IMG/VR virus record: IMGVR_UViG_3300035655_000051
Location: 98,232 to 150,250 of that record
Reading direction: 5' to 3' (one strand)
DNA: 52,019 bases
Source of the DNA: a virus
Taxonomy: Duplodnaviria; Heunggongvirae; Uroviricota; Caudoviricetes
This document shows, one piece after another, positions 1-52,019 of this stretch. The number at the start of each line of letters is the position of its first letter. The first letter of the stretch is position 1. A program made the position numbers and the translations under genes. The notes under the pieces were generated by a model that did not search any database, had not been told where the DNA came from, and worked only from the letters and a program-made list of their open reading frames with translations.

Positions 1-1143
1 AAAGAATTTTATCTTAGTTCTGCATGGTTCCAAAACCACTGGAGTTATGAGAAGTGCAAGGATTATTTTGTCAACATGATTGATCAAAATAAAAAATACT
101 ATTGTGTTTCTTTCCCTTATCAGATGTCAATCAAAAGTGGGCTACTTCTCAAAGAAGCTATCGAAGACGAGATGTCTGAATCCAGTTTTTCCGATTTGAC
201 GTTCGCTATGGAAAACGAATGTAAGTGGCTGGGCGCTACCGAGGGTGGATTATTCCAATTCGATGACATCAACAAAACTCGTGTCATTGAAAAGGCATTT
301 TATGCTCCAAATATCGTACTCTCCTCCGCTGCGGCAGAGATTCCGAAAAAGAAAAACGGAGAAATCCGCATTCTGACAGCTGATATTGCACTAATGAGTT
401 CCAAGAAAAATGACAACGATGCAACAAGTATCTTTCTTAATTGTATGATACCAAACAAATCTGGACGTTATACTAGCAATTTCGTTTACTCAGAGAACAT
501 AGAAGGTATGAGCATACAAGATCAAGCACTGAAACTACGCCGCTACTTCGAATATTTTAACTGTGATTATCTCGGTATCGACGCTCGCTCAGTTGGTATT
601 CCGCTGATCGACCTGCTTATGCGCGATATTTATGACCCTGAAACTGGCGAAACCTATCCAGCAATCAGCTGCTGCAACAATACGGAAATTGCCGACCGTT
701 GTTCTGATAAGGCTGCCAAGAAGGTCATTTGGGCTATCATGGGCAGTTCTCAATTTAATAGCGACGTGGCCATTGGTCTGCGCAGTGGCTTCCAGCAGGG
801 ACGCATCCACCTTCTGCAAAGCGAATATAGCTGCGAGGATCAGTTACGCAAACTATATAAAGGATACGATAAAATGTCGCCCAGCGAACGAGCTACTCTA
901 CAAATGCCGTATATCAACACCGGGCTTGCAGTCAATGAGCTTGTCAATTTGGGCTACGAAACAGTAAACAACGTAATCAAGGTCAAGGAGAAATCAGGAT
1001 GTCGCAAAGACCGTTACTCTTCCCTGTCCTATAATTATTATATTGCGCAGCAAGTTGAGCGCAGCATGGAGAAACGGCATAACAAACCGAAGCTGCTCGA
1101 TTTTAACTTCCGTGCGCCAGTATTGAAGAAGGGAGGGCTGTAA
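1..1143 (+). CDS. terL: Terminase large subunit, C-terminal part (5' truncated by the window edge)
   Basis: Frame is open from base 1 (KEFYLSSAWF...). RNase H-like nuclease motifs ILTADIA, LGIDARSVG and RKDRYSSL. Sits directly upstream of the portal gene. Confidence 0.9.
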   Translation, partial: KEFYLSSAWFQNHWSYEKCKDYFVNMIDQNKKYYCVSFPYQMSIKSGLLLKEAIEDEMSESSFSDLTFAMENECKWLGATEGGLFQFDDINKTRVIEKAFYAPNIVLSSAAAEIPKKKNGEIRILTADIALMSSKKNDNDATSIFLNCMIPNKSGRYTSNFVYSENIEGMSIQDQALKLRRYFEYFNCDYLGIDARSVGIPLIDLLMRDIYDPETGETYPAISCCNNTEIADRCSDKAAKKVIWAIMGSSQFNSDVAIGLRSGFQQGRIHLLQSEYSCEDQLRKLYKGYDKMSPSERATLQMPYINTGLAVNELVNLGYETVNNVIKVKEKSGCRKDRYSSLSYNYYIAQQVERSMEKRHNKPKLLDFNFRAPVLKKGGL

Positions 1144-2663
1144 TGGCTGAAAATATAATGAATAAAAAGGTCATGGTCACGAATTCCAAAAGTGGAAAGA
1201 CCTCCTATGTTACATATTCTGATTTAGTAAGTGGCGTTTATGCTAATCTATCGAAGATTGGCATTCGCAACCTTGAATCCACATCAGAGACCAATCCGAC
1301 ATATACCAAGTATACGAAGGATCAAATTGTAAAGTATCTTGCTAATCCAGCTAGTTACGAAAAGCAACTGCGGAATATGAGCAAATACCTGTTCAATATT
1401 TCAAACTACTATCGTCGGCTGATTCAATATTTTGCTAATATGTCTACATTCTCTTATGAGCTTGTTCCCTACGGTCTTGATCGATCTAAAAGCATCAATT
1501 TGAATAAGTTCAAGAAAGCATACTACGCAAGCTCAACAGCTGTTGAACTGATGAACATTCCACACGAAGCAACCAAGATTTTGACGATTGCATTTCGCGA
1601 CGACGTTTATTATGGATACGCATGGGAGACGAATGATAGTTTTGCTTTCCAGAACCTAGATGCAGACTATTGTAAAATCAGTAGCATTGAAGATGGTGTA
1701 TACAACTTTGCATTCAACTTTTCATATTTTGATTCAAACCAAGACAAGCTACTGAATTATCCGCCCGAGTTCCAGACTATGTATAACACCTATAAAACCA
1801 ATACTCAGTTATATAAATGGCAAGAATTGGATAGCTCTAAGTCAATCTGTATTAAGGTAAATGAACAAGACTATATCCCCATTCCGCCGTTTGTGAGTCT
1901 GTTTAGTGCTCTGGCGGATATTGAAGATTATCGTGCTATCAGCAAGAACGCCAGTGAAGCCAATAACTACAAGGCTATTGCGATGGAGATTCCTATCAAC
2001 GACGAAGATGGTTCGTTCCTGATTGACTATGAAACTGCCAAAGAGTTCTACGACATGATGAGCAATGTATTGCCGCCGAATATTGGTGCGATTTTGACGC
2101 CCATGAAATTAACTGACTGGAATTTTGACAAGAGTGGTGTAAATAGTGATACGAACGAGGTTGCAAAGGCCGAAGCAACACTATTTGCGCAGGCTGGTGT
2201 AAATAAAATCTTGTTTGGTGGTGGTGACGACCCGGCTGCTTCAACGCTGAATCTGTGTACTGTAAATGACCAAATGATTGTATTTGCGGTGATTCGTCAG
2301 CTGGAACGTTGGGTCAATCGTAAACTCAAGAGCGTATCGAGTTCTTATAAATTCCGTATCAATTTCCTGCCGGTGACACATTATAACCGTGCCGAAATGC
2401 ATGAGCGATATCTAAAGGACGCCCAATATGGCATTCCAACACGTAGCGCTATCCTTGCAACCGCCGGGTTTGCTGGCACGGATTATGAAAATATGGCTTA
2501 TCTTGAGAATGATGTGCTCGGCTTGAATACTGTTGAAGTTCCGCTTACAAGTTCTAATACACAGTCTGGCGCTGTAAACGAGGGCGGACGCCCATCTAAT
2601 GCAAGTGAGGGCAAACAATTAAGTGACGCTGGCGAAGTAACAGCAGATAGACAGGAGGAGTAA
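1143..2663 (+). CDS. Portal protein
   Basis: 506 aa, overlaps the terminase stop codon (TAATG), has the GGRP motif in a disordered C-terminal tail, and occupies the canonical portal position. Confidence 0.85.
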   Translation: MAENIMNKKVMVTNSKSGKTSYVTYSDLVSGVYANLSKIGIRNLESTSETNPTYTKYTKDQIVKYLANPASYEKQLRNMSKYLFNISNYYRRLIQYFANMSTFSYELVPYGLDRSKSINLNKFKKAYYASSTAVELMNIPHEATKILTIAFRDDVYYGYAWETNDSFAFQNLDADYCKISSIEDGVYNFAFNFSYFDSNQDKLLNYPPEFQTMYNTYKTNTQLYKWQELDSSKSICIKVNEQDYIPIPPFVSLFSALADIEDYRAISKNASEANNYKAIAMEIPINDEDGSFLIDYETAKEFYDMMSNVLPPNIGAILTPMKLTDWNFDKSGVNSDTNEVAKAEATLFAQAGVNKILFGGGDDPAASTLNLCTVNDQMIVFAVIRQLERWVNRKLKSVSSSYKFRINFLPVTHYNRAEMHERYLKDAQYGIPTRSAILATAGFAGTDYENMAYLENDVLGLNTVEVPLTSSNTQSGAVNEGGRPSNASEGKQLSDAGEVTADRQEE

Positions 2664-2664
2664 C

Positions 2665-2880
2665 ATGGCACAATATCTATGTGAAATGGTTGTGCATGGT
2701 TCTCACGCCGCCGGGATGTCGAAGTTTTTGATAGAACACGGCGCTCTCCTGCTACGAAAAGATCCACCGAACAACTATGTATTTATCAATGATAATGTAT
2801 TTGAAAATGCTCTGGCTGAGTTGCAGATTGCAATTCGTCAGGGCTTTTATTTTACGGATGAGGAGGTGAAAGCAGAATGA
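2665..2880 (+). CDS. Small hypothetical protein of the head module
   Basis: 71 aa, GGAGG RBS, translationally coupled to the next gene (ATGA overlap). Confidence 0.7.
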   Translation: MAQYLCEMVVHGSHAAGMSKFLIEHGALLLRKDPPNNYVFINDNVFENALAELQIAIRQGFYFTDEEVKAE

Positions 2881-4514
2881 ATCAACGATATCCAATCTCT
2901 TTTTCAAAGAAGAATGAATATGAAACTTCTGATTTTCGCTTCATTGATGTCTGTATTGATGTGATGCACACAGGAGCAAATCTTAATAAGACCAGCTTCA
3001 CGAAAGATGTTATCAACAAAGCTGTCCCGACTATCGCCAATATGCCGATTCTTGGTTATGTAGTGAACGAATTGGACGATGAAGATAAAGACTTCAAAGG
3101 TCATGAGCACGAGCTGCGAATTACTGATACTGATGTCAAATATCTGTATGCGGGGCAGGCTTATGGTGTGATTCCTGAATCTTGTAACCCGCGTTGGGTT
3201 ATTAAAGATGACGGAACTGGCACAGAACGTGAATATTTGCGTGTTGACGGCCTGATTTGGACAAAATTTGGCGACCCAGTAGATATCTTCACTCGCGATG
3301 TGACAAAAAACCACAGCGTCGAACTGACCGATATGGTTTGCGAGGCGAAACGCGATGACGGAATCACTCCCGTTTCGTCTTTTAAGTTTGATGGTTGCTG
3401 CATTCTGTCGACCACCGATCCGAAGATTCAGCCCGCAATGACTGGGAGCTGTGTAACCGCCAATTTTTCTGTTGACGATATCACATCTCAAATTCGAGAG
3501 CGTCTCTATGAGTATCAGGCTCTCACGCAGAATTATGCTGCACAAAATGAAAATCCATCCGATGAGGAGAAAGGAGATAAAACACCAATGAATGAAAACG
3601 AGAAGAATACGACCGTGGTCGAAAATCCTGAAACCGTGACTCCTCCGGCAGAAAATACAGTACAGGAGCCCGACGTCCAGACTGCCGAAAATACTACTTC
3701 GGCAGATGGCGAAGGTGAGACTCCTGCGGCTGAAAATGCTGCAGAAAATGAGGGCGAGGGTGAATCTGCTCCGACTGAAAATACAGCACCGGCATCTGAA
3801 GATGAGCCCACCGCTACTGAAAACAATGAGTTTACTCTAACTACAGTTCAGCTGATGGACGAGATCGGTACTAAGCTTGCCGAGCACACCCATCCTTCTA
3901 GTTGGGATTCTGAGTATATGATTCCAGATTTCTATTTTGAAGATCTGATGCCTGAGACAGTGGTGGTTCGTTGCTCCAAGACATGGCAGCTGATGGGCAT
4001 TCCCTACTCTATGAATGGCGACAATGTTGTTCTGGATTATGAGAATATCAAGCGCATGAAGGTTACATATGAGGATTGGGATGAGGGTGAAGTGATGCCT
4101 GGCACTATTGCCGCCTTTACTACTCTGACTGACAAAATCGCTGAGCTGTCTGACAGCTTTACTAAAGCAGCCAATGAAGTTAGTGAAATCAAACCTAAGC
4201 TGGAAGCATATCAGCAGGCCGAAGCTGAGGCAGTCGCCGCAGCAGAAAAGGCTAAGCGTGACGAGCTGTTCTCTATTATGGATGAAAAGCTGGGCGCAAA
4301 TGCGGAATATACCGCACTGAAGGAGAACACGGAGATTACTTATGCCGAGCTGGAGACTAAGTGCTATGCACTGGTTGGCCGTCAGTCCGCTGAGTTCTCT
4401 TATGTTCCCACTACTAACAACAGAGGAACTGTCCGCTTTGGCGTGGGTGGCACCCAGAACGGTTCAGATAACGCCGTGTATGGTGGCCTGATGGAACACT
4501 ATCTCGGCAAGTAA
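2877..4514 (+). CDS. Prohead protease / scaffold fusion
   Basis: N-terminal protease-like domain (HTGANLN, HSVEL, GCCILS), acidic low-complexity linker, coiled-coil C-terminus; lies between portal and capsid genes. Confidence 0.75.
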   Translation: MNQRYPISFSKKNEYETSDFRFIDVCIDVMHTGANLNKTSFTKDVINKAVPTIANMPILGYVVNELDDEDKDFKGHEHELRITDTDVKYLYAGQAYGVIPESCNPRWVIKDDGTGTEREYLRVDGLIWTKFGDPVDIFTRDVTKNHSVELTDMVCEAKRDDGITPVSSFKFDGCCILSTTDPKIQPAMTGSCVTANFSVDDITSQIRERLYEYQALTQNYAAQNENPSDEEKGDKTPMNENEKNTTVVENPETVTPPAENTVQEPDVQTAENTTSADGEGETPAAENAAENEGEGESAPTENTAPASEDEPTATENNEFTLTTVQLMDEIGTKLAEHTHPSSWDSEYMIPDFYFEDLMPETVVVRCSKTWQLMGIPYSMNGDNVVLDYENIKRMKVTYEDWDEGEVMPGTIAAFTTLTDKIAELSDSFTKAANEVSEIKPKLEAYQQAEAEAVAAAEKAKRDELFSIMDEKLGANAEYTALKENTEITYAELETKCYALVGRQSAEFSYVPTTNNRGTVRFGVGGTQNGSDNAVYGGLMEHYLGK

Positions 4515-4544
4515 ATAATTCAAAATTTTAGGAGGTACATAATT

Positions 4545-5057
4545 ATGGCAAATACTAAGCATGCTGTTGTGCGCACTGATAATCTGGGTGGCACCAAGAA
4601 TGGTGAGCAGCTGGCAAGTGTGATTTTCTATTCTAGCGATGCTCCCGCAGCAATTGACAACGGTAACATCGTTGTTCTGGGCGAGAAGCTGGGTCGTGAG
4701 GCTTACAAGGCTACTGCTCCCGCTGCTGGTGCCGTGAAGGAGGATCTGTATGTGATTGCAGAGGAAGAGCTGTTCTATGATCAGACTGTCGCTCACTATC
4801 TGACCGAGTGGGTCAATGAAGCCGGTAAGACCATTCGCGCATATTCTCTGGACTCTAAGGGTGGCTTCTCTGTGACCGCTGAGGCTTTCGAGGGCACTCC
4901 CGAGATTGGCAAGACTGTTGGTTATACCGCTGGTTCTACCAAGATTACCGTTCAGACCGATGCCGCTGATGACACCACTTTCGGCACCATTCTGGAGAAG
5001 GAGACTGTCGGCTTTGGCGATGGCAAGTATACATACTTCTACATTAGCCTGAAGTGA
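4545..5057 (+). CDS. Head decoration / capsid stabilising protein
   Basis: 170 aa, strong RBS, strongly biased codons, directly upstream of the major capsid gene. Confidence 0.65.
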   Translation: MANTKHAVVRTDNLGGTKNGEQLASVIFYSSDAPAAIDNGNIVVLGEKLGREAYKATAPAAGAVKEDLYVIAEEELFYDQTVAHYLTEWVNEAGKTIRAYSLDSKGGFSVTAEAFEGTPEIGKTVGYTAGSTKITVQTDAADDTTFGTILEKETVGFGDGKYTYFYISLK

Positions 5058-5083
5058 TCCCAAAGTTCAAGAAATTAACATAA

Positions 5084-5119
5084 CGCCGTCCGTGCAATAG
5101 CGGGCGGCCATTTTTATTA
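5084..5119 (+). terminator. Intrinsic terminator-like hairpin
   Basis: GCCGTCCGT-gcaata-GCGGGCGGC followed by ATTTTTATT. Confidence 0.6.
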
Positions 5120-5134
5120 TAGGAGGTTTATACC

Positions 5135-6130
5135 ATGGCTATTGATTCTAATCTGATCAAGCTGGCTGTTGATGGCTACAAGGGTCACGTCGCCGGTGAT
5201 TACTCTGTTAATGATACTCAGGAGGCTCTGCGCAAGGCTCTGATTGAGGCAAACGGTGGCTCCACAAAGCTGGATCTGAAGGCTGTTCGCGACGGCAAGT
5301 GCGCTCAGGTTTTCGCAATTGTTGAGGAACTGGTGAATGTTATCCACGAGGAAGGTCTGAAGGGCGACGAGTTCTTCATGAACATGGTCGAGGATCGCAA
5401 TATGTCTCTGGGCGACACCAACAAGTTCCATATCGAGAAGGAGTGCCTGTTTGCTGTTGCTGATATCGCTGAAGGTACTCAGGGCATTCGTCGTCAGCGC
5501 ATCGAGGGTGGTCAGGACATCACTGTCAATACTCAGCTGCGTGCCGTGAAGATCTATGAGGAACTGAACCGCGTGCTGGCTGGCCGTATCGACTTTAACA
5601 AGTTCGTTGATCTGGTCGGCAAGTCTTTCACCAAGCAGGAGCTGGATGCTGCATATGCTGCTTTCACCGGCATGTTCTCCAAGCTGCAGGCTCCCTATAC
5701 TGTGACCGGTACTTATGACGAGGAGAAGCTGCTGGATCTGATCGAGCACGTTGAGACTTCTACTGGTGAGTCTGCTGTTATTATCGGCACTAAGAAGGCT
5801 CTGCGCAAGATCAAGACTGCTACCATGTCTGATTCCGCTAAGGAAGATGTTTACGCAATGGGCTATATTGGTCATCTGGCCGGCACTCCTCTGGTGGCTG
5901 TGAAGCAGCGTCACAAGGACGGCACCGACGACTTCCTGCTGAGCGACGATGTCATCTACGTGTTTGCTGGCGATACCAAGCCCATTAAGCGCGTTACCGA
6001 GGGTGACGTCACTATGCTGATGGGCAACCCCATGGACAACGCTGATATGACTCAGGAATTCCTGATGATGAAGCGCACCGGTATTGCCGTTATCTTTGAT
6101 CGTGACTTTGGCGTGTACAAGCTGTCCTGA
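5135..6130 (+). CDS. Major capsid protein (HK97 fold)
   Basis: 331 aa, AGGAGG RBS, strongest codon bias in the window, position after protease and decoration genes. Confidence 0.85.
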   Translation: MAIDSNLIKLAVDGYKGHVAGDYSVNDTQEALRKALIEANGGSTKLDLKAVRDGKCAQVFAIVEELVNVIHEEGLKGDEFFMNMVEDRNMSLGDTNKFHIEKECLFAVADIAEGTQGIRRQRIEGGQDITVNTQLRAVKIYEELNRVLAGRIDFNKFVDLVGKSFTKQELDAAYAAFTGMFSKLQAPYTVTGTYDEEKLLDLIEHVETSTGESAVIIGTKKALRKIKTATMSDSAKEDVYAMGYIGHLAGTPLVAVKQRHKDGTDDFLLSDDVIYVFAGDTKPIKRVTEGDVTMLMGNPMDNADMTQEFLMMKRTGIAVIFDRDFGVYKLS

Positions 6131-6152
6131 TCATCAAATTAAAATGTTACAT

Positions 6153-6186
6153 GGGCGGTAGGGGCTTCCCTGCCGCTTCTTATTAT
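6153..6186 (+). terminator. Intrinsic terminator-like hairpin after the capsid gene
   Basis: GCGGTAGGG-gctt-CCCTGCCGC followed by TTCTTATT. Confidence 0.6.
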
Positions 6187-6199
6187 ATAGGAGGAAATA

Positions 6200-6733
6200 A
6201 TGGCAAGACGTGCAACTACAAAAGCTGCGGCTCCCAAGGCAACTACTGCAAAAACCCCAGTTGAGCAGCCAGTTGTTTCTACCGCAGAGATTACAAATGA
6301 AACTATGGTTGAGTGCCGAAGTGGTGTCTCTGGCAACCTGATCTATAAGTCCTCACTGAACCCCGGCTATGTGGTCGAGTGGAGCGGTCTGGGTGAGATT
6401 CAGGAGATGGAGTATCGCGAGCTCGTTTCTATGCGTGGCAATCAGCGCAGTTTCTTTGAAGAGAATTGGATTCTGATTGATGACCCAGCAGTTATCAAGA
6501 AGCTGGGTGTCGGTCGTTACTATCAGAACAGTCTGTCTACTGATGACTTCGAGGATGTATTTAATATGTCCGCCGACGAAATCAAGGAGATCGTGCCCAC
6601 TTTGCCGGGCGGCACTAAGGACGCCATCGCATCTGAGGCTAAGAAGAAGATTGATTCTGGTGAGCTTGACAGTCGCAGTGCTATCAAGGCGCTTGAGGAC
6701 TCTCTGGATGTTGAGCTGGAAGATACCATCTAA
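6200..6733 (+). CDS. Hypothetical head-completion-region protein
   Basis: 177 aa, GGAGG RBS, basic Ala/Thr-rich N-terminus; assignment by position only. Confidence 0.6.
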   Translation: MARRATTKAAAPKATTAKTPVEQPVVSTAEITNETMVECRSGVSGNLIYKSSLNPGYVVEWSGLGEIQEMEYRELVSMRGNQRSFFEENWILIDDPAVIKKLGVGRYYQNSLSTDDFEDVFNMSADEIKEIVPTLPGGTKDAIASEAKKKIDSGELDSRSAIKALEDSLDVELEDTI

Positions 6734-6749
6734 ATAAAGGAGGCGGGCT

Positions 6750-7184
6750 ATGGCAACCACTTTTGAAAGTATCTATGCCCGCTGTCGTGGGCGAATCAAA
6801 GATTATGACAAAGAAGGCTACACAGACGAAATGTTTGCTGCCGTCGAAAAAGACCTGCTTCAGGCAGCGATTGACGATTTTGCAGACATCTGTGTTAATG
6901 ACCTGACCGATTACGACGAGGAGCTCGAGATGTTCAACGTTACGCTGTCTCGCAAGGAGCAGAGTATTCTCGCCCTGAGTATGATTGTTCACTGGTTAGA
7001 GCCTTACGTCTTTAATTCTGACGCACTAAAAAATGCCATGAGTACAAAAGATTTCTCTATGTTCTCTCCCGCTAAACTATTGGAGCAGATGAAAGACTTG
7101 TTACAGTATTCAGAACGGAAATTGAAAGCCGAAATGAATGGCTACTCGTTTAGAGTAAACAAGGTTTCTGAGCTGACTGAGTAA
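6750..7184 (+). CDS. Head-tail adaptor
   Basis: 144 aa helical protein in the adaptor position; GGAGG RBS. Confidence 0.6.
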   Translation: MATTFESIYARCRGRIKDYDKEGYTDEMFAAVEKDLLQAAIDDFADICVNDLTDYDEELEMFNVTLSRKEQSILALSMIVHWLEPYVFNSDALKNAMSTKDFSMFSPAKLLEQMKDLLQYSERKLKAEMNGYSFRVNKVSELTE

Positions 7185-7195
7185 GGCGGTGGCTT

Positions 7196-8218
7196 ATGAC
7201 TCGATCAGAATATAGAAAAATGCTTAAACTTAATGGACCAACCCAGCGTGACAGAATAATTAACAAGTCAATTCACGACCAAAACAAGTTGGCTCCAGTC
7301 AGTCCTTCTTTTAAAGATGTGACGATTGATGATATCCCGCGTAAACTGAATATTATTTCTTCAACTGTTATGGATCAAAAGATTATCCATACTCTGCCGG
7401 GCGAAGACTTTTCTATCGGAAGCATCGTCTATTGGAGCAAGAGCCACTGGTTGATTACAGAAAGAGACCCGGAAGACGAGATTACAGTGCGCGGACGTAT
7501 TCAGATTTGTCGAAAAGAAATCAAATGGCAAGACGATAATTCTCACGAGATTCATTCTTTGTGGGCTACAGTTGAAAAACCATATTATTCAAATCTGGAA
7601 GAGAACAAGCAGATGAGTTATTCTACTCGCGAATTCCGTATCCAGATGCCTTTCGATGAATACTCTGCCAATCTTAATATTGGTAAGCGGCTAATGCTGG
7701 AAATTATTAACGATGTGCCTAAAACATATCGTATTACTTCGGTCGACCAGATGACAAGCCGTATTGACTACAATAACGAACAGGTCGGATTTCTCTCTTT
7801 TAACGTTGAACAGGATCTATATAATCCAGAGACTGACAATGCTGAGAAGATGATATGTGACTATGTTCCTATTGAAGATACAGAAGAAATTCCGCCAGAA
7901 GTCGTCTATCCACCGCAGGAGGATGAGCCAGAATATGTTCTCAGTATTGATTTTACTGGAGCTCCGACAGTTCAAGCCGGCGGTTTCGGTAAGCTGTTTA
8001 CAGCGAAAATCGATGGCGAAACGTGTGAGACGGCAAATTGGACTTTACAGGGTGATCATGTTCCTGATGAGATCCATTTTAAGAACGCGGAGGATTCTGT
8101 GTCTAGCGCAAAATGTAAAGTAGTTTGCGCTGATAATCCCAAGCTGATTGGAACCATTGTATCTTTGACAGTTCAGTCAGGTAAATTAACCGCCGATATT
8201 GATTTGGAGGTGATCTGA
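7196..8218 (+). CDS. Head closure / connector protein with C-terminal Ig-like domain
   Basis: 340 aa, beta-rich, Pro/Glu linker followed by an Ig-like segment; position. Confidence 0.5.
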   Translation: MTRSEYRKMLKLNGPTQRDRIINKSIHDQNKLAPVSPSFKDVTIDDIPRKLNIISSTVMDQKIIHTLPGEDFSIGSIVYWSKSHWLITERDPEDEITVRGRIQICRKEIKWQDDNSHEIHSLWATVEKPYYSNLEENKQMSYSTREFRIQMPFDEYSANLNIGKRLMLEIINDVPKTYRITSVDQMTSRIDYNNEQVGFLSFNVEQDLYNPETDNAEKMICDYVPIEDTEEIPPEVVYPPQEDEPEYVLSIDFTGAPTVQAGGFGKLFTAKIDGETCETANWTLQGDHVPDEIHFKNAEDSVSSAKCKVVCADNPKLIGTIVSLTVQSGKLTADIDLEVI

Positions 8219-8219
8219 T

Positions 8220-8720
8220 ATGAATTTGGAAGAGATCGGTTCTTTCAAAAACAAAGTAATATCAAAGCTGATAAACGATGACAATATTCTTGATGTCCTT
8301 CTGGGCGACGTCGACAATATTGAAGATCCTGAAACTGCTCTGCTTGGTAAGGACGGGTCAGGAAAGGGTGGCTGTGTGTTCAAATACGAGTTCGTTCCAG
8401 ATACTCAAGAGAATTCCAAGACATTTTTGTGCGTTGAGGTGGTGCCAGAAGAAACTAATGGCGACACGATTACAGACATGACGATTTATGTGTTCGCATA
8501 TTGCAGCAAAAATCTCATGCAGACCTATCGCCGCAAAGGACAAGCTGGTACTCGAATTGATGTTCTCGTAAGTGACGTTGATAAGATTTTAAACGGTAAT
8601 GCTGAATTTGGAATTGGTCCACTTGAATGGGTGGGCAGCAGTATTTATAAACCAGCACAGCCCTATTATGGTCGTATGCTCGTTTATCGCGTTGGAACTT
8701 TTCGGAGGGCAAGGCGATGA
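8220..8720 (+). CDS. Tail terminator / completion protein
   Basis: 166 aa; position between connector and tail tube genes. Confidence 0.5.
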   Translation: MNLEEIGSFKNKVISKLINDDNILDVLLGDVDNIEDPETALLGKDGSGKGGCVFKYEFVPDTQENSKTFLCVEVVPEETNGDTITDMTIYVFAYCSKNLMQTYRRKGQAGTRIDVLVSDVDKILNGNAEFGIGPLEWVGSSIYKPAQPYYGRMLVYRVGTFRRARR

Positions 8721-9517
8721 TTCGATTAAATTATATAGACCATATCAGCCCTTATGGGGTCATGCTGCGCGAAGTAGGTCGAATTCACTCCCCTATTCTT
8801 GGAGATATTTTGAAGCTCGGCTACAACCAGTATCAGCGAGTATTGACTTTATTTTTGTATACACCAGAAAAATATTTCACGGACTTCTCGACAGATGCCA
8901 AGATAGAAAATCCGTGGAATCAGTTCACAAATGAACAAAAAAATGAAATGACAATGTTTGATATCCTAACAGCCAACGAAGAAGCCAGATCCGAATTGAT
9001 TTCGGGTTTGGCTCTTTTTATTTTCGGCAATTTGGAATGGGATGAAAAATATCGCGCAATTTTGATTGATAAACAAGTCGATTCAAAAGGCAATGCGTCA
9101 ATTGGCGGCTTTGTTAATAAATCAAATTACAAAACAGTTATTCAAGTAATTTTGCAGCTACTTGATATTGCGGATGATGATATGCCCGAAGAGAATCCTA
9201 AGTTTAAAACTGAGAAAGACCGGCTGTTTTGGGAAAAATTTCAGAAAAAGAAGAAAGAGTTCGCAAAAACAAAAAAAGGCGACCCCAATTTGGAGTTACC
9301 TAATATGATCTCGTTGTTGTGTACATTTCATCAGAGTCTGAATTATTCAAATATTTGTGCCCTCACCATTGGTCAGATACGAGACACGTTCTCCCAATTG
9401 ATGAAGGCAAAACAATTAAATATCGCAGAGATGAACTATTCAGTTTGGGGCGGAAAGTATGACCCGTCACAGTGGATAGAACGCATCGATAAAAAAGATG
9501 AAAACATAGGAGGATAA
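8717..9517 (+). CDS. Hypothetical tail-module protein (possible assembly chaperone)
   Basis: 266 aa, coupled by ATGA overlap; C-terminal LTIGQIRD resembles tail chaperone motifs. Confidence 0.5.
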   Translation: MIRLNYIDHISPYGVMLREVGRIHSPILGDILKLGYNQYQRVLTLFLYTPEKYFTDFSTDAKIENPWNQFTNEQKNEMTMFDILTANEEARSELISGLALFIFGNLEWDEKYRAILIDKQVDSKGNASIGGFVNKSNYKTVIQVILQLLDIADDDMPEENPKFKTEKDRLFWEKFQKKKKEFAKTKKGDPNLELPNMISLLCTFHQSLNYSNICALTIGQIRDTFSQLMKAKQLNIAEMNYSVWGGKYDPSQWIERIDKKDENIGG

Positions 9518-9522
9518 CAATT

Positions 9523-10248
9523 ATGGCTAACAAGAATGCTAATTTTGCCAACCGCGAAGTTGCTGACCTGATGCTGAAGAACTATTCCACCAAGAAGATG
9601 TTCCTGAATGTCGATTGGGCTAACGTCACTTCTACTTCTTTCGAAGGTGATCGTGTGTTTGCTACTGGCGGTCAGGGCGCTCCCAACCGCGTGCAGTTCG
9701 ACGGCTCTCGTAAAGGCACTCTGACCATCGAGGCTCAGGTGTATCCCGTCAAGGTCTTCCAGATGCTGTCTGGTAACGATTTGGGTACCACTGCAAACTT
9801 CCTGAAGCGCGAGAAGGTTACCGCTGCCGACACTGCTAAGCTGACTCTGAGCGAGGCTGCTGCCGGTGATTACGTGCAGGTCTTCAAAGCCGACGACGAT
9901 CTTGGTGCCGAGCTGACAGCTACCGTGGCTGAGAAGGAGGTTACCGTTACCGTCGAGAGCGGCGTCGACTACATTGTGTATTACTACAAGAAGTCCGCTA
10001 AGCCCCAGGTGGTACACCTCGATTCCAAGCACTTCCCCAAGGCATATCGTGTCGAGGGTTCTATTCCCTACAAGACCGAAGACGATGTCATTATCGAGGC
10101 TCATCCGATTTGGTATAAGGCTGTTCCGCAGGCTGGTTTCGAGCTGTCCTGGCAGAATACCGGCGATCCCGTTTCCCTGACCATGACCTTCGACGTTCTG
10201 GCTGATGCTGATGGCAACATGTTCGACTTGGTCTTTGATGGCGAGTAA
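9523..10248 (+). CDS. Major tail (tube) protein
   Basis: 241 aa, strong codon bias, AGGAGG RBS, C-terminal DPVSLTMTFDVL motif, followed by a terminator. Confidence 0.8.
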   Translation: MANKNANFANREVADLMLKNYSTKKMFLNVDWANVTSTSFEGDRVFATGGQGAPNRVQFDGSRKGTLTIEAQVYPVKVFQMLSGNDLGTTANFLKREKVTAADTAKLTLSEAAAGDYVQVFKADDDLGAELTATVAEKEVTVTVESGVDYIVYYYKKSAKPQVVHLDSKHFPKAYRVEGSIPYKTEDDVIIEAHPIWYKAVPQAGFELSWQNTGDPVSLTMTFDVLADADGNMFDLVFDGE

Positions 10249-10267
10249 TTGTCGAATAGTAAATCAG

Positions 10268-10300
10268 AGGTAGAGTCTTTCGGGGCTCTACCCCTTTTAT
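10268..10300 (+). terminator. Intrinsic terminator after the major tail gene
   Basis: GGTAGAGTCT-ttcg-GGGCTCTACC followed by CCTTTTAT. Confidence 0.75.
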
Positions 10301-10431
10301 GAGCGCACGACCGCTGGAGCAGTCATGCGTTGATATGAGGAAACTCACGAATAAGAAGAACACCCACACAGCGGACCAGCTCTCTAATTTGCATAGAGGC
10401 TTCAGTGATCGTTCGAGTAGTTTGGCCCCAT

Positions 10432-10533
10432 TTATGCCTGTGGCTGGCTTAAAGTCTTAGCTGATGCCAAGATGGACATGACACTAGCAATAAGACCGAT
10501 TATCATACAAAACGTTTCGAAATCAATCTCCAT
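10432..10533 (-). CDS. 33-aa hydrophobic peptide, putative type I toxin (MEIDFETFCMIIGLIASVMSILASAKTLSQPQA)
   Basis: Not in the ORF track. Minus strand reads GAAAGGAGG-accct-ATG. One TM-like helix. The RBS can be sequestered in a stem. Extended -10 upstream. Confidence 0.7.
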   Translation of the reverse strand: MEIDFETFCMIIGLIASVMSILASAKTLSQPQA

Positions 10534-10649
10534 AGGGTCCTCCTTTCTACCAGCAGCCTAACTACTGGATTTCCGGGAAGCCCCTACGATAACATCCACA
10601 TGTTTAAATAAGCCCCAAAATGGGGTGTGCAGGTGTTCTTCAAGTTTGA

Positions 10650-10658
10650 ATTCTACCA
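10650..10658 (-). promoter_or_regulatory. Extended -10 promoter (TGgTAGAAT) for the peptide transcript
   Basis: Predicted start near 10643 coincides with the 5' arm of a long-range inverted repeat. Confidence 0.5.
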
Positions 10659-10687
10659 TATTCCAAAACAAAAAGGAAGTGTTTATT

Positions 10688-11176
10688 ATAAAAATCTTAG
10701 CTTTTGACCAAGCGCTGATAAAGACCGGCGTCTGTACATTAGACGACGGCACTGTATATCACTCACTGATCGATTTAAGTAAAACCAAAGACCCAGTTGA
10801 GCGTCGCGCTATTATGCGCCAGATGATACAGAGTCGCATCAAAACCAATAACCCCGATCTTGTCGTGATTGAAGACGTAGCGCTGCAAGCATCAGCTAAG
10901 ACAGTAATTCAGCTTGCGCAGTTGCAGGGGGCGATTATTGGAGCGTGTGAACTATTCAATATCCCATATGAAATCATAAAGCCGACTGAATGGCGCAAAA
11001 TGCTCGATTTCAAACAGGGGCGGCAAGTAAAACGCCCAGAACTAAAACAGCAGGCTATTGATTATGTAGCCGAACATTATGGTGAGAATGTCTCTTCTGA
11101 TGAAGCGGACGCGATGTGTATTGCGACTGCCGCACTGATGAGACTTGAACGAAATAAAATTACACAGGAGGACTAA
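10688..11176 (+). CDS. ruvC: RuvC-like Holliday junction resolvase
   Basis: Catalytic pattern ILAFDQ..TG, VVIED, SDEADA. Start probably ATA at 10688 (or GTG at 10679) after AAGGAAG, rather than 10625. Confidence 0.85.
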   Translation: MKILAFDQALIKTGVCTLDDGTVYHSLIDLSKTKDPVERRAIMRQMIQSRIKTNNPDLVVIEDVALQASAKTVIQLAQLQGAIIGACELFNIPYEIIKPTEWRKMLDFKQGRQVKRPELKQQAIDYVAEHYGENVSSDEADAMCIATAALMRLERNKITQED

Positions 11177-11181
11177 TAATT

Positions 11182-11703
11182 ATGAAATATAATCTGAACC
11201 TAGAAGAGCGCATCCAGTTTGTTGATGGTGTTGTAGACCTGTCAAAGCGTAATGGCAAGTATGATCCCGCACTATATGATTATGCTTTCCGTATTGCTGC
11301 TGTTGTCTACTTTACAGACACTGATACAACTGGCATGGATCAGAACGCGCTGAGCGAGTTGGCGTTTTCTGATGAAACCACAAAGATGATGAACGAGGCT
11401 CCTCGCAAGTATATTCTTGGCACGCTGAACAAGGCTTGCCGTGAGAAGATCGAGATTGAACGTCAGCAGTATATGGCACTGTTCGAGGCAACTGCAAAAA
11501 ATCAGCCGTTTGAGGAGTTGATGAAGTTGGCATCCGATGTGCTGAATGGTATTGGTGAGCAGTTTAATATGAAGGAAATGATCAAAACTATTTCTGAAGA
11601 GAACATGACAAAGCCCGTTTTCGATAACAGCTATAGTGTTAAAACTCCAGAAGGCGCACTTGATGGAATTCACGCCACAGTGGTCACCGAAGACAAGGAG
11701 TAA
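11182..11703 (+). CDS. Hypothetical protein (possible tail assembly chaperone)
   Basis: 173 aa, helical, AGGAGG RBS, upstream of the tape measure gene. Confidence 0.55.
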   Translation: MKYNLNLEERIQFVDGVVDLSKRNGKYDPALYDYAFRIAAVVYFTDTDTTGMDQNALSELAFSDETTKMMNEAPRKYILGTLNKACREKIEIERQQYMALFEATAKNQPFEELMKLASDVLNGIGEQFNMKEMIKTISEENMTKPVFDNSYSVKTPEGALDGIHATVVTEDKE

Positions 11704-11707
11704 GATT

Positions 11708-12172
11708 ATGGCAAAGTTTACAGCTACCACGGTGGATGCTCTTCAGACTGAAATCATGAGACGTGCAAATCTGGCACTAAAAAACGAAATTGCAAGCACT
11801 GTAAAAGAGCGGCTTAAAACTCATGTGCAGAAAGATGTGTATTCAACCTACTCCCCCGTCAAATATGAACGGCGCGAGGGATCTGGTGGCTTAGTAGACG
11901 ATAAAAATCTAAAACACAAAGTTCGAGATCGCACGCTATATGTGTATGAAGAGGCACCTATTGATGGACCGCGCTTAGACGCTCCAAATTTCAAAAACAA
12001 ACCAGACAGTTTAGCACGCATAATTGAAGAGGGCGCTTACAATCCGTGGAATTATAGAAAATATAAGTGGACAAAACCACGTCCATTCATGGAAAACACA
12101 CAAGATGACATCGATTATCGATACGCTGATATTGTAAAGCTACTAAAAAATCGAATCGAGCACGACAAATAA
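11708..12172 (+). CDS. HK97 gp10-like tail completion protein
   Basis: C-terminal KPRPFMENT motif; ATG at 11708 after AAGGAG. Confidence 0.6.
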   Translation: MAKFTATTVDALQTEIMRRANLALKNEIASTVKERLKTHVQKDVYSTYSPVKYERREGSGGLVDDKNLKHKVRDRTLYVYEEAPIDGPRLDAPNFKNKPDSLARIIEEGAYNPWNYRKYKWTKPRPFMENTQDDIDYRYADIVKLLKNRIEHDK

Positions 12173-12182
12173 TTAAAAAGAT

Positions 12183-12211
12183 GAGCAGACTTATTAAAGC
12201 CTGCTTTTTTT
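12183..12211 (+). terminator. Terminator-like hairpin before the tape measure gene
   Basis: AGCAGACTT-atta-AAGCCTGCT followed by a T-run. Confidence 0.55.
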
Positions 12212-12239
12212 AGATTCGGCTCCAAAGGAGGAATATAAT

Positions 12240-15200
12240 ATGGCGCGTGAACCAGAACTAAGTATTAAAGTCAAAGTAGATCCACAAATCAAACCAACAG
12301 AATTAAAGACAAGCATTGAGCGAAAAGTAAAACAAAGCGGTGAAAAGCCACAGATTGATATTGACCCTAATGTTGATGGCATAAAAAAGAAGGTCGAAGA
12401 TAAATTAAAAAACATCAAGGCAACTGCAAGTATAACGCCTGTTGTCGATACTGAAAAACTAAAAACTGATATTCAACAGCAAATTAACGGTATTGGCGAT
12501 ATCCCGAAAGTTACGGTTGGTGTTAACGTTGATGATTTTAGTGATGAACTCAGTAAACGACTCAAAGAAGAATTAAAATCAGTCAATGACAAACTGTCTT
12601 ATTACTTAAAAAATCTCACAACAAATACAGCTGGTTTAAACAGTGTCGTAGAAGGGTTATTTCCAAGTCGTGGCATTTCAAATGCTGTTCAGTCCGAATT
12701 AAAATCAGTTCAGGCAGAATTAACCGCAGGACTAAAAGGCGTAAAGAGTAAAGTAAAACCATTCAAAGAAACAGATCTTTTTCAAATTGGAGATACAGAG
12801 AGCACGACAACAATCCGACGGGTTGAAAAATTGGTTAAAAACATTAGAGACCAATTTGCAAGTCTTGATAATTTTTATGATGCAGATGAAGAAAAGTTTC
12901 TTGATGGATTTAATAGTGAGTTTGAAAAATTTCAAAACAACGCATCCGAAACAGTAGAAAAATTATCTGCTCTAAAAAAGAATTTAAGTAAAGACAAATT
13001 CAGTGATCTTCTTGACAATGAGGATTTTGATGCCGAGTCAACAACAAAGGCCCTTACTCCTCTTATTTCTTTTTTAAAGAAACTCTCAACTGCATCGATA
13101 AAAACAGGAGAAGACTACGATAATTTATATGCACTGTTTAACAACAAAAATACAAACAAACTATTTGACGAGTCCAACGATCATTTAACTAGAATGAAAA
13201 CGCGAGTTGGTGACATCACGGCTGAGACAAAAACTGCTATAGAAGTCACAGGCGAACTCGCTAAAACACTTAATAAAGCTATTAAGGATGACAATTCCGG
13301 TTATCTAAGTGATGCAGAAATAAAGACGTATGGTGCTGCTTTTGATGAAGTTTTGAGCAATATTGCAACAAAACAGGAAGAGATCAATACCCAAAAGCAA
13401 AGAACAGTCGAATTAGAAAATGATCTGTTGACAAAAACAAGATCCAATCGAGAAGCTCTCAAACAAGAACTTGAAGAGTATAAAAATCTATTGAAATCCT
13501 TTGGTGTAAAGGGAGACGAAGATGAGGGTAATCCGAAAGGTAAACCAAAACCGAAAAGCAAAGAACCGGACAAAACTCCATCCCAGAAACCAGCAGAAGA
13601 GCCAAAGGCTGAAAATCAAGACGCTCTAAATAACGGAATCGCTAAAATTCAAGCAATCGTATTTGATATCAATCAAGAGGAACTTCAAAAGTCTATTGAT
13701 ACAATTTTTGCTAAAGTTTCTGCTCCTATCGGATTCAAACCTGCTAATGGCGCTATTGCGAACATAAAGCAGCAACTACAAGAAGCATTTAGTGATATTG
13801 AAATCAATACAACTAATGTGAATTTGCAAAATTCTAAAACCGAAAACACCTCTCCAAAATATCATATATTAAACAAGGACGAGTTGCATAAGTTAGATAT
13901 GGAATTAAGGATGGGTAGTAGTCTTACTTTTACAGATTATAAACAGGGTATAGATAGGTTTATAAGAGCAGATTTTGGAAAGAAGTCCGGATTCCCAGAA
14001 CTTGAGCCTCATGAAATATCAATAGAATTAGCCAAAGAGTTAGGCAACGCCATGAAAAGTTATGACAATGGTAGCCGCAATAATAGTGTTATTGATATCA
14101 TAAAAAAATATGGTGCTAAAACTGATAATGATGGCAACATAATAGATTTTGAAGAATTTGTAAAAGATGCTTCCTACAAATTCTTTGGACCTAAAAATCG
14201 AAATAAAATCACTTCTCAAAATGCAGCAAGACTTCAAGAGATGCTACAGTCTCAAGACAAAGAAATACAAGCATACGCTTCATTTATTGAAAAACTAAAT
14301 TCAAAACTTGTTGAAAGCAAACAGTTTGGACCTCGCGCATATTTTGACGATTCTGATTCGCAATTCTATTATAGTTTATCTCCTGATGAGCAAAATGCTT
14401 TCTCTAATTTTCAGACTAAATCATATTTGGATAAATTTGAGCGTAATTTACACGCCAATCTTGTCGAGCCGGTAGATATTTCAGGTTCAAGTGGATATTA
14501 TTTTAACGATATCAACACTATGGTTGCCGAAATCTACAACCTAGCACAACAGCGTCTTATTCAATCTGTCGGAGATTTGTCAGGACAGACCGAGGCAGTA
14601 AAAGATCAAACTTCTATCCCCGGTAAGGTCACTATCACAGATGCAGATGTTATCGTCGATGTCAAAAATCCAGTAACAATTCCCGGCACTGTCACGGTTG
14701 ATCCGACTTCTGTTCAACTAGGTAATTCTGATGACCTTCAGAAAAATGCCAATGCTCTATCGTCTGTAAAGCAAAGTCTAAATAAAATTTCTACAAGCGC
14801 TGAAGACTATGGCACAAAAATAGCAACTATTGGTCCATCTGTTCAGTATGTCGCACAGGAAGTCGATAATCTCAGCAAGTCTCTTGAGAATCAAATCACA
14901 GACTTGGATCTTATCGCTAAAAAGACAGATGCCTACGGAACCACGGCCAATTCTATCACTCTGAACACAAAAGATGTGGCTGCTCCGACTGCACCGGTTA
15001 ATATTCCCGGCAAGGTAACTCTTAAAGTAGAAGACGTGACACCTCCGAAGGGTTCTGTAAAGATTCCCGGCAAGGTCGAACTCGAGGTTTCTGATATCAC
15101 TCCACCGAAAACGGCAATCGAATTGGAAGGTAAAGTGTCTAACGTTACAGTTGACAATTCCGCCAAGGGCAAAAAGAAGAATGTCAAGGATGATGTTAAA

Positions 15201-18200
15201 AAGCCTGAAGTTATTGATTTGAAGGGAAGGGTCGAACTCAAGGACGAGGATATCAAGAGACCTAATCCTCTGAACCTCAATGGCGCAGTAAAAATCAAAG
15301 CGGCCGATGTTAAGATTGACGATGTTGAGATTTCGAAAAAGAAATTTGACATTAAGGGCAATTTGATTCTGAAGAATGCGGAGATTGTCAATGCAGTAAA
15401 AGAAGCGGCTGGTGAAGCAGCAAAAATCAAAAAGAAAAACAACCCTACCGAGAACAGTAGCAAAGGATCAGAAGAAAAAGCGTCTGATTTTGATCGCAAA
15501 GCGAAAGAAGCCCATCTTGGGTGGCTTATTTCCAATATTGGAGAAAATAGAACATATTTACAGAGCGCAATTTCAAATAAAGATTCAAACAAAAGATCTT
15601 GGTATGCAGGAAAAATTGCAGACTATGAAAAGGATTTTGAAGAAACAACAAGAGAACTCATCGAAAATCTCACAGAAGAAGAGCAGGATTGGATCAAATC
15701 TTTAAAAGGTATAAAAGATTTAGATCTCAATGATCCAAAACAGATCGATGAACTCATGGCAGATAAAACAATCTCGTGGCCATGGGAAGAAAGCGGCTCT
15801 TATTTAAACGGTACATTAAAAGCTGCCAATATGGCAGGATTTTATAATGTTTCTGAAACCGATAAAGCTAAAAAGAGAAATAGCTATGAAAAAGAATATA
15901 TTGAGTTAATAAAACAAAAACCGGCATTAATTAAAGCTGCTGCGGAAGCTAAAAAGCAATACGGCGAAGACAGTGGCGCCTATAAGGATGCTGTAAAGGC
16001 AAAAAAAGAAAATGAAGATGCTCTACGTGCTATTAAGGCTGATAGGCAAAAAGCCGGTGCCCCGAGAGGAATTGTTGGTGGTGGCTATTCAAACTCCCCT
16101 GCTGTCCAAAGCACATTGGCTGACATTCATAAACAAGTTCAAAAAAGGCGTTCAGAATTATTGTTACAAAAAGCAAAAGATTCTAAAAGCGCTGATAACA
16201 AACAGGTTCAGCAAGCCAAAAAAATTCTATCAGACGCATTTATTGAACAGGCAAGAGCTTATGCTAATGGACTAAAGGAATCTGCGAAGTACAATGATGA
16301 CGACGCCTCTGAATCCGCAAAAACTGCTCGTCAACAGATGCAAGATGCTTTTGATTCCGCTAATGATAAATTTTTAGATTTACTTGATGTCCTTTCTGGA
16401 GACGAAATTGATCAGCTTACATTAAGAACAAAGAAGGAACTTGATTCTGCAAATATAATTGTAGAGCGTCGAACTTCGAAGCGCATTGATAACAATAACA
16501 AACTTCAAGATAATCGCTACCAGAATCTTATTGATAATTTATCAAATAAGCAAAAAACTTATGGAACCGTAGAAGAGGGTAAAACAGCGACGGATATTCA
16601 AGTTGCGCTTCAAAAGCAGCAAGAACTTGTATCACAGATTGCCAAAGCAAAGGTTGGTACAGAAGAGTACAACAACGCAATTCAAGCCGCAGAAGAAAAC
16701 TGGAAATCTGTTGTGGCAATTATAGACACTGTAGAAAAGAAGCAAAAAGACCTTGCGAAAGCCGTCGATAGTATTGAAAAGAAATTCTATCAGCTTGCAG
16801 AAGAAGCCTCTGGCAGCTCTAATGAGAAATTAAAGAACTCTATCAATGGAGTCATCACAAAAGCGGCTACACTTAGTGCTCAAAACCCAAACACATATGA
16901 GAATTATGCAGTTGATTATAATGAGTTAAAGCGTGAATCTTACAAAGCCAACGCGCAATACACCATTTGGAAGAGCAATTATAAGAAACTTGAGCGCGAA
17001 GGCATCAAAATCGCCGAGGGTGTTGAAGTTGCTCGACAGATGCAGACCGATGGAAGTCTTCAGAATGTCAAATTTGATAGTATCGATAATCTTCTTAGGC
17101 AGTTAAATGAGCTTGAGCCTCAGACTGACGCTTATAAAGAAAAACTTGTAGAAGTCAAAAAGATTTGGGAAGAAATCGAAAGAAAAGTTAAAGCCGTCGA
17201 AGAGGCGGAAAACCAAGCCGCAAAACGAGAAAGTACAAAGGCGGCAAATTTAACCTCTGTTGGAAATGCCATATCTCAAAATAGGGCTACAATGAAGGAC
17301 GTCCAGAAGAATTATGGTACTGATTATTCTTTTTATGGTAAGCTGCAAGAAAAAGATTCAAAGCTCAAAACTTTACTTGACACAGTAAATGAATCTTCAG
17401 ATCCGGTATCCGCTGCCAAAGGATGGGCACAGAATAACCTTGGTATATCTCCAGATAAAATTAATTCTGTAACGGATGCAATAAATCAATTAAACATCGC
17501 ATATAGAGAGGCAACACAAGAAGCAAAAGATTTCAATAAAGAAGCTTCTCGTGAAAAATCTATAAATAAGGCATCAATGGAAGTCGCTAATTTGAAGGCA
17601 ACTATTCATGATTATATTGCCGAACATAAAAAGCTTGAAGGAACAGATGTTGGGAAGTCTCTCTACGAGTTGCTTGAAGCATTGAATCAAAGCGATGCAC
17701 CAGAGAAAATTGGCGAATTGAAAAAGAAATATGCAGAGCTTCGCGCCGAATCTAAAAAGTTGGGTCTTGAATCAAGAAATCTACTTGATGTGTTTGAAAA
17801 ACTGTTTGGTCAGCATTTGAGCACTATGATCACTATGGCAGCACTGCACAAGATGCAAGACGCGCTGCGGATCGTGTATCAGAATGTGGTCGAGATTGAT
17901 ACGGCAGTAACTGAGTTAAGAAAAGTCAGTGAATATACAGGAAAGTCCCTTGAAGAGTATATGGGACGTGCCGCAGAACAGGCTCAAAAGTTAGGCGTAT
18001 CTATAAGTGACTATGTTAATTCAACTGCAGATTGGAAGCGGCTTGGTTATTCTGATGAAGACGCCGAGAATTTAGCAACCTACTCTACCCTACTTCGTAA
18101 CGTTGGTGATAATATCGATGATGTTAACACCTCGTCTTCATATTTGATTTCTACTCTGCAAGGCTTTGGGCTGTTAGCCGATCAAGCAGAAGATGTCGTT

Positions 18201-18368
18201 AACAAAATTGACGCTGTGGCAAACACGCAGCCTGTTACTGCAAAAGACCTTGGCGAAATCTTGACTCGCAGTTCTGCTGCTATGTCGGCCGCTAATAATA
18301 CGCTGGAAGAAACTATTGCACTTGGTACTGCTGCAAACTCAGTTATCCAAGATGCAGATACGGTCGGT
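12240..18368 (+). CDS. Tail tape measure protein, exon 1 (2043 codons)
   Basis: Long coiled-coil ending in the TP901-type tape measure core (EIDTAVTELRKV...DADTVG). The unspliced ORF stops 7 codons into intron 1. Confidence 0.9.
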
Positions 18369-18639
18369 AAAGTATATGCCGACGCTGCCTAGTAATAGGT
18401 AGCTAGAAAAATTAGCTATATCGGTCAAAATCCAGAAGTGGACAAGACCGAGGTAAGTGAAAACACGCACCGTAGAGACTGTAATACCTTATATGGTAAC
18501 ATATAGGGTTTAGCTATCCCCTATTATTCTTTCTAGGGTGAAGATCCAGTCCGAACTCACGATATAACAAAATGAAACGTGAGAGGTAGCCAGAAATGAC
18601 TGCCCGCCATAGAAATATGGTTATAAAAGTAACAGCTTG
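18369..18639 (+). ncRNA. Group I intron 1 (271 nt, ORF-less) in the tape measure gene
   Basis: P1 GTCGGT/GCCGAC with a U-G pair at the 5' splice site. P7 GAGACTG (18475-18481) pairs with CAGTCC (18547-18552) after an AAGAT J8/7. P9-type hairpins, terminal G at 18639. Removal gives in-frame ...DADTVG|TTLKSLSMYLR.... Confidence 0.92.
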
Positions 18640-19203
18640 ACAACTTTAAAAAGTTTATCAATGTATCTCCGTGCAGCTAAAAGTGACGCAGAGAATGCAG
18701 GCATTGAAGTTGACGGTATGGCCAATTCTGTGTCTGAGCTCCGCAGTGAACTAAAATCTCTGACTGGCGTTGACATCATGCTAGATAGCAAAAATTTCAA
18801 GAGTACATATCAAATCATGAAAGAGCTGTCTCAAGTATGGAGTGGTCTGTCCGATGTAACGCAAGCAAATGTCACTGAAATGATTGGCGGAAAGAGAAAC
18901 GCAAATGCAGTTAGTGCTATTCTAAACAATTTTGATGTTGCTGAATCTGCTATGGAATCCGCTGCTAACAGCGACAACGTGGCATGGGAAGAGAATGAGA
19001 AGTGGCTCGACAGTATCCAAGGCCGCCTTGGGCAACTCGACGCAAGCTTCCAAGTCCTTTCTCAAGACGTTCTCTCTTCCGACCTCGTAAAGGGCGGCGT
19101 ATCTTTCCTCACATCGATTGTTAAACTTCTTGATAAAATCATTAATCTCACTGGTGCCCTTCCTGCTGGATTGGGCATCGCAGCATTTGCAACTCAGCTG
19201 GGT
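18640..19203 (+). CDS. Tail tape measure protein, exon 2 (188 codons)
   Basis: Continues the tape measure core (LTGVDIM..FKSTYQIMKELSQVW, IGGKRNANAVSAIL); bounded by two phase-0 splice sites. Confidence 0.9.
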
Positions 19204-19594
19204 GAACCCAAAATGACGGGTTTCATGATTGTGCCCAGCAATACTCCGGGTGGTGACACGGAACAAGTGCTCCGCAGGTATTTTATTATATCATTGCGAA
19301 GCATGAGGGAGTATTTAGTAAAACCGACGAACATGGTGGCCTAGCCACGGCGAGTTTGGGTAATTCTCGTCCGGGAACCGAAAGGAATCCGCAGGCAAGC
19401 TCTGCATGTGCCTACATTATTATAATAGGCACTGCCAGAGACGCTTCAGAGAGCATAATGTCGGAGTGGAGCTACGTGCGCAACAACGCCACAGATTCAC
19501 TATGGGGTGCTCCAAATCACTGCTACGCAATCAAGCGCACGCAGGAAAAATTACAGGCGGTCTTTCCCCTGCCGTCAAAAGTGGAGAATAAAAT

Positions 19595-19623
19595 TTGACA
19601 GAAGAATTATTATGTGATAGTAT
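19595..19623 (+). promoter_or_regulatory. Sigma70-type promoter for the first cargo operon
   Basis: TTGACA-17 nt-TAGTAT with an extended TG. Confidence 0.7.
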
Positions 19624-19635
19624 CAGGAGGAAAGT

Positions 19636-19869
19636 ATGGACGAAAAAATCAAAAAGATTTGTGAAGAATATGCATGGGCGTGGTATTTTGATCTTCCGCA
19701 TAGACTAGAGTGGCAGAATAAATATTTTCAAGCACGCAGAGGGCTTTCCGAAGAAGAAAAAATTTCTGTAACTGAATACTTTTGTAAATGCCAAAACAAG
19801 AATGAAAAACTTCTTCCACAAATTGATTATGTTGGTCCATTTGAATCCTATTTAATTAAAGAGGAATGA
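19636..19869 (+). CDS. Intron cargo: hypothetical protein, 77 aa
   Basis: AGGAGG RBS, own promoter, AT-rich. Confidence 0.7.
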   Translation: MDEKIKKICEEYAWAWYFDLPHRLEWQNKYFQARRGLSEEEKISVTEYFCKCQNKNEKLLPQIDYVGPFESYLIKEE

Positions 19870-19873
19870 GATA

Positions 19874-20359
19874 ATGTCTGAGCTGAAGACGTATACCTTT
19901 GTATATGATGAGATTGCAAAATTGATTATAATCCCAGTAATATTCAAAACTAATAATTGCATGATGAAGGTAAAAACGCTCATTGATACTGGCGCTGCTG
20001 CAAGTTATATTTCAAGTTTTGTTTCTACATCTTTAAATCTTCAACTTACAGGAAACGTATATCACGTTAAATTTGGAGAAGATGACGCAACTCGTCCTTC
20101 TGTTTATGCTAATTTGATATTGTCTTCTGATATTTGCTTTTCAAACAAAGAGTTAACCGTTCTCAAAGATGAACCTCGTGCTTATGATGCCATTATTGGC
20201 ATGGATATCTTGTCGAAAACGGATTATTCCGTAAGCAATTATAACGGTCATACCACGTTCAGCCTTCGTATACCATCACAAGCAGAGATAAAATACGGAG
20301 AAACAGAAGACATCGATTTACTAATGGACAAAATTGAAGATGCTCTTCTTTCGACATAA
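19874..20359 (+). CDS. Intron cargo: retropepsin-like aspartyl protease
   Basis: LIDTGA catalytic motif and downstream AIIGMDIL motif of clan AA single-domain aspartic proteases. Confidence 0.85.
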   Translation: MSELKTYTFVYDEIAKLIIIPVIFKTNNCMMKVKTLIDTGAAASYISSFVSTSLNLQLTGNVYHVKFGEDDATRPSVYANLILSSDICFSNKELTVLKDEPRAYDAIIGMDILSKTDYSVSNYNGHTTFSLRIPSQAEIKYGETEDIDLLMDKIEDALLST

Positions 20360-20365
20360 TCTATA

Positions 20366-20394
20366 TTGACACGGCATGCGCCGCAAGCTATAAT
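20366..20394 (+). promoter_or_regulatory. Perfect consensus sigma70 promoter
   Basis: TTGACA-17 nt-TATAAT upstream of the 110-aa gene. Confidence 0.85.
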
Positions 20395-20450
20395 AAAAAT
20401 ATCAAAAAAACAATGCGCAAACAAAACGCATGTAGTGGAGGTATTTTATT

Positions 20451-20783
20451 ATGGCACGTCCTAAAGGAAGCAAGAATAAAGCAAATACAGCTGCAGTTGT
20501 TGATTACGAAGCTATGATTGCAGAGAAAAACGCTGCTATTGAAGCAACCAACAGTGAGATCGCATCTATCACTGCAAATATTGATACGCTGAAGGGCGAT
20601 CTGAAAACACGCAAAGTAGAACTTAAAAAACTGAACAAAGATATTGCAAAATTGGAGTCCAAGAAATCTGCCGCCGATCAGAAGGCCGCTGAAGCTGCTG
20701 CTGAAAAAGAAGCCATTGATCTTGTGAAGAAGGCATTGGCAGGTGGCACCACTGTTGATGAAATCATTGAACTGCTGAAATAA
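20451..20783 (+). CDS. Intron cargo: small coiled-coil protein with AT-hook-like N-terminus
   Basis: MARPKGSKNK followed by a Lys/Ala/Glu-rich coiled coil; GGAGG RBS; own promoter and terminator. Confidence 0.8.
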   Translation: MARPKGSKNKANTAAVVDYEAMIAEKNAAIEATNSEIASITANIDTLKGDLKTRKVELKKLNKDIAKLESKKSAADQKAAEAAAEKEAIDLVKKALAGGTTVDEIIELLK

Positions 20784-20817
20784 CGGCTGCACCGCAAGGT
20801 GTTGTCGTAATGAACAA

Positions 20818-20857
20818 GCCCGACTTCCCTACTGCTGGGAGGTCGGGCGTTTTATTT
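20818..20857 (+). terminator. Strong intrinsic terminator between the convergent cargo units
   Basis: GCCCGACTTCCC-tactgct-GGGAGGTCGGGC followed by GTTTTATTT. Confidence 0.8.
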
Positions 20858-20941
20858 ATGCCATTTTAGTCAGTTACAACTTACCACTCATACATATAGT
20901 TCTTGTGGTAGAATTATTTACTGGGTTTGCTGGCGGTACAA

Positions 20942-21277
20942 TCACTTTTGTACTTTTGCTTTCCGCTCTGCTTCTAGCTTTACAAAGTCAAGCCCATATA
21001 AATCTTCAAGCTCTTCAAGGACGTGCTTGATTCCATATCCAATATGCATCTCGTTTGCGCCAAATTTATAATAGATATCGCCAAGCGCTTCAGGTTCAAG
21101 TCCAAGATCGTCAATTCGACCTCTGAATTTCCCATGGCCGTCAACGGTTACAGGATACCGAAAATCAGCGCCCCACTCATCAGTCCATCCGTTGTACGAG
21201 TCGCTATTTGCACATGTGTCGCCAATTCTGTATTCAAGTTTGCAAATGAGGTTCATAATGTCCTGATTGACTTTCAT
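20942..21277 (-). CDS. Intron cargo (antisense): hypothetical protein, 111 aa
   Basis: AAGGAG RBS on the minus strand, 12 nt downstream of the 215-aa gene. Confidence 0.75.
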   Translation of the reverse strand: MKVNQDIMNLICKLEYRIGDTCANSDSYNGWTDEWGADFRYPVTVDGHGKFRGRIDDLGLEPEALGDIYYKFGANEMHIGYGIKHVLEELEDLYGLDFVKLEAERKAKVQK

Positions 21278-21289
21278 TTTAATTCTCCT

Positions 21290-21937
21290 TTAAAAATTAC
21301 TCCCGCAGTTTTTGCAATGCCACTGTTTGCCGATCTTCCCGCTGGCAGCCCCCACGAGAGACACAGATACGGCGCGGCTCACAGTGCTAATCTTCTCGGT
21401 GTTCGTGGATTTGCAATAGGGACAGATGACACGCTTACCGCTGTCAAGGTCTTGCTGAGTCTTTATATGTTCATGCATTTCCTGCATCATTTTAGCGTCT
21501 TTGAGTGCCTGTTGTTTACGTTCTGCTTCTTTTCTCTCTCGTTCGATGCAACCCGGGTCGGCTTGTTCGCGGAGATAATCATGATACCATTGCACAAAAA
21601 GAGAATTTGCTCGTCTGTGTGGTTCTCCACTTTTACCTTCATATAGATGACTTTCTTTTACGAACAAAATCGCTTCCTTCATACACTCATCATACTTGAT
21701 TTTGAGATTTTTGTTTTCTATTAAAATTTGATCAGCCAAATAAGCATACACAATAGATATGTAAAAGTCATTATCATCTTCTAATGTTGGATCGTGCTTT
21801 AAATATTTATAATTGGGATATCGTTTTAATAAGCGCTTTCCCTCTTTTATCATAGCTCCTTTTGTGTAATTACTAAACATATTTTGAGCAACAGCACACT
21901 TAACATCGATATCTCGTTCTATTATGCCAAGCTTCAT
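21290..21937 (-). CDS. Intron cargo (antisense): protein with C-terminal zinc ribbon
   Basis: CPYCKS...WHCKNCG flanking a small Gly/Ala/Ser-rich hydrophobic segment; GAGGTG RBS. Confidence 0.8.
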   Translation of the reverse strand: MKLGIIERDIDVKCAVAQNMFSNYTKGAMIKEGKRLLKRYPNYKYLKHDPTLEDDNDFYISIVYAYLADQILIENKNLKIKYDECMKEAILFVKESHLYEGKSGEPHRRANSLFVQWYHDYLREQADPGCIERERKEAERKQQALKDAKMMQEMHEHIKTQQDLDSGKRVICPYCKSTNTEKISTVSRAVSVSLVGAASGKIGKQWHCKNCGSNF

Positions 21938-21982
21938 TTAATACACCTCATTGACAAATAATCTTAACCGACCATTAAGATT

Positions 21983-22011
21983 ATTATACGCTTTGACAAT
22001 CAATAAGTCAA
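21983..22011 (-). promoter_or_regulatory. Minus-strand sigma70 promoter straddling the 3' splice site
   Basis: Minus strand reads TTGACT-17 nt-TATAAT; the -35 lies in exon 3 and the -10 in the intron. Confidence 0.8.
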
Positions 22012-25000
22012 TGATTGAGCTCGGTAAAGGATTTGATGGAACTATTGAAAAGGCAATTTCTTCTACTGAAAAACTTAATGGTATTCCAAAAATCCTTCAG
22101 AAATTTATGATGTTTGGAAACAAAAAGGCTGGATTGTTAACAGAAATCGATGCGACTTCTTTTGAAGGTAATATGCTTGGGAAAGACATCCAAAATTATG
22201 TGGCTCAAATCGCCAATCTTGATAAAAATCAACGAAAAGCAATTGAAAGCACAACTAAATTTGGTGATGGTGTAAAAAGTGCGGCAGACGCTCTTCTTAA
22301 CGCGGTAGATGCTGGTGAAAAAATCAATTCCAAACTTTTCGAGTCCACTTTAAAATCGTGGTCTCATGGCGACATTTTAGCGGGCGATATTAACTCACTA
22401 ATGGCTGTCGGTAACATGAAGAATGGCGACAAGTATGCTCTCCCGGACACAAAACAAGCAATAAAAAACATTAACGATTGGGCGAATGCTGTAGAAAACG
22501 CCGAAGCAAAACAACGACTGCTTAATTCTGGTATTCTTGAAACAGATGGCTCAACTGTAAAACTTAGTAGCGGTTTCTTAAAGTTAATCCAAGTTGAAAA
22601 GACTGATGCTGCCGTTACTGCTGGTCTGACGGCAGAAAAAGAAATTCTCAATATTGTCATGCAAGCAGGCAAGCAACTTCTTGTAAGTATTGCAATTGGT
22701 GCATTTATTAAAGGTCTTGAAGTCGTATACAAAAAAATGACTCAGATTGACGATAAAATTGCCGAAGTCGCGAATGATTCCAAACAGCAGGCTGATAACT
22801 TGTCTTCTACCAGCAAATCTCTTAAAGATTTGGTTTCTCAATATGAAAAAATGGGAGACAAAACTTATAGAACAGCAGAAGAATCGGAAAAATTGGCAGC
22901 GCTTCAAGAGCAGATTACGACGTTGCTAAAAGATCAACCCGGTGTTAGCGAAGAAATGCTCAAGCAAGTTAATCTTCAGAACGCAAGCTATGACACTCAG
23001 CTTCAATTGTTAAAAGATATTGAAGAACAACAGCGTAAAAACGCACATAGAGATCTTGTAGATAATGTTGAAGACCAAGGGGATTTGCTGGTTGAAGCTT
23101 ATAAGAAAAAAGCTCAGAGATTCAAAGTCGGTGCAAATGCTGGCGAAAGAAATATTGTCAAAGAACTTATAAGAGACGGTTTTGGAAATTTTGAAGATGA
23201 TACAGGAGATTTTAATTTTAATATAGATCCAGAAGACCCTGATGCAATTCTTAATCTATATAATTCTCTTGGCGAAGAGGTTGATAAATTAACCGAAACA
23301 TATTCTGACGATGAGCTTGAAGGATTAAAAAATGTTAGAAAAGAACTCAAGCAATATATCGAAGATTATAAAAATGGTAAAGAACAACTCCACGACAATG
23401 AACTTCCAGATGTCACTAATGACGCGCTTAAAAAGCTACAGAATCAAAAAGAGCTTGCTGACAGTTTTACTCCTTCTAAACCTGCCGAAGAAGTAAATTT
23501 TGATGATAGCATAAAGAAAACAAAAGAATATCAAGCTGTATTAAAAAATCTTCAAGACACAAAAGAAAAATTTGAAGAAAAGGGCTTTGGTCAATACGGT
23601 AACATCAATAATCTAAATCGTGATATGATTTATTGGACGGACGAGAACAAAAAGAAATATCACGATTTTGCAGAGGAGAATCCAGACGATGTGGCTGGTG
23701 AGTATTCTACTGTTTTAGGCACTTATGACAATATTTATAATGGCGACAAGTCAATGCCCCTTATGACGTACACCCCTATGCTTCAAACTGATGATGGTCT
23801 TGTTCCTCTAACTAAAGAGCAGGTGCAGCGTTACATTGAGACGATTGCAGAATCTTCTTGGACTGAAGATAATACCTTAGACCTTGATAAGTTATTGAAG
23901 CTTGACGCTGAAGGACTTGAACAGGATATCAATGGTGAGATAGTTCGTGTAAAAGGTCTAATTGGTGGAATTGAAGGAACAAAAGGACCAGATGGGAACA
24001 TTCTAACAAAAGCAGACATTATGGCCATGTCAGGCAATAATAATCAGGAAATCATTTCTGATATGCAAAGAATGTATAACCTTAATCGTGCTGATTTGCC
24101 AAATGCGTCAGAAACTTTGAGTCGATATGTCGGTAATTCAATGCACGATATTCAAGGCGCTGTATCAGAAGCGGAAAAAGATGTCGATCGCGTTTACAAA
24201 TTGTTAGATACCAGCGCAAAGAAATCTTATGAAAATACGGCAAAATATTGCGATGAAGCAGCACAGAAACAATTTTCAGATTATACCGAAATCAAAAATG
24301 CTGTTGACACTTTAAAAGCTGGTGTATCTGGATTTGATACAACGAATCTTACGTCTTTGCTGAATAGCGATGGTGAAAACCTTGGCCGGATCGATACTGA
24401 AGCGCTTGAAAAGCTAAAGCAAATCATGACAGACTTCGGGTTTGATCCAACTGTTGCAGCCGACGTTCAAGCGTTTGTTGACACATTAAAGCAGCTTGAA
24501 ATTGTTTCCCCATCCGTAATTGAGAAGAATCAACAAATAGCACAATCTGTTACTGATGCAGCTACCCAAATGAGTAATGCTTCTCAGGGCATTGATGATA
24601 TGCAAAAAGCGTATCAAGCATGTAAATCTGCAGTCGATGAATACAATAAAACAAAATATGTAAGCGCCGACACTCTACAAACTCTTATGAATCTTAATCC
24701 GCAGTATCTTTCTATGCTACAAGATGAAGACGGACAATTGTCTATCAACACTTTAACAGCGAAAAAGCTTACAGCTGCTACGATTCAGACTCAGCGGGCT
24801 GCTTTGTTGGCAAACGCCGTCACTCAAATTCAACAAACCAATACGCTTGCTGCGGCGCAAAAAGTTCTTGGTGAAGCACAAGCTACCATTGGCAACGCAA
24901 CACAGATCCTTACTAGCGCATTGTATCAGTCGGCAGAAGAAGGTCTTGCAAATAATGGCAGTTTTGAGGAAATGCAAGCTGTTCTGTCAGCTGGTCATCA

Positions 25001-28000
25001 AATTATAAGCAATTATAAAATGATGGATAAGCTCTGGGCAGAACTGGCAAAACAGGACCCTGATAAAATTTGGGGTAAAAATAGCACATCTAAATCAAGC
25101 AAAACCGCAAAAGCAAGTAAAACAGCTCTTGATGCGTGGTCTAGTTTGTCATCTGCAATGAAAGAGTTTAATCAGCAGGGGTATATTACACTCCAAACAT
25201 TAAAGAGCCTTTCTGATCTCGAAGATCGATATGTTGCATTGTTGACTAAAAACGACGTTACAGGGCAATTGGAAATTCAAACAGACGCATTCTACAATCT
25301 TACCAAAGCTGAACTTAAAGCTGCACAAGCTAAAGGTGACGGCGTAAGTGAATCAGAATACAATAAGATTCTTGAATGGACAAATCGCAATATCAAAAAA
25401 CAAACTATGTCTTACTGGGATCTTGTTGCGGCGATTGAAGGATATTCTGCTGCGTTGAGCGGAGCCAAGGATATTACTGATACGTTCAAAGATGCATGGA
25501 GTAACGGCAAGACTGTCAAAGAAAAACAAGAAAAGAGTCGCGCCGGCGCACTTGATTATGAAGGTACTGAAGCACAATCCTCTGCTCTGCAAGACCTGAT
25601 GAAGTACAGTGAATATGACCCTGAATTGATTAGCAAGGCTTTCAATAAGGAAACTGGCAAAATTGATCTGAGTGGAGACGTGCTGAAAACCGCCGTTGCA
25701 AAATCTCTCGAGCAGTATGCCGCCGCAGCTCGCACTGAAGGCGGAGAAGCCGCTGAAGCTATTGCTGCAAGCTATGAAAAGTCTGCTGAGAATATTAAGA
25801 ACGATGTCATTTCTGTGCAGGACTTTTTTGATGGTCTTGGTTCTACGATTGAAGAAGTCAGTTCAAAGATTGATGAAGTGCAGAGTGCGTTTACAGATAT
25901 CGACGATATAAAGGATGAATATGATATATATGGCGGCCTGAGCGTAGACTCTTTGCAGAAGTTGCTCACTATGTCCCCTGACTATATTGCTTGTCTCGAG
26001 ATGGAAGGAGACCAACTCATTTTCAATCGCGACAAGATGGTCGAGCTCTTAATCGCACAGCTTGAGTCAAAGAAAGAATTCTTGCTGTCTAAAGAAGAAA
26101 CTAAGGATCAGGCCGAAATAATCCAGAAAATCATTGACGCTCTCCGAAAAGATGGTGTTAACGCTCTCGCTGGAATGAATTATCAGGCTGAAAAATTCAA
26201 ATCTGCTCTATCCGATGCAAAAGACATCCTTTCTTCTTTCCTCTCTCTCCTTTCGTCCGCAAATGACAAATCCAACAACGACCTCAAGATTTGGGGCGAC
26301 ACGATGAATAAAGTCATCGACAAGCGGATTGAGGCTCTGAATAAGCAGAAGGAAGCTTTGGAAGAAAACAACGAAGCCACCGAGCGTGCTATTGAACTTT
26401 CCAAGGCACAGGATGCTCTTGCCCGCGCCCAGCAACAGCGCACGACCCGTGTGTACACTGAGAATGGCTACGAGTGGCAGGCAAACGCCGAAGATGTGCG
26501 TACTGCACGTGAAGACCTTGCTGACAAGCAGCGCGAGTGGAATAACAAGGATGCCGAAAAGGCTATTGATGACCAAATCAAGAAGTACAATGAGTTCAAG
26601 GACAAGTTGTCTGAAGTCATGGATGATATCGGCAAGAGCTGGAAGGATTACCAGAAGGAACTTGAGTACACTGCGCAGATCCAGAAGATGACTCTATCTC
26701 AGATGGAAGGCTCACTGGACGGCTATCACAATAAGATCATCGCAAGCCTGAATACCGGCAGCGCGATCACCGGCATCCAAAATCTGATTACAAGCCTTGA
26801 ATCACTGATCAATACGCTTACGAAGGTAAATAACCTGTATTCCATGCTTAAAACTGGTGAGTACAAAGATCTCGGTATAAAAGGTCTGTGGAATACGATA
26901 AAAGGATTCTTTAATAAGGGTGGCGAAGAAGCAACTGGTGAGTCCGCTAATGTAGTTGAGAATTTCTTCAACGTCTTAAGGAGTAAAGTTCAGACTTCTG
27001 GGAACGGACTTGTTGAAACATTTAGCGGTATCTGGGAGAGGATCAAAGGTGGCGCTCGGAGCCTATTTAACGGTTCCGGCGAAGGCGGCGGCATCATTTC
27101 TACTGTTGTAAATGGATTCAAAGCAATCGGTAATGCTGTTAGTAAGAGCAAGATTGGTTCCACTCTTATTAAAGGCGCAGGAAAACTAGTCACTGGTGCT
27201 GGCGGACTTATCAAAGGCGCTGTTAGTGCTATAGGTGCTGCTGGCGCTTCTGCAATCCCTGTTGTTGGTGGTCTTGCTGCAGCGGCTGGTCTTGGTATTT
27301 ATAGCGGTGTAAAGGGTATAAAGCATCAAAAGGAGATCTGGTCCAACAAAGAAGACGGTTTTGGCAAAAAGGCTATAAAGTCTGTTGCGTCGTTCTTCTG
27401 GGACATCAGTCCGATTGGTGGAATCGTAAATCTATGTAAAGACATTTTCGGTAAGAGTAAAGAAACTGCCGAGAATACAAAAGATACTGCGAATAGTAGT
27501 TCTGAAACTGCCGAAAACACACAAAAGAGCGCAACAAATCTCACAATTAACGCTACACAGATCGTATCTAAAGAAGAGAATAAAGCAACTGACGAAACAG
27601 ACAAAAAGAATGACGCAATCGCCAATGAAGATAAAACAGTCAAAACGGCTGCTACAACTCTTACTGGTGCTGGTCTGGGCGCAGCTGCGGGTATGGCAAT
27701 AGGTGGACCTGTAGGAGCATTGATTGGTACTCTTTTAGGAGGTTTTGCTGGTTTCTTTTTGGGTGGTCACGCGAATGGTCTTAAATCTTCTAAAACGAAT
27801 CATTTTGCAAACGTTGACGAAAGAGGTTCAGAACTTATTGTTCGTAAGCCAGCTTCTGGACGTTATACATATCTTGAGACTGGCGATGGTGTTGTTCCTG
27901 CTGATATTACCTCTCGCCTGTTTGAGATGGGCGGCAATCCAGACAAGTGGTTCAGCGATCAATTGGCAAAACATAGTTCTGCTTCTATGGTACAAAGCCG

Positions 28001-28133
28001 TGACGCTGGTGGTATTTCCCTGTCTATTGGTGATGTGAATGTAAACAATCCCGTTGGTGATAGCGATGCACTGGCTCGTGAGTTGGTAAATCGTCTGCCG
28101 AACAAGGTTGTACAGGAACTGAATAGACGTTAA
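21996..28133 (+). CDS. Tail tape measure protein, exon 3 (2045 codons plus stop)
   Basis: Coiled coil, Gly/Ala-rich hydrophobic segments, C-terminal HANG...VDERGSELIV...GDGVVPA motif typical of tape measure ends. No convincing RBS at the ORF-track start 21951. Confidence 0.88.
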   Translation, partial: TINKSMIELGKGFDGTIEKAISSTEKLNGIPKILQKFMMFGNKKAGLLTEIDATSFEGNMLGKDIQNYVAQIANLDKNQRKAIESTTKFGDGVKSAADALLNAVDAGEKINSKLFESTLKSWSHGDILAGDINSLMAVGNMKNGDKYALPDTKQAIKNINDWANAVENAEAKQRLLNSGILETDGSTVKLSSGFLKLIQVEKTDAAVTAGLTAEKEILNIVMQAGKQLLVSIAIGAFIKGLEVVYKKMTQIDDKIAEVANDSKQQADNLSSTSKSLKDLVSQYEKMGDKTYRTAEESEKLAALQEQITTLLKDQPGVSEEMLKQVNLQNASYDTQLQLLKDIEEQQRKNAHRDLVDNVEDQGDLLVEAYKKKAQRFKVGANAGERNIVKELIRDGFGNFEDDTGDFNFNIDPEDPDAILNLYNSLGEEVDKLTETYSDDELEGLKNVRKELKQYIEDYKNGKEQLHDNELPDVTNDALKKLQNQKELADSFTPSKPAEEVNFDDSIKKTKEYQAVLKNLQDTKEKFEEKGFGQYGNINNLNRDMIYWTDENKKKYHDFAEENPDDVAGEYSTVLGTYDNIYNGDKSMPLMTYTPMLQTDDGLVPLTKEQVQRYIETIAESSWTEDNTLDLDKLLKLDAEGLEQDINGEIVRVKGLIGGIEGTKGPDGNILTKADIMAMSGNNNQEIISDMQRMYNLNRADLPNASETLSRYVGNSMHDIQGAVSEAEKDVDRVYKLLDTSAKKSYENTAKYCDEAAQKQFSDYTEIKNAVDTLKAGVSGFDTTNLTSLLNSDGENLGRIDTEALEKLKQIMTDFGFDPTVAADVQAFVDTLKQLEIVSPSVIEKNQQIAQSVTDAATQMSNASQGIDDMQKAYQACKSAVDEYNKTKYVSADTLQTLMNLNPQYLSMLQDEDGQLSINTLTAKKLTAATIQTQRAALLANAVTQIQQTNTLAAAQKVLGEAQATIGNATQILTSALYQSAEEGLANNGSFEEMQAVLSAGHQIISNYKMMDKLWAELAKQDPDKIWGKNSTSKSSKTAKASKTALDAWSSLSSAMKEFNQQGYITLQTLKSLSDLEDRYVALLTKNDVTGQLEIQTDAFYNLTKAELKAAQAKGDGVSESEYNKILEWTNRNIKKQTMSYWDLVAAIEGYSAALSGAKDITDTFKDAWSNGKTVKEKQEKSRAGALDYEGTEAQSSALQDLMKYSEYDPELISKAFNKETGKIDLSGDVLKTAVAKSLEQYAAAARTEGGEAAEAIAASYEKSAENIKNDVISVQDFFDGLGSTIEEVSSKIDEVQSAFTDIDDIKDEYDIYGGLSVDSLQKLLTMSPDYIACLEMEGDQLIFNRDKMVELLIAQLESKKEFLLSKEETKDQAEIIQKIIDALRKDGVNALAGMNYQAEKFKSALSDAKDILSSFLSLLSSANDKSNNDLKIWGDTMNKVIDKRIEALNKQKEALEENNEATERAIELSKAQDALARAQQQRTTRVYTENGYEWQANAEDVRTAREDLADKQREWNNKDAEKAIDDQIKKYNEFKDKLSEVMDDIGKSWKDYQKELEYTAQIQKMTLSQMEGSLDGYHNKIIASLNTGSAITGIQNLITSLESLINTLTKVNNLYSMLKTGEYKDLGIKGLWNTIKGFFNKGGEEATGESANVVENFFNVLRSKVQTSGNGLVETFSGIWERIKGGARSLFNGSGEGGGIISTVVNGFKAIGNAVSKSKIGSTLIKGAGKLVTGAGGLIKGAVSAIGAAGASAIPVVGGLAAAAGLGIYSGVKGIKHQKEIWSNKEDGFGKKAIKSVASFFWDISPIGGIVNLCKDIFGKSKETAENTKDTANSSSETAENTQKSATNLTINATQIVSKEENKATDETDKKNDAIANEDKTVKTAATTLTGAGLGAAAGMAIGGPVGALIGTLLGGFAGFFLGGHANGLKSSKTNHFANVDERGSELIVRKPASGRYTYLETGDGVVPADITSRLFEMGGNPDKWFSDQLAKHSSASMVQSRDAGGISLSIGDVNVNNPVGDSDALARELVNRLPNKVVQELNRR

Positions 28134-28228
28134 GCAGTACAATAAGCAAAAATAAATACGAAGTATACTTGGCTCAGGGTGGGTTGGGTAGGTTGAGATC
28201 GAGTATACATTTATAAAGGAGGGACGAG

Positions 28229-30076
28229 ATGTCACAAAATAGTCAAGATGCAATCGACGTGTTGAGCAAAGTCATCGTAGACACGATTGAAAAGAAACTC
28301 AATGACGCAAAATTTGACAAATCGCAGACTGGCGTGGTAACTGCGGTGAGTGGGAATACATACACAATATCCGTGTTTGGAAGCCAGTATAACATTACAT
28401 CTGACCAGATTTACACGGTTGGACAGAGTGTGGTTGTGACTGCATTGCAGGGTGATATGAAGCGACTGGTATGTTCCCCCGATAATATTGGTACAATGAA
28501 AACAGTGGACAGCAAAGTCAACGTGGTTGGCAGTCAGCTATCCATTATTGATACAGATTTTGCTGACACTATTGTCAAATACACGGATGTCAGTGAATTT
28601 TTAACGCTAAAAGATCAGGCAGACGGACAACTCAGCTTATGGTTCTACAGTGGTGTACCATCTACTGATACGGCTCCGACAGTAAATTGGGTAACGGAGG
28701 ATGCAAAGAGAGTGCACATTGGCGACCTTTATTATGACATGAAGGCTGATGATGCGTATAGGTGGACGGACACTTTTATATGGGAGGCTCTTAGTGACAA
28801 GAATTTATTGAAAGTTTTGAGAGCTGCGAGCCTTGAAAACGATACAGCAAATGGATCAAGACGTGTTTTTTTCACAACGCCTTCAACCCCATATAGCCGT
28901 GGTGATATCTGGGCAAGTAGTTCTGGTGATAATAAAGTTCTTGTATGTCAGACAGCGCGTCCTACAACTGAAAGCTTTAGTCGGACTGACTGGGCTGTGG
29001 CGCTAAAATACACGGATGATACAAAAGCAAACGAGGCACTGGATGCCGCTGGCAAAATAGATGGTGACCTTGTAAGTTTTAAAATGGAATATAATTCTGA
29101 TTTGGAGAGTACAAAGCAGCAGATTGAAGCCCGCGTAACCACTAAAAAATACAACGAGGACATGAGCGGGCTAAATACAAGAATTTCGCTGACAGAATCT
29201 AAAATTTCAAAAAACGAGAATGCCATCGTACTGTGTGCCACAAAAACTGAAGCTCAAAAGTATGCGGATACTGCAGAACTGAACGCAAATAAAAAGCTCG
29301 AAGAGCACATCAAAACAGCAACTGAAAGCATTGATTCAAAGGTGGCTAAGACAGATTATACTGGAAAAAACATTGCTACTTTGATAAACCAGAGTACAAA
29401 TACTGTAAAAATCAAGGCGACAAAGCTTAACTTGACTGGTGCTATATCTGTTGACAAAAATGGTAAAGTAGCGCTTGATTCCACCTCTGTAAACAACAGC
29501 CTTACGCAAGTTTCTGGGGATAAAATCACCACTGATACTATTACTGTGGACAAGTTGAAGGCTGGACAGATTTTCCAGCTACTATGGAAGAACGATTCAA
29601 AAGATGCATACTCTGCTGTTGGCGAAGAAAATAAGTTAACTTTTGAAGCAGACAGCGATTATTCAGAGTATATTTTTATCTTCCGTGGCTACAAAGAGAG
29701 AGAAGTTGTTGAGATTGATCCAGAGAGTGCCGCAACAAAACGGGTGCTCGAATATTTGAGCAAAGTTTCTGTTATTGTGTCGAAACCAGTCGCAGGTGAA
29801 TGGAGTGGTGCAGAATATCACTGCGTCACTATGAATACGCCGAAGTTGTGTATGATTTATGATTTGAGCGCTGGCGACAATTCTACTCCAAGTGTATCAT
29901 ACAATTCTGACACAAATATAAAAAGCGCTTTCCGTCCGTTCTATGTAAAAGCATATGAAAAGAATAATAAATATTGCACTGAAATTACATTCTTTGACGC
30001 ACAAAGCTCTGGTGAGACGGCCATTACAACAAATAACAATTTGATTATTCCATGTGAGATATATGGCGTAAAATAA
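28229..30076 (+). CDS. Minor tail protein
   Basis: N-terminal OB-fold-like segment (TGVVTAVSGNTYTI), HIGDLYYD and PYSRGDIW motifs, coiled coil, INQS..VKIKA.KL.L.G motif seen in siphovirus tail proteins. Confidence 0.7.
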   Translation: MSQNSQDAIDVLSKVIVDTIEKKLNDAKFDKSQTGVVTAVSGNTYTISVFGSQYNITSDQIYTVGQSVVVTALQGDMKRLVCSPDNIGTMKTVDSKVNVVGSQLSIIDTDFADTIVKYTDVSEFLTLKDQADGQLSLWFYSGVPSTDTAPTVNWVTEDAKRVHIGDLYYDMKADDAYRWTDTFIWEALSDKNLLKVLRAASLENDTANGSRRVFFTTPSTPYSRGDIWASSSGDNKVLVCQTARPTTESFSRTDWAVALKYTDDTKANEALDAAGKIDGDLVSFKMEYNSDLESTKQQIEARVTTKKYNEDMSGLNTRISLTESKISKNENAIVLCATKTEAQKYADTAELNANKKLEEHIKTATESIDSKVAKTDYTGKNIATLINQSTNTVKIKATKLNLTGAISVDKNGKVALDSTSVNNSLTQVSGDKITTDTITVDKLKAGQIFQLLWKNDSKDAYSAVGEENKLTFEADSDYSEYIFIFRGYKEREVVEIDPESAATKRVLEYLSKVSVIVSKPVAGEWSGAEYHCVTMNTPKLCMIYDLSAGDNSTPSVSYNSDTNIKSAFRPFYVKAYEKNNKYCTEITFFDAQSSGETAITTNNNLIIPCEIYGVK

Positions 30077-30088
30077 GGAGGTGTTAAA

Positions 30089-31444
30089 TTGGCGAAACCG
30101 ATAATTTCAAAATTTTCTGTGATAGACGCTACACGGGAAAATATCGTGCGGTACACATGTTACGATGACACGATCAATGAAGTGGAGTATATTATCTATG
30201 ACAACGCCTCCGGCAATATTATTGTTGACCAGACAGTGAAAACCAGTGGTTCATCTTCTGTGCGTATGTTTATGCTGCCAGCGAACCTTGTACATAACAG
30301 ACTACTCCCCTACTATCTTAAAATTGCAGTAACAAATCAGAGCGGCAAGAAAAGCGATTTTAGCGATGCCGTTCTTTTTTATTGCCATGAAAAACCGGTG
30401 TTAAAGTTTGTTGATGTGGAAGCACGCGCTGAAAAGACAATTCCCTTCCCTGCTTTTTCTTTTAATGTCGAGTATAAAAACATCGAAGAAGAGGGCGAGA
30501 CACTGAATCTTTATAAATATCAGCTTTATGATTCAGACAAGACTTTACTACATGAGGAGATATATCACGGCTCTATTTCACATGCGTTCAATGTAGAAAG
30601 CCTTGATAATAATAAGGTGTACTATGTGCGAGCGGTTGGAGAAACTGTAAATGGATATGTTCTGGACACGGATTTTTGCGTATTCAAAATTGAGTATGAC
30701 GGACAACTGCAGAAACTTGAAATTGTGGCAGAGAATGAAAAAAGAGAAGGTAGAATCAAGCTCACTGTTACAAAAAGCGCAGACGAGCCTAATAATTTTG
30801 ATTCTATTCGCGTAAAGCGTAGAGAGGTTGGCAAGTACGACTGGATTACGATTTATGAAAAGAAGATCACAAGTTCCGTTGAGCCTATTTTGATTGTATG
30901 CTATGACAAATTCGCACGTGGCAGGAAAACGAAATATCAGTATATGGCAGTTCCTGTTGTTGATGAAATTGAACAAGTGTACACATCTACAAGTGCCGTA
31001 AGCGATTTTGACGGAGCATGGCTAATGGATAAAGACATATCATATTATGTTGGTCTTGAGCCAGCTGTCACGAATATTACGCGCAATCAAGAAGCGTCTG
31101 TGGAGACGACATTGGGAAGCAAGTACCCCATCGTATTCTATGGTAGTGAGGCAAATTATTATAGCGGCAACTTCTCTGGTGTTATTATCAAGTGGGATCG
31201 TGCCAATGATGCGTTTGATTTTGATGGGTCTATTGACTATCGGGAGACTTTTATCAATTGGCTAACGAACAAAAAGCCAAAAGTATTGAAGATGTACGAT
31301 GGCCGCGCATGGCTGATGAACGTAAATGGAAACGTTTCTTACTCAGATGATGAACACCCGGATAAGGTGGAAATCTCGTTTGATTTTGTAGAAACTGGCG
31401 ATTTGAATAGCAGCGATGACATGAAGAACGCTGGTTTGATTTAA
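30089..31444 (+). CDS. Distal tail / baseplate protein with FN3-like domains
   Basis: YYVRAVGET and YQYMAVPV FN3-like strands; C-terminal WLTNKKPKVLK..DGR...ISFDFVE Dit-like region. Confidence 0.65.
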   Translation: MAKPIISKFSVIDATRENIVRYTCYDDTINEVEYIIYDNASGNIIVDQTVKTSGSSSVRMFMLPANLVHNRLLPYYLKIAVTNQSGKKSDFSDAVLFYCHEKPVLKFVDVEARAEKTIPFPAFSFNVEYKNIEEEGETLNLYKYQLYDSDKTLLHEEIYHGSISHAFNVESLDNNKVYYVRAVGETVNGYVLDTDFCVFKIEYDGQLQKLEIVAENEKREGRIKLTVTKSADEPNNFDSIRVKRREVGKYDWITIYEKKITSSVEPILIVCYDKFARGRKTKYQYMAVPVVDEIEQVYTSTSAVSDFDGAWLMDKDISYYVGLEPAVTNITRNQEASVETTLGSKYPIVFYGSEANYYSGNFSGVIIKWDRANDAFDFDGSIDYRETFINWLTNKKPKVLKMYDGRAWLMNVNGNVSYSDDEHPDKVEISFDFVETGDLNSSDDMKNAGLI

Positions 31445-31455
31445 GGAGGTGGGCC

Positions 31456-34263
31456 ATGACTTACTTACCCACAGAAGAAGATCTGGCCTTACTGAAAAGC
31501 CGGTCAAAAAGATTATACTGTCGTATTGAACTGCTGAATAAGGACTACCAGATTATTGATACGATCGAAGGACTTGCGTTAAGTGGTTCTAACTCGATTG
31601 ACGCAGACTCAGATACACGGCGCACTTTTAATCTTGATATCTTCCCGAAGAGTGGATTCTCTATTTCTCAGTTCTCCACAGAGGAGTGGACGAGCAAGAT
31701 GCTGCGCTTACAGATTGGTATGAAAGCTCCAACAAGTATGCCGCTTGTTGGGGCGGACGCGGTAAGAATACCAGAAGAAGAGATCGATGCAAAAATCAAA
31801 AATAGTGCGATATACAAAGAAAAGGACGCAGAGTTAAGGCAAGCAAAGTGGAGATATAAGGTTGGCGGTTATGAACAGTATGGCAATATCGAAAATATAA
31901 ACCGTAAGCGTATTATTTGGACAGATGAAAATAAAGAGAAATATGCATCTTTTGTGAAAGAGCAAGGAGATGTTGGAACATATTCGACCGTTGTTGCATC
32001 TTCAGATGGTTATACAACAAATGGCAAGACGTATGAGATTGCATACACTCCACTACTGATAGGCGGAGGAGATGTTGTTATTCCGCTGCTGAATGCAGAT
32101 ATCAGGTCTTATATTGAAGTGATTTTCAATGCAGCTTGTGATGCAGTTCAAAGAGATGGTTCAACTTTACAAAGTAAAATACTTGAACTTGATAGTTTTG
32201 GTGTTGACTGTATGATTTATGGGAAAACAGTACGTGTAAAAAATATGATTGCTGCTGTAGAGGGTGGTATCGCAGCAGGAAGGATATTATCTGCAGCCGA
32301 TGTTGCAGCGATTGCTGGCTGTACCAAAGAAGAACTTGATAAATATTTCCATGACACAAGTGTATTTGTTGGCTATTCAATGCACGATATTCAAGGAACG
32401 ATATGGGAATTGAAAGATGGTTTAATTCAGATATATAACTTCTATCACGCTTTATACTCTGGTGAGGCTGAAATACGAACTGGCACGAACTTTGTGGATA
32501 CAGATGGTGTACACTGGTATGGCGCTGGCGTATATGCAATACAGCAAAATGGATACAGTTATGATGCTACAACGAACAAACTAAGCCTTTCTTGTCTTGA
32601 TATGACCTGTTTGCTTGACGGCACGCTTGGTGGAACACTGACCGGATACGCAACGCGCATTCCGATGTATGACCGCAAGCTCGTGGTTAAGGATGGGGTC
32701 AACTACTACGAAGATGACAAAAAGAAGCCGCACTATGTTCGTGATTCCATTAAGGAGACATTTGAACTTTCAGGGCTGACAAAGAGTATGGTTGACTATT
32801 GGGTACGGCGAATTCCGCACGACCTAGAATATAATACTGGCACGACAATCTGGAACATTTTGACGGAGTTGAGAGACCTCTATTTCCCTTTCGAGATGTA
32901 TTTTGACGACGATACTTTTGTGTGTAAAGAAATTCCGTCTGGCTACGACGACCCCGTTGTTCTGGACGAGGATACATTTAAGAGTATGGTTATCAGCGAA
33001 GATGCCAGCGTCGATTACGGTCAGATCCATAACTGTGTAGAGGTATGGGGTGCATCAAACTCCAGCGACTATTTCTGTAAGGATAAACTTGAAAAAAATG
33101 ACCCAGACGGTACTGGCGAGGTCGTGTATTGTAAAAAAGGAACAAAAGAATGGAATGATGTTGTTACGCTGCTTAAAGATAATAAATTGAATATGAGCTA
33201 CAACATGAACCCAAATGATACCGGCGCGTCTATTTTATTGTTAAAATTAAAACAAGCAAGTATTCAGGACGGTACAAGATTTTCGTTTATTTGCCCAGAA
33301 GATATTGCGATAAATGCAAGAATCTGTGTTGAGAACCTTGTTACGACAATCAAAACGAATCCGACTGGGGCAGGACAGTATCGGGAAACAACGCGCGCAG
33401 TGTATGGACCTATGATGTTGTTTAAGGCTGTTACCAACGAAAAAGGAGAGGACGAACCAGAAGATACCTCTCTACTAAGGAAAGGCCGTTATTACGTCAT
33501 AAAATATGGCGAGCATTGGCTAAATCAGGCAACTGATGGTGCATTTACATATAAGTTCAACGCACTTACAGGCAAATACGAAAAAGAACAGCGTGATCCA
33601 CAGGTGCGCTATTACCCGAAACAAATCTATAATCCATCCACGAAAAATTATGACACCGTGTATGTGAAGTATAATCCAGCAACGAATACAGAGATCCAGA
33701 TATCAGACCCTGCTCTTCTTATTGAGAGCCGGGTCTATTTTATTGGTCAGTCTCAGTCTCATGCTATGACGAAGTTTGTGGATGCAATGCCGACCGCAAA
33801 ACAAATTGAGGCAGACAAGATTGCGGAGGCATGTGACAACCTTGAGTACGTTGTCGTAAATGACCCAAACCGCATTGATGACTTGTACAATAGTCGGTTG
33901 ACGATTGATAAAATCGGGCGAAGAAACCTTGTGTGCTCGGGTAGTGAGTTTGACGGATATACCTCGAATGAATCAGCCATGACGGTATGCAAATACACGC
34001 TATGGAAAAATTGTCGGCTGACGGATTCCATCACATTGAGTATGCACATGATTCCGTGGCTTGACGTAAATGAAAAGGTAAAATATGCAGCGAAGTACCT
34101 GAAGTCTGATATTGCAGTTGAGTGGATTATTAAAAAGATAGATAAAAACATTGGAGAAGGCACAATGAATGTTACATTGAGCCGCTATTACCCGTATTAT
34201 CCCTATATCACTTATGAGAATGTCCTCAAAGAAAAATATATCGATAATAAGAAAGATACTTAA
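31456..34263 (+). CDS. Tail hub / baseplate protein with inserted domain
   Basis: IDADSDTRRT N-terminus, IPWLDVNEKV C-terminus, position after the Dit-like gene; contains a domain shared with tape measure exon 3. Confidence 0.65.
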   Translation: MTYLPTEEDLALLKSRSKRLYCRIELLNKDYQIIDTIEGLALSGSNSIDADSDTRRTFNLDIFPKSGFSISQFSTEEWTSKMLRLQIGMKAPTSMPLVGADAVRIPEEEIDAKIKNSAIYKEKDAELRQAKWRYKVGGYEQYGNIENINRKRIIWTDENKEKYASFVKEQGDVGTYSTVVASSDGYTTNGKTYEIAYTPLLIGGGDVVIPLLNADIRSYIEVIFNAACDAVQRDGSTLQSKILELDSFGVDCMIYGKTVRVKNMIAAVEGGIAAGRILSAADVAAIAGCTKEELDKYFHDTSVFVGYSMHDIQGTIWELKDGLIQIYNFYHALYSGEAEIRTGTNFVDTDGVHWYGAGVYAIQQNGYSYDATTNKLSLSCLDMTCLLDGTLGGTLTGYATRIPMYDRKLVVKDGVNYYEDDKKKPHYVRDSIKETFELSGLTKSMVDYWVRRIPHDLEYNTGTTIWNILTELRDLYFPFEMYFDDDTFVCKEIPSGYDDPVVLDEDTFKSMVISEDASVDYGQIHNCVEVWGASNSSDYFCKDKLEKNDPDGTGEVVYCKKGTKEWNDVVTLLKDNKLNMSYNMNPNDTGASILLLKLKQASIQDGTRFSFICPEDIAINARICVENLVTTIKTNPTGAGQYRETTRAVYGPMMLFKAVTNEKGEDEPEDTSLLRKGRYYVIKYGEHWLNQATDGAFTYKFNALTGKYEKEQRDPQVRYYPKQIYNPSTKNYDTVYVKYNPATNTEIQISDPALLIESRVYFIGQSQSHAMTKFVDAMPTAKQIEADKIAEACDNLEYVVVNDPNRIDDLYNSRLTIDKIGRRNLVCSGSEFDGYTSNESAMTVCKYTLWKNCRLTDSITLSMHMIPWLDVNEKVKYAAKYLKSDIAVEWIIKKIDKNIGEGTMNVTLSRYYPYYPYITYENVLKEKYIDNKKDT

Positions 34264-34279
34264 TGAGAGGAGTGAGTAG

Positions 34280-37200
34280 ATGGCATTATCATTTGAAGAA
34301 TCCAAACGTATGGTCGCTGCAAGCCCCGCAATGACGATGGAGGCTTCCATAGAAGATGCTCGTCCAGTGGTTGATTGTGATGAGGATGTGGCAATCTTCT
34401 CTGTGGAAGACCAGAATTTCACCAGAAGTGGCAACTATACGTGGTTTGATACCTTCTCGGACAATGATTTTTCTACGGTTGATACCAATAAAGAAATCAC
34501 ACTGAGTCCGACTCAGGTAAATATCACACAGGAAAACAACAGTCAGGTCATTCCGTTTGAGATGCCGCGTTATTATGATGGTGTTGACCTGATGAGCATG
34601 ACGATTCAGATCCACTATGTTAACGCTAATAATGCTGAGAACTATACCGCACCCATCAACGTGAGCTATAGTACTGATAAGATCCGGTTTTACTGGATGG
34701 TCAGCAACTATGCCACCATCAAAGAGGGTGTACTGAAGTTTGAAATTATGGCGACTGGTGCAATTACTGTACCGAGCAGCGGTGAATCGAAGAATTATCT
34801 ATGGCGCACAAAGCCGAACGAAAAACTGAATGTTTTGAAATCGCTTACCGGCACCGCAATGACCGATCCGACTGGCGATGACTGGTATACTCAGTTCTTA
34901 GCTACGATGAGCCAGAAGGTTGGTGAGGCACAGACTGCTGCAACTCAGGCTGCACAGAGCGCACAAGAAGCACAGGCTGTCGTAGACGGTCTGGCCGACA
35001 CACTGGCAAGCTACTACACTAAAGAAGAGGTTGATGGTTTTGTTACTCTGCTTCGGGGTGATATCGCCAAGGTTGATGGTCTAGCAAAGTTTGATGTGCA
35101 GTATGATGCTGAAACACAGACGATTAAGTTCCTGAATGGCGAAAAGATTATTAAAACCATCACACTGAACACTGACCCGAGTGCTGATTGGGTGACAGCT
35201 TTTAATAAAACTGTTGAAGCAAAAATCGATGAAAAGATTGCGCCCGTTAAGACTGAACTGACCGAGTATAAGACCAGTACTGATGCTGCCGTAAAGAATC
35301 TGCAGGATAGCGTTGGTAACTTGCCTGAGACCTTGCAAAGTGATTATTACAACAAACAGGCAACCGATAAGCTGTTAGAAGCAAAGGCTGAAAAGACCAG
35401 CGTTGAGACCATGGCAAATGATTTGACTGTGGTAAAAAATACTGCTTCCGGTTTGCAGAATAGTATCGACACTATCAATGGCGATATTTCTGAAATTCAG
35501 GAGCAGTTGAAAAATGTGAAGCCTGACCCGAATTCTGGGCGTGAGTATGATATTACTTACGAGGATTCAAAGCTGAGCCTGTTGGAAAATGGTACTGTGA
35601 AAACGCAGGTCGTCATCCAAGGTGGTGGCGGTGGCACTGGCGGCAGTACAAGTGTTATCAAGATCGAGCGTCTGGATGGCTCTGCGCTAACTGTGATTGC
35701 TGGTGACTCAGCTATTATCAATTTCAAGTTCTCTTCTGTGGACAATTCTGGCGATGACACTGGTTCCGCTACTGGCGTCTGGTATGTCGGCAATACAAAA
35801 GTTGGCACGCAGACCGTTATCCAGGGAAAGAACAGCTTTGACGCAACCCAGTATCTGCACAGCGGTGACAATACTGTTAAGCTACAGGTGACTGATAGCG
35901 TGGGCAGTGTTGGTACAAAGACTTGGACTGTCAATGTTGTTGAGTTCTATCTGGAGAGTTCTTTTGATGATACGCTGGTTTATAGTGGAGAGGTAACCTT
36001 CCGCTACACTCCGTATGGCAATATTGCAAAAACTATCAACTTTACGATTGATGGAAAGATTCTTGGCTCTACCACAAGCAGCGTTACCGGCAGACAGCTG
36101 ACTTATGCTATTCCTGCACAGACCCACGGCGCACATTTGGTAGAAGTTTCTATGACTGCTGAAATCAATGGGAAACAGGTCACCAGCAATAAGGTTGTCA
36201 AAGATATCATGTGGGTAACTGAAGGCAATACAACTCCTATTATCAGCTGCGCCACAAAGACAGCAAGTGCAAAACAGTACAGCAACGTTGCAATCAACTA
36301 TACCGTTTATGACCCTTCCAGCTCTACAACCACTGTAACGTTGGAGGTTGACGGCGCTAAAACTGCTACTTTGACTGTTGGACGCACCATGCAGACATGG
36401 ACTTGGAAGTCCGCTGATATTGGCACTCATACGTTGAAAATCGTATGTGGCTCCGTGAGCAAGGAGATTAGTGTCGAGATCAAAGAGCTTGGTATTACGA
36501 TTGAGCCAGTTAAGACAAATCTGGCTTTTGATTTTAACCCTGCTGGCAAGACTAACGCTGACGAGACCCGCTTGTGGTCTGATGGCAATACAAGGCTGAC
36601 TGTAAGCGATAATTTTGACTGGTCTAACGGTGGCTATCAGCTGGACGAAGATGGTGATACCTACTTCTGTGTGAAGGCTGGTACAACTGCAAATATCAGT
36701 TATAAGTTGTTTGGTGATGACGCAAAGAAGTTGGGTAAGAACTTTAAGCTTGTGTTTAAGACTACGAATGTCAAGAACTACGATGCTACGGCACTGACCT
36801 GCTTGAACGGTGGTATCGGTTTGAATATTCAGGCGCAGAAGGTCACATTGACCAGTGAGCAGAATAGCATCGACCTACCAACTTGTGAAGACGACTTTAT
36901 GGAATTTGAATTTAATATTCTGCCAGACAGTCAGTACAAGGAAATGGTTCTATGGTTGGATGGTATTCCCTGTCGTGTTGAGCTGTATGACGCAAGCGAC
37001 AACTTTACACAGGCTTCTCCGGTAGGCATTACGATTGGTTCTCCTGATTGTGACGTGCTTGTTTACCGCATGAAGTCCTACATGATGAACCTGACGGACG
37101 ACGAGATCCTCGACAACTTTATTGCAGACGCAAAGAATGCAGAGGAAATGATTGAGCGCTACACCCGCAATGATATTACGGATGTGAGCGGCGAACTGAA

Positions 37201-40200
37201 TCCTGACCTACTGGCTGAGAAGTGCCCAGACCTGCGCATTATCAAGATCTCTGCTCCGACATTTACGACCGGCAAGAAGAACGAAGTGTCAAACACGACC
37301 ATTCAGCACATTTATAAGAATGGCCGCGCCGTGGAAGATAACTGGATTGCCATTGGTTCACATAAGGGACAGGGCACTAGTTCTAATGCATACGGTGAAT
37401 CTGGTCGTAATATTGATATCAACTGCTCTGGTGGTTTCACCTTTGGTGATGAGAGCACTGGCAGCAAGTATGCATTTACAGAAAACAGCGTTGGTGAGAA
37501 GTATTTTAATATCAAAGTCAATGTTGCTTCTTCTGAGAATGCAAATAATGCTCTACTGGCAGACGAGTTTAACGAGTTCAACCCGTACATTCGTCAAGCT
37601 CGCAAGGACAACCCGAAGGTACGCGACACCATGGCATTCTACCCCTGTGTCGTTTTTATTCAGGAGACCGACACCACAAACGCAACTGTCTTCAAGGATG
37701 GTCAGTGGCATTTCTATGCTTGCGGCGATTTTGGCAACTCAAAGAAGAATAGTGACACAATGGGTATGGACCCGAACAATCACAAGGAAGTTATTATTGA
37801 GATCGATAACAACACCGATGCACAGACCCGCTTCCTGAGCGGCGACTTCTCTGAGGAAACTTGGGATGGCGACCACAGCTTTGAGTTCCGTTACATCAAT
37901 AAGAATTGTACCGAGGAAGAGATTCAGGCAGCTAAAGATGCATGGATTCGCGTGCAAAACTGGGTTGTGAATGCAGATGATGCTGAATTCAAGAAGAACT
38001 TTGAGAATTACTTTATCAAGGATTCTGCCCTGTTCCACTATCTATTTACTGAGCGTCATACTATGGTCGATAACCGTGCAAAGAACGTATTCCCGCACAC
38101 GACTGACCTTGTGCACTGGGATTTCTGTTTTGACTACGATAACGACACTGCAATGGGCAACGATAACGAAGGTGGTCTGACCCTGAGTTACGGCTATGAG
38201 GATATGGACACCATTGGCACAAAGAGCGTGTTTAACGCACATGACTCTAAGCTGTGGTGCAAGATTCGTGACCTGTTTGCGGACGACCTTGCAAAGATGT
38301 TCCTGAACCGTGAGAGTGCTTTGGCATGGAGTGCTACTCGTATTTTGAAAAAGTTCGAGGATTATCAGGATGTAAAGCCTGAAAAGTTGTGGATCATGGA
38401 TATGCGGCGTAAGTATTTCCGCACTTATGAGGACAATGGCACAACCAGCTATCTGCCAATGATGCACGGTAACAAACGCCACCAAAGACGCCAGTTCCAG
38501 CGGTATCAGGAAAAATACATGGCATCTAAGTATACGGGTGCTGCTTGTACCTCTGACGATATGACCATTCGTGGTTATACTCCGACCAACTGGACAGGTG
38601 TGAAACCCGATGGCACTTTCCATATTGTCCCCTATGCCGACACTTATGTCTCTGTACGGTATGGTTCTAACCCTGTGAAGGTGCGTGGTAAGCGCGGTCA
38701 GACTTACGAGATTCAGTGCCCGATTGCAGCTATGAATGATACAGAAGTTTATGTTTACAACGCTTCTATCATCCAGAGCATTGGCGATATTTCTGGTTTC
38801 TATCCCGGCTATGTTGATTTCAGCCACGGCGTAAAATTGACTGACCTGAAGATTGGTTCTGCCGCCGAGGACTACAAGAATACGAATCTGACTGACTTTG
38901 CAGTTGGCAACAATACACTGCTTGAGCATTTAAACCTGCAGAATGTGCCGAACCTGAAGAAGTCCATCAGTCTGACCGGCTGTACAAATTTGGAAGAGTT
39001 CTATGCTGGCGGCTCTGGTATTACTGGTGTCGCATTTGCTAAGGGTGGCAAGATTCGAAAAGCTGAATTGCCTGCGATCGCAAGTCTGAGCGCTAAGAAC
39101 CTGAATTATCTGAAAGACCTGAAGGTTACAGATTATAAGAATATCACCACACTGACTGTCGAAAAGTGCCCGACTATCGACTTGATTGGAATGCTGACAA
39201 AATGCACGAGTTTGAGCCGTGTGCGGCTGACTGGCGTTGATTGGCAGTTGGATGATACTTCCCTGCTGGATCGTCTGTTGAAGATGACCGGCTTGGATGA
39301 GAATGGTTATAACACTGACCATTCTGTCGTTGAGGGTAGCGTTCATGTGCCTATCATGCGCGAGCGTCAGCTGGAGGAATTTACAGCACAATGGCCTGAT
39401 TTGAACATTACTTACAACACGCTTGTTCAGCAGTTTGTCTGGACGTTCGTGAACAAGGATGGCACGGTGTTGGATGTCCAATACATTGATAAGGGCGATA
39501 AAGCTGTTGACCCTGTTACCCGCAAGGAGAATCCGATTCCCACACCTACTGCTGAGAGCACAATTTCTACAGATTTTACTTTCAGTGGCTGGGACACCGA
39601 GTTTACGACTGTTTTCAGCAATCAGACCGTCACTGCAATTTATACCGAATCTGTGCGTAAGTACACTGTCCGCTATATGAATCGTGGCGCTGTGTTGAAG
39701 GAAACTGTTGCTCCGTATGGCTCTATGGTGCTGTATGACGGCGATACTCCGACTTATACCTCTGAGGAAACTGCTTTTAAGTATTACCTGTTCAGTGGCT
39801 GGGATAAAGGCGGTTACGTCACCGGCGATAAGGATATCAATGCTGTTTATGATAGCTGCGAGTATTCTTCTACCTACTTTGATGGTAAGGAAATCGGTCA
39901 GCTTCGTCCTGTTGAAATCTATGCGATGAACAAGGTTGGAGTTGAGCAGAATGTTGCCACGCCAAAGGATGAAGTTTCCATCAAGCTTGGCAACGATTTC
40001 TCTTATGAGGACATCACTGAAAAGGTTCTTATTAGTAAACCGCAGGTGTTTGATGGCAAGAACTACATTGATACCGACCTCAAGCTGTTTGAAGAGGATA
40101 GAGATTTTGTGCTGGCTGTTGACTACAAGATGGACATCACAAATGCAAACAACACTGTTTTGATGCAGTGCTTTGAGCAGAACGGAATGAATGGTATCCG

Positions 40201-41080
40201 TCTGTGGAACTCAACTGGCGTCAAGATGACTTGGGGTATTGACTCTGCAAATGGTGTCGCTGCCGGTTCTCGCGATATGACTGTTATCCGGCACATTAAG
40301 GGTGATAACGGTCTGTATGTCTATTCCTCTAATATCTATGGCTCTGCACTGAATTACACAAAGATTACTCGTACCCGTTCCACAAAGACGAATGCCACTC
40401 TGGTATTTGGATGTGCAAAAGCAGACGATGGTGCTTACGAGCGCCATGCTAAAGGTACGGTTTATTGGTCTAAGCTTTGGTACGCAGACCTTGGTGATGC
40501 TGCTTGTCGCGAATTGGCCGCATGGACACACGATGATTTGATCGTTGAGGTGGCAAGCTTTAAGAACTACTACCTGAGCGATAATTCCAACAAGCGTTGT
40601 TCCATGACATTCTTGCAGAAGGATACGCTGGGTCAGGACATGGTACTGAGTTCTTCTTCTAACAATGCTGGCGGCTGGGGTAACACTTCTCTGCGTGAGT
40701 ATCTTGACTCTCGTCTGGTTGATGCTTTGCCGATTGGTTGGAAACAGCTTATCAAAAAGGTCAAAGTACCGAGTTCTGCCGGAAATAAGAGTAAGGAAAT
40801 TGTGACTTCGGACTGCTACTTCTTCATTCCATCTGCGATTGAAGTAAGCTCTTCGATGATTGACGAGCCTTACGTTTACGAAGGTCAAACAATCAGCTAC
40901 ATGACCGGCAATGAATCCCGCATCAAGCACAATGCAGAAGGTAGGGCAACAAAGTATTGGCTGCGCAGCCCGTTTGCGACTTATGACGGATACTTCTATG
41001 CAATCGAAGAGACTGGCGAGCTGTACGGCTTCCATTATCCCTCTGAGCAGCTGGGTGTAACCGTGATGTTCAGCATTTAA
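34280..41080 (+). CDS. Giant multidomain tail/adhesin protein (2266 aa)
   Basis: BppU-like N-terminus, Ig-like repeats, CotH-kinase-like motifs (MVDNRAKN, YDNDT), leucine-rich repeats, InlB-B-like FSGWD repeats, C-terminal YWLRSP domain. Confidence 0.75.
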   Translation: MALSFEESKRMVAASPAMTMEASIEDARPVVDCDEDVAIFSVEDQNFTRSGNYTWFDTFSDNDFSTVDTNKEITLSPTQVNITQENNSQVIPFEMPRYYDGVDLMSMTIQIHYVNANNAENYTAPINVSYSTDKIRFYWMVSNYATIKEGVLKFEIMATGAITVPSSGESKNYLWRTKPNEKLNVLKSLTGTAMTDPTGDDWYTQFLATMSQKVGEAQTAATQAAQSAQEAQAVVDGLADTLASYYTKEEVDGFVTLLRGDIAKVDGLAKFDVQYDAETQTIKFLNGEKIIKTITLNTDPSADWVTAFNKTVEAKIDEKIAPVKTELTEYKTSTDAAVKNLQDSVGNLPETLQSDYYNKQATDKLLEAKAEKTSVETMANDLTVVKNTASGLQNSIDTINGDISEIQEQLKNVKPDPNSGREYDITYEDSKLSLLENGTVKTQVVIQGGGGGTGGSTSVIKIERLDGSALTVIAGDSAIINFKFSSVDNSGDDTGSATGVWYVGNTKVGTQTVIQGKNSFDATQYLHSGDNTVKLQVTDSVGSVGTKTWTVNVVEFYLESSFDDTLVYSGEVTFRYTPYGNIAKTINFTIDGKILGSTTSSVTGRQLTYAIPAQTHGAHLVEVSMTAEINGKQVTSNKVVKDIMWVTEGNTTPIISCATKTASAKQYSNVAINYTVYDPSSSTTTVTLEVDGAKTATLTVGRTMQTWTWKSADIGTHTLKIVCGSVSKEISVEIKELGITIEPVKTNLAFDFNPAGKTNADETRLWSDGNTRLTVSDNFDWSNGGYQLDEDGDTYFCVKAGTTANISYKLFGDDAKKLGKNFKLVFKTTNVKNYDATALTCLNGGIGLNIQAQKVTLTSEQNSIDLPTCEDDFMEFEFNILPDSQYKEMVLWLDGIPCRVELYDASDNFTQASPVGITIGSPDCDVLVYRMKSYMMNLTDDEILDNFIADAKNAEEMIERYTRNDITDVSGELNPDLLAEKCPDLRIIKISAPTFTTGKKNEVSNTTIQHIYKNGRAVEDNWIAIGSHKGQGTSSNAYGESGRNIDINCSGGFTFGDESTGSKYAFTENSVGEKYFNIKVNVASSENANNALLADEFNEFNPYIRQARKDNPKVRDTMAFYPCVVFIQETDTTNATVFKDGQWHFYACGDFGNSKKNSDTMGMDPNNHKEVIIEIDNNTDAQTRFLSGDFSEETWDGDHSFEFRYINKNCTEEEIQAAKDAWIRVQNWVVNADDAEFKKNFENYFIKDSALFHYLFTERHTMVDNRAKNVFPHTTDLVHWDFCFDYDNDTAMGNDNEGGLTLSYGYEDMDTIGTKSVFNAHDSKLWCKIRDLFADDLAKMFLNRESALAWSATRILKKFEDYQDVKPEKLWIMDMRRKYFRTYEDNGTTSYLPMMHGNKRHQRRQFQRYQEKYMASKYTGAACTSDDMTIRGYTPTNWTGVKPDGTFHIVPYADTYVSVRYGSNPVKVRGKRGQTYEIQCPIAAMNDTEVYVYNASIIQSIGDISGFYPGYVDFSHGVKLTDLKIGSAAEDYKNTNLTDFAVGNNTLLEHLNLQNVPNLKKSISLTGCTNLEEFYAGGSGITGVAFAKGGKIRKAELPAIASLSAKNLNYLKDLKVTDYKNITTLTVEKCPTIDLIGMLTKCTSLSRVRLTGVDWQLDDTSLLDRLLKMTGLDENGYNTDHSVVEGSVHVPIMRERQLEEFTAQWPDLNITYNTLVQQFVWTFVNKDGTVLDVQYIDKGDKAVDPVTRKENPIPTPTAESTISTDFTFSGWDTEFTTVFSNQTVTAIYTESVRKYTVRYMNRGAVLKETVAPYGSMVLYDGDTPTYTSEETAFKYYLFSGWDKGGYVTGDKDINAVYDSCEYSSTYFDGKEIGQLRPVEIYAMNKVGVEQNVATPKDEVSIKLGNDFSYEDITEKVLISKPQVFDGKNYIDTDLKLFEEDRDFVLAVDYKMDITNANNTVLMQCFEQNGMNGIRLWNSTGVKMTWGIDSANGVAAGSRDMTVIRHIKGDNGLYVYSSNIYGSALNYTKITRTRSTKTNATLVFGCAKADDGAYERHAKGTVYWSKLWYADLGDAACRELAAWTHDDLIVEVASFKNYYLSDNSNKRCSMTFLQKDTLGQDMVLSSSSNNAGGWGNTSLREYLDSRLVDALPIGWKQLIKKVKVPSSAGNKSKEIVTSDCYFFIPSAIEVSSSMIDEPYVYEGQTISYMTGNESRIKHNAEGRATKYWLRSPFATYDGYFYAIEETGELYGFHYPSEQLGVTVMFSI

Positions 41081-41087
41081 GGAGGTG

Positions 41088-41408
41088 TTGAGAGTGTATT
41101 ATAAGGTACTTAAAGACGGTCGAGTGATCGATGCTCTTGACCGCCTTCAGTTTGTAAAGTATCAGCCCAAGCACGATATCATGGTGAATTGCACCGAAGA
41201 TGACGCACAGGGTATTATCAGCAGCAACGGCAAGTATATCTGGCACGTTGAAGGCTATTACCTGATTCCATCCCCGGAATATGACACTGTAACGCTTGAG
41301 CCGATTGACAAATACGAATATGACCAAATCATGGCCTTGGGAGGTACAACTCCTGATGCCATTATTGATGCTTATACGTTGACGTTAATTCAAGGAGGTC
41401 TACTGTGA
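41088..41408 (+). CDS. Hypothetical tail accessory protein
   Basis: GGAGG RBS immediately after the giant gene; exact start (TTG 41088 or GTG 41094) is uncertain. Confidence 0.65.
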   Translation: MRVYYKVLKDGRVIDALDRLQFVKYQPKHDIMVNCTEDDAQGIISSNGKYIWHVEGYYLIPSPEYDTVTLEPIDKYEYDQIMALGGTTPDAIIDAYTLTLIQGGLL

Positions 41409-41557
41409 TGGAGAAGATTTTCACTGAGTTCGTCGAGAGTATGCACAGACTCTATAAGAATGGAATGGTACAGGACAAATTTGTGGAGAGCTTGCTTGAG
41501 GGCAAAAAAATCTCCCTAGATGACTACCTGTACATCGTGAATGGAAAGGAGGTGTGA
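41408..41557 (+). CDS. XkdX-like small protein, 49 aa (MEKIFTEFVESMHRLYKNG...KKISLDDYLYIVNGKEV)
   Basis: Not in the ORF track. AAGGAGG RBS, TGATG overlap with the previous gene, fills the gap exactly, KIS.DDY..I pattern. Confidence 0.7.
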   Translation: MEKIFTEFVESMHRLYKNGMVQDKFVESLLEGKKISLDDYLYIVNGKEV

Positions 41558-41558
41558 T

Positions 41559-42194
41559 ATGTATACCTTTTTAATTAACGAGGATAACACTATCACAGCG
41601 AGTCTGACTGAGCGTATCATGCAGCGGAGCAAGCTGGTGGATAATTTGCACTTTCTTGCCGATCAGACCTACAAAGGTGTAGATATTAGTGACTATACCG
41701 TTATGCTGGAGTACGTTTTGCCTGTGAGCAAACGCTATAAAACTGAAATTCTACAAAAGTCAAAAGACTTGTACAAGAACCGGTTGGAATATCTTCTACC
41801 TTTTGATACGGGTCTGACTAGTGAGGCTGGCGACATTGAGTTCCAGCTGACCTTTGTTCATGTCGAGATGGACTCTGAAGGACAGACGATTCAGCGCGTG
41901 CGTAAGGCTGGCCCCGGCGTTGTACATATTATTCCCATCAGCAAGTGGTCTGATTTGATCCCCGATGAAGCACTGAGCACGCTCGACCAGCGTATTATCG
42001 CGCTGGAGGCTCTGAATAAGGCAATGACTGACCGGTTCAATACCAGTCTGGCTAATAAGGCTGATAACATCACTTACGATGAAGAGCATCGTATTCAGCT
42101 TACCTCCGAGGGCAAACCCATTGGTAACGCTATTAAAATCACGACTGAAACTGTGGAAACTGAAGATGGTAGTATGCGTGTTGTCCCATTCTGA
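41559..42194 (+). CDS. BppU-like baseplate upper protein
   Basis: LTSEAGDIEFQLTF motif; ATG at 41559 after AGGAGG. Confidence 0.6.
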   Translation: MYTFLINEDNTITASLTERIMQRSKLVDNLHFLADQTYKGVDISDYTVMLEYVLPVSKRYKTEILQKSKDLYKNRLEYLLPFDTGLTSEAGDIEFQLTFVHVEMDSEGQTIQRVRKAGPGVVHIIPISKWSDLIPDEALSTLDQRIIALEALNKAMTDRFNTSLANKADNITYDEEHRIQLTSEGKPIGNAIKITTETVETEDGSMRVVPF

Positions 42195-42220
42195 CCATCG
42201 TTTAAAGCGAGGTGAAAAGA

Positions 42221-42583
42221 ATGGCATACAAATACTCGAAGCTTGGTTACGGTAACGCAGAAGACGTAGAAGCCGCGATTGCGCTTGGGTTGATTGATGG
42301 CAAAGACATTATTATCACAAAAGATACATCAGAATTCATATACGTCCGGGACGACTTATCTATTCAAAAGGTAGCGCCTCGGACGCTTTGTTTTGATAGT
42401 ATTCCGGCGGCAAATGAGGCAATCAACCAGAATGACGCGACTTATGCAGGTCAGACCGTAATGATACGAGGCAAAGACGACAAATATGAACCGTGGGTCG
42501 TGCAGCAAAGCGCGGAGTCAGGGCGGTTCTTCGTCGAGCCTTTTCAAACTCAATCTACAAATTTCCAATGGACTGAATTCTAA
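42221..42583 (+). CDS. Hypothetical tail-associated protein
   Basis: GAGGTG RBS; DIIITKDTSE and YAGQTV motifs resemble neighbouring fibre-type proteins. Confidence 0.6.
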   Translation: MAYKYSKLGYGNAEDVEAAIALGLIDGKDIIITKDTSEFIYVRDDLSIQKVAPRTLCFDSIPAANEAINQNDATYAGQTVMIRGKDDKYEPWVVQQSAESGRFFVEPFQTQSTNFQWTEF

Positions 42584-42597
42584 TAAGGAGGAAAAAT

Positions 42598-43704
42598 ATG
42601 GCACAAGTAAAATTTGCGTATGGCACGAAAGCACGGTACGATGCCCTTGCTCCAAAAGACATGGACACACTGTACTTTACGACCGATACGTTGCAATTGT
42701 TTAAGGGTACAACTGAGTACACTAAGAGCACTAAAATGGTGTCTTCCCTGCCCGCAGCGGGTCAGGTGCAGGGCATTATTTATTTCCGCATGACAGACTA
42801 CACCATGCATATTTGGAATGGCGTGGAGTTTGTGCAGCTGAACAAAACAACCGTTACTCAGATCCCGGCAGATGCCACCAATGATGATATTCCGACCACC
42901 AAGGCTGTCGCTGACTATGTTAATGCCAAGGTTGCAGCGGTGGAAGGTATTAAAGGTAAGTTCGTTACAGATGTTACTTATAATGCTGGTGTGTTGAGTG
43001 TGGCAAAGGGTGACGAACCTGTTACCACTACCATGACTGGTATTGTTCATGAGCCTACTTATGATGCAGAAACTCGCACTATCAAGCTGCCTGTATTTGG
43101 CGGCGACACTCTGACGATTGCGTTGGGCAAGGACTTGGTTGTAAAGAGTGGTATCTATAACACCGAGACTCATGAGATCGAGCTGACTATTACCACCGGC
43201 GAGGTCATTAAGATTCCTGTTGGCTCTCTGATTGATATTTATGTTGGTGTTGCAACTTCTACTGCAACCGTGACCGTTTCTGACGACAATAAAATCAGTG
43301 TCGCTGTGCGCGTATCTGCAAAAGCCAATAACTCTATCACAATTGAAGATGATGGCTTGTATGTAGCTGTGCCTGATGCTTATACCAAGGCTGAGACCGA
43401 CGCAAAGATCAAGAAGGTGCAAGACCAGCTAGACGGTCATTCCAAGGATGCTGTGGTGCACATTACCGCCGAAGAGCGCAAAGCTTGGAATGCAAAAGTG
43501 TCTCAGGATGAACTGACTGCTGCGAAATCAGAAGTAATTTCTGCCGCTGCTGCTGATGCTACTAAAAAGGCGGATGCCGCTCGCGATGCTGCTAAAACCT
43601 ATGCGGATGGCTTGAATACTGCTATGGACAATCGCGTCAAGAGTGTCGAAGGGGCTCTGACTTGGAAGGCTATTGATGATTCCGGCGCGAACGCTGAGAC
43701 ATAA
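42598..43704 (+). CDS. Tail/head fibre-like structural protein
   Basis: TLYFTTDT, PTTKAVADYV, HITAEERKAWNAK and AKTYAD motifs; strong codon bias. Confidence 0.65.
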   Translation: MAQVKFAYGTKARYDALAPKDMDTLYFTTDTLQLFKGTTEYTKSTKMVSSLPAAGQVQGIIYFRMTDYTMHIWNGVEFVQLNKTTVTQIPADATNDDIPTTKAVADYVNAKVAAVEGIKGKFVTDVTYNAGVLSVAKGDEPVTTTMTGIVHEPTYDAETRTIKLPVFGGDTLTIALGKDLVVKSGIYNTETHEIELTITTGEVIKIPVGSLIDIYVGVATSTATVTVSDDNKISVAVRVSAKANNSITIEDDGLYVAVPDAYTKAETDAKIKKVQDQLDGHSKDAVVHITAEERKAWNAKVSQDELTAAKSEVISAAAADATKKADAARDAAKTYADGLNTAMDNRVKSVEGALTWKAIDDSGANAET

Positions 43705-43719
43705 TAATCTAACATAAAT

Positions 43720-43755
43720 CCCTGCACTCTGTAATGGAGTGTGGGGTTATTTTTA
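43720..43755 (+). terminator. Intrinsic terminator-like hairpin
   Basis: CCCTGCACTCT-gtaat-GGAGTGTGGGG followed by TTATTTTT. Confidence 0.65.
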
Positions 43756-43770
43756 TCGAAAAGGAGTTTC

Positions 43771-44241
43771 ATGATGTCAAAATTATCACTTTTAGAGATT
43801 GCACAATCTCAACTCGACAAGACTCCAGTGATCGACGGACAGCTTATTGTCTGCCTTGACACCGGAAACGCCTATCGAGACACTGCTACGGCTCACGTAA
43901 AAATCGGAAGCGATTTAGAGGTTGTGAGCGACTTACCATTGGCTCCTCTAGCCGAAAAAATCTATTATCTGAAGCCTGATAAGCTATATGCGTACTTAGG
44001 CGGCAACTGGACACTGTTAAACGACAACAATTTCTCACTGGGCACAAATAAGAGCGCACTCAATGGCAAAGCAAAAATTACGCTGGATGGTGCAAAACAA
44101 AGTTCTGTATCCATCAAGGGCACGGGTATCACCACCGTTATGACAGATGAGAATGGCGAGTTGGTTGTGAATACTGGCGATCCATCTATGTACATGGAGG
44201 CGCTGACTAATTCAGATATAGACAAGATACTTTCAACATAA
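43771..44241 (+). CDS. Fibre-associated protein
   Basis: AAGGAG RBS before ATGATG at 43771; C-terminal LTNSDIDKIL motif. Confidence 0.6.
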   Translation: MMSKLSLLEIAQSQLDKTPVIDGQLIVCLDTGNAYRDTATAHVKIGSDLEVVSDLPLAPLAEKIYYLKPDKLYAYLGGNWTLLNDNNFSLGTNKSALNGKAKITLDGAKQSSVSIKGTGITTVMTDENGELVVNTGDPSMYMEALTNSDIDKILST

Positions 44242-44253
44242 AGGAGGAAACAC

Positions 44254-45297
44254 ATGGCTTGGTTAGATTATGACGGCCTGCTTTACTTCTGGCAAAAGAT
44301 AAAGGCAAAGCTAAATGACAAGGTTGATAAAGTCGAAGGCAAGGGGCTGTCCTCCAACGATTTTACTGCCGCCGAAAAGAATAAGCTGGCTGGTATCGAG
44401 GCTGGCGCAAACAATTATTCTCACCCGACAAGTTCTGGTAATAAGCATATTCCGTCTGGTGGTTCTGCTGGTCAGATTCTGCGTTGGAGTAAAGATGGTG
44501 AGGCACAGTGGGGCGCTGATAACAACACAACTTATAGCGCATTTAAGGGTGCAACCAGTGCCGCAGCCGGTGGCTCAGGTCTTGTCCCCGCCCCTACTGC
44601 TAATAATGCTGGTCAGTTTTTGAAGGGCGATGGTACATGGGCAACCCCACTAAATACGACCTATAACAACGCAACCTCTGGCTCTGCTGGCTTGATGAGC
44701 GCCGGAGATAAAGCAAAGCTGGATGGTATTGCTGCAAACGCAAACAACTATACACACCCGACTTCTGCTGGCAATAAACATATTCCGGCTGGCGGTCAGT
44801 CTGGTCAAATTCTAAGATGGAGTGGTGATGGTTCTGCTACTTGGGGACCCGACTATAATACTACTTATTCTGATTTTAAAGCCGCTACTGCTTCGGCTGC
44901 TGGTGGTTCTGGTCTGGTTCCTGCCCCGGCGGCTGGCAAGCAGAGTCAATATCTGCGTGGCGATGGTATTTGGGCTACTCCAACCAATACAACATACAAT
45001 GACGCAACACAGAGCGTCCACGGCCTGATGAGTACTGCCGATAAACAAAAGCTAGATGGATTTGGCGCGGCAAGCACTTATGCACTCAAGAGTGATATTA
45101 CCGCAATGTATCGTTATAAGGGCTCCGTCGCTTCTACGGACAAGCTGCCCACGAGCGGTCAGACCATTGGTGACGTGTATGACGTTGGCAATGGTATGAA
45201 CTATGCATGGAATGGTTCTGCATGGGACGCGTTGGGCGAAATTTTTACTATTACAAAGATCACAAATACTGAAATCGACACTGTTTTGGCAAGCTGA
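44254..45297 (+). CDS. Tail fibre protein with 111-aa tandem duplication
   Basis: GKGLSSNDFT, KL.GI..GANNY.HP, GLVPAP and GLMS..DK.KLDG motifs; repeat period 333 nt. Confidence 0.75.
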   Translation: MAWLDYDGLLYFWQKIKAKLNDKVDKVEGKGLSSNDFTAAEKNKLAGIEAGANNYSHPTSSGNKHIPSGGSAGQILRWSKDGEAQWGADNNTTYSAFKGATSAAAGGSGLVPAPTANNAGQFLKGDGTWATPLNTTYNNATSGSAGLMSAGDKAKLDGIAANANNYTHPTSAGNKHIPAGGQSGQILRWSGDGSATWGPDYNTTYSDFKAATASAAGGSGLVPAPAAGKQSQYLRGDGIWATPTNTTYNDATQSVHGLMSTADKQKLDGFGAASTYALKSDITAMYRYKGSVASTDKLPTSGQTIGDVYDVGNGMNYAWNGSAWDALGEIFTITKITNTEIDTVLAS

Positions 45298-45328
45298 TTT
45301 CAGTTTTTACTGAGACAGGAGGTCGATT

Positions 45329-47791
45329 ATGGGATATTTAGATTATGCTGGCTTACAGTATCTGTGGGGCAAGCTGAAAGAAAAGTTCGCTCCGAAAAGT
45401 CACAGCCACGATGATAGATACTATACTGAGTCCGAGATGGATGGCAAGCTTAGCGGGAAAGCAGATAATACACGGGCAGGCGCAAACGATTTGATCAATA
45501 AGCTCGACTCAGGGACGGCTGCTCCTGTAGACGATGATTTGATTATTACACAATGGGCAAATCACACAACAGCAGCAGCAGCCAACAAAAATCAATATGT
45601 ACGTCGTCCTATGAGTTCAATATGGAACTACATCAAAGGCAAGACAGATGGCGTATATCAGCCTAAAGGCAGTTATGCTGCGAGTGGACATACTCATGAC
45701 GACAGGTATTATACTGAAAGTGAGATGAACACAAAACTCTCCGGGAAAAGCAATACAGACCATACGCATAAAAATGTGAATGATATTGGAAGTAATAAAC
45801 CTACTACATTTGCCTACTCAAAAAGCGGTATGAATTATGGAGATTACAGTTGGCTTGCAGGCTGGAATGGATATGAGCTGAGGGCTGTCAATAAAAACCA
45901 GTTTGCTATCGCAGATCATACCCATCCAACTTCGGAAATTTATGGCGGCAATGTGAACTATTCCGGTTATGCTGGTCCTATTGAATCTGCCCACATTGAT
46001 GTTTTACGCGCAAACCGCCTTGCATTTTTACCGGCATCAGGTATTAAAGTAGAATATTCTGTTGACGGTGGCGCTACATGGATTGATTATGGAGCCACTG
46101 ACGATCAAAAAGCATCATTATTTGCAATGCGGATGGGTTCTGCTGCTTCATTTTATACTGGCAAGCATACAAAAGCAGACGAGTGTACAATAAAAGATCA
46201 GCTTAGAATCACGGTCACACCGGTTGACAGATATGCGTCTGTAAACATGCTTTATCTTTGGGTGTCTGTTGCTGGTACATCAGCAACCGTGAATATTTCA
46301 CGTTCTACTATTGGCGCTAAAGAAACTTTTACAGACGTTCGCACAGACGTTCCAATTTCTGGTTGGAGTGGTCCAAATGAAATTAGATTTAGTGGTGGAA
46401 CTTTTGGCGGTGGCTCAACGCAAACAAGCAATGCTTATGCTTATCGCTTTACGTTCAAGAATAAAGCAGATGGCAAAGGTTCTGTTAGCGTAATGGATAT
46501 TCGTATGTACGGACCAAGCGCATGGGGTGTACCAAATAATATGATGGAAAAAGACCATATTTATAATTGGGACGCAAATCAAAACGTACACTTTCCTGCT
46601 CAGGTGACTGCGACAAGATTCAATGGTAGTTCTACCGGCGTTGTAGATTATGGTGATTCAAACGGTTCTACAATTAAAATTGGATTTGGTGGTGCTGGTT
46701 TAACAAAGGACAAGCTGACTCATATTGCTGGTTATGCAAAAGATGGCAACCAAACGGTAATCAAAGACGTCTCAAAGGGTGTGTTACAAAGTTGGCTAGA
46801 TTTAGGAGCATCTGCCTACAAGAAAGTTCAGAGCCTGTCTGCTGTAGGACATTCCAACTGGACTAATCAATCCACTGATGATGGTTATGTTCCTACAATG
46901 GCTTTCATGGCGTTCTGGAATGGTGCTTTTAATGGCAGTGGGAATTCTAATCTGCAATACTGTGACCGTGGTAGGTTTGGCACGATTGTGACTAAGAATA
47001 GTGGTGATTATGCTATTGCGGGACACACTCACAATTACGCAGGTTCTGGAACTGTTGGTGGCTCTGCCAATAGTGCGGTCAAGCTTGATTCTAGCGCGGG
47101 AAGTGCAACTCAGCCTGTGTATTTTAAAGATGGCAAGCCCGTTGCTACTACATACGCTCTAAATAAAACAGTTCCAGCGGATGCGAAGTTTACTGATACA
47201 GACACATGGCGTGGAATCCAGAATAATTTGACAAGCGATAGTACAGATCAGAGCCTTAGTGCAGCACAGGGTAAAGCTTTGAAAACATTAGTTGATGGTA
47301 AAGCACCTGCTTCACATAAGCATACAAAGTCCCAAATAACGGATTTCCCAACTTCTATGCCTGCAAGTGATGTATCTGCATGGGCTAAAGCAGCTACAAA
47401 ACCAAGCTACACAAAGGCTGAAGTTGGACTGAGTAACGTGGATAACACTGCGGACAAAGATAAGAGCGTGAAGTATGCTACGAGTGCTGGATCGGCTACA
47501 ACAGGATTGAATGGTGTATCGACATGTATTTTTGATTTAAGTAGCAACAACGGATCATGTGTGCGTTTTTATAATGGATTGCAGATTTGTTTTGGCAATT
47601 CAAGTAAAAGTAGTGGAGTAGTTTTCAAACTACCATTTGCAAACGATAACTATGCAGTTGTGGTAGGCGGTTCTGATACACTAAAAAATGCATGGTATGT
47701 GGCAGGAGGTAGAACAACAACAGGATTTAATCCAAACCAAAGTGGTTTTGCTGTATTCTTTCATTGGATTGCAATCGGAAATTGGAAATAA
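45329..47791 (+). CDS. Tail fibre / receptor-binding protein
   Basis: HxH repeats (H.HDDRYYTESE twice), LSAAQGKAL, VGLSNVDNTAD, C-terminal gp53-like domain (NGLQICFG...WIAIG). Confidence 0.8.
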   Translation: MGYLDYAGLQYLWGKLKEKFAPKSHSHDDRYYTESEMDGKLSGKADNTRAGANDLINKLDSGTAAPVDDDLIITQWANHTTAAAANKNQYVRRPMSSIWNYIKGKTDGVYQPKGSYAASGHTHDDRYYTESEMNTKLSGKSNTDHTHKNVNDIGSNKPTTFAYSKSGMNYGDYSWLAGWNGYELRAVNKNQFAIADHTHPTSEIYGGNVNYSGYAGPIESAHIDVLRANRLAFLPASGIKVEYSVDGGATWIDYGATDDQKASLFAMRMGSAASFYTGKHTKADECTIKDQLRITVTPVDRYASVNMLYLWVSVAGTSATVNISRSTIGAKETFTDVRTDVPISGWSGPNEIRFSGGTFGGGSTQTSNAYAYRFTFKNKADGKGSVSVMDIRMYGPSAWGVPNNMMEKDHIYNWDANQNVHFPAQVTATRFNGSSTGVVDYGDSNGSTIKIGFGGAGLTKDKLTHIAGYAKDGNQTVIKDVSKGVLQSWLDLGASAYKKVQSLSAVGHSNWTNQSTDDGYVPTMAFMAFWNGAFNGSGNSNLQYCDRGRFGTIVTKNSGDYAIAGHTHNYAGSGTVGGSANSAVKLDSSAGSATQPVYFKDGKPVATTYALNKTVPADAKFTDTDTWRGIQNNLTSDSTDQSLSAAQGKALKTLVDGKAPASHKHTKSQITDFPTSMPASDVSAWAKAATKPSYTKAEVGLSNVDNTADKDKSVKYATSAGSATTGLNGVSTCIFDLSSNNGSCVRFYNGLQICFGNSSKSSGVVFKLPFANDNYAVVVGGSDTLKNAWYVAGGRTTTGFNPNQSGFAVFFHWIAIGNWK

Positions 47792-47816
47792 CTGAGTTAA
47801 AAAGAAGGTGTGTTAA

Positions 47817-48440
47817 TTGAAAGAAAAGAATATTATTGTTGGCTATTATGTGGCGAAACCGATTGTTACACAAGAAGAATGTGACGCTTATTCTACTATG
47901 GCGCAAATTGTAAGTACTCATAATAGTCAAGTTGCAGCTGGTGATAAGTATTGGGAAATAGACGATAAAGAAGATCGATATGAAGTGATTGAAGGAAAAA
48001 ACGTTCCATCCGAAGATACTATGCTTGATGGCGCTAAGAAATTCAAAATTTCAGAGTCTAAAACCGCTCTTTCTGAATATCTTGCCTCTCACCCGCTTCA
48101 ATGGACGGACGGCAAGTATTATAGTGTTACTAGTGAAAAACAGGCTCTGCTGACTTCTAATCTATCTCTATATCAGCTTGCCGTATCAAATGGACAGTCT
48201 TTTACTTTAAAATGGAATACCACTGGCGATGAATGCACCGTATGGAAGTATGATGACCTTGCCGCACTGGCTTTGGCGATTGGTACATATGTACAACCGT
48301 TTGTATCTCGTCAACAAGAATTAGAGCTCGACATTAAAGCTTGTACCACAATGGAAGAGCTGGATGCAGTCGAAATCAACTACGACCCTGTTCTGAAGCA
48401 ATATCTTGAGACCGCCGGGCAAAAGGAGGTCGCTGAATGA
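47817..48440 (+). CDS. Tail fibre assembly chaperone (DUF4376-like)
   Basis: Follows the fibre gene; IKACTTMEELDAVEINY motif near the C-terminus. Confidence 0.65.
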   Translation: MKEKNIIVGYYVAKPIVTQEECDAYSTMAQIVSTHNSQVAAGDKYWEIDDKEDRYEVIEGKNVPSEDTMLDGAKKFKISESKTALSEYLASHPLQWTDGKYYSVTSEKQALLTSNLSLYQLAVSNGQSFTLKWNTTGDECTVWKYDDLAALALAIGTYVQPFVSRQQELELDIKACTTMEELDAVEINYDPVLKQYLETAGQKEVAE

Positions 48441-48895
48441 ACAAAATCGTAAAGAAGTATAAAGAATTATCGAAATGTGCGCTTCTCTTTTTGATAGGAG
48501 GGGCGCTTTATTATTGCATCGAGATTTTATGGCGAGGTCACTCACACTGGACTATGGCTGTTGTGGGCGGCATCTGCTACGTGATCATCGGTGGGTTGAA
48601 CAATTATATTCCGTGGGAAATGCCCATGTGGGAACAGGGTCTTGTCGGTGCGTTATTTGTGACTGGTATGGAGCTTGTTGTCGGCATTCCACTGAACCTG
48701 ATGCTGGGGTTACATATTTGGGACTACTCTTCCCTGCCCTTCAATCTGTTGGGTCAAATCTGTCTGCCGTTTACTGTGTTGTGGTTCTTCCTTGCGCTAT
48801 TGTGCATTTATGCGGATGACTGGATGCGCTATATCATGTTTCACGAGGACAAGCCACACTATCACTGGCGTAAGGTATGTAAACCGAAGCAGTAA
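48437..48895 (+). CDS. Four-TM membrane protein (CmpB / putative ABC permease-like family)
   Basis: IEILWRG.SHWTM, IWDYS.LPFNLLGQICL motifs; hydrophobic. Confidence 0.75.
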   Translation: MNKIVKKYKELSKCALLFLIGGALYYCIEILWRGHSHWTMAVVGGICYVIIGGLNNYIPWEMPMWEQGLVGALFVTGMELVVGIPLNLMLGLHIWDYSSLPFNLLGQICLPFTVLWFFLALLCIYADDWMRYIMFHEDKPHYHWRKVCKPKQ

Positions 48896-48915
48896 ACAAA
48901 CTAAAAAGTATATGT

Positions 48916-49013
48916 AAAAACAGAAAGAGCCCCGGGCTGTTACACCCAGAGCTCTCCCGCCACACACCTATACAAAGATAGGACGTCACAAATTCGCTCG
49001 ATGAATTTTTGAC
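48916..49013 (-). ncRNA. Putative ~100-nt small RNA
   Basis: Bounded by a near-consensus promoter and a terminator hairpin GAGAGCTCTGGG/CCCGGGGCTCTTT plus T-run; 5' hairpin; no RBS-led ORF. Confidence 0.6.
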
Positions 49014-49019
49014 ATACCT

Positions 49020-49048
49020 ATTTTATCATAGTGTGAAATTTTTGTCAA
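49020..49048 (-). promoter_or_regulatory. Sigma70 promoter for the sRNA
   Basis: Minus strand TTGACA-17 nt-TAAAAT with an extended TG. Confidence 0.75.
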
Positions 49049-49068
49049 TACAGAATCGAGGTGATGAA

Positions 49069-49575
49069 ATGATTGGTTTGTTAACTGCCGCACCAACTCA
49101 TGCTCCGGGTGTTATCAGCTTTACAATAGAACAGCTTTGGCAAATGATTCTAAGTATTGCTGGTGGTATTACGGCTATTTCAGCTGCTGTTGTCGTTATT
49201 GTAAATGCAATCAAGAAGGCAAAAGAGCCAGACACGAAACAGAACCTGAAGTTGATTGAACACGACAAGCATTTGGAAGATATCGACCGCAAGCTCAAGA
49301 ATGATAAAGAGGTTTTGGATTTATATCGCTCCAAGCTTTTGTCTATTGAAGAGCACCAGAAGGAACAGGACATCGTAGTTGAAGACCATGGACGAAAAAT
49401 CGCTGGCGTGGAACAGCGTGTAAATAAGAGTGAACATGGTATCAATGTTATGATGAAAGCTCTGCTGGCTCTGCTTAGTCACGGTATTGATGGTAATGCT
49501 ATCGATCCTATGAAGGAAGCCAAGGCTGCTCTTGAAAGCTACCTGATCGACGGACAAAATTTAAAAGACATTTAA
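49069..49575 (+). CDS. Lysis-module membrane protein (one TM helix plus coiled coil; holin-associated)
   Basis: ATG at 49069 after GAGGTG; N-terminal TM helix; upstream of the holin. Confidence 0.6.
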   Translation: MIGLLTAAPTHAPGVISFTIEQLWQMILSIAGGITAISAAVVVIVNAIKKAKEPDTKQNLKLIEHDKHLEDIDRKLKNDKEVLDLYRSKLLSIEEHQKEQDIVVEDHGRKIAGVEQRVNKSEHGINVMMKALLALLSHGIDGNAIDPMKEAKAALESYLIDGQNLKDI

Positions 49576-49580
49576 TACAT

Positions 49581-49613
49581 AGCTCGGCACACGTGTGCCG
49601 AGCTTTATTTTTT
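49581..49613 (+). terminator. Intrinsic terminator
   Basis: AGCTCGGCAC-ac-GTGTGCCGAGCT followed by TTATTTTTT. Confidence 0.7.
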
Positions 49614-49635
49614 ATTCAAAACAGGAGGTATTACT

Positions 49636-49956
49636 ATGGCAAGTATTGTTAATGAGATCGTCTCTGTTATTGTGAAGCTGGTTATCACTGTTGCTGGCAC
49701 TGCATTTATGACCTATGGCATCCCCTACTTGAAGCAGATCGGCATGTACAAGATCGTCCAGATGGCTGTGCGTGCCGCTGAGAAGTTGGGCGTTACCGGC
49801 GCAATCAAGAAGGCCGACAAGAAGAAGTATGTTATTGCCGCATTGGAGAAGATGAATATCAAGATTACTCCTACTATCGAGATGATGATTGAGGCTGCAG
49901 TCAAGGAGATGGATATCCAAAACGAGAAGATCAATGCAGAACTCAAGAAGGATTGA
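49636..49956 (+). CDS. Holin (LL-H-like)
   Basis: N-terminal TM helix, AVRAAEKL...KKKYV...IEAAVKEM pattern, directly before the endolysin. Confidence 0.8.
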   Translation: MASIVNEIVSVIVKLVITVAGTAFMTYGIPYLKQIGMYKIVQMAVRAAEKLGVTGAIKKADKKKYVIAALEKMNIKITPTIEMMIEAAVKEMDIQNEKINAELKKD

Positions 49957-49968
49957 AGGTGTGGCTCT

Positions 49969-50616
49969 ATGAGCATTATTACATATTCTATGAAGAAGGA
50001 CTGGAACAAGAAGCTGTCCAAGAACTTCTGCGCCTATGAATTTGCTTGCAATGACCGGAGCGATGAGTTCAAGGTGGCAACTGAGCTGGTAGAGACTCTG
50101 CAGCAGATTCGTGATCACTTTGGAAAGCCGGTTCTAATCAGCTCTGCCTACCGTACTCCTGCATATAACATTTCAATCGGTGGCAGTTCTCGTAGTCAGC
50201 ATTGTCTGGGCACAGCAGCGGATATTCACATCAATGGTGTTGACCCAATTCGTATTGCACTGTACGTAGCCTCCCTCCCCTACTTCCAGAAGCATGGCGG
50301 TATTGGCTATTATAGTCGAGCACAAGTGACTGGCGGCTTTGTTCATGTTGATGTGCGTGAGACTCATAGCCGTTGGATCAGTAAAAGTGGTACTGCATAT
50401 CAGGTCGTGAGTAAAATCATGCCCACGATTCGTCAGGGTTCTAAGGACTGCACTGGCGGCGTGTCTTATGCTGTTACCGTGTTACAGCGGCATTTAGGCT
50501 TAAAGGTAGATGGCATCTTTGGTGCTGGTACAAAAGCTAAGCTGGTAGAATGGCAGAAAGCACATGGATTGGCTGCTGACGGCATCTGCGGAATGGCAAC
50601 ATGGAGTTCGTTTTGA
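49969..50616 (+). CDS. Endolysin: peptidase M15 domain plus peptidoglycan-binding domain
   Basis: SAYR, SQHCLGTAADI and FVHVDVR zinc peptidase motifs; DGIFGAGT...GLAADGICG..TW PG-binding motif. Confidence 0.9.
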   Translation: MSIITYSMKKDWNKKLSKNFCAYEFACNDRSDEFKVATELVETLQQIRDHFGKPVLISSAYRTPAYNISIGGSSRSQHCLGTAADIHINGVDPIRIALYVASLPYFQKHGGIGYYSRAQVTGGFVHVDVRETHSRWISKSGTAYQVVSKIMPTIRQGSKDCTGGVSYAVTVLQRHLGLKVDGIFGAGTKAKLVEWQKAHGLAADGICGMATWSSF

Positions 50617-50870
50617 TGGCAGACAACCAGAATACATTTCGTGCAGGAGACAAAATTAAATTAGATGGAGTATTATTTTCAAACAGCCAGACTCACTGCG
50701 GTATGCGCCGCCGGGGAGAATGGTTTATCTATGATGGAAAACTAGTCAATGGTCGTTATCGGGTGACGAATCTTGAAAGCCGCATTGGCAAGTATCCAAT
50801 TTCAGTAAATGTATCGGGTTATGTTGAACCGAGCGATATTGAACTAGTTGACAACAGGAATGAACGTTGA
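50616..50870 (+). CDS. Small SH3-like cell-wall-binding-type protein
   Basis: TGATG coupling to the endolysin; GDKIKL...IYDG...NGRYRVTN...VSGYV pattern resembles lysin C-terminal domains. Confidence 0.55.
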   Translation: MADNQNTFRAGDKIKLDGVLFSNSQTHCGMRRRGEWFIYDGKLVNGRYRVTNLESRIGKYPISVNVSGYVEPSDIELVDNRNER

Positions 50871-50876
50871 TATTAT
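50848..50876 (+). promoter_or_regulatory. Sigma70 promoter for aroD
   Basis: TTGACA-17 nt-TATTAT with an extended TG. Confidence 0.75.
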
Positions 50877-50896
50877 TATTCCAAGGAGGAGATATC

Positions 50897-51649
50897 ATGT
50901 CTATTGTTGTTCGTGGCTGTCATATTGGGGAAGGTAGACCTAAAGTCACAATCCCAATCGTTGAAACAACTGAAGCAAAAATTTTAGAACGCGCATTTGA
51001 GTTTTCAAGGCTTCGTATTGACTGCGTGGAGTGGCGTGTTGATTGGTTTGAACAATGCATGGATGCACATTCTGTGGTATCTTGCCTGCAAAAACTTCGT
51101 GTGGCATTGAAAGACAAGCTCTTGCTTGTGACATTTCGTACCAAGGCAGAGGGCGGAGAAGTGTCTTTGACCCACAAAGAATATTTAGATTTCATCAACA
51201 CGGTAATAGATACTGACTGTGCAGACCTTATCGACATTGAATTCTTTACAGCTGGAGATGGTGTTCGTGAACTGGTAGACAATGCACATTCTTCTGGAGT
51301 TGTGGTTATATGTTCAAGCCATGATTTTCAAAAGACGCCTAATAAAAATGAACTCATTTCTCGTATGGTTAAAATGCAACAGGTCGGAGCTGATTTACCG
51401 AAAGTAGCAGTTATGCCGCACGACAGCACGGATGTATTGACTTTACTGGCCGCTACGGTTGAAATGAAAAATAAATATTTTGCTACTCCTATTATCACAA
51501 TCAGCATGAGTAAGCTTGGTGTTGCCAGTAGGTTATGTGGGGAGGTCTTTGGCTCTGCCATGACTTTTGCCAGCGCTGGAGACTCAAGTGCTCCCGGACA
51601 GATTGGACTGGATGTTGTCAACGCCGTGTTAGACTCAATAGCAGAATAA
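50897..51649 (+). CDS. aroD: Type I 3-dehydroquinate dehydratase
   Basis: VEWRVD, TFRT..EGG, SSHDF (catalytic His), ADLPKVAVMP (Schiff-base Lys), SRL, SAPGQI; ATG at 50897 after AAGGAGG. Confidence 0.95.
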   Translation: MSIVVRGCHIGEGRPKVTIPIVETTEAKILERAFEFSRLRIDCVEWRVDWFEQCMDAHSVVSCLQKLRVALKDKLLLVTFRTKAEGGEVSLTHKEYLDFINTVIDTDCADLIDIEFFTAGDGVRELVDNAHSSGVVVICSSHDFQKTPNKNELISRMVKMQQVGADLPKVAVMPHDSTDVLTLLAATVEMKNKYFATPIITISMSKLGVASRLCGEVFGSAMTFASAGDSSAPGQIGLDVVNAVLDSIAE

Positions 51650-51654
51650 AAACA

Positions 51655-51697
51655 GATGGGGTATTGATCCTTAATTGGACCAGTACCCCATTTTTTA
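51655..51697 (+). terminator. Terminator after aroD
   Basis: ATGGGGTATTG...CAGTACCCCAT followed by a T-run. Confidence 0.75.
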
Positions 51698-51880
51698 GCG
51701 TTTTATTTTTATAACAAAAAGGCGCTGGAGAGTGTCCAGACGCCTTGGTTCATATTGTTTCAAATGCGATTTTCAATTTTATACATCGTTTGTGGGAGCA
51801 ACGATTGTCACATCAAAGCTCTTTGGTTTAAGACTCAAAATCGGATTTGACGATTATACTTTATAGCTCGGTTTCAGAAT

Positions 51881-52019
51881 TGGTGTAGTAGTGGTGTAGT
51901 AAGTGCGATTTCAGCAATTTTATTTACGAATTAACGTTATTATTTTAAAAATCAAGGGGTTTTGCAATTTTTCTTTGTTAAGAATTTATGACGCCCAAAA
52001 ATCGCACCCTACTACGCAA
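51881..52019. repeat. Direct plus inverted repeats, candidate attachment-site region
   Basis: TGGTGTAGTA twice (51881-51890, 51892-51901); GTGTAGTAAGTGCGATTT is mirrored imperfectly by AAATCGCACCCTACTACGC (51999-52017) around an AT-rich core. Confidence 0.4.

Follow-up and report, generated by a model that had tools for sequence, protein, structure and literature searches.

Group I introns have been described in the tape measure protein (TMP) genes of Bacillus cereus-group prophages, where they are designated TMP-IVS1, IVS2, and IVS3a/b (PMC2504315). According to the available sections of that report, a single TMP gene may contain more than one group I intron, different cores may occupy one site (IVS3a and IVS3b), and homing endonuclease genes (HEGs) may be lost; the cores are of the IA1 or IA2 type, with or without an HEG, and no accessory cargo is described in those sections (PMC2504315). 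Of the two inserts in the gut-phage TMP gene analyzed here, the first (intron 1) is of the same kind as the introns described there. The second (intron 2) differs from them in its size of 2 to 6 kb, its fixation within a clade, and its content of convergent genes with promoters and terminators.

Three other systems are comparable in part. In IStrons, a group I ribozyme removes a long non-HEG insert with a distant 3' splice site, and the elements carry IS transposase genes and are mobile. Intron 2 shares the ribozyme, the long non-HEG insert, and the distant 3' splice site with IStrons such as CdISt1 and BcISt1, which are named in the accessible text of PMC2504315. Whereas IStrons carry a transposase and move, the site of intron 2 is fixed, no IS transposase gene was found inside the intron, and neither a transposase family (only weak zinc-ribbon matches) nor a nuclease family was found among 19 cargo representatives. 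The second comparison is with phage morons such as HK97 gene 15, whose product, gp15, is a superinfection exclusion protein and which, from the part of the source at hand, resembles the cargo in having its own promoter and terminator, a lower GC content, and a location in the tail operon (PMC3594210). Morons lie between genes, however, whereas the cargo described here interrupts an essential gene within its coding region, so that splicing is needed. Third, the YonO RNA polymerase of SPbeta transcribes the late genes as a single operon with little pausing (PMC5467207). Exon 2 of the present gene matches SPbeta YomI at 30%, and the genome encodes a YonO homolog, but yomI is annotated as one gene, and the portion of PMC5467207 that was accessible describes neither read-through of intron terminators nor any action of YonO on intrinsic terminators. 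A cargo-carrying intron arrangement is likewise not described in the accessible portions of PMC11318856 or PMC8987985, and accessory cargo carriage by TMP introns was not found in the literature searched. Introns in TMP genes as such are already published.

A tape measure gene in three exons

The window is the whole stretch of viral DNA that was analyzed (52,019 nt; positions 98,232 to 150,250 of IMG/VR record IMGVR_UViG_3300035655_000051). Three of its ORFs had been proposed to form one TMP of ~4276 aa through two splicing events, as follows.

12240..18368, + strand: TMP exon 1, 2043 aa, ending with the first half of the TP901-type core
18369..18639, + strand: intron 1, a compact group I intron of 271 nt, endonuclease-like ORF lost
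18640..19203, + strand: TMP exon 2, 188 aa, with the second half of the core and a hydrophobic segment at its end
19204..21995, + strand: intron 2, a putative cargo-carrying group I intron of 2792 nt
21996..28133, + strand: TMP exon 3, 2045 aa plus stop
22146..22595, + strand: hypervariable TMP segment, exon 3 aa 51 to 200, flanked by two hydrophobic segments

The predicted exon bounds were exact to the base, and the three exons joined in frame to encode 4276 aa with zero internal stops. An uninterrupted homolog of 4283 aa (P0136) aligned with the spliced product in one HSP over spliced residues 1581 to 3986 (37.7% identity), covering both junctions and agreeing in register to within one residue at junction 2; it also gave N- and C-terminal HSPs. 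The continuous alignment on which the original prediction had been made to depend was thus obtained, and the alignment with the TMP of Enterocloster phage PMBT24 likewise crossed both junctions. The gene is located after the tail chaperones and contains the TP901-type core (TIGR01760/PF10145). It had been claimed that all three exons together restore this core; the exons did join in frame, but the TP901/PhageMin_Tail core was complete with exons 1 and 2, which alone gave the TIGR01760 match (positions 15 to 164 and 196 to 344 of 349). Since exon 3 lies outside the HMM core, the proposed HMM check covered exons 1 and 2 and not exon 3, whose join rests on the homologs and on RNA pairing. Because splice sites, frame, ribozyme cores, and an uninterrupted homolog of the same length all agree, one spliced TMP of ~4276 aa is the best reading and is supported at the level of sequence.

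The proposed tail of ~600 nm is a weaker claim than the spliced protein; the 4276 aa would correspond to about 640 nm if every residue contributed to the length. Among 110 relatives, in a set mostly limited to proteins of ≤2000 aa, exons 1 and 2 together encoded 1391 to 2103 aa. Four contig sets placed on 17800 to 22600 contained the intron-1-free join in one run of unrecorded type and the 19203-21996 join in none, which counts neither for nor against splicing. A search of a genome-contig collection with exon 2 gave zero matches.

Intron 1 displayed the features expected of a group I intron, i.e., precise insertion, a P1 (GUCGGU/GCCGAC) with a U-G pair, a P7 (GAGACUG/CAGUCC), and a terminal G, in a layout that we annotated as IA2-like (fold z, -5.0). 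The direct exon 1-exon 2 join was the natural DNA state in 44 of the 48 close relatives examined, and the remaining 4 contained a 1315- to 1316-nt intron with ends identical to those of intron 1. Across all scans (n = 80), the site was empty in 66 cases, occupied in 9, and not visible in 5. In 9 relatives the intron was longer (1.3 kb) and included a nuclease-like ORF; the product of this ORF is a 359-aa treble-clef protein that is nuclease-like by motif only and has weak matches to HNH-annotated genes. Neither intron of the window encoded a homing endonuclease. By these features, intron 1 is an ordinary optional mobile group I intron that has lost its nuclease-like ORF. The suggestion that two ribozymes might constitute a control point for tail assembly fits intron 1 poorly, as it is absent in most relatives; only intron 2 is fixed.

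The predicted intron 2 ribozyme and its splice sites

The pairing model for intron 2 places the following elements.

19204..19555, + strand: ribozyme core
19226-19232, + strand: P10 guide
19233-19239, + strand: P1 guide
19240-19247/19308-19315, + strand: P2
19324-19329/19459-19464, + strand: P3
19370-19446, + strand: P4 to P6
19449-19456/19507-19513, + strand: P7
19465-19470/19496-19501, + strand: P8 (P9 is variable)
19556..19588, + strand: predicted H-type pseudoknot at the core/cargo border, with one pair changed on both sides in each of its two helices
21957..21985, + strand: 3' hairpin with a compensated stem and an invariant GACC loop
21995, + strand: terminal G

Intron 2 was fixed in the clade of the window (clade A), and a sister clade (clade B) carried a different ribozyme at an almost identical site together with a common cargo pool. 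The 5' site of junction 2 was seen in every relative whose locus reaches it (51 of 52). Wherever the 3' site was found, it directly followed a G; this was the case in 47 of 52 sequences, the window among them, and the 5 remaining loci stop before reaching the site. This G preceded exon 3 in 47/47 clade A and 75/75 clade B loci, with positions -2 to -4 variable. The core comprised P3/P7/P8 and P4/P5/P6, with a G-binding pair and bulge in P7 and all helices 100% paired. Of 2059 cells in the model, 99.6% were paired, and 7 of the 71 core pairs were changed on both sides; 0 of 500 shuffles scored as high, and slid controls gave 38 to 48%. All such counts are inflated by shared ancestry, and 57 of the 71 pairs were invariant within clade A and hence carry little information. 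P8 contained a double change, and P4 contained one invariant C-C mismatch. P1 had 7 bp with a U-G pair at the 5' splice site in 29/29 sequences.

At the 3' end, P10 with the 3' exon had 6/6 pairs in 45 of 47 sequences. All 37 substitutions at P10 positions 1 to 5 were A-to-G changes opposite U, and 7 of the 8 substitutions at position 6 broke the pairing. The guide was unpaired in the predicted fold; P10 had a probability of 0 in a nested fold of the core plus the 3' end, being pseudoknotted with P1 and so outside nested folds. In the 3' hairpin, 8 of 11 pairs were changed on both sides (subject to the same inflation), the G-U variants favored the + strand, and no sequence was found to pair with the GACC loop. 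A P9.0 pairing before the terminal G was possible in the window and not conserved, position -2 being U in 34 of 47 sequences. A second G with a 7/7 guide match occurred inside the cargo at 21575. When P1 and P10 were called automatically at 11 distant loci, the calls were clean in 7 and unconvincing in L151, L177, L231, and L234; because several distant-locus guides also pair with the exon starts of other lineages, these are not independent tests. Position 19598, with the shared sequence TTTGACA, was considered as the 3' site and rejected, since this sequence is a -35 box, lacks conservation, and gives no open frame. A P7-to-P7 DNA pattern was also dropped; it gave 7 matches, all of them chance occurrences in unrelated sequence, and its gap range left out close relatives.

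Rfam scans found nothing relevant across the window. Neither window intron matched RF00028 at E values up to 10, and clade B gave a weak match (18.8 bits; cutoff, 50). Since RF00028 also misses intron 1, for which an exact empty site is shown, its miss on intron 2 reflects a limit of the model. A close allele without intron 2 was found at 0 of 317 loci, with 0 matches in an additional search, so that the evidence for junction 2 comes from the pairing and from homologs that are about 38% identical. The lack of such alleles is compatible with a splicing-dead intron 2, in which case the TMP would consist of two chains (exons 1 and 2 running into the intron, and exon 3 alone) with a moron island between them; gene callers routinely report proteins of this kind, 119 of 120 reading into the intron. 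Several findings speak against two chains. Exon 3 had no start codon of its own with a Shine-Dalgarno sequence in 46/47 clade A and 75/75 clade B loci, the read-through tail beyond exon 2 varied in both length and sequence, the catalytic core and terminal G were invariant, and the P10 changes preserved pairs. We regard this alternative as highly improbable. Rather, intron 2 is likely a group I intron with a full core that is predicted to splice.

The cargo island and late transcription

The interior of intron 2 is a multigene cargo island, an aspect that the original prediction missed.

19595..19623, + strand: sigmaA-like promoter of the first cargo genes (10/12)
19636..19869, + strand: 77-aa protein, no family
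19874..20359, + strand: clan AA aspartyl-protease-like protein, 161 aa
20366..20394, + strand: perfect sigmaA consensus promoter (12/12)
20451..20783, + strand: 110-aa coiled-coil protein, resident in 47/47 clade A and 71/75 clade B introns
20818..20848, no strand assigned: hairpin of an intrinsic terminator separating the convergent cargo units, U-tract on the + strand
20942..21277, - strand: 111-aa protein, no family
21290..21937, - strand: helical protein of 215 aa whose C-terminal zinc ribbon surrounds a hydrophobic loop
21983..22011, - strand: sigmaA-like promoter of the leftward cargo, with its -35 in exon 3, its -10 in the intron, and its spacer over the splice site

Islands were 2 to 5 kb in size, and intron 2 lengths ranged from 2003 to 5196 nt in clade A and from 1870 to 6167 nt in clade B, in all three frames. 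There were 32 cargo architectures in 47 clade A loci and 26 in 75 clade B loci, and 11 of 24 cargo families were common to both clades (a Shine-Dalgarno-filtered count, which replaced a set containing several antisense-artifact ORF families). Cargo domains included a PemK toxin and a Panacea antitoxin. PADLOC gave only weak matches (E values of 4e-5 or worse), mostly to coiled-coil proteins; in Atlas, the coiled-coil cargo protein fell into two unnamed clusters and one generic coiled-coil cluster. The GC content was 38.5% in the cargo, 49.9% in the core, 44.9% in exon 2, and 41.1% in exon 3. The cargo has the distinct GC, patchy presence, and own promoter and terminator of a moron.

Terminators on the + strand were present in the interiors of 47/47 clade A and 74/75 clade B introns, compared with 3/47 and 2/75 equal-length exon controls. 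Such terminators in 121 of 122 interiors could mean that intron 2 is spliced in trans. The late RNA would then end at the internal terminator, and P10 would bring it together with a second RNA, started downstream, on which exon 3 is preceded by the 3' hairpin and the terminal G. By its pairings the 5' core is catalytically complete, the closing pseudoknot could cap a 3' end, and the unpaired guide would suit such a reaction. A + strand sigmaA-like promoter, however, was present in the last 700 nt in just 1/47 and 5/75 loci, with no common position (an internal YonO start is possible), and terminator-like sites also occurred between other late genes, implying that they are probably no barrier to the late polymerase. 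Splicing in trans is accordingly rated unlikely, at only slight probability.

A YonO-type RNA polymerase homolog was encoded upstream of the late genes (G000 90449-92995), with a DFDGD motif (DxDGD in YonO-type enzymes), a PF05183 match over the cutoff, and 23% identity to SPbeta yonO over 87%. It was present in 10/10 intron-bearing records tested; relatives lacking the intron have it as well, so that finding it is not diagnostic of the intron. Read-through of the cargo terminators by this YonO-like phage enzyme is likely. A tyrosine integrase in G000 and three provirus records are consistent with a temperate life.

Our preferred explanation, in which we have considerable confidence, is that the two predicted group I inserts leave a long late transcript by splicing in cis, which gives the 4276-aa protein, and that the second carries a swappable accessory island. 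The transcript would likely come from the YonO-like polymerase. Host sigmaA polymerase would use the promoters of the cargo to transcribe it, probably in the lysogen too, and halt at the internal terminator, past which the phage polymerase would carry transcription of the late operon. P1 with its U-G pair would define the 5' site, and the cargo would loop out past P9. Selection of the 3' site, at a distance of 2.4 kb, would fall to the terminal G and the 7-nt guide (P10), which is not sequestered, perhaps with help from the 3' hairpin.

Retention of intron 2 and the adjacent tail segment

Under the cis-splicing explanation, intron 2 would be retained for useful genes at no protein cost, chiefly the zinc-ribbon gene locked beside the hypervariable segment. 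The zinc-ribbon gene adjoined the 3' splice site in 122/122 introns, and its alleles coclustered with those of the adjacent hypervariable tail segment, in which pairwise identity was 32 to 38%. Its product had a confident predicted fold (pLDDT, 84.5), no match in PDB or BFVD at E values up to 0.001, and only unnamed clusters in Atlas.

The same splicing step is compatible with neutral cargo, i.e., clutter in a tolerant loop of a fixed selfish intron, the arrangement being unselected; this differs from the preferred explanation solely in why intron 2 is kept. Loops beyond P9 tolerate ORFs, and the agreement between zinc-ribbon and exon 3 alleles could stem from adjacency alone. Against neutrality, two genes were near-constant across two different ribozymes, the zinc-ribbon motif was absent from all 128 loci that were uninterrupted or truncated and present in 28 of 45 interrupted loci, and the tree required at least 3, and at best 7, open/interrupted changes. 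Neutral cargo has a minor chance of being correct. Somewhat less doubtful, and still tentative, is the idea that SPbeta-like gut phages repeatedly domesticated different group I ribozymes at one point in the TMP gene so as to operate an island of genes within it, and that the resident zinc-ribbon protein recognizes the adjacent hypervariable segment and excludes phages with the same allele. On that idea, intron, exclusion gene, and target would be inherited as one unit with an exchangeable ribozyme; host polymerase would express the island and stop at the terminators within it, phage polymerase would ignore them, and the ribozyme would erase the island from the tail mRNA.

If the preferred explanation is true, group I introns would be more than selfish passengers, and phages would keep islands of accessory genes within essential genes. 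This would explain why annotations show the TMP genes in an abundant group of gut phages as a pair of truncated halves separated by stray genes. Also gained would be natural ribozymes whose chosen 3' splice site lies 2 to 6 kb away across terminators, as well as many natural allele pairs in which the zinc-ribbon protein and the tail segment may be studied as exclusion factor and target.

Predicted exon joining in the tape measure gene

The original prediction, that three annotated reading frames form one tape measure protein (TMP) gene split by two introns, was correct; the in-frame join was confirmed in the sequence and would give a product of 4,276 aa. The gene is laid out as follows.

12240-18368 (+), exon 1
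18369-18639 (+), intron 1 (271 nt), preceded by U and ending in G, fold z -5.0
18640-19203 (+), exon 2
19204-21995 (+), intron 2 (2,792 nt), with a group I core in its first 390 nt
21996-28133 (+), exon 3

The predicted spliced protein had also been expected to align continuously to uninterrupted homologs, and P0136, such a homolog of 4,283 aa, did so in one HSP over spliced residues 1581 to 3986, with the register at the exon 2/exon 3 junction held to within one residue. Coverage of a tape measure HMM was found across exons 1 and 2 and did not involve exon 3: of the 349 positions of TIGR01760, 15 to 164 fell on exon 1 and 196 to 344 on exon 2, and therefore the first join alone completes the core. 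Among 148 family representatives, 100 extended more than 80 aa beyond the second junction site, with exon 3 also aligned in 37 of these; the other 48 stopped at most 80 aa from the site, some at contig ends and many through intron read-through.

At 0.15 nm per residue, the 4,276 aa would correspond to a tail of about 640 nm; the tails of lactococcal phages L47 and 949, compared here by length alone, are given as 480 and 500 nm (PMC3888941). Among relatives, the combined length of exons 1 and 2 differs by some 700 aa, so either the tails differ in length or part of the TMP does not measure.

Within a virus record of 150,250 nt, the window corresponds to the late region; it carries genes for the portal, the head and tail, a holin, and an endolysin. 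The genome encodes a tyrosine integrase. The exon 2 protein matched Enterocloster phage tape measure proteins (37 to 38%) and SPbeta YomI (30%). Since related loci were placed in a Faecalibacterium MAG (sister clade) and a Peptococcaceae MAG (same clade), the host is probably a member of the gut Clostridia. A RuvC-like resolvase (10625-11176, +) lies within the tail module immediately upstream of the chaperones, a position that it also has in Enterocloster phage PMBT24. A type I 3-dehydroquinase gene (50867-51649, +) lies directly 3' of the lysis genes and is either part of phage metabolism or a piece of host DNA.

The two introns

Helices P1, P3, P4, and P7 were identified in intron 1 by our own annotation, and we take their order to be IA2-like. 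At 80 clade loci, the intron 1 site was exactly empty in 66, held a 1,315- to 1,316-nt form in 9, and was not visible in 5. The long form encodes a 359-aa treble-clef protein, putatively nuclease-like by its motif and with weak matches to HNH-annotated genes; the window's copy lacks this ORF. Intron 1 is an ordinary optional intron inside a TMP gene, like those of the Bacillus cereus group (PMC2504315). In one relative's locus (L049:6420-8000), a third group I-like intron of 1.58 kb with a 377-aa ORF lies within exon 2, and L050 and L051 are interrupted at the same position.

For intron 2, 99.6% of 2,059 cells were paired in a core model of 29 sequences, in which 7 of 71 pairs were altered on both sides and 57 were invariant. 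P4 contains a C-C mismatch, and P6 and P7 depart from the usual consensus through compensated pairs; these features may be why an Rfam scan did not match intron 2. The 3' site was located in 47 of 52 sequences, the remainder being too short, and the base preceding exon 3 was G in all 47, with the three bases before it variable. A 7-nt guide is complementary to the start of exon 3 (P10); substitutions at positions 1 to 5 always preserved pairing, and pairing at position 6 was often broken. In the hairpin immediately 5' of the 3' site, 8 of 11 pairs were altered on both sides around an invariant GACC loop, for which a search found no pairing partner. Within the intron, G at 21575 with a full guide match forms a competing site. 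Among related loci, none proved to be a close allele lacking intron 2. There is a possible additional long-range pairing between GUAAUU in a core loop (19360-19365) and AAUUAC after P9 (19549-19554); a rough pattern search read both in 37 of 47 sequences, with a single G-U variant.

Hairpins with a U-tract were found on the + strand inside the introns of 47/47 loci of the window's own clade (clade A) and 74/75 of its sister, clade B, compared with 3/47 and 2/75 in exon controls, which are coding DNA and show only that the sites are nonrandom. Termination by the host polymerase is to be expected at these hairpins. A single-chain, 849-aa YonO homolog with a DFDGD motif is encoded upstream of the window (G000:C1:90449-92995, +, in this virus's record), and homologs occur in all 10 intron-bearing records tested. 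In SPbeta, YonO is described as transcribing the late genes as a single operon with little pausing (PMC5467207). We infer that the homolog would pass the terminators and that intron 2 would then be spliced in cis. Splicing in trans is disfavored by the absence of a conserved internal promoter (1/47 and 5/75), and separate translation of exon 3 by its lack of a start of its own. The homolog at G007:C1:89849-92401 carries one TAG, and those of G004 and G008 matched in two separate frames; these three are possibly broken or intron split.

Intron 2 cargo and the zinc-ribbon gene

In the window, intron 2 has a cargo of five genes. They form two convergent units, which have sigmaA-like promoters and a terminator placed centrally; across 47 loci the intron spans 2,003 to 5,196 nt with 32 cargo architectures. 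An aspartyl protease, PemK toxin, and Panacea antitoxin are among the cargo families; no nuclease or transposase was found among 19 cargo representatives. The intron cargo includes a PemK-like toxin at L042:10601-11284 and, at L033:9521-10401, a Panacea antitoxin whose partner is PemK-like. A near-constant 110-aa coiled-coil protein (20451-20783, +) begins with RPKGSKNK, which we take to recall an AT-hook, and may be a DNA-binding silencer or antisilencer. The leftward promoter (21983-22011, -) spans the 3' splice site in 47/47 clade A loci, and transcripts from it would be antisense to the hairpin at the 3' end of the intron; the promoter-like counterpart in clade B lies mostly about 150 nt within exon 3.

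In all 47 clade A and all 75 clade B introns, the final leftward gene codes for a zinc-ribbon protein, with mean allele identities of 54% and 49%; its predicted structure had no match in PDB or BFVD. Clustering of the alleles agreed with that of the N-terminal 250 aa of exon 3 (ARI, 0.82 for 42 loci and 0.74 for 44/75) and not with that of exon 2 (0.08 and 0.03). This exon 3 stretch lies between two hydrophobic segments and shows the highest variability within the first 900 aa of the exon. The agreement fits an exclusion factor (the zinc-ribbon protein) next to its target (the adjacent stretch), a function that we consider possible but less likely than not. Adjacency alone could also produce such agreement. 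Ltp is reportedly an exclusion example, named beside HK97 gene 15. The latter, a moron, excludes phages (PMC3594210), and the zinc-ribbon gene would resemble morons of this type if it were an exclusion factor beside its own target.

Distribution and probable exchange among relatives

Clade B was sampled at 80 of 156 loci, with the 3' site visible in 75. Its core has only short, chance-level DNA likeness to that of clade A, and its introns (1,870 to 6,167 nt; terminal G in 75/75) lie a few codons downstream with their own P1 and P10; 11 of 24 cargo families are common to both clades. Since the clades are sisters on the exon 2 tree (support, 100/97), either one ribozyme took the place of the other or the two were acquired separately, and the cargo pool was retained. 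Among 173 more distant TMP loci, 120 were open, 45 interrupted, and 8 truncated. Nine core types were labeled by motif (our labels), and P1/P10 calls were clean in 7 of 11 loci tried and failed in four. The inserts encode zinc-ribbon proteins, NYN proteins, and membrane or surface proteins, and a stricter zinc-ribbon motif was present in 28/45 interrupted loci and 0/128 open or truncated ones. The open and interrupted states require at least 3 changes, and at best 7, on a tree that was built from 62 of 251 rows after dereplication and had not reached a stable bootstrap. At L152 (about 10650 onward), a group I-like core occupies the corresponding TMP site, and the next long ORF starts with what we take to be a TIR-like motif.

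A TMP gene split by introns is of an already known kind, published for the B. cereus group (PMC2504315). No report of accessory-gene islands inside TMP introns was found in the literature searched, mostly main texts of nonsubscription papers. What appears to be new here, and is well supported by the sequence comparisons, is a predicted intron that is fixed, cargo carrying, and exchangeable.

Follow-up and report, generated by a model that had tools for sequence, protein, structure and literature searches.

The tape measure (TMP) gene in the 52,019-nucleotide stretch of gut-phage DNA analyzed here (the window) is broken by an insert of 2792 nt, designated as intron B, which co-varies as a group I intron and carries five genes with promoter-like sites. 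On the evidence of sequence comparison, intron B likely self-splices from the late transcript, joining position 19203 to position 21996, and would thus provide a tolerated site for swappable cargo within an essential gene. The phage genome encodes two tyrosine integrases, which suggest that the phage is temperate, and no sigma70-family gene was found in it.

Position of intron B and the reading frame

Both boundaries of intron B and the frame across them were established (Table 1). As had been predicted, joining exon 2 to exon 3 keeps the frame, and the three exons together comprise 4276 codons. In the isolate phage PMBT24, TMP is a single uninterrupted frame, and parts resembling exons 1, 2, and 3 occur in the same order in the unbroken TMPs of PMBT24 and CB473P3. 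Exon 3, which contains a hypervariable stretch at approximately 22300–25000, had no significant match in the TMP of Sundance, and a search of GTDB with exon 2 found no relative. No intron-less close allele that would fix the boundary of intron B directly was found.

Table 1. Features of the TMP gene, intron B, and its cargo in the window
Feature	Position	Strand	Evidence or remark
TMP exon 1	12240..18368	+	PF10145, E 2.7e-14; PHROG tape measure families
Intron A	18369..18639	+	Separate ORF-less group I intron, 271 nt, same gene
TMP exon 2	18640..19203	+	phrog_4211, E 5.5e-31; final 7 bases pair with the intron guide as P1
Intron B, whole cargo-carrying group I intron	19204..21995	+	Homologs, covariation, 3′ site
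P1 extension hairpin and internal guide	19204..19239	+	P10 strand 19226–19232, P1 strand 19233–19239; compensatory changes in P1 and P10
Ribozyme core	19241..19513	+	Helix table, pair counts
P2	19241–19314	+	Helix table
P3	19324–29/19459–64	+	Helix table
P4 and P5	P4 interpreted as split by two-hairpin insert (19336–19371)	+	Helix table
P6	19394–95/19444–45	+	Helix table
P7 with bulged A	19449–19455/19508–19513	+	Helix table
P8	19465–70/19496–501	+	Helix table
P9.0 5′ strand, variable P9 hairpin, stem-loop with predicted pseudoknot	19514–18; then P9 hairpin; 19556–19587	+	
Sigma70-type promoter for c1–c2	19595..19623	+	10/12 with TG
c1, 77 aa, no family	19636..19869	+	No matches
c2, 161 aa, retropepsin-type aspartyl protease	19874..20359	+	PF13975, E 3.2e-6
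Consensus sigma70 promoter for c3	20366..20394	+	12/12
c3, 110 aa coiled-coil protein, basic N-terminus	20451..20783	+	Generic coiled-coil matches only
Strong intrinsic terminator between c3 and c4	20818..20848	+ (TMP strand)	12-bp stem, U tract, −24.8 kcal/mol
c4, 111 aa antisense gene, no family	20942..21277	−	Model pLDDT 88
c5, 215 aa antisense, C-terminal zinc ribbon	21290..21937	−	phrog_24502
3′-terminal hairpin, conserved 7-nt loop	21957..21985	+	z −4.27; 8/10 pairs compensatory in 15 sequences
Antisense promoter for c5–c4	21983..22011	−	−35 in exon 3, −10 in intron; 11/12
P9.0 3′ strand and terminal G	21990..21995	+	G in 46/46 relatives (resolved relatives only, exon 3 start set by protein homology)
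TMP exon 3	21996..28133	+	First 7 bases form P10; homologous to C-terminal part of unbroken PMBT24 TMP

Given that the lengths of 100 homologous introns are spread over all three frames (43, 31, and 26), translation by read-through cannot work. Another explanation, which we regard as very unlikely, is that exons 1–2 and exon 3 encode separate proteins with an ordinary accessory island between them, the conserved RNA being regulatory or dead. Among the 100 introns, 66 are followed by a Met five codons into exon 3, which would suit such a split gene, but the remaining 34 lack it, and exon 3 has no ribosome-binding (Shine–Dalgarno-preceded) start within its first 100 codons in 93 of the 100 homologs, which argues against the independent N-terminus that was named as a refutation of splicing. 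Likewise, no relative has a split gene without the ribozyme core: an intron core is present in all 83 loci covering the site.

Fold and covariation of the ribozyme core

Intron B has a defined fold, and its sequence supports the group I architecture read in the original prediction, with P1 and its U-G, P2, P3, and the bulged-A P7 all at the expected places in a co-varying core. The helices are named after that architecture, and the RNA element reaches approximately 19590 on the 5′ side, beyond the core described originally. P1 (19197–19203/19233–19239) has seven of seven pairs with U-G as the final pair; it is fully paired in nine of nine homologs, with compensatory changes in three pairs and an invariant U-G. 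Across nine aligned homologs, 97.3% of cells are paired and 22 of 59 pairs show compensatory changes, compared with 88.4% pairing in shuffles (0/500 reach 97.3%) and 38–49% when the structure is slid along the sequences. Covariation is found in P1, P2, P3, P6, and P8, including four of six pairs in both P3 and P8, and P7 is invariant. Mean conservation of the non-coding core is 93% versus 79–92% for coding exon 2 (40 loci). In the putative P4–P5–P6 scaffold, P6 co-varies, and the 3′ strand and the A-A junctions look canonical; the atypical parts are J8/7 and the 5′ strand of P4, a helix without variation whose 6 bp require the two-hairpin insert in that strand.

Of the covariance-model searches proposed earlier, the one with Rfam RF00028 gave no match to the core of intron B. 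The absent match would favor separate proteins, but P7 is invariant across phages that share only ~30% exon identity, which argues against that reading and for an intron. Because RF00028 also misses intron A, for which intron-less alleles define the ends, the miss weakens the assignment to a subgroup more than membership in the class. The L249 intron, which is Rfam-positive at 62.7 bits, has the same P7 variant as intron B and is matched by model R1 (E 7e-9), a match that is partly circular because L249 had been found by P7 motifs. The motif scans gave many chance matches, L299 among them, and most non-family loci lacked a core.

The 3′ splice site

The guide was predicted to pair with both the end of exon 2 and the sequence at 21996, and it does so: besides the complete P1, the segment 19226–19232 is fully complementary to 21996–22002, directly after the G at 21995. 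The guide and the start of exon 3 change together, giving at least four guide types, and this P10 co-variation spans clades with only ~30% identity between their exon 2 proteins. P10 alone fails to pick the 3′ site, as the 7-nt match is not unique and one site within the cargo scores higher. The anticipated P9.0 is also present, with four of five pairs between the five bases after P7 and 21990–21994; at least three of five pairs form in 82/99 introns, P9.0 is weak (one or none of five) in 14/99, and both of its sides are changed in the homolog L432. When ranked by P10 and P9.0 together, the in-frame site comes first among a median of 576 G positions in 75/99 introns and is not top in 24/99. 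A loop-loop contact is predicted to link the 3′-terminal hairpin to the end of the 5′ RNA block, where a segment complementary to the hairpin loop lies within 19514..19587 (+); it comprises 5–7 bp in distant clades and only ~3 bp in the window.

The antisense promoter for c5–c4 straddles the 3′ splice site, and a site scoring at least 10/12 occurs at the same offset in 83/100 introns. Part of the conservation at the 3′ end of the intron is due to the overlapping promoter, as the split-gene explanation would have it. However, the terminal G and the P10 bases lie in the spacer of this promoter, yet they either do not vary or change along with a guide that is kilobases away, as expected of a spliced intron rather than of two separate genes.

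In the splicing mechanism that we propose, a free guanosine bound at P7 would attack the terminal U-G of P1, and P10 and P9.0, together with the terminal G, would bring in the distant 3′ end. The loop-loop contact probably helps, and the cargo would thus be looped out. Neither a spliced RNA nor a junction peptide was observed; the joined 19203/21996 sequence did not occur in contigs from four runs and three RNA runs yielded nothing, blanks that carry no information about splicing.

Cargo genes, signals, and the internal terminator

The cargo lies in the P9 region and comprises, in agreement with the original prediction, three sense and two antisense ORFs, each with a Shine–Dalgarno-like upstream sequence. 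The three sigma70 promoters (two sense and one antisense) and the terminator read originally were also recovered, the promoters scoring 10, 12, and 11 of 12; all promoter-like sites in the region number 10, which is not above shuffles (7.7 ± 2.8). Among the homologous introns, c1 occurs in 19/100, with c2 beside it in 19/19, whereas c2 occurs in 50/100, c3 in 92/100, c4 in 61/100, and c5 in 100/100. A weak match of c2 in PADLOC (PDC-M08B, E 4.5e-4) is the sole match of the window cargo to a known defence system, and c3 has 1083 homologs. The c4 model had no match in BFVD at E 0.001, a comparison of the c5 fold with PDB gave nothing past generic zinc ribbons, and an ESM Atlas search of the cargo folds returned unnamed clusters only. 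We propose that the cargo would be expressed by the host polymerase from the internal promoters, probably in the lysogen.

The sense terminator at 20818–20848 is a problem for the intron reading that had not been raised before. At least one internal sense terminator is present in 69/100 homologs (0/40 in exon controls), and it must be read through if the intron is cis-spliced; late transcription would pass it by read-through or antitermination. Alternatively, the terminator could end a first transcript carrying the 5′ ribozyme block, with a short 3′ block on a separate transcript, the two blocks assembling in trans by way of P9.0, P10, and the loop-loop contact. Reports of group I introns spliced in trans exist for organelles (PMC3873408 and PMC2731911), and the 3′ block here is modular, with its own co-varying hairpin. 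We nevertheless consider a discontinuous intron unlikely: the second sense transcript needs a promoter past the terminator, but sigma70 sites of at least 10/12 occur in the last 800 nt in only 10/100 introns (control 1/96), the window has only 9-of-12 sites there, and a terminator is missing from the four shortest homologs with one cargo gene.

Homologous introns and variation of the cargo

The 100 distinct homologous introns are 1.2–5.2 kb long and hold 1–11 ORFs on both strands, counts that take in some shadow ORFs and a few pieces of exon 3. Their cargo varies: all have the antisense zinc-ribbon gene, some have PemK/MazF or Panacea genes, and PBECR4, DUF3800, and PD-T4-10-like genes also occur. 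Aligning relatives thus revealed different cargo at the same site, as had been anticipated, but not the intron-less alleles, none of the 83 loci that cover the site having one (236 of the 316 relatives from one search are outside this count).

As originally noted, homing endonuclease and IS-type motifs are missing: no HNH, GIY-YIG, LAGLIDADG, or similar nuclease was found among the five window proteins or 37 cargo proteins of relatives, no transposase family scored above the cut-off in the window or the relatives' cargo, and intron B is present as a single copy in the genome. It is highly improbable that intron B is a selfish mobile intron with an unrecognised homing nuclease or maturase and hitchhiking other genes. 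The sole candidate would be c5, which is present in every intron and has a zinc ribbon with four cysteines invariant in 38 aligned proteins, but neither a nuclease family nor a nuclease fold matched. Moreover, c5 lies on the antisense strand, carries a different N-terminal part in different clades, and is similar at its C-terminus to a gene that stands alone near the start of Streptococcus phage genomes (E 4e-4). Intron B is also fixed in 83/83 covering loci, unlike the patchy intron A. We favor a spliced cargo intron that would be fixed rather than homing, whose cargo would turn over by recombination between related phages, anchored in the conserved core and the resident genes.

Comparison with known systems and implications

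Temperate-phage morons and accessory hotspots have their own promoter and terminator and carry variable toxin–antitoxin and defence-like genes. Unlike morons, which lie between genes, the cargo of intron B sits within a coding sequence and would rely on splicing. Our literature search for a multi-gene phage cargo intron found no paper, and the available text of PMC9610469, PMC11318856, and PMC11835236 contains nothing on intron B. The earlier remark that no multi-gene, bidirectional cargo intron of this kind was known agrees with this search for phages, but multi-gene group I introns do occur in hexacoral mitochondria (available part of PMC6545197). There, the obligatory group I intron ND5-717, with demonstrated splicing, similarly has a peripheral loop that houses several (2 to 16) unrelated genes, but these are core mitochondrial genes on one strand in P8, and giant forms back-splice (PMC6545197, same part). 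The cargo of intron B, by contrast, consists of variable accessory genes on both strands in the P9 region of a phage intron.

In Bacillus cereus-group prophages, the tape measure gene likewise has several group I introns (TMP-IVS1, IVS2, and IVS3), with different introns at one site; according to the accessible part of PMC2504315, they hold nothing or one HNH or GIY-YIG gene, whereas the introns described here hold 1–11 ORFs on both strands, lack any endonuclease family, and have an atypical core. IStrons, which combine a group I intron with an IS605/IS607 element, share with intron B a long coding insert ahead of the 3′ splice site, presumed silence at the RNA level, and a doubly used 3′ end (PMC10690162, in part). 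Unlike IStrons, intron B lacks TnpA/TnpB, is fixed at a single site instead of transposing, and has its cargo replaced between phages. Bastillevirinae introns also interrupt essential phage genes with the ORF looped out of the ribozyme; in the available portion of that survey, most contain no more than one CDS, the CDSs nearly all encode nucleases, and multi-CDS cases are two introns or a frameshifted nuclease (PMC11878797).

If intron B splices, phage group I introns would be not just selfish endonuclease carriers but possibly also permanent accessory-gene hotspots in virion genes, and a phage could keep swappable accessory genes within an essential gene. For the large gut phages of this common family, the annotation would be corrected, TMP being one protein of ~4276 residues. 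Such sites escape Rfam and searches confined to intergenic space and would be a new source from which defence and toxin–antitoxin genes could be mined, and a compact bacterial ribozyme tolerating 1–5 kb of two-way cargo with internal terminators would be relevant to RNA structure and engineering. More tentatively, a domesticated ribozyme may serve as a universal splice adapter for the family: a fixed core, whose conservation exceeds that of the surrounding protein, would clamp to a remote 3′ hairpin, allowing the toxin–antitoxin/defence cargo block and the next 1000 TMP residues to be exchanged as one module. The terminator and the antisense promoter over the 3′ splice site might also keep tail mRNA from being made in the lysogen, more than one kind of group I core may have taken this role at the same site, and the present core may represent an unlisted structural subgroup.

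Intron A and a second core type

Among 52 relatives, intron A is precisely absent from 46, occurs as a 1.3-kb ORF-bearing form in four, and is not covered in two. A second group I core, canonical in appearance, lies at the matching site in 28 phages that are more distantly related, and the seven listed of those 28 have multi-gene cargo.

Organization of the TMP gene

The 150-kb virus record that holds the window encodes two tyrosine integrases, and the tape measure protein (TMP) of the window is similar to TMPs of Enterocloster and SPbeta-like phages. Its coding region is in three pieces, which when joined give a single frame of 4276 codons; element B, the cargo-carrying intron, lies between exons 2 and 3. 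In the isolate phages PMBT24 and CB473P3, each TMP is encoded by one ORF in which parts similar to exons 1, 2 and 3 follow one another, and no group I core was found in it.

Features in the window and in loci of relatives (L-numbers)
Feature	Location	Strand	Remark
TMP exon 1	window 12240-18368	+
Intron A	window 18369-18639		ORF-less form
TMP exon 2	window 18640-19203	+
Element B	window 19204-21995
TMP exon 3	window 21996-28133	+
Divergent exon 3 segment	window 22300-25000	+	~1000 codons
3' hairpin	window 21957-21985
7-base direct repeat	window 21951-21957 / 21993-21999
P6 region insert	L263 ~6700-6990		~280 nt, one distant homolog
Long intron A	L003 6685-8000		1.3 kb
Exon 2 insertion	L049 ~6420-8000		~1.6 kb, one relative
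Skipping-rope RNA (RF02924)	L298 4532-4614	-	TMP strand
Skipping-rope RNA (RF02924)	L277 6539-6617	-	TMP strand

Ribozyme core of element B

Judged by comparative sequence analysis, element B is a genuine group I intron whose core is atypical. All features named in the original prediction are present in the window sequence. Rfam searches gave no group I match to element B, either at the gathering score or with E values up to 10, and none genome-wide; this blank is weak evidence because intron A was missed likewise. The gain in folding stability of the 5' block over its shuffles is modest (z -2.45), and the case for element B thus rests on comparison with relatives.

Motif scans detected distant homologs in the matching position of the TMP gene, and exon 2 of the phages that carry them is ~30% identical. 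We aligned nine cores (five close-family and four distant), with helices named after the general group I architecture. Pairing was found in 97.3% of 528 cells and both-sided changes in 22 of 59 pairs; no shuffle out of 500 matched this, and slid controls reached 38-49%, a comparison biased in favor of the structure, for which the window sequence had served as template. This bias does not touch the compensatory changes in P1, P3, P6 and P8. P7 is invariant among the nine cores, and the same variant occurs in an Rfam-positive intron (L249, 62.7 bits). P4 is unusual in that its 5' strand appears to be split by two hairpins, which may have caused the Rfam failure.

No close intron-less allele was found among 83 loci spanning the element B site. 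The window-type core is present in 55 (51 from the IMG/VR relative set and four from a second set, 80 of 316 relatives), and 28 have a different, canonical-looking core. In 20 of these 28, a G and 5-8 P10 pairs occur at the head of a long ORF, as they do in 3/3 more when the frame may contain a TAG. At the matching TMP site of L253/L266, L295, L298 and L383, a third type of core shares the P7 variant of the window-type core; the several-kb cargo of L266 includes a LytTR response regulator.

The distant 3' end and likely splicing

A G directly precedes exon 3 in all 46 relatives whose exon 3 start is fixed by protein homology (51 examined, five too short). The guide and the first exon 3 bases co-change, giving at least four guide types, and P9.0 is altered on both sides in one homolog. 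Of 99 introns, 75 had the in-frame site, picked among in-frame G positions near the long ORF head, in first place among a median of 576 G positions when P10 and P9.0 were scored together; in 24 it was not first. The 3' hairpin (z -4.27) shows compensatory changes in 8/10 pairs (15 sequences). Its loop matches the end segment of the 5' block by 4-7 complementary bases in distant clades, where both co-change, a contact that may form a clamp across the cargo; the window allows just ~3 such pairs. In 83/100 introns, an antisense promoter spans the 3' splice site with an identical offset; it accounts for some of the 3' end conservation, but the terminal G and P10 bases fall within its spacer. Owing to the direct repeat, another in-frame G site exists 42 bases ahead of the 3' splice site; it is probably unused because stops lie between both sites in many relatives.

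Element B contains a strong sense terminator, and at least one occurs in 69/100 homologs versus 0/40 exon 3 controls. Cis splicing would therefore need read-through or antitermination. Trans-splicing would be the alternative, but no conserved sense promoter downstream of it was found in the 100 introns. These distinct introns (window included) are 1171-5224 nt long, with lengths in all three frames. In 93/100 introns, the first 100 codons of exon 3 contain no start with a Shine-Dalgarno sequence before it, which favors one joined protein, as in the original prediction; a Met lies five codons into exon 3 in 66/100. The sequences indicate that element B is likely spliced.

Cargo genes

The antisense ORF c5, with a C-terminal zinc ribbon, is present in all 100 introns, the sense ORF c3 in 92, the antisense ORF c4 in 61, the sense ORF c2 (a retropepsin-type protease) in 50, and the sense ORF c1 in 19, each time with c2. 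Different cargo at the same site, as had been anticipated, is thereby borne out, and element B appears as a cargo site fixed in place and variable in content. c5 is weakly similar to a gene that Streptococcus phages have close to the start of their genome; structure models of c4 and c5 were confident, with no clear structural match. No homing endonuclease family was found among 37 cargo proteins from relatives; their matches include PemK/MazF (present in 12 introns), PBECR4, DUF3800 and a pair of Panacea and PemK genes. A PD-T4-10-like pair occurs among 26 cargo proteins of relatives. Rfam skipping-rope RNA is part of the cargo in two distant introns; the adjoining ORFs, without a Pfam match, may be type III toxin-antitoxin toxins.

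TMP genes with group I introns have been described, the introns carrying at most one endonuclease gene each (PMC2504315). Two phage surveys describe introns with one CDS or none (PMC11878797) and short introns (PMC12880540), and other reports describe IStrons with transposon genes as cargo (PMC10690162) and the spliced coral mitochondrial ND5-717 intron with 2-16 genes inside (PMC6545197). Literature searches, covering mostly non-subscription papers, yielded no report of a multi-gene accessory intron in phages.

Across 40 full-length loci, mean identity is 93% at the core start and 79-92% in exon 2, whereas most cargo segments are 12-64% identical and the divergent exon 3 segment aligns at the DNA level in 1/40 close relatives. 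This contrast suggests that the intron sits at the border of a region swapped as a module.

Other inserts in the TMP gene

Intron A is patchy: among 52 IMG/VR relatives it is precisely absent from 46 and has a longer, ORF-bearing form in four, the site being uncovered in two. The 359-codon ORF of the long form, with treble-clef/zinc-finger repeats, probably encodes a homing nuclease of a type unnamed by Pfam. In TMP exon 3 of L304, L305 and L308, the frame is broken by in-frame TAG codons, and read-through lengthens it from 1206-1713 to ~1900 codons; stop-codon recoding is possible in these three loci, not in the window. Inserts also occur in TMP exon 1 of L248, L277 and L298.
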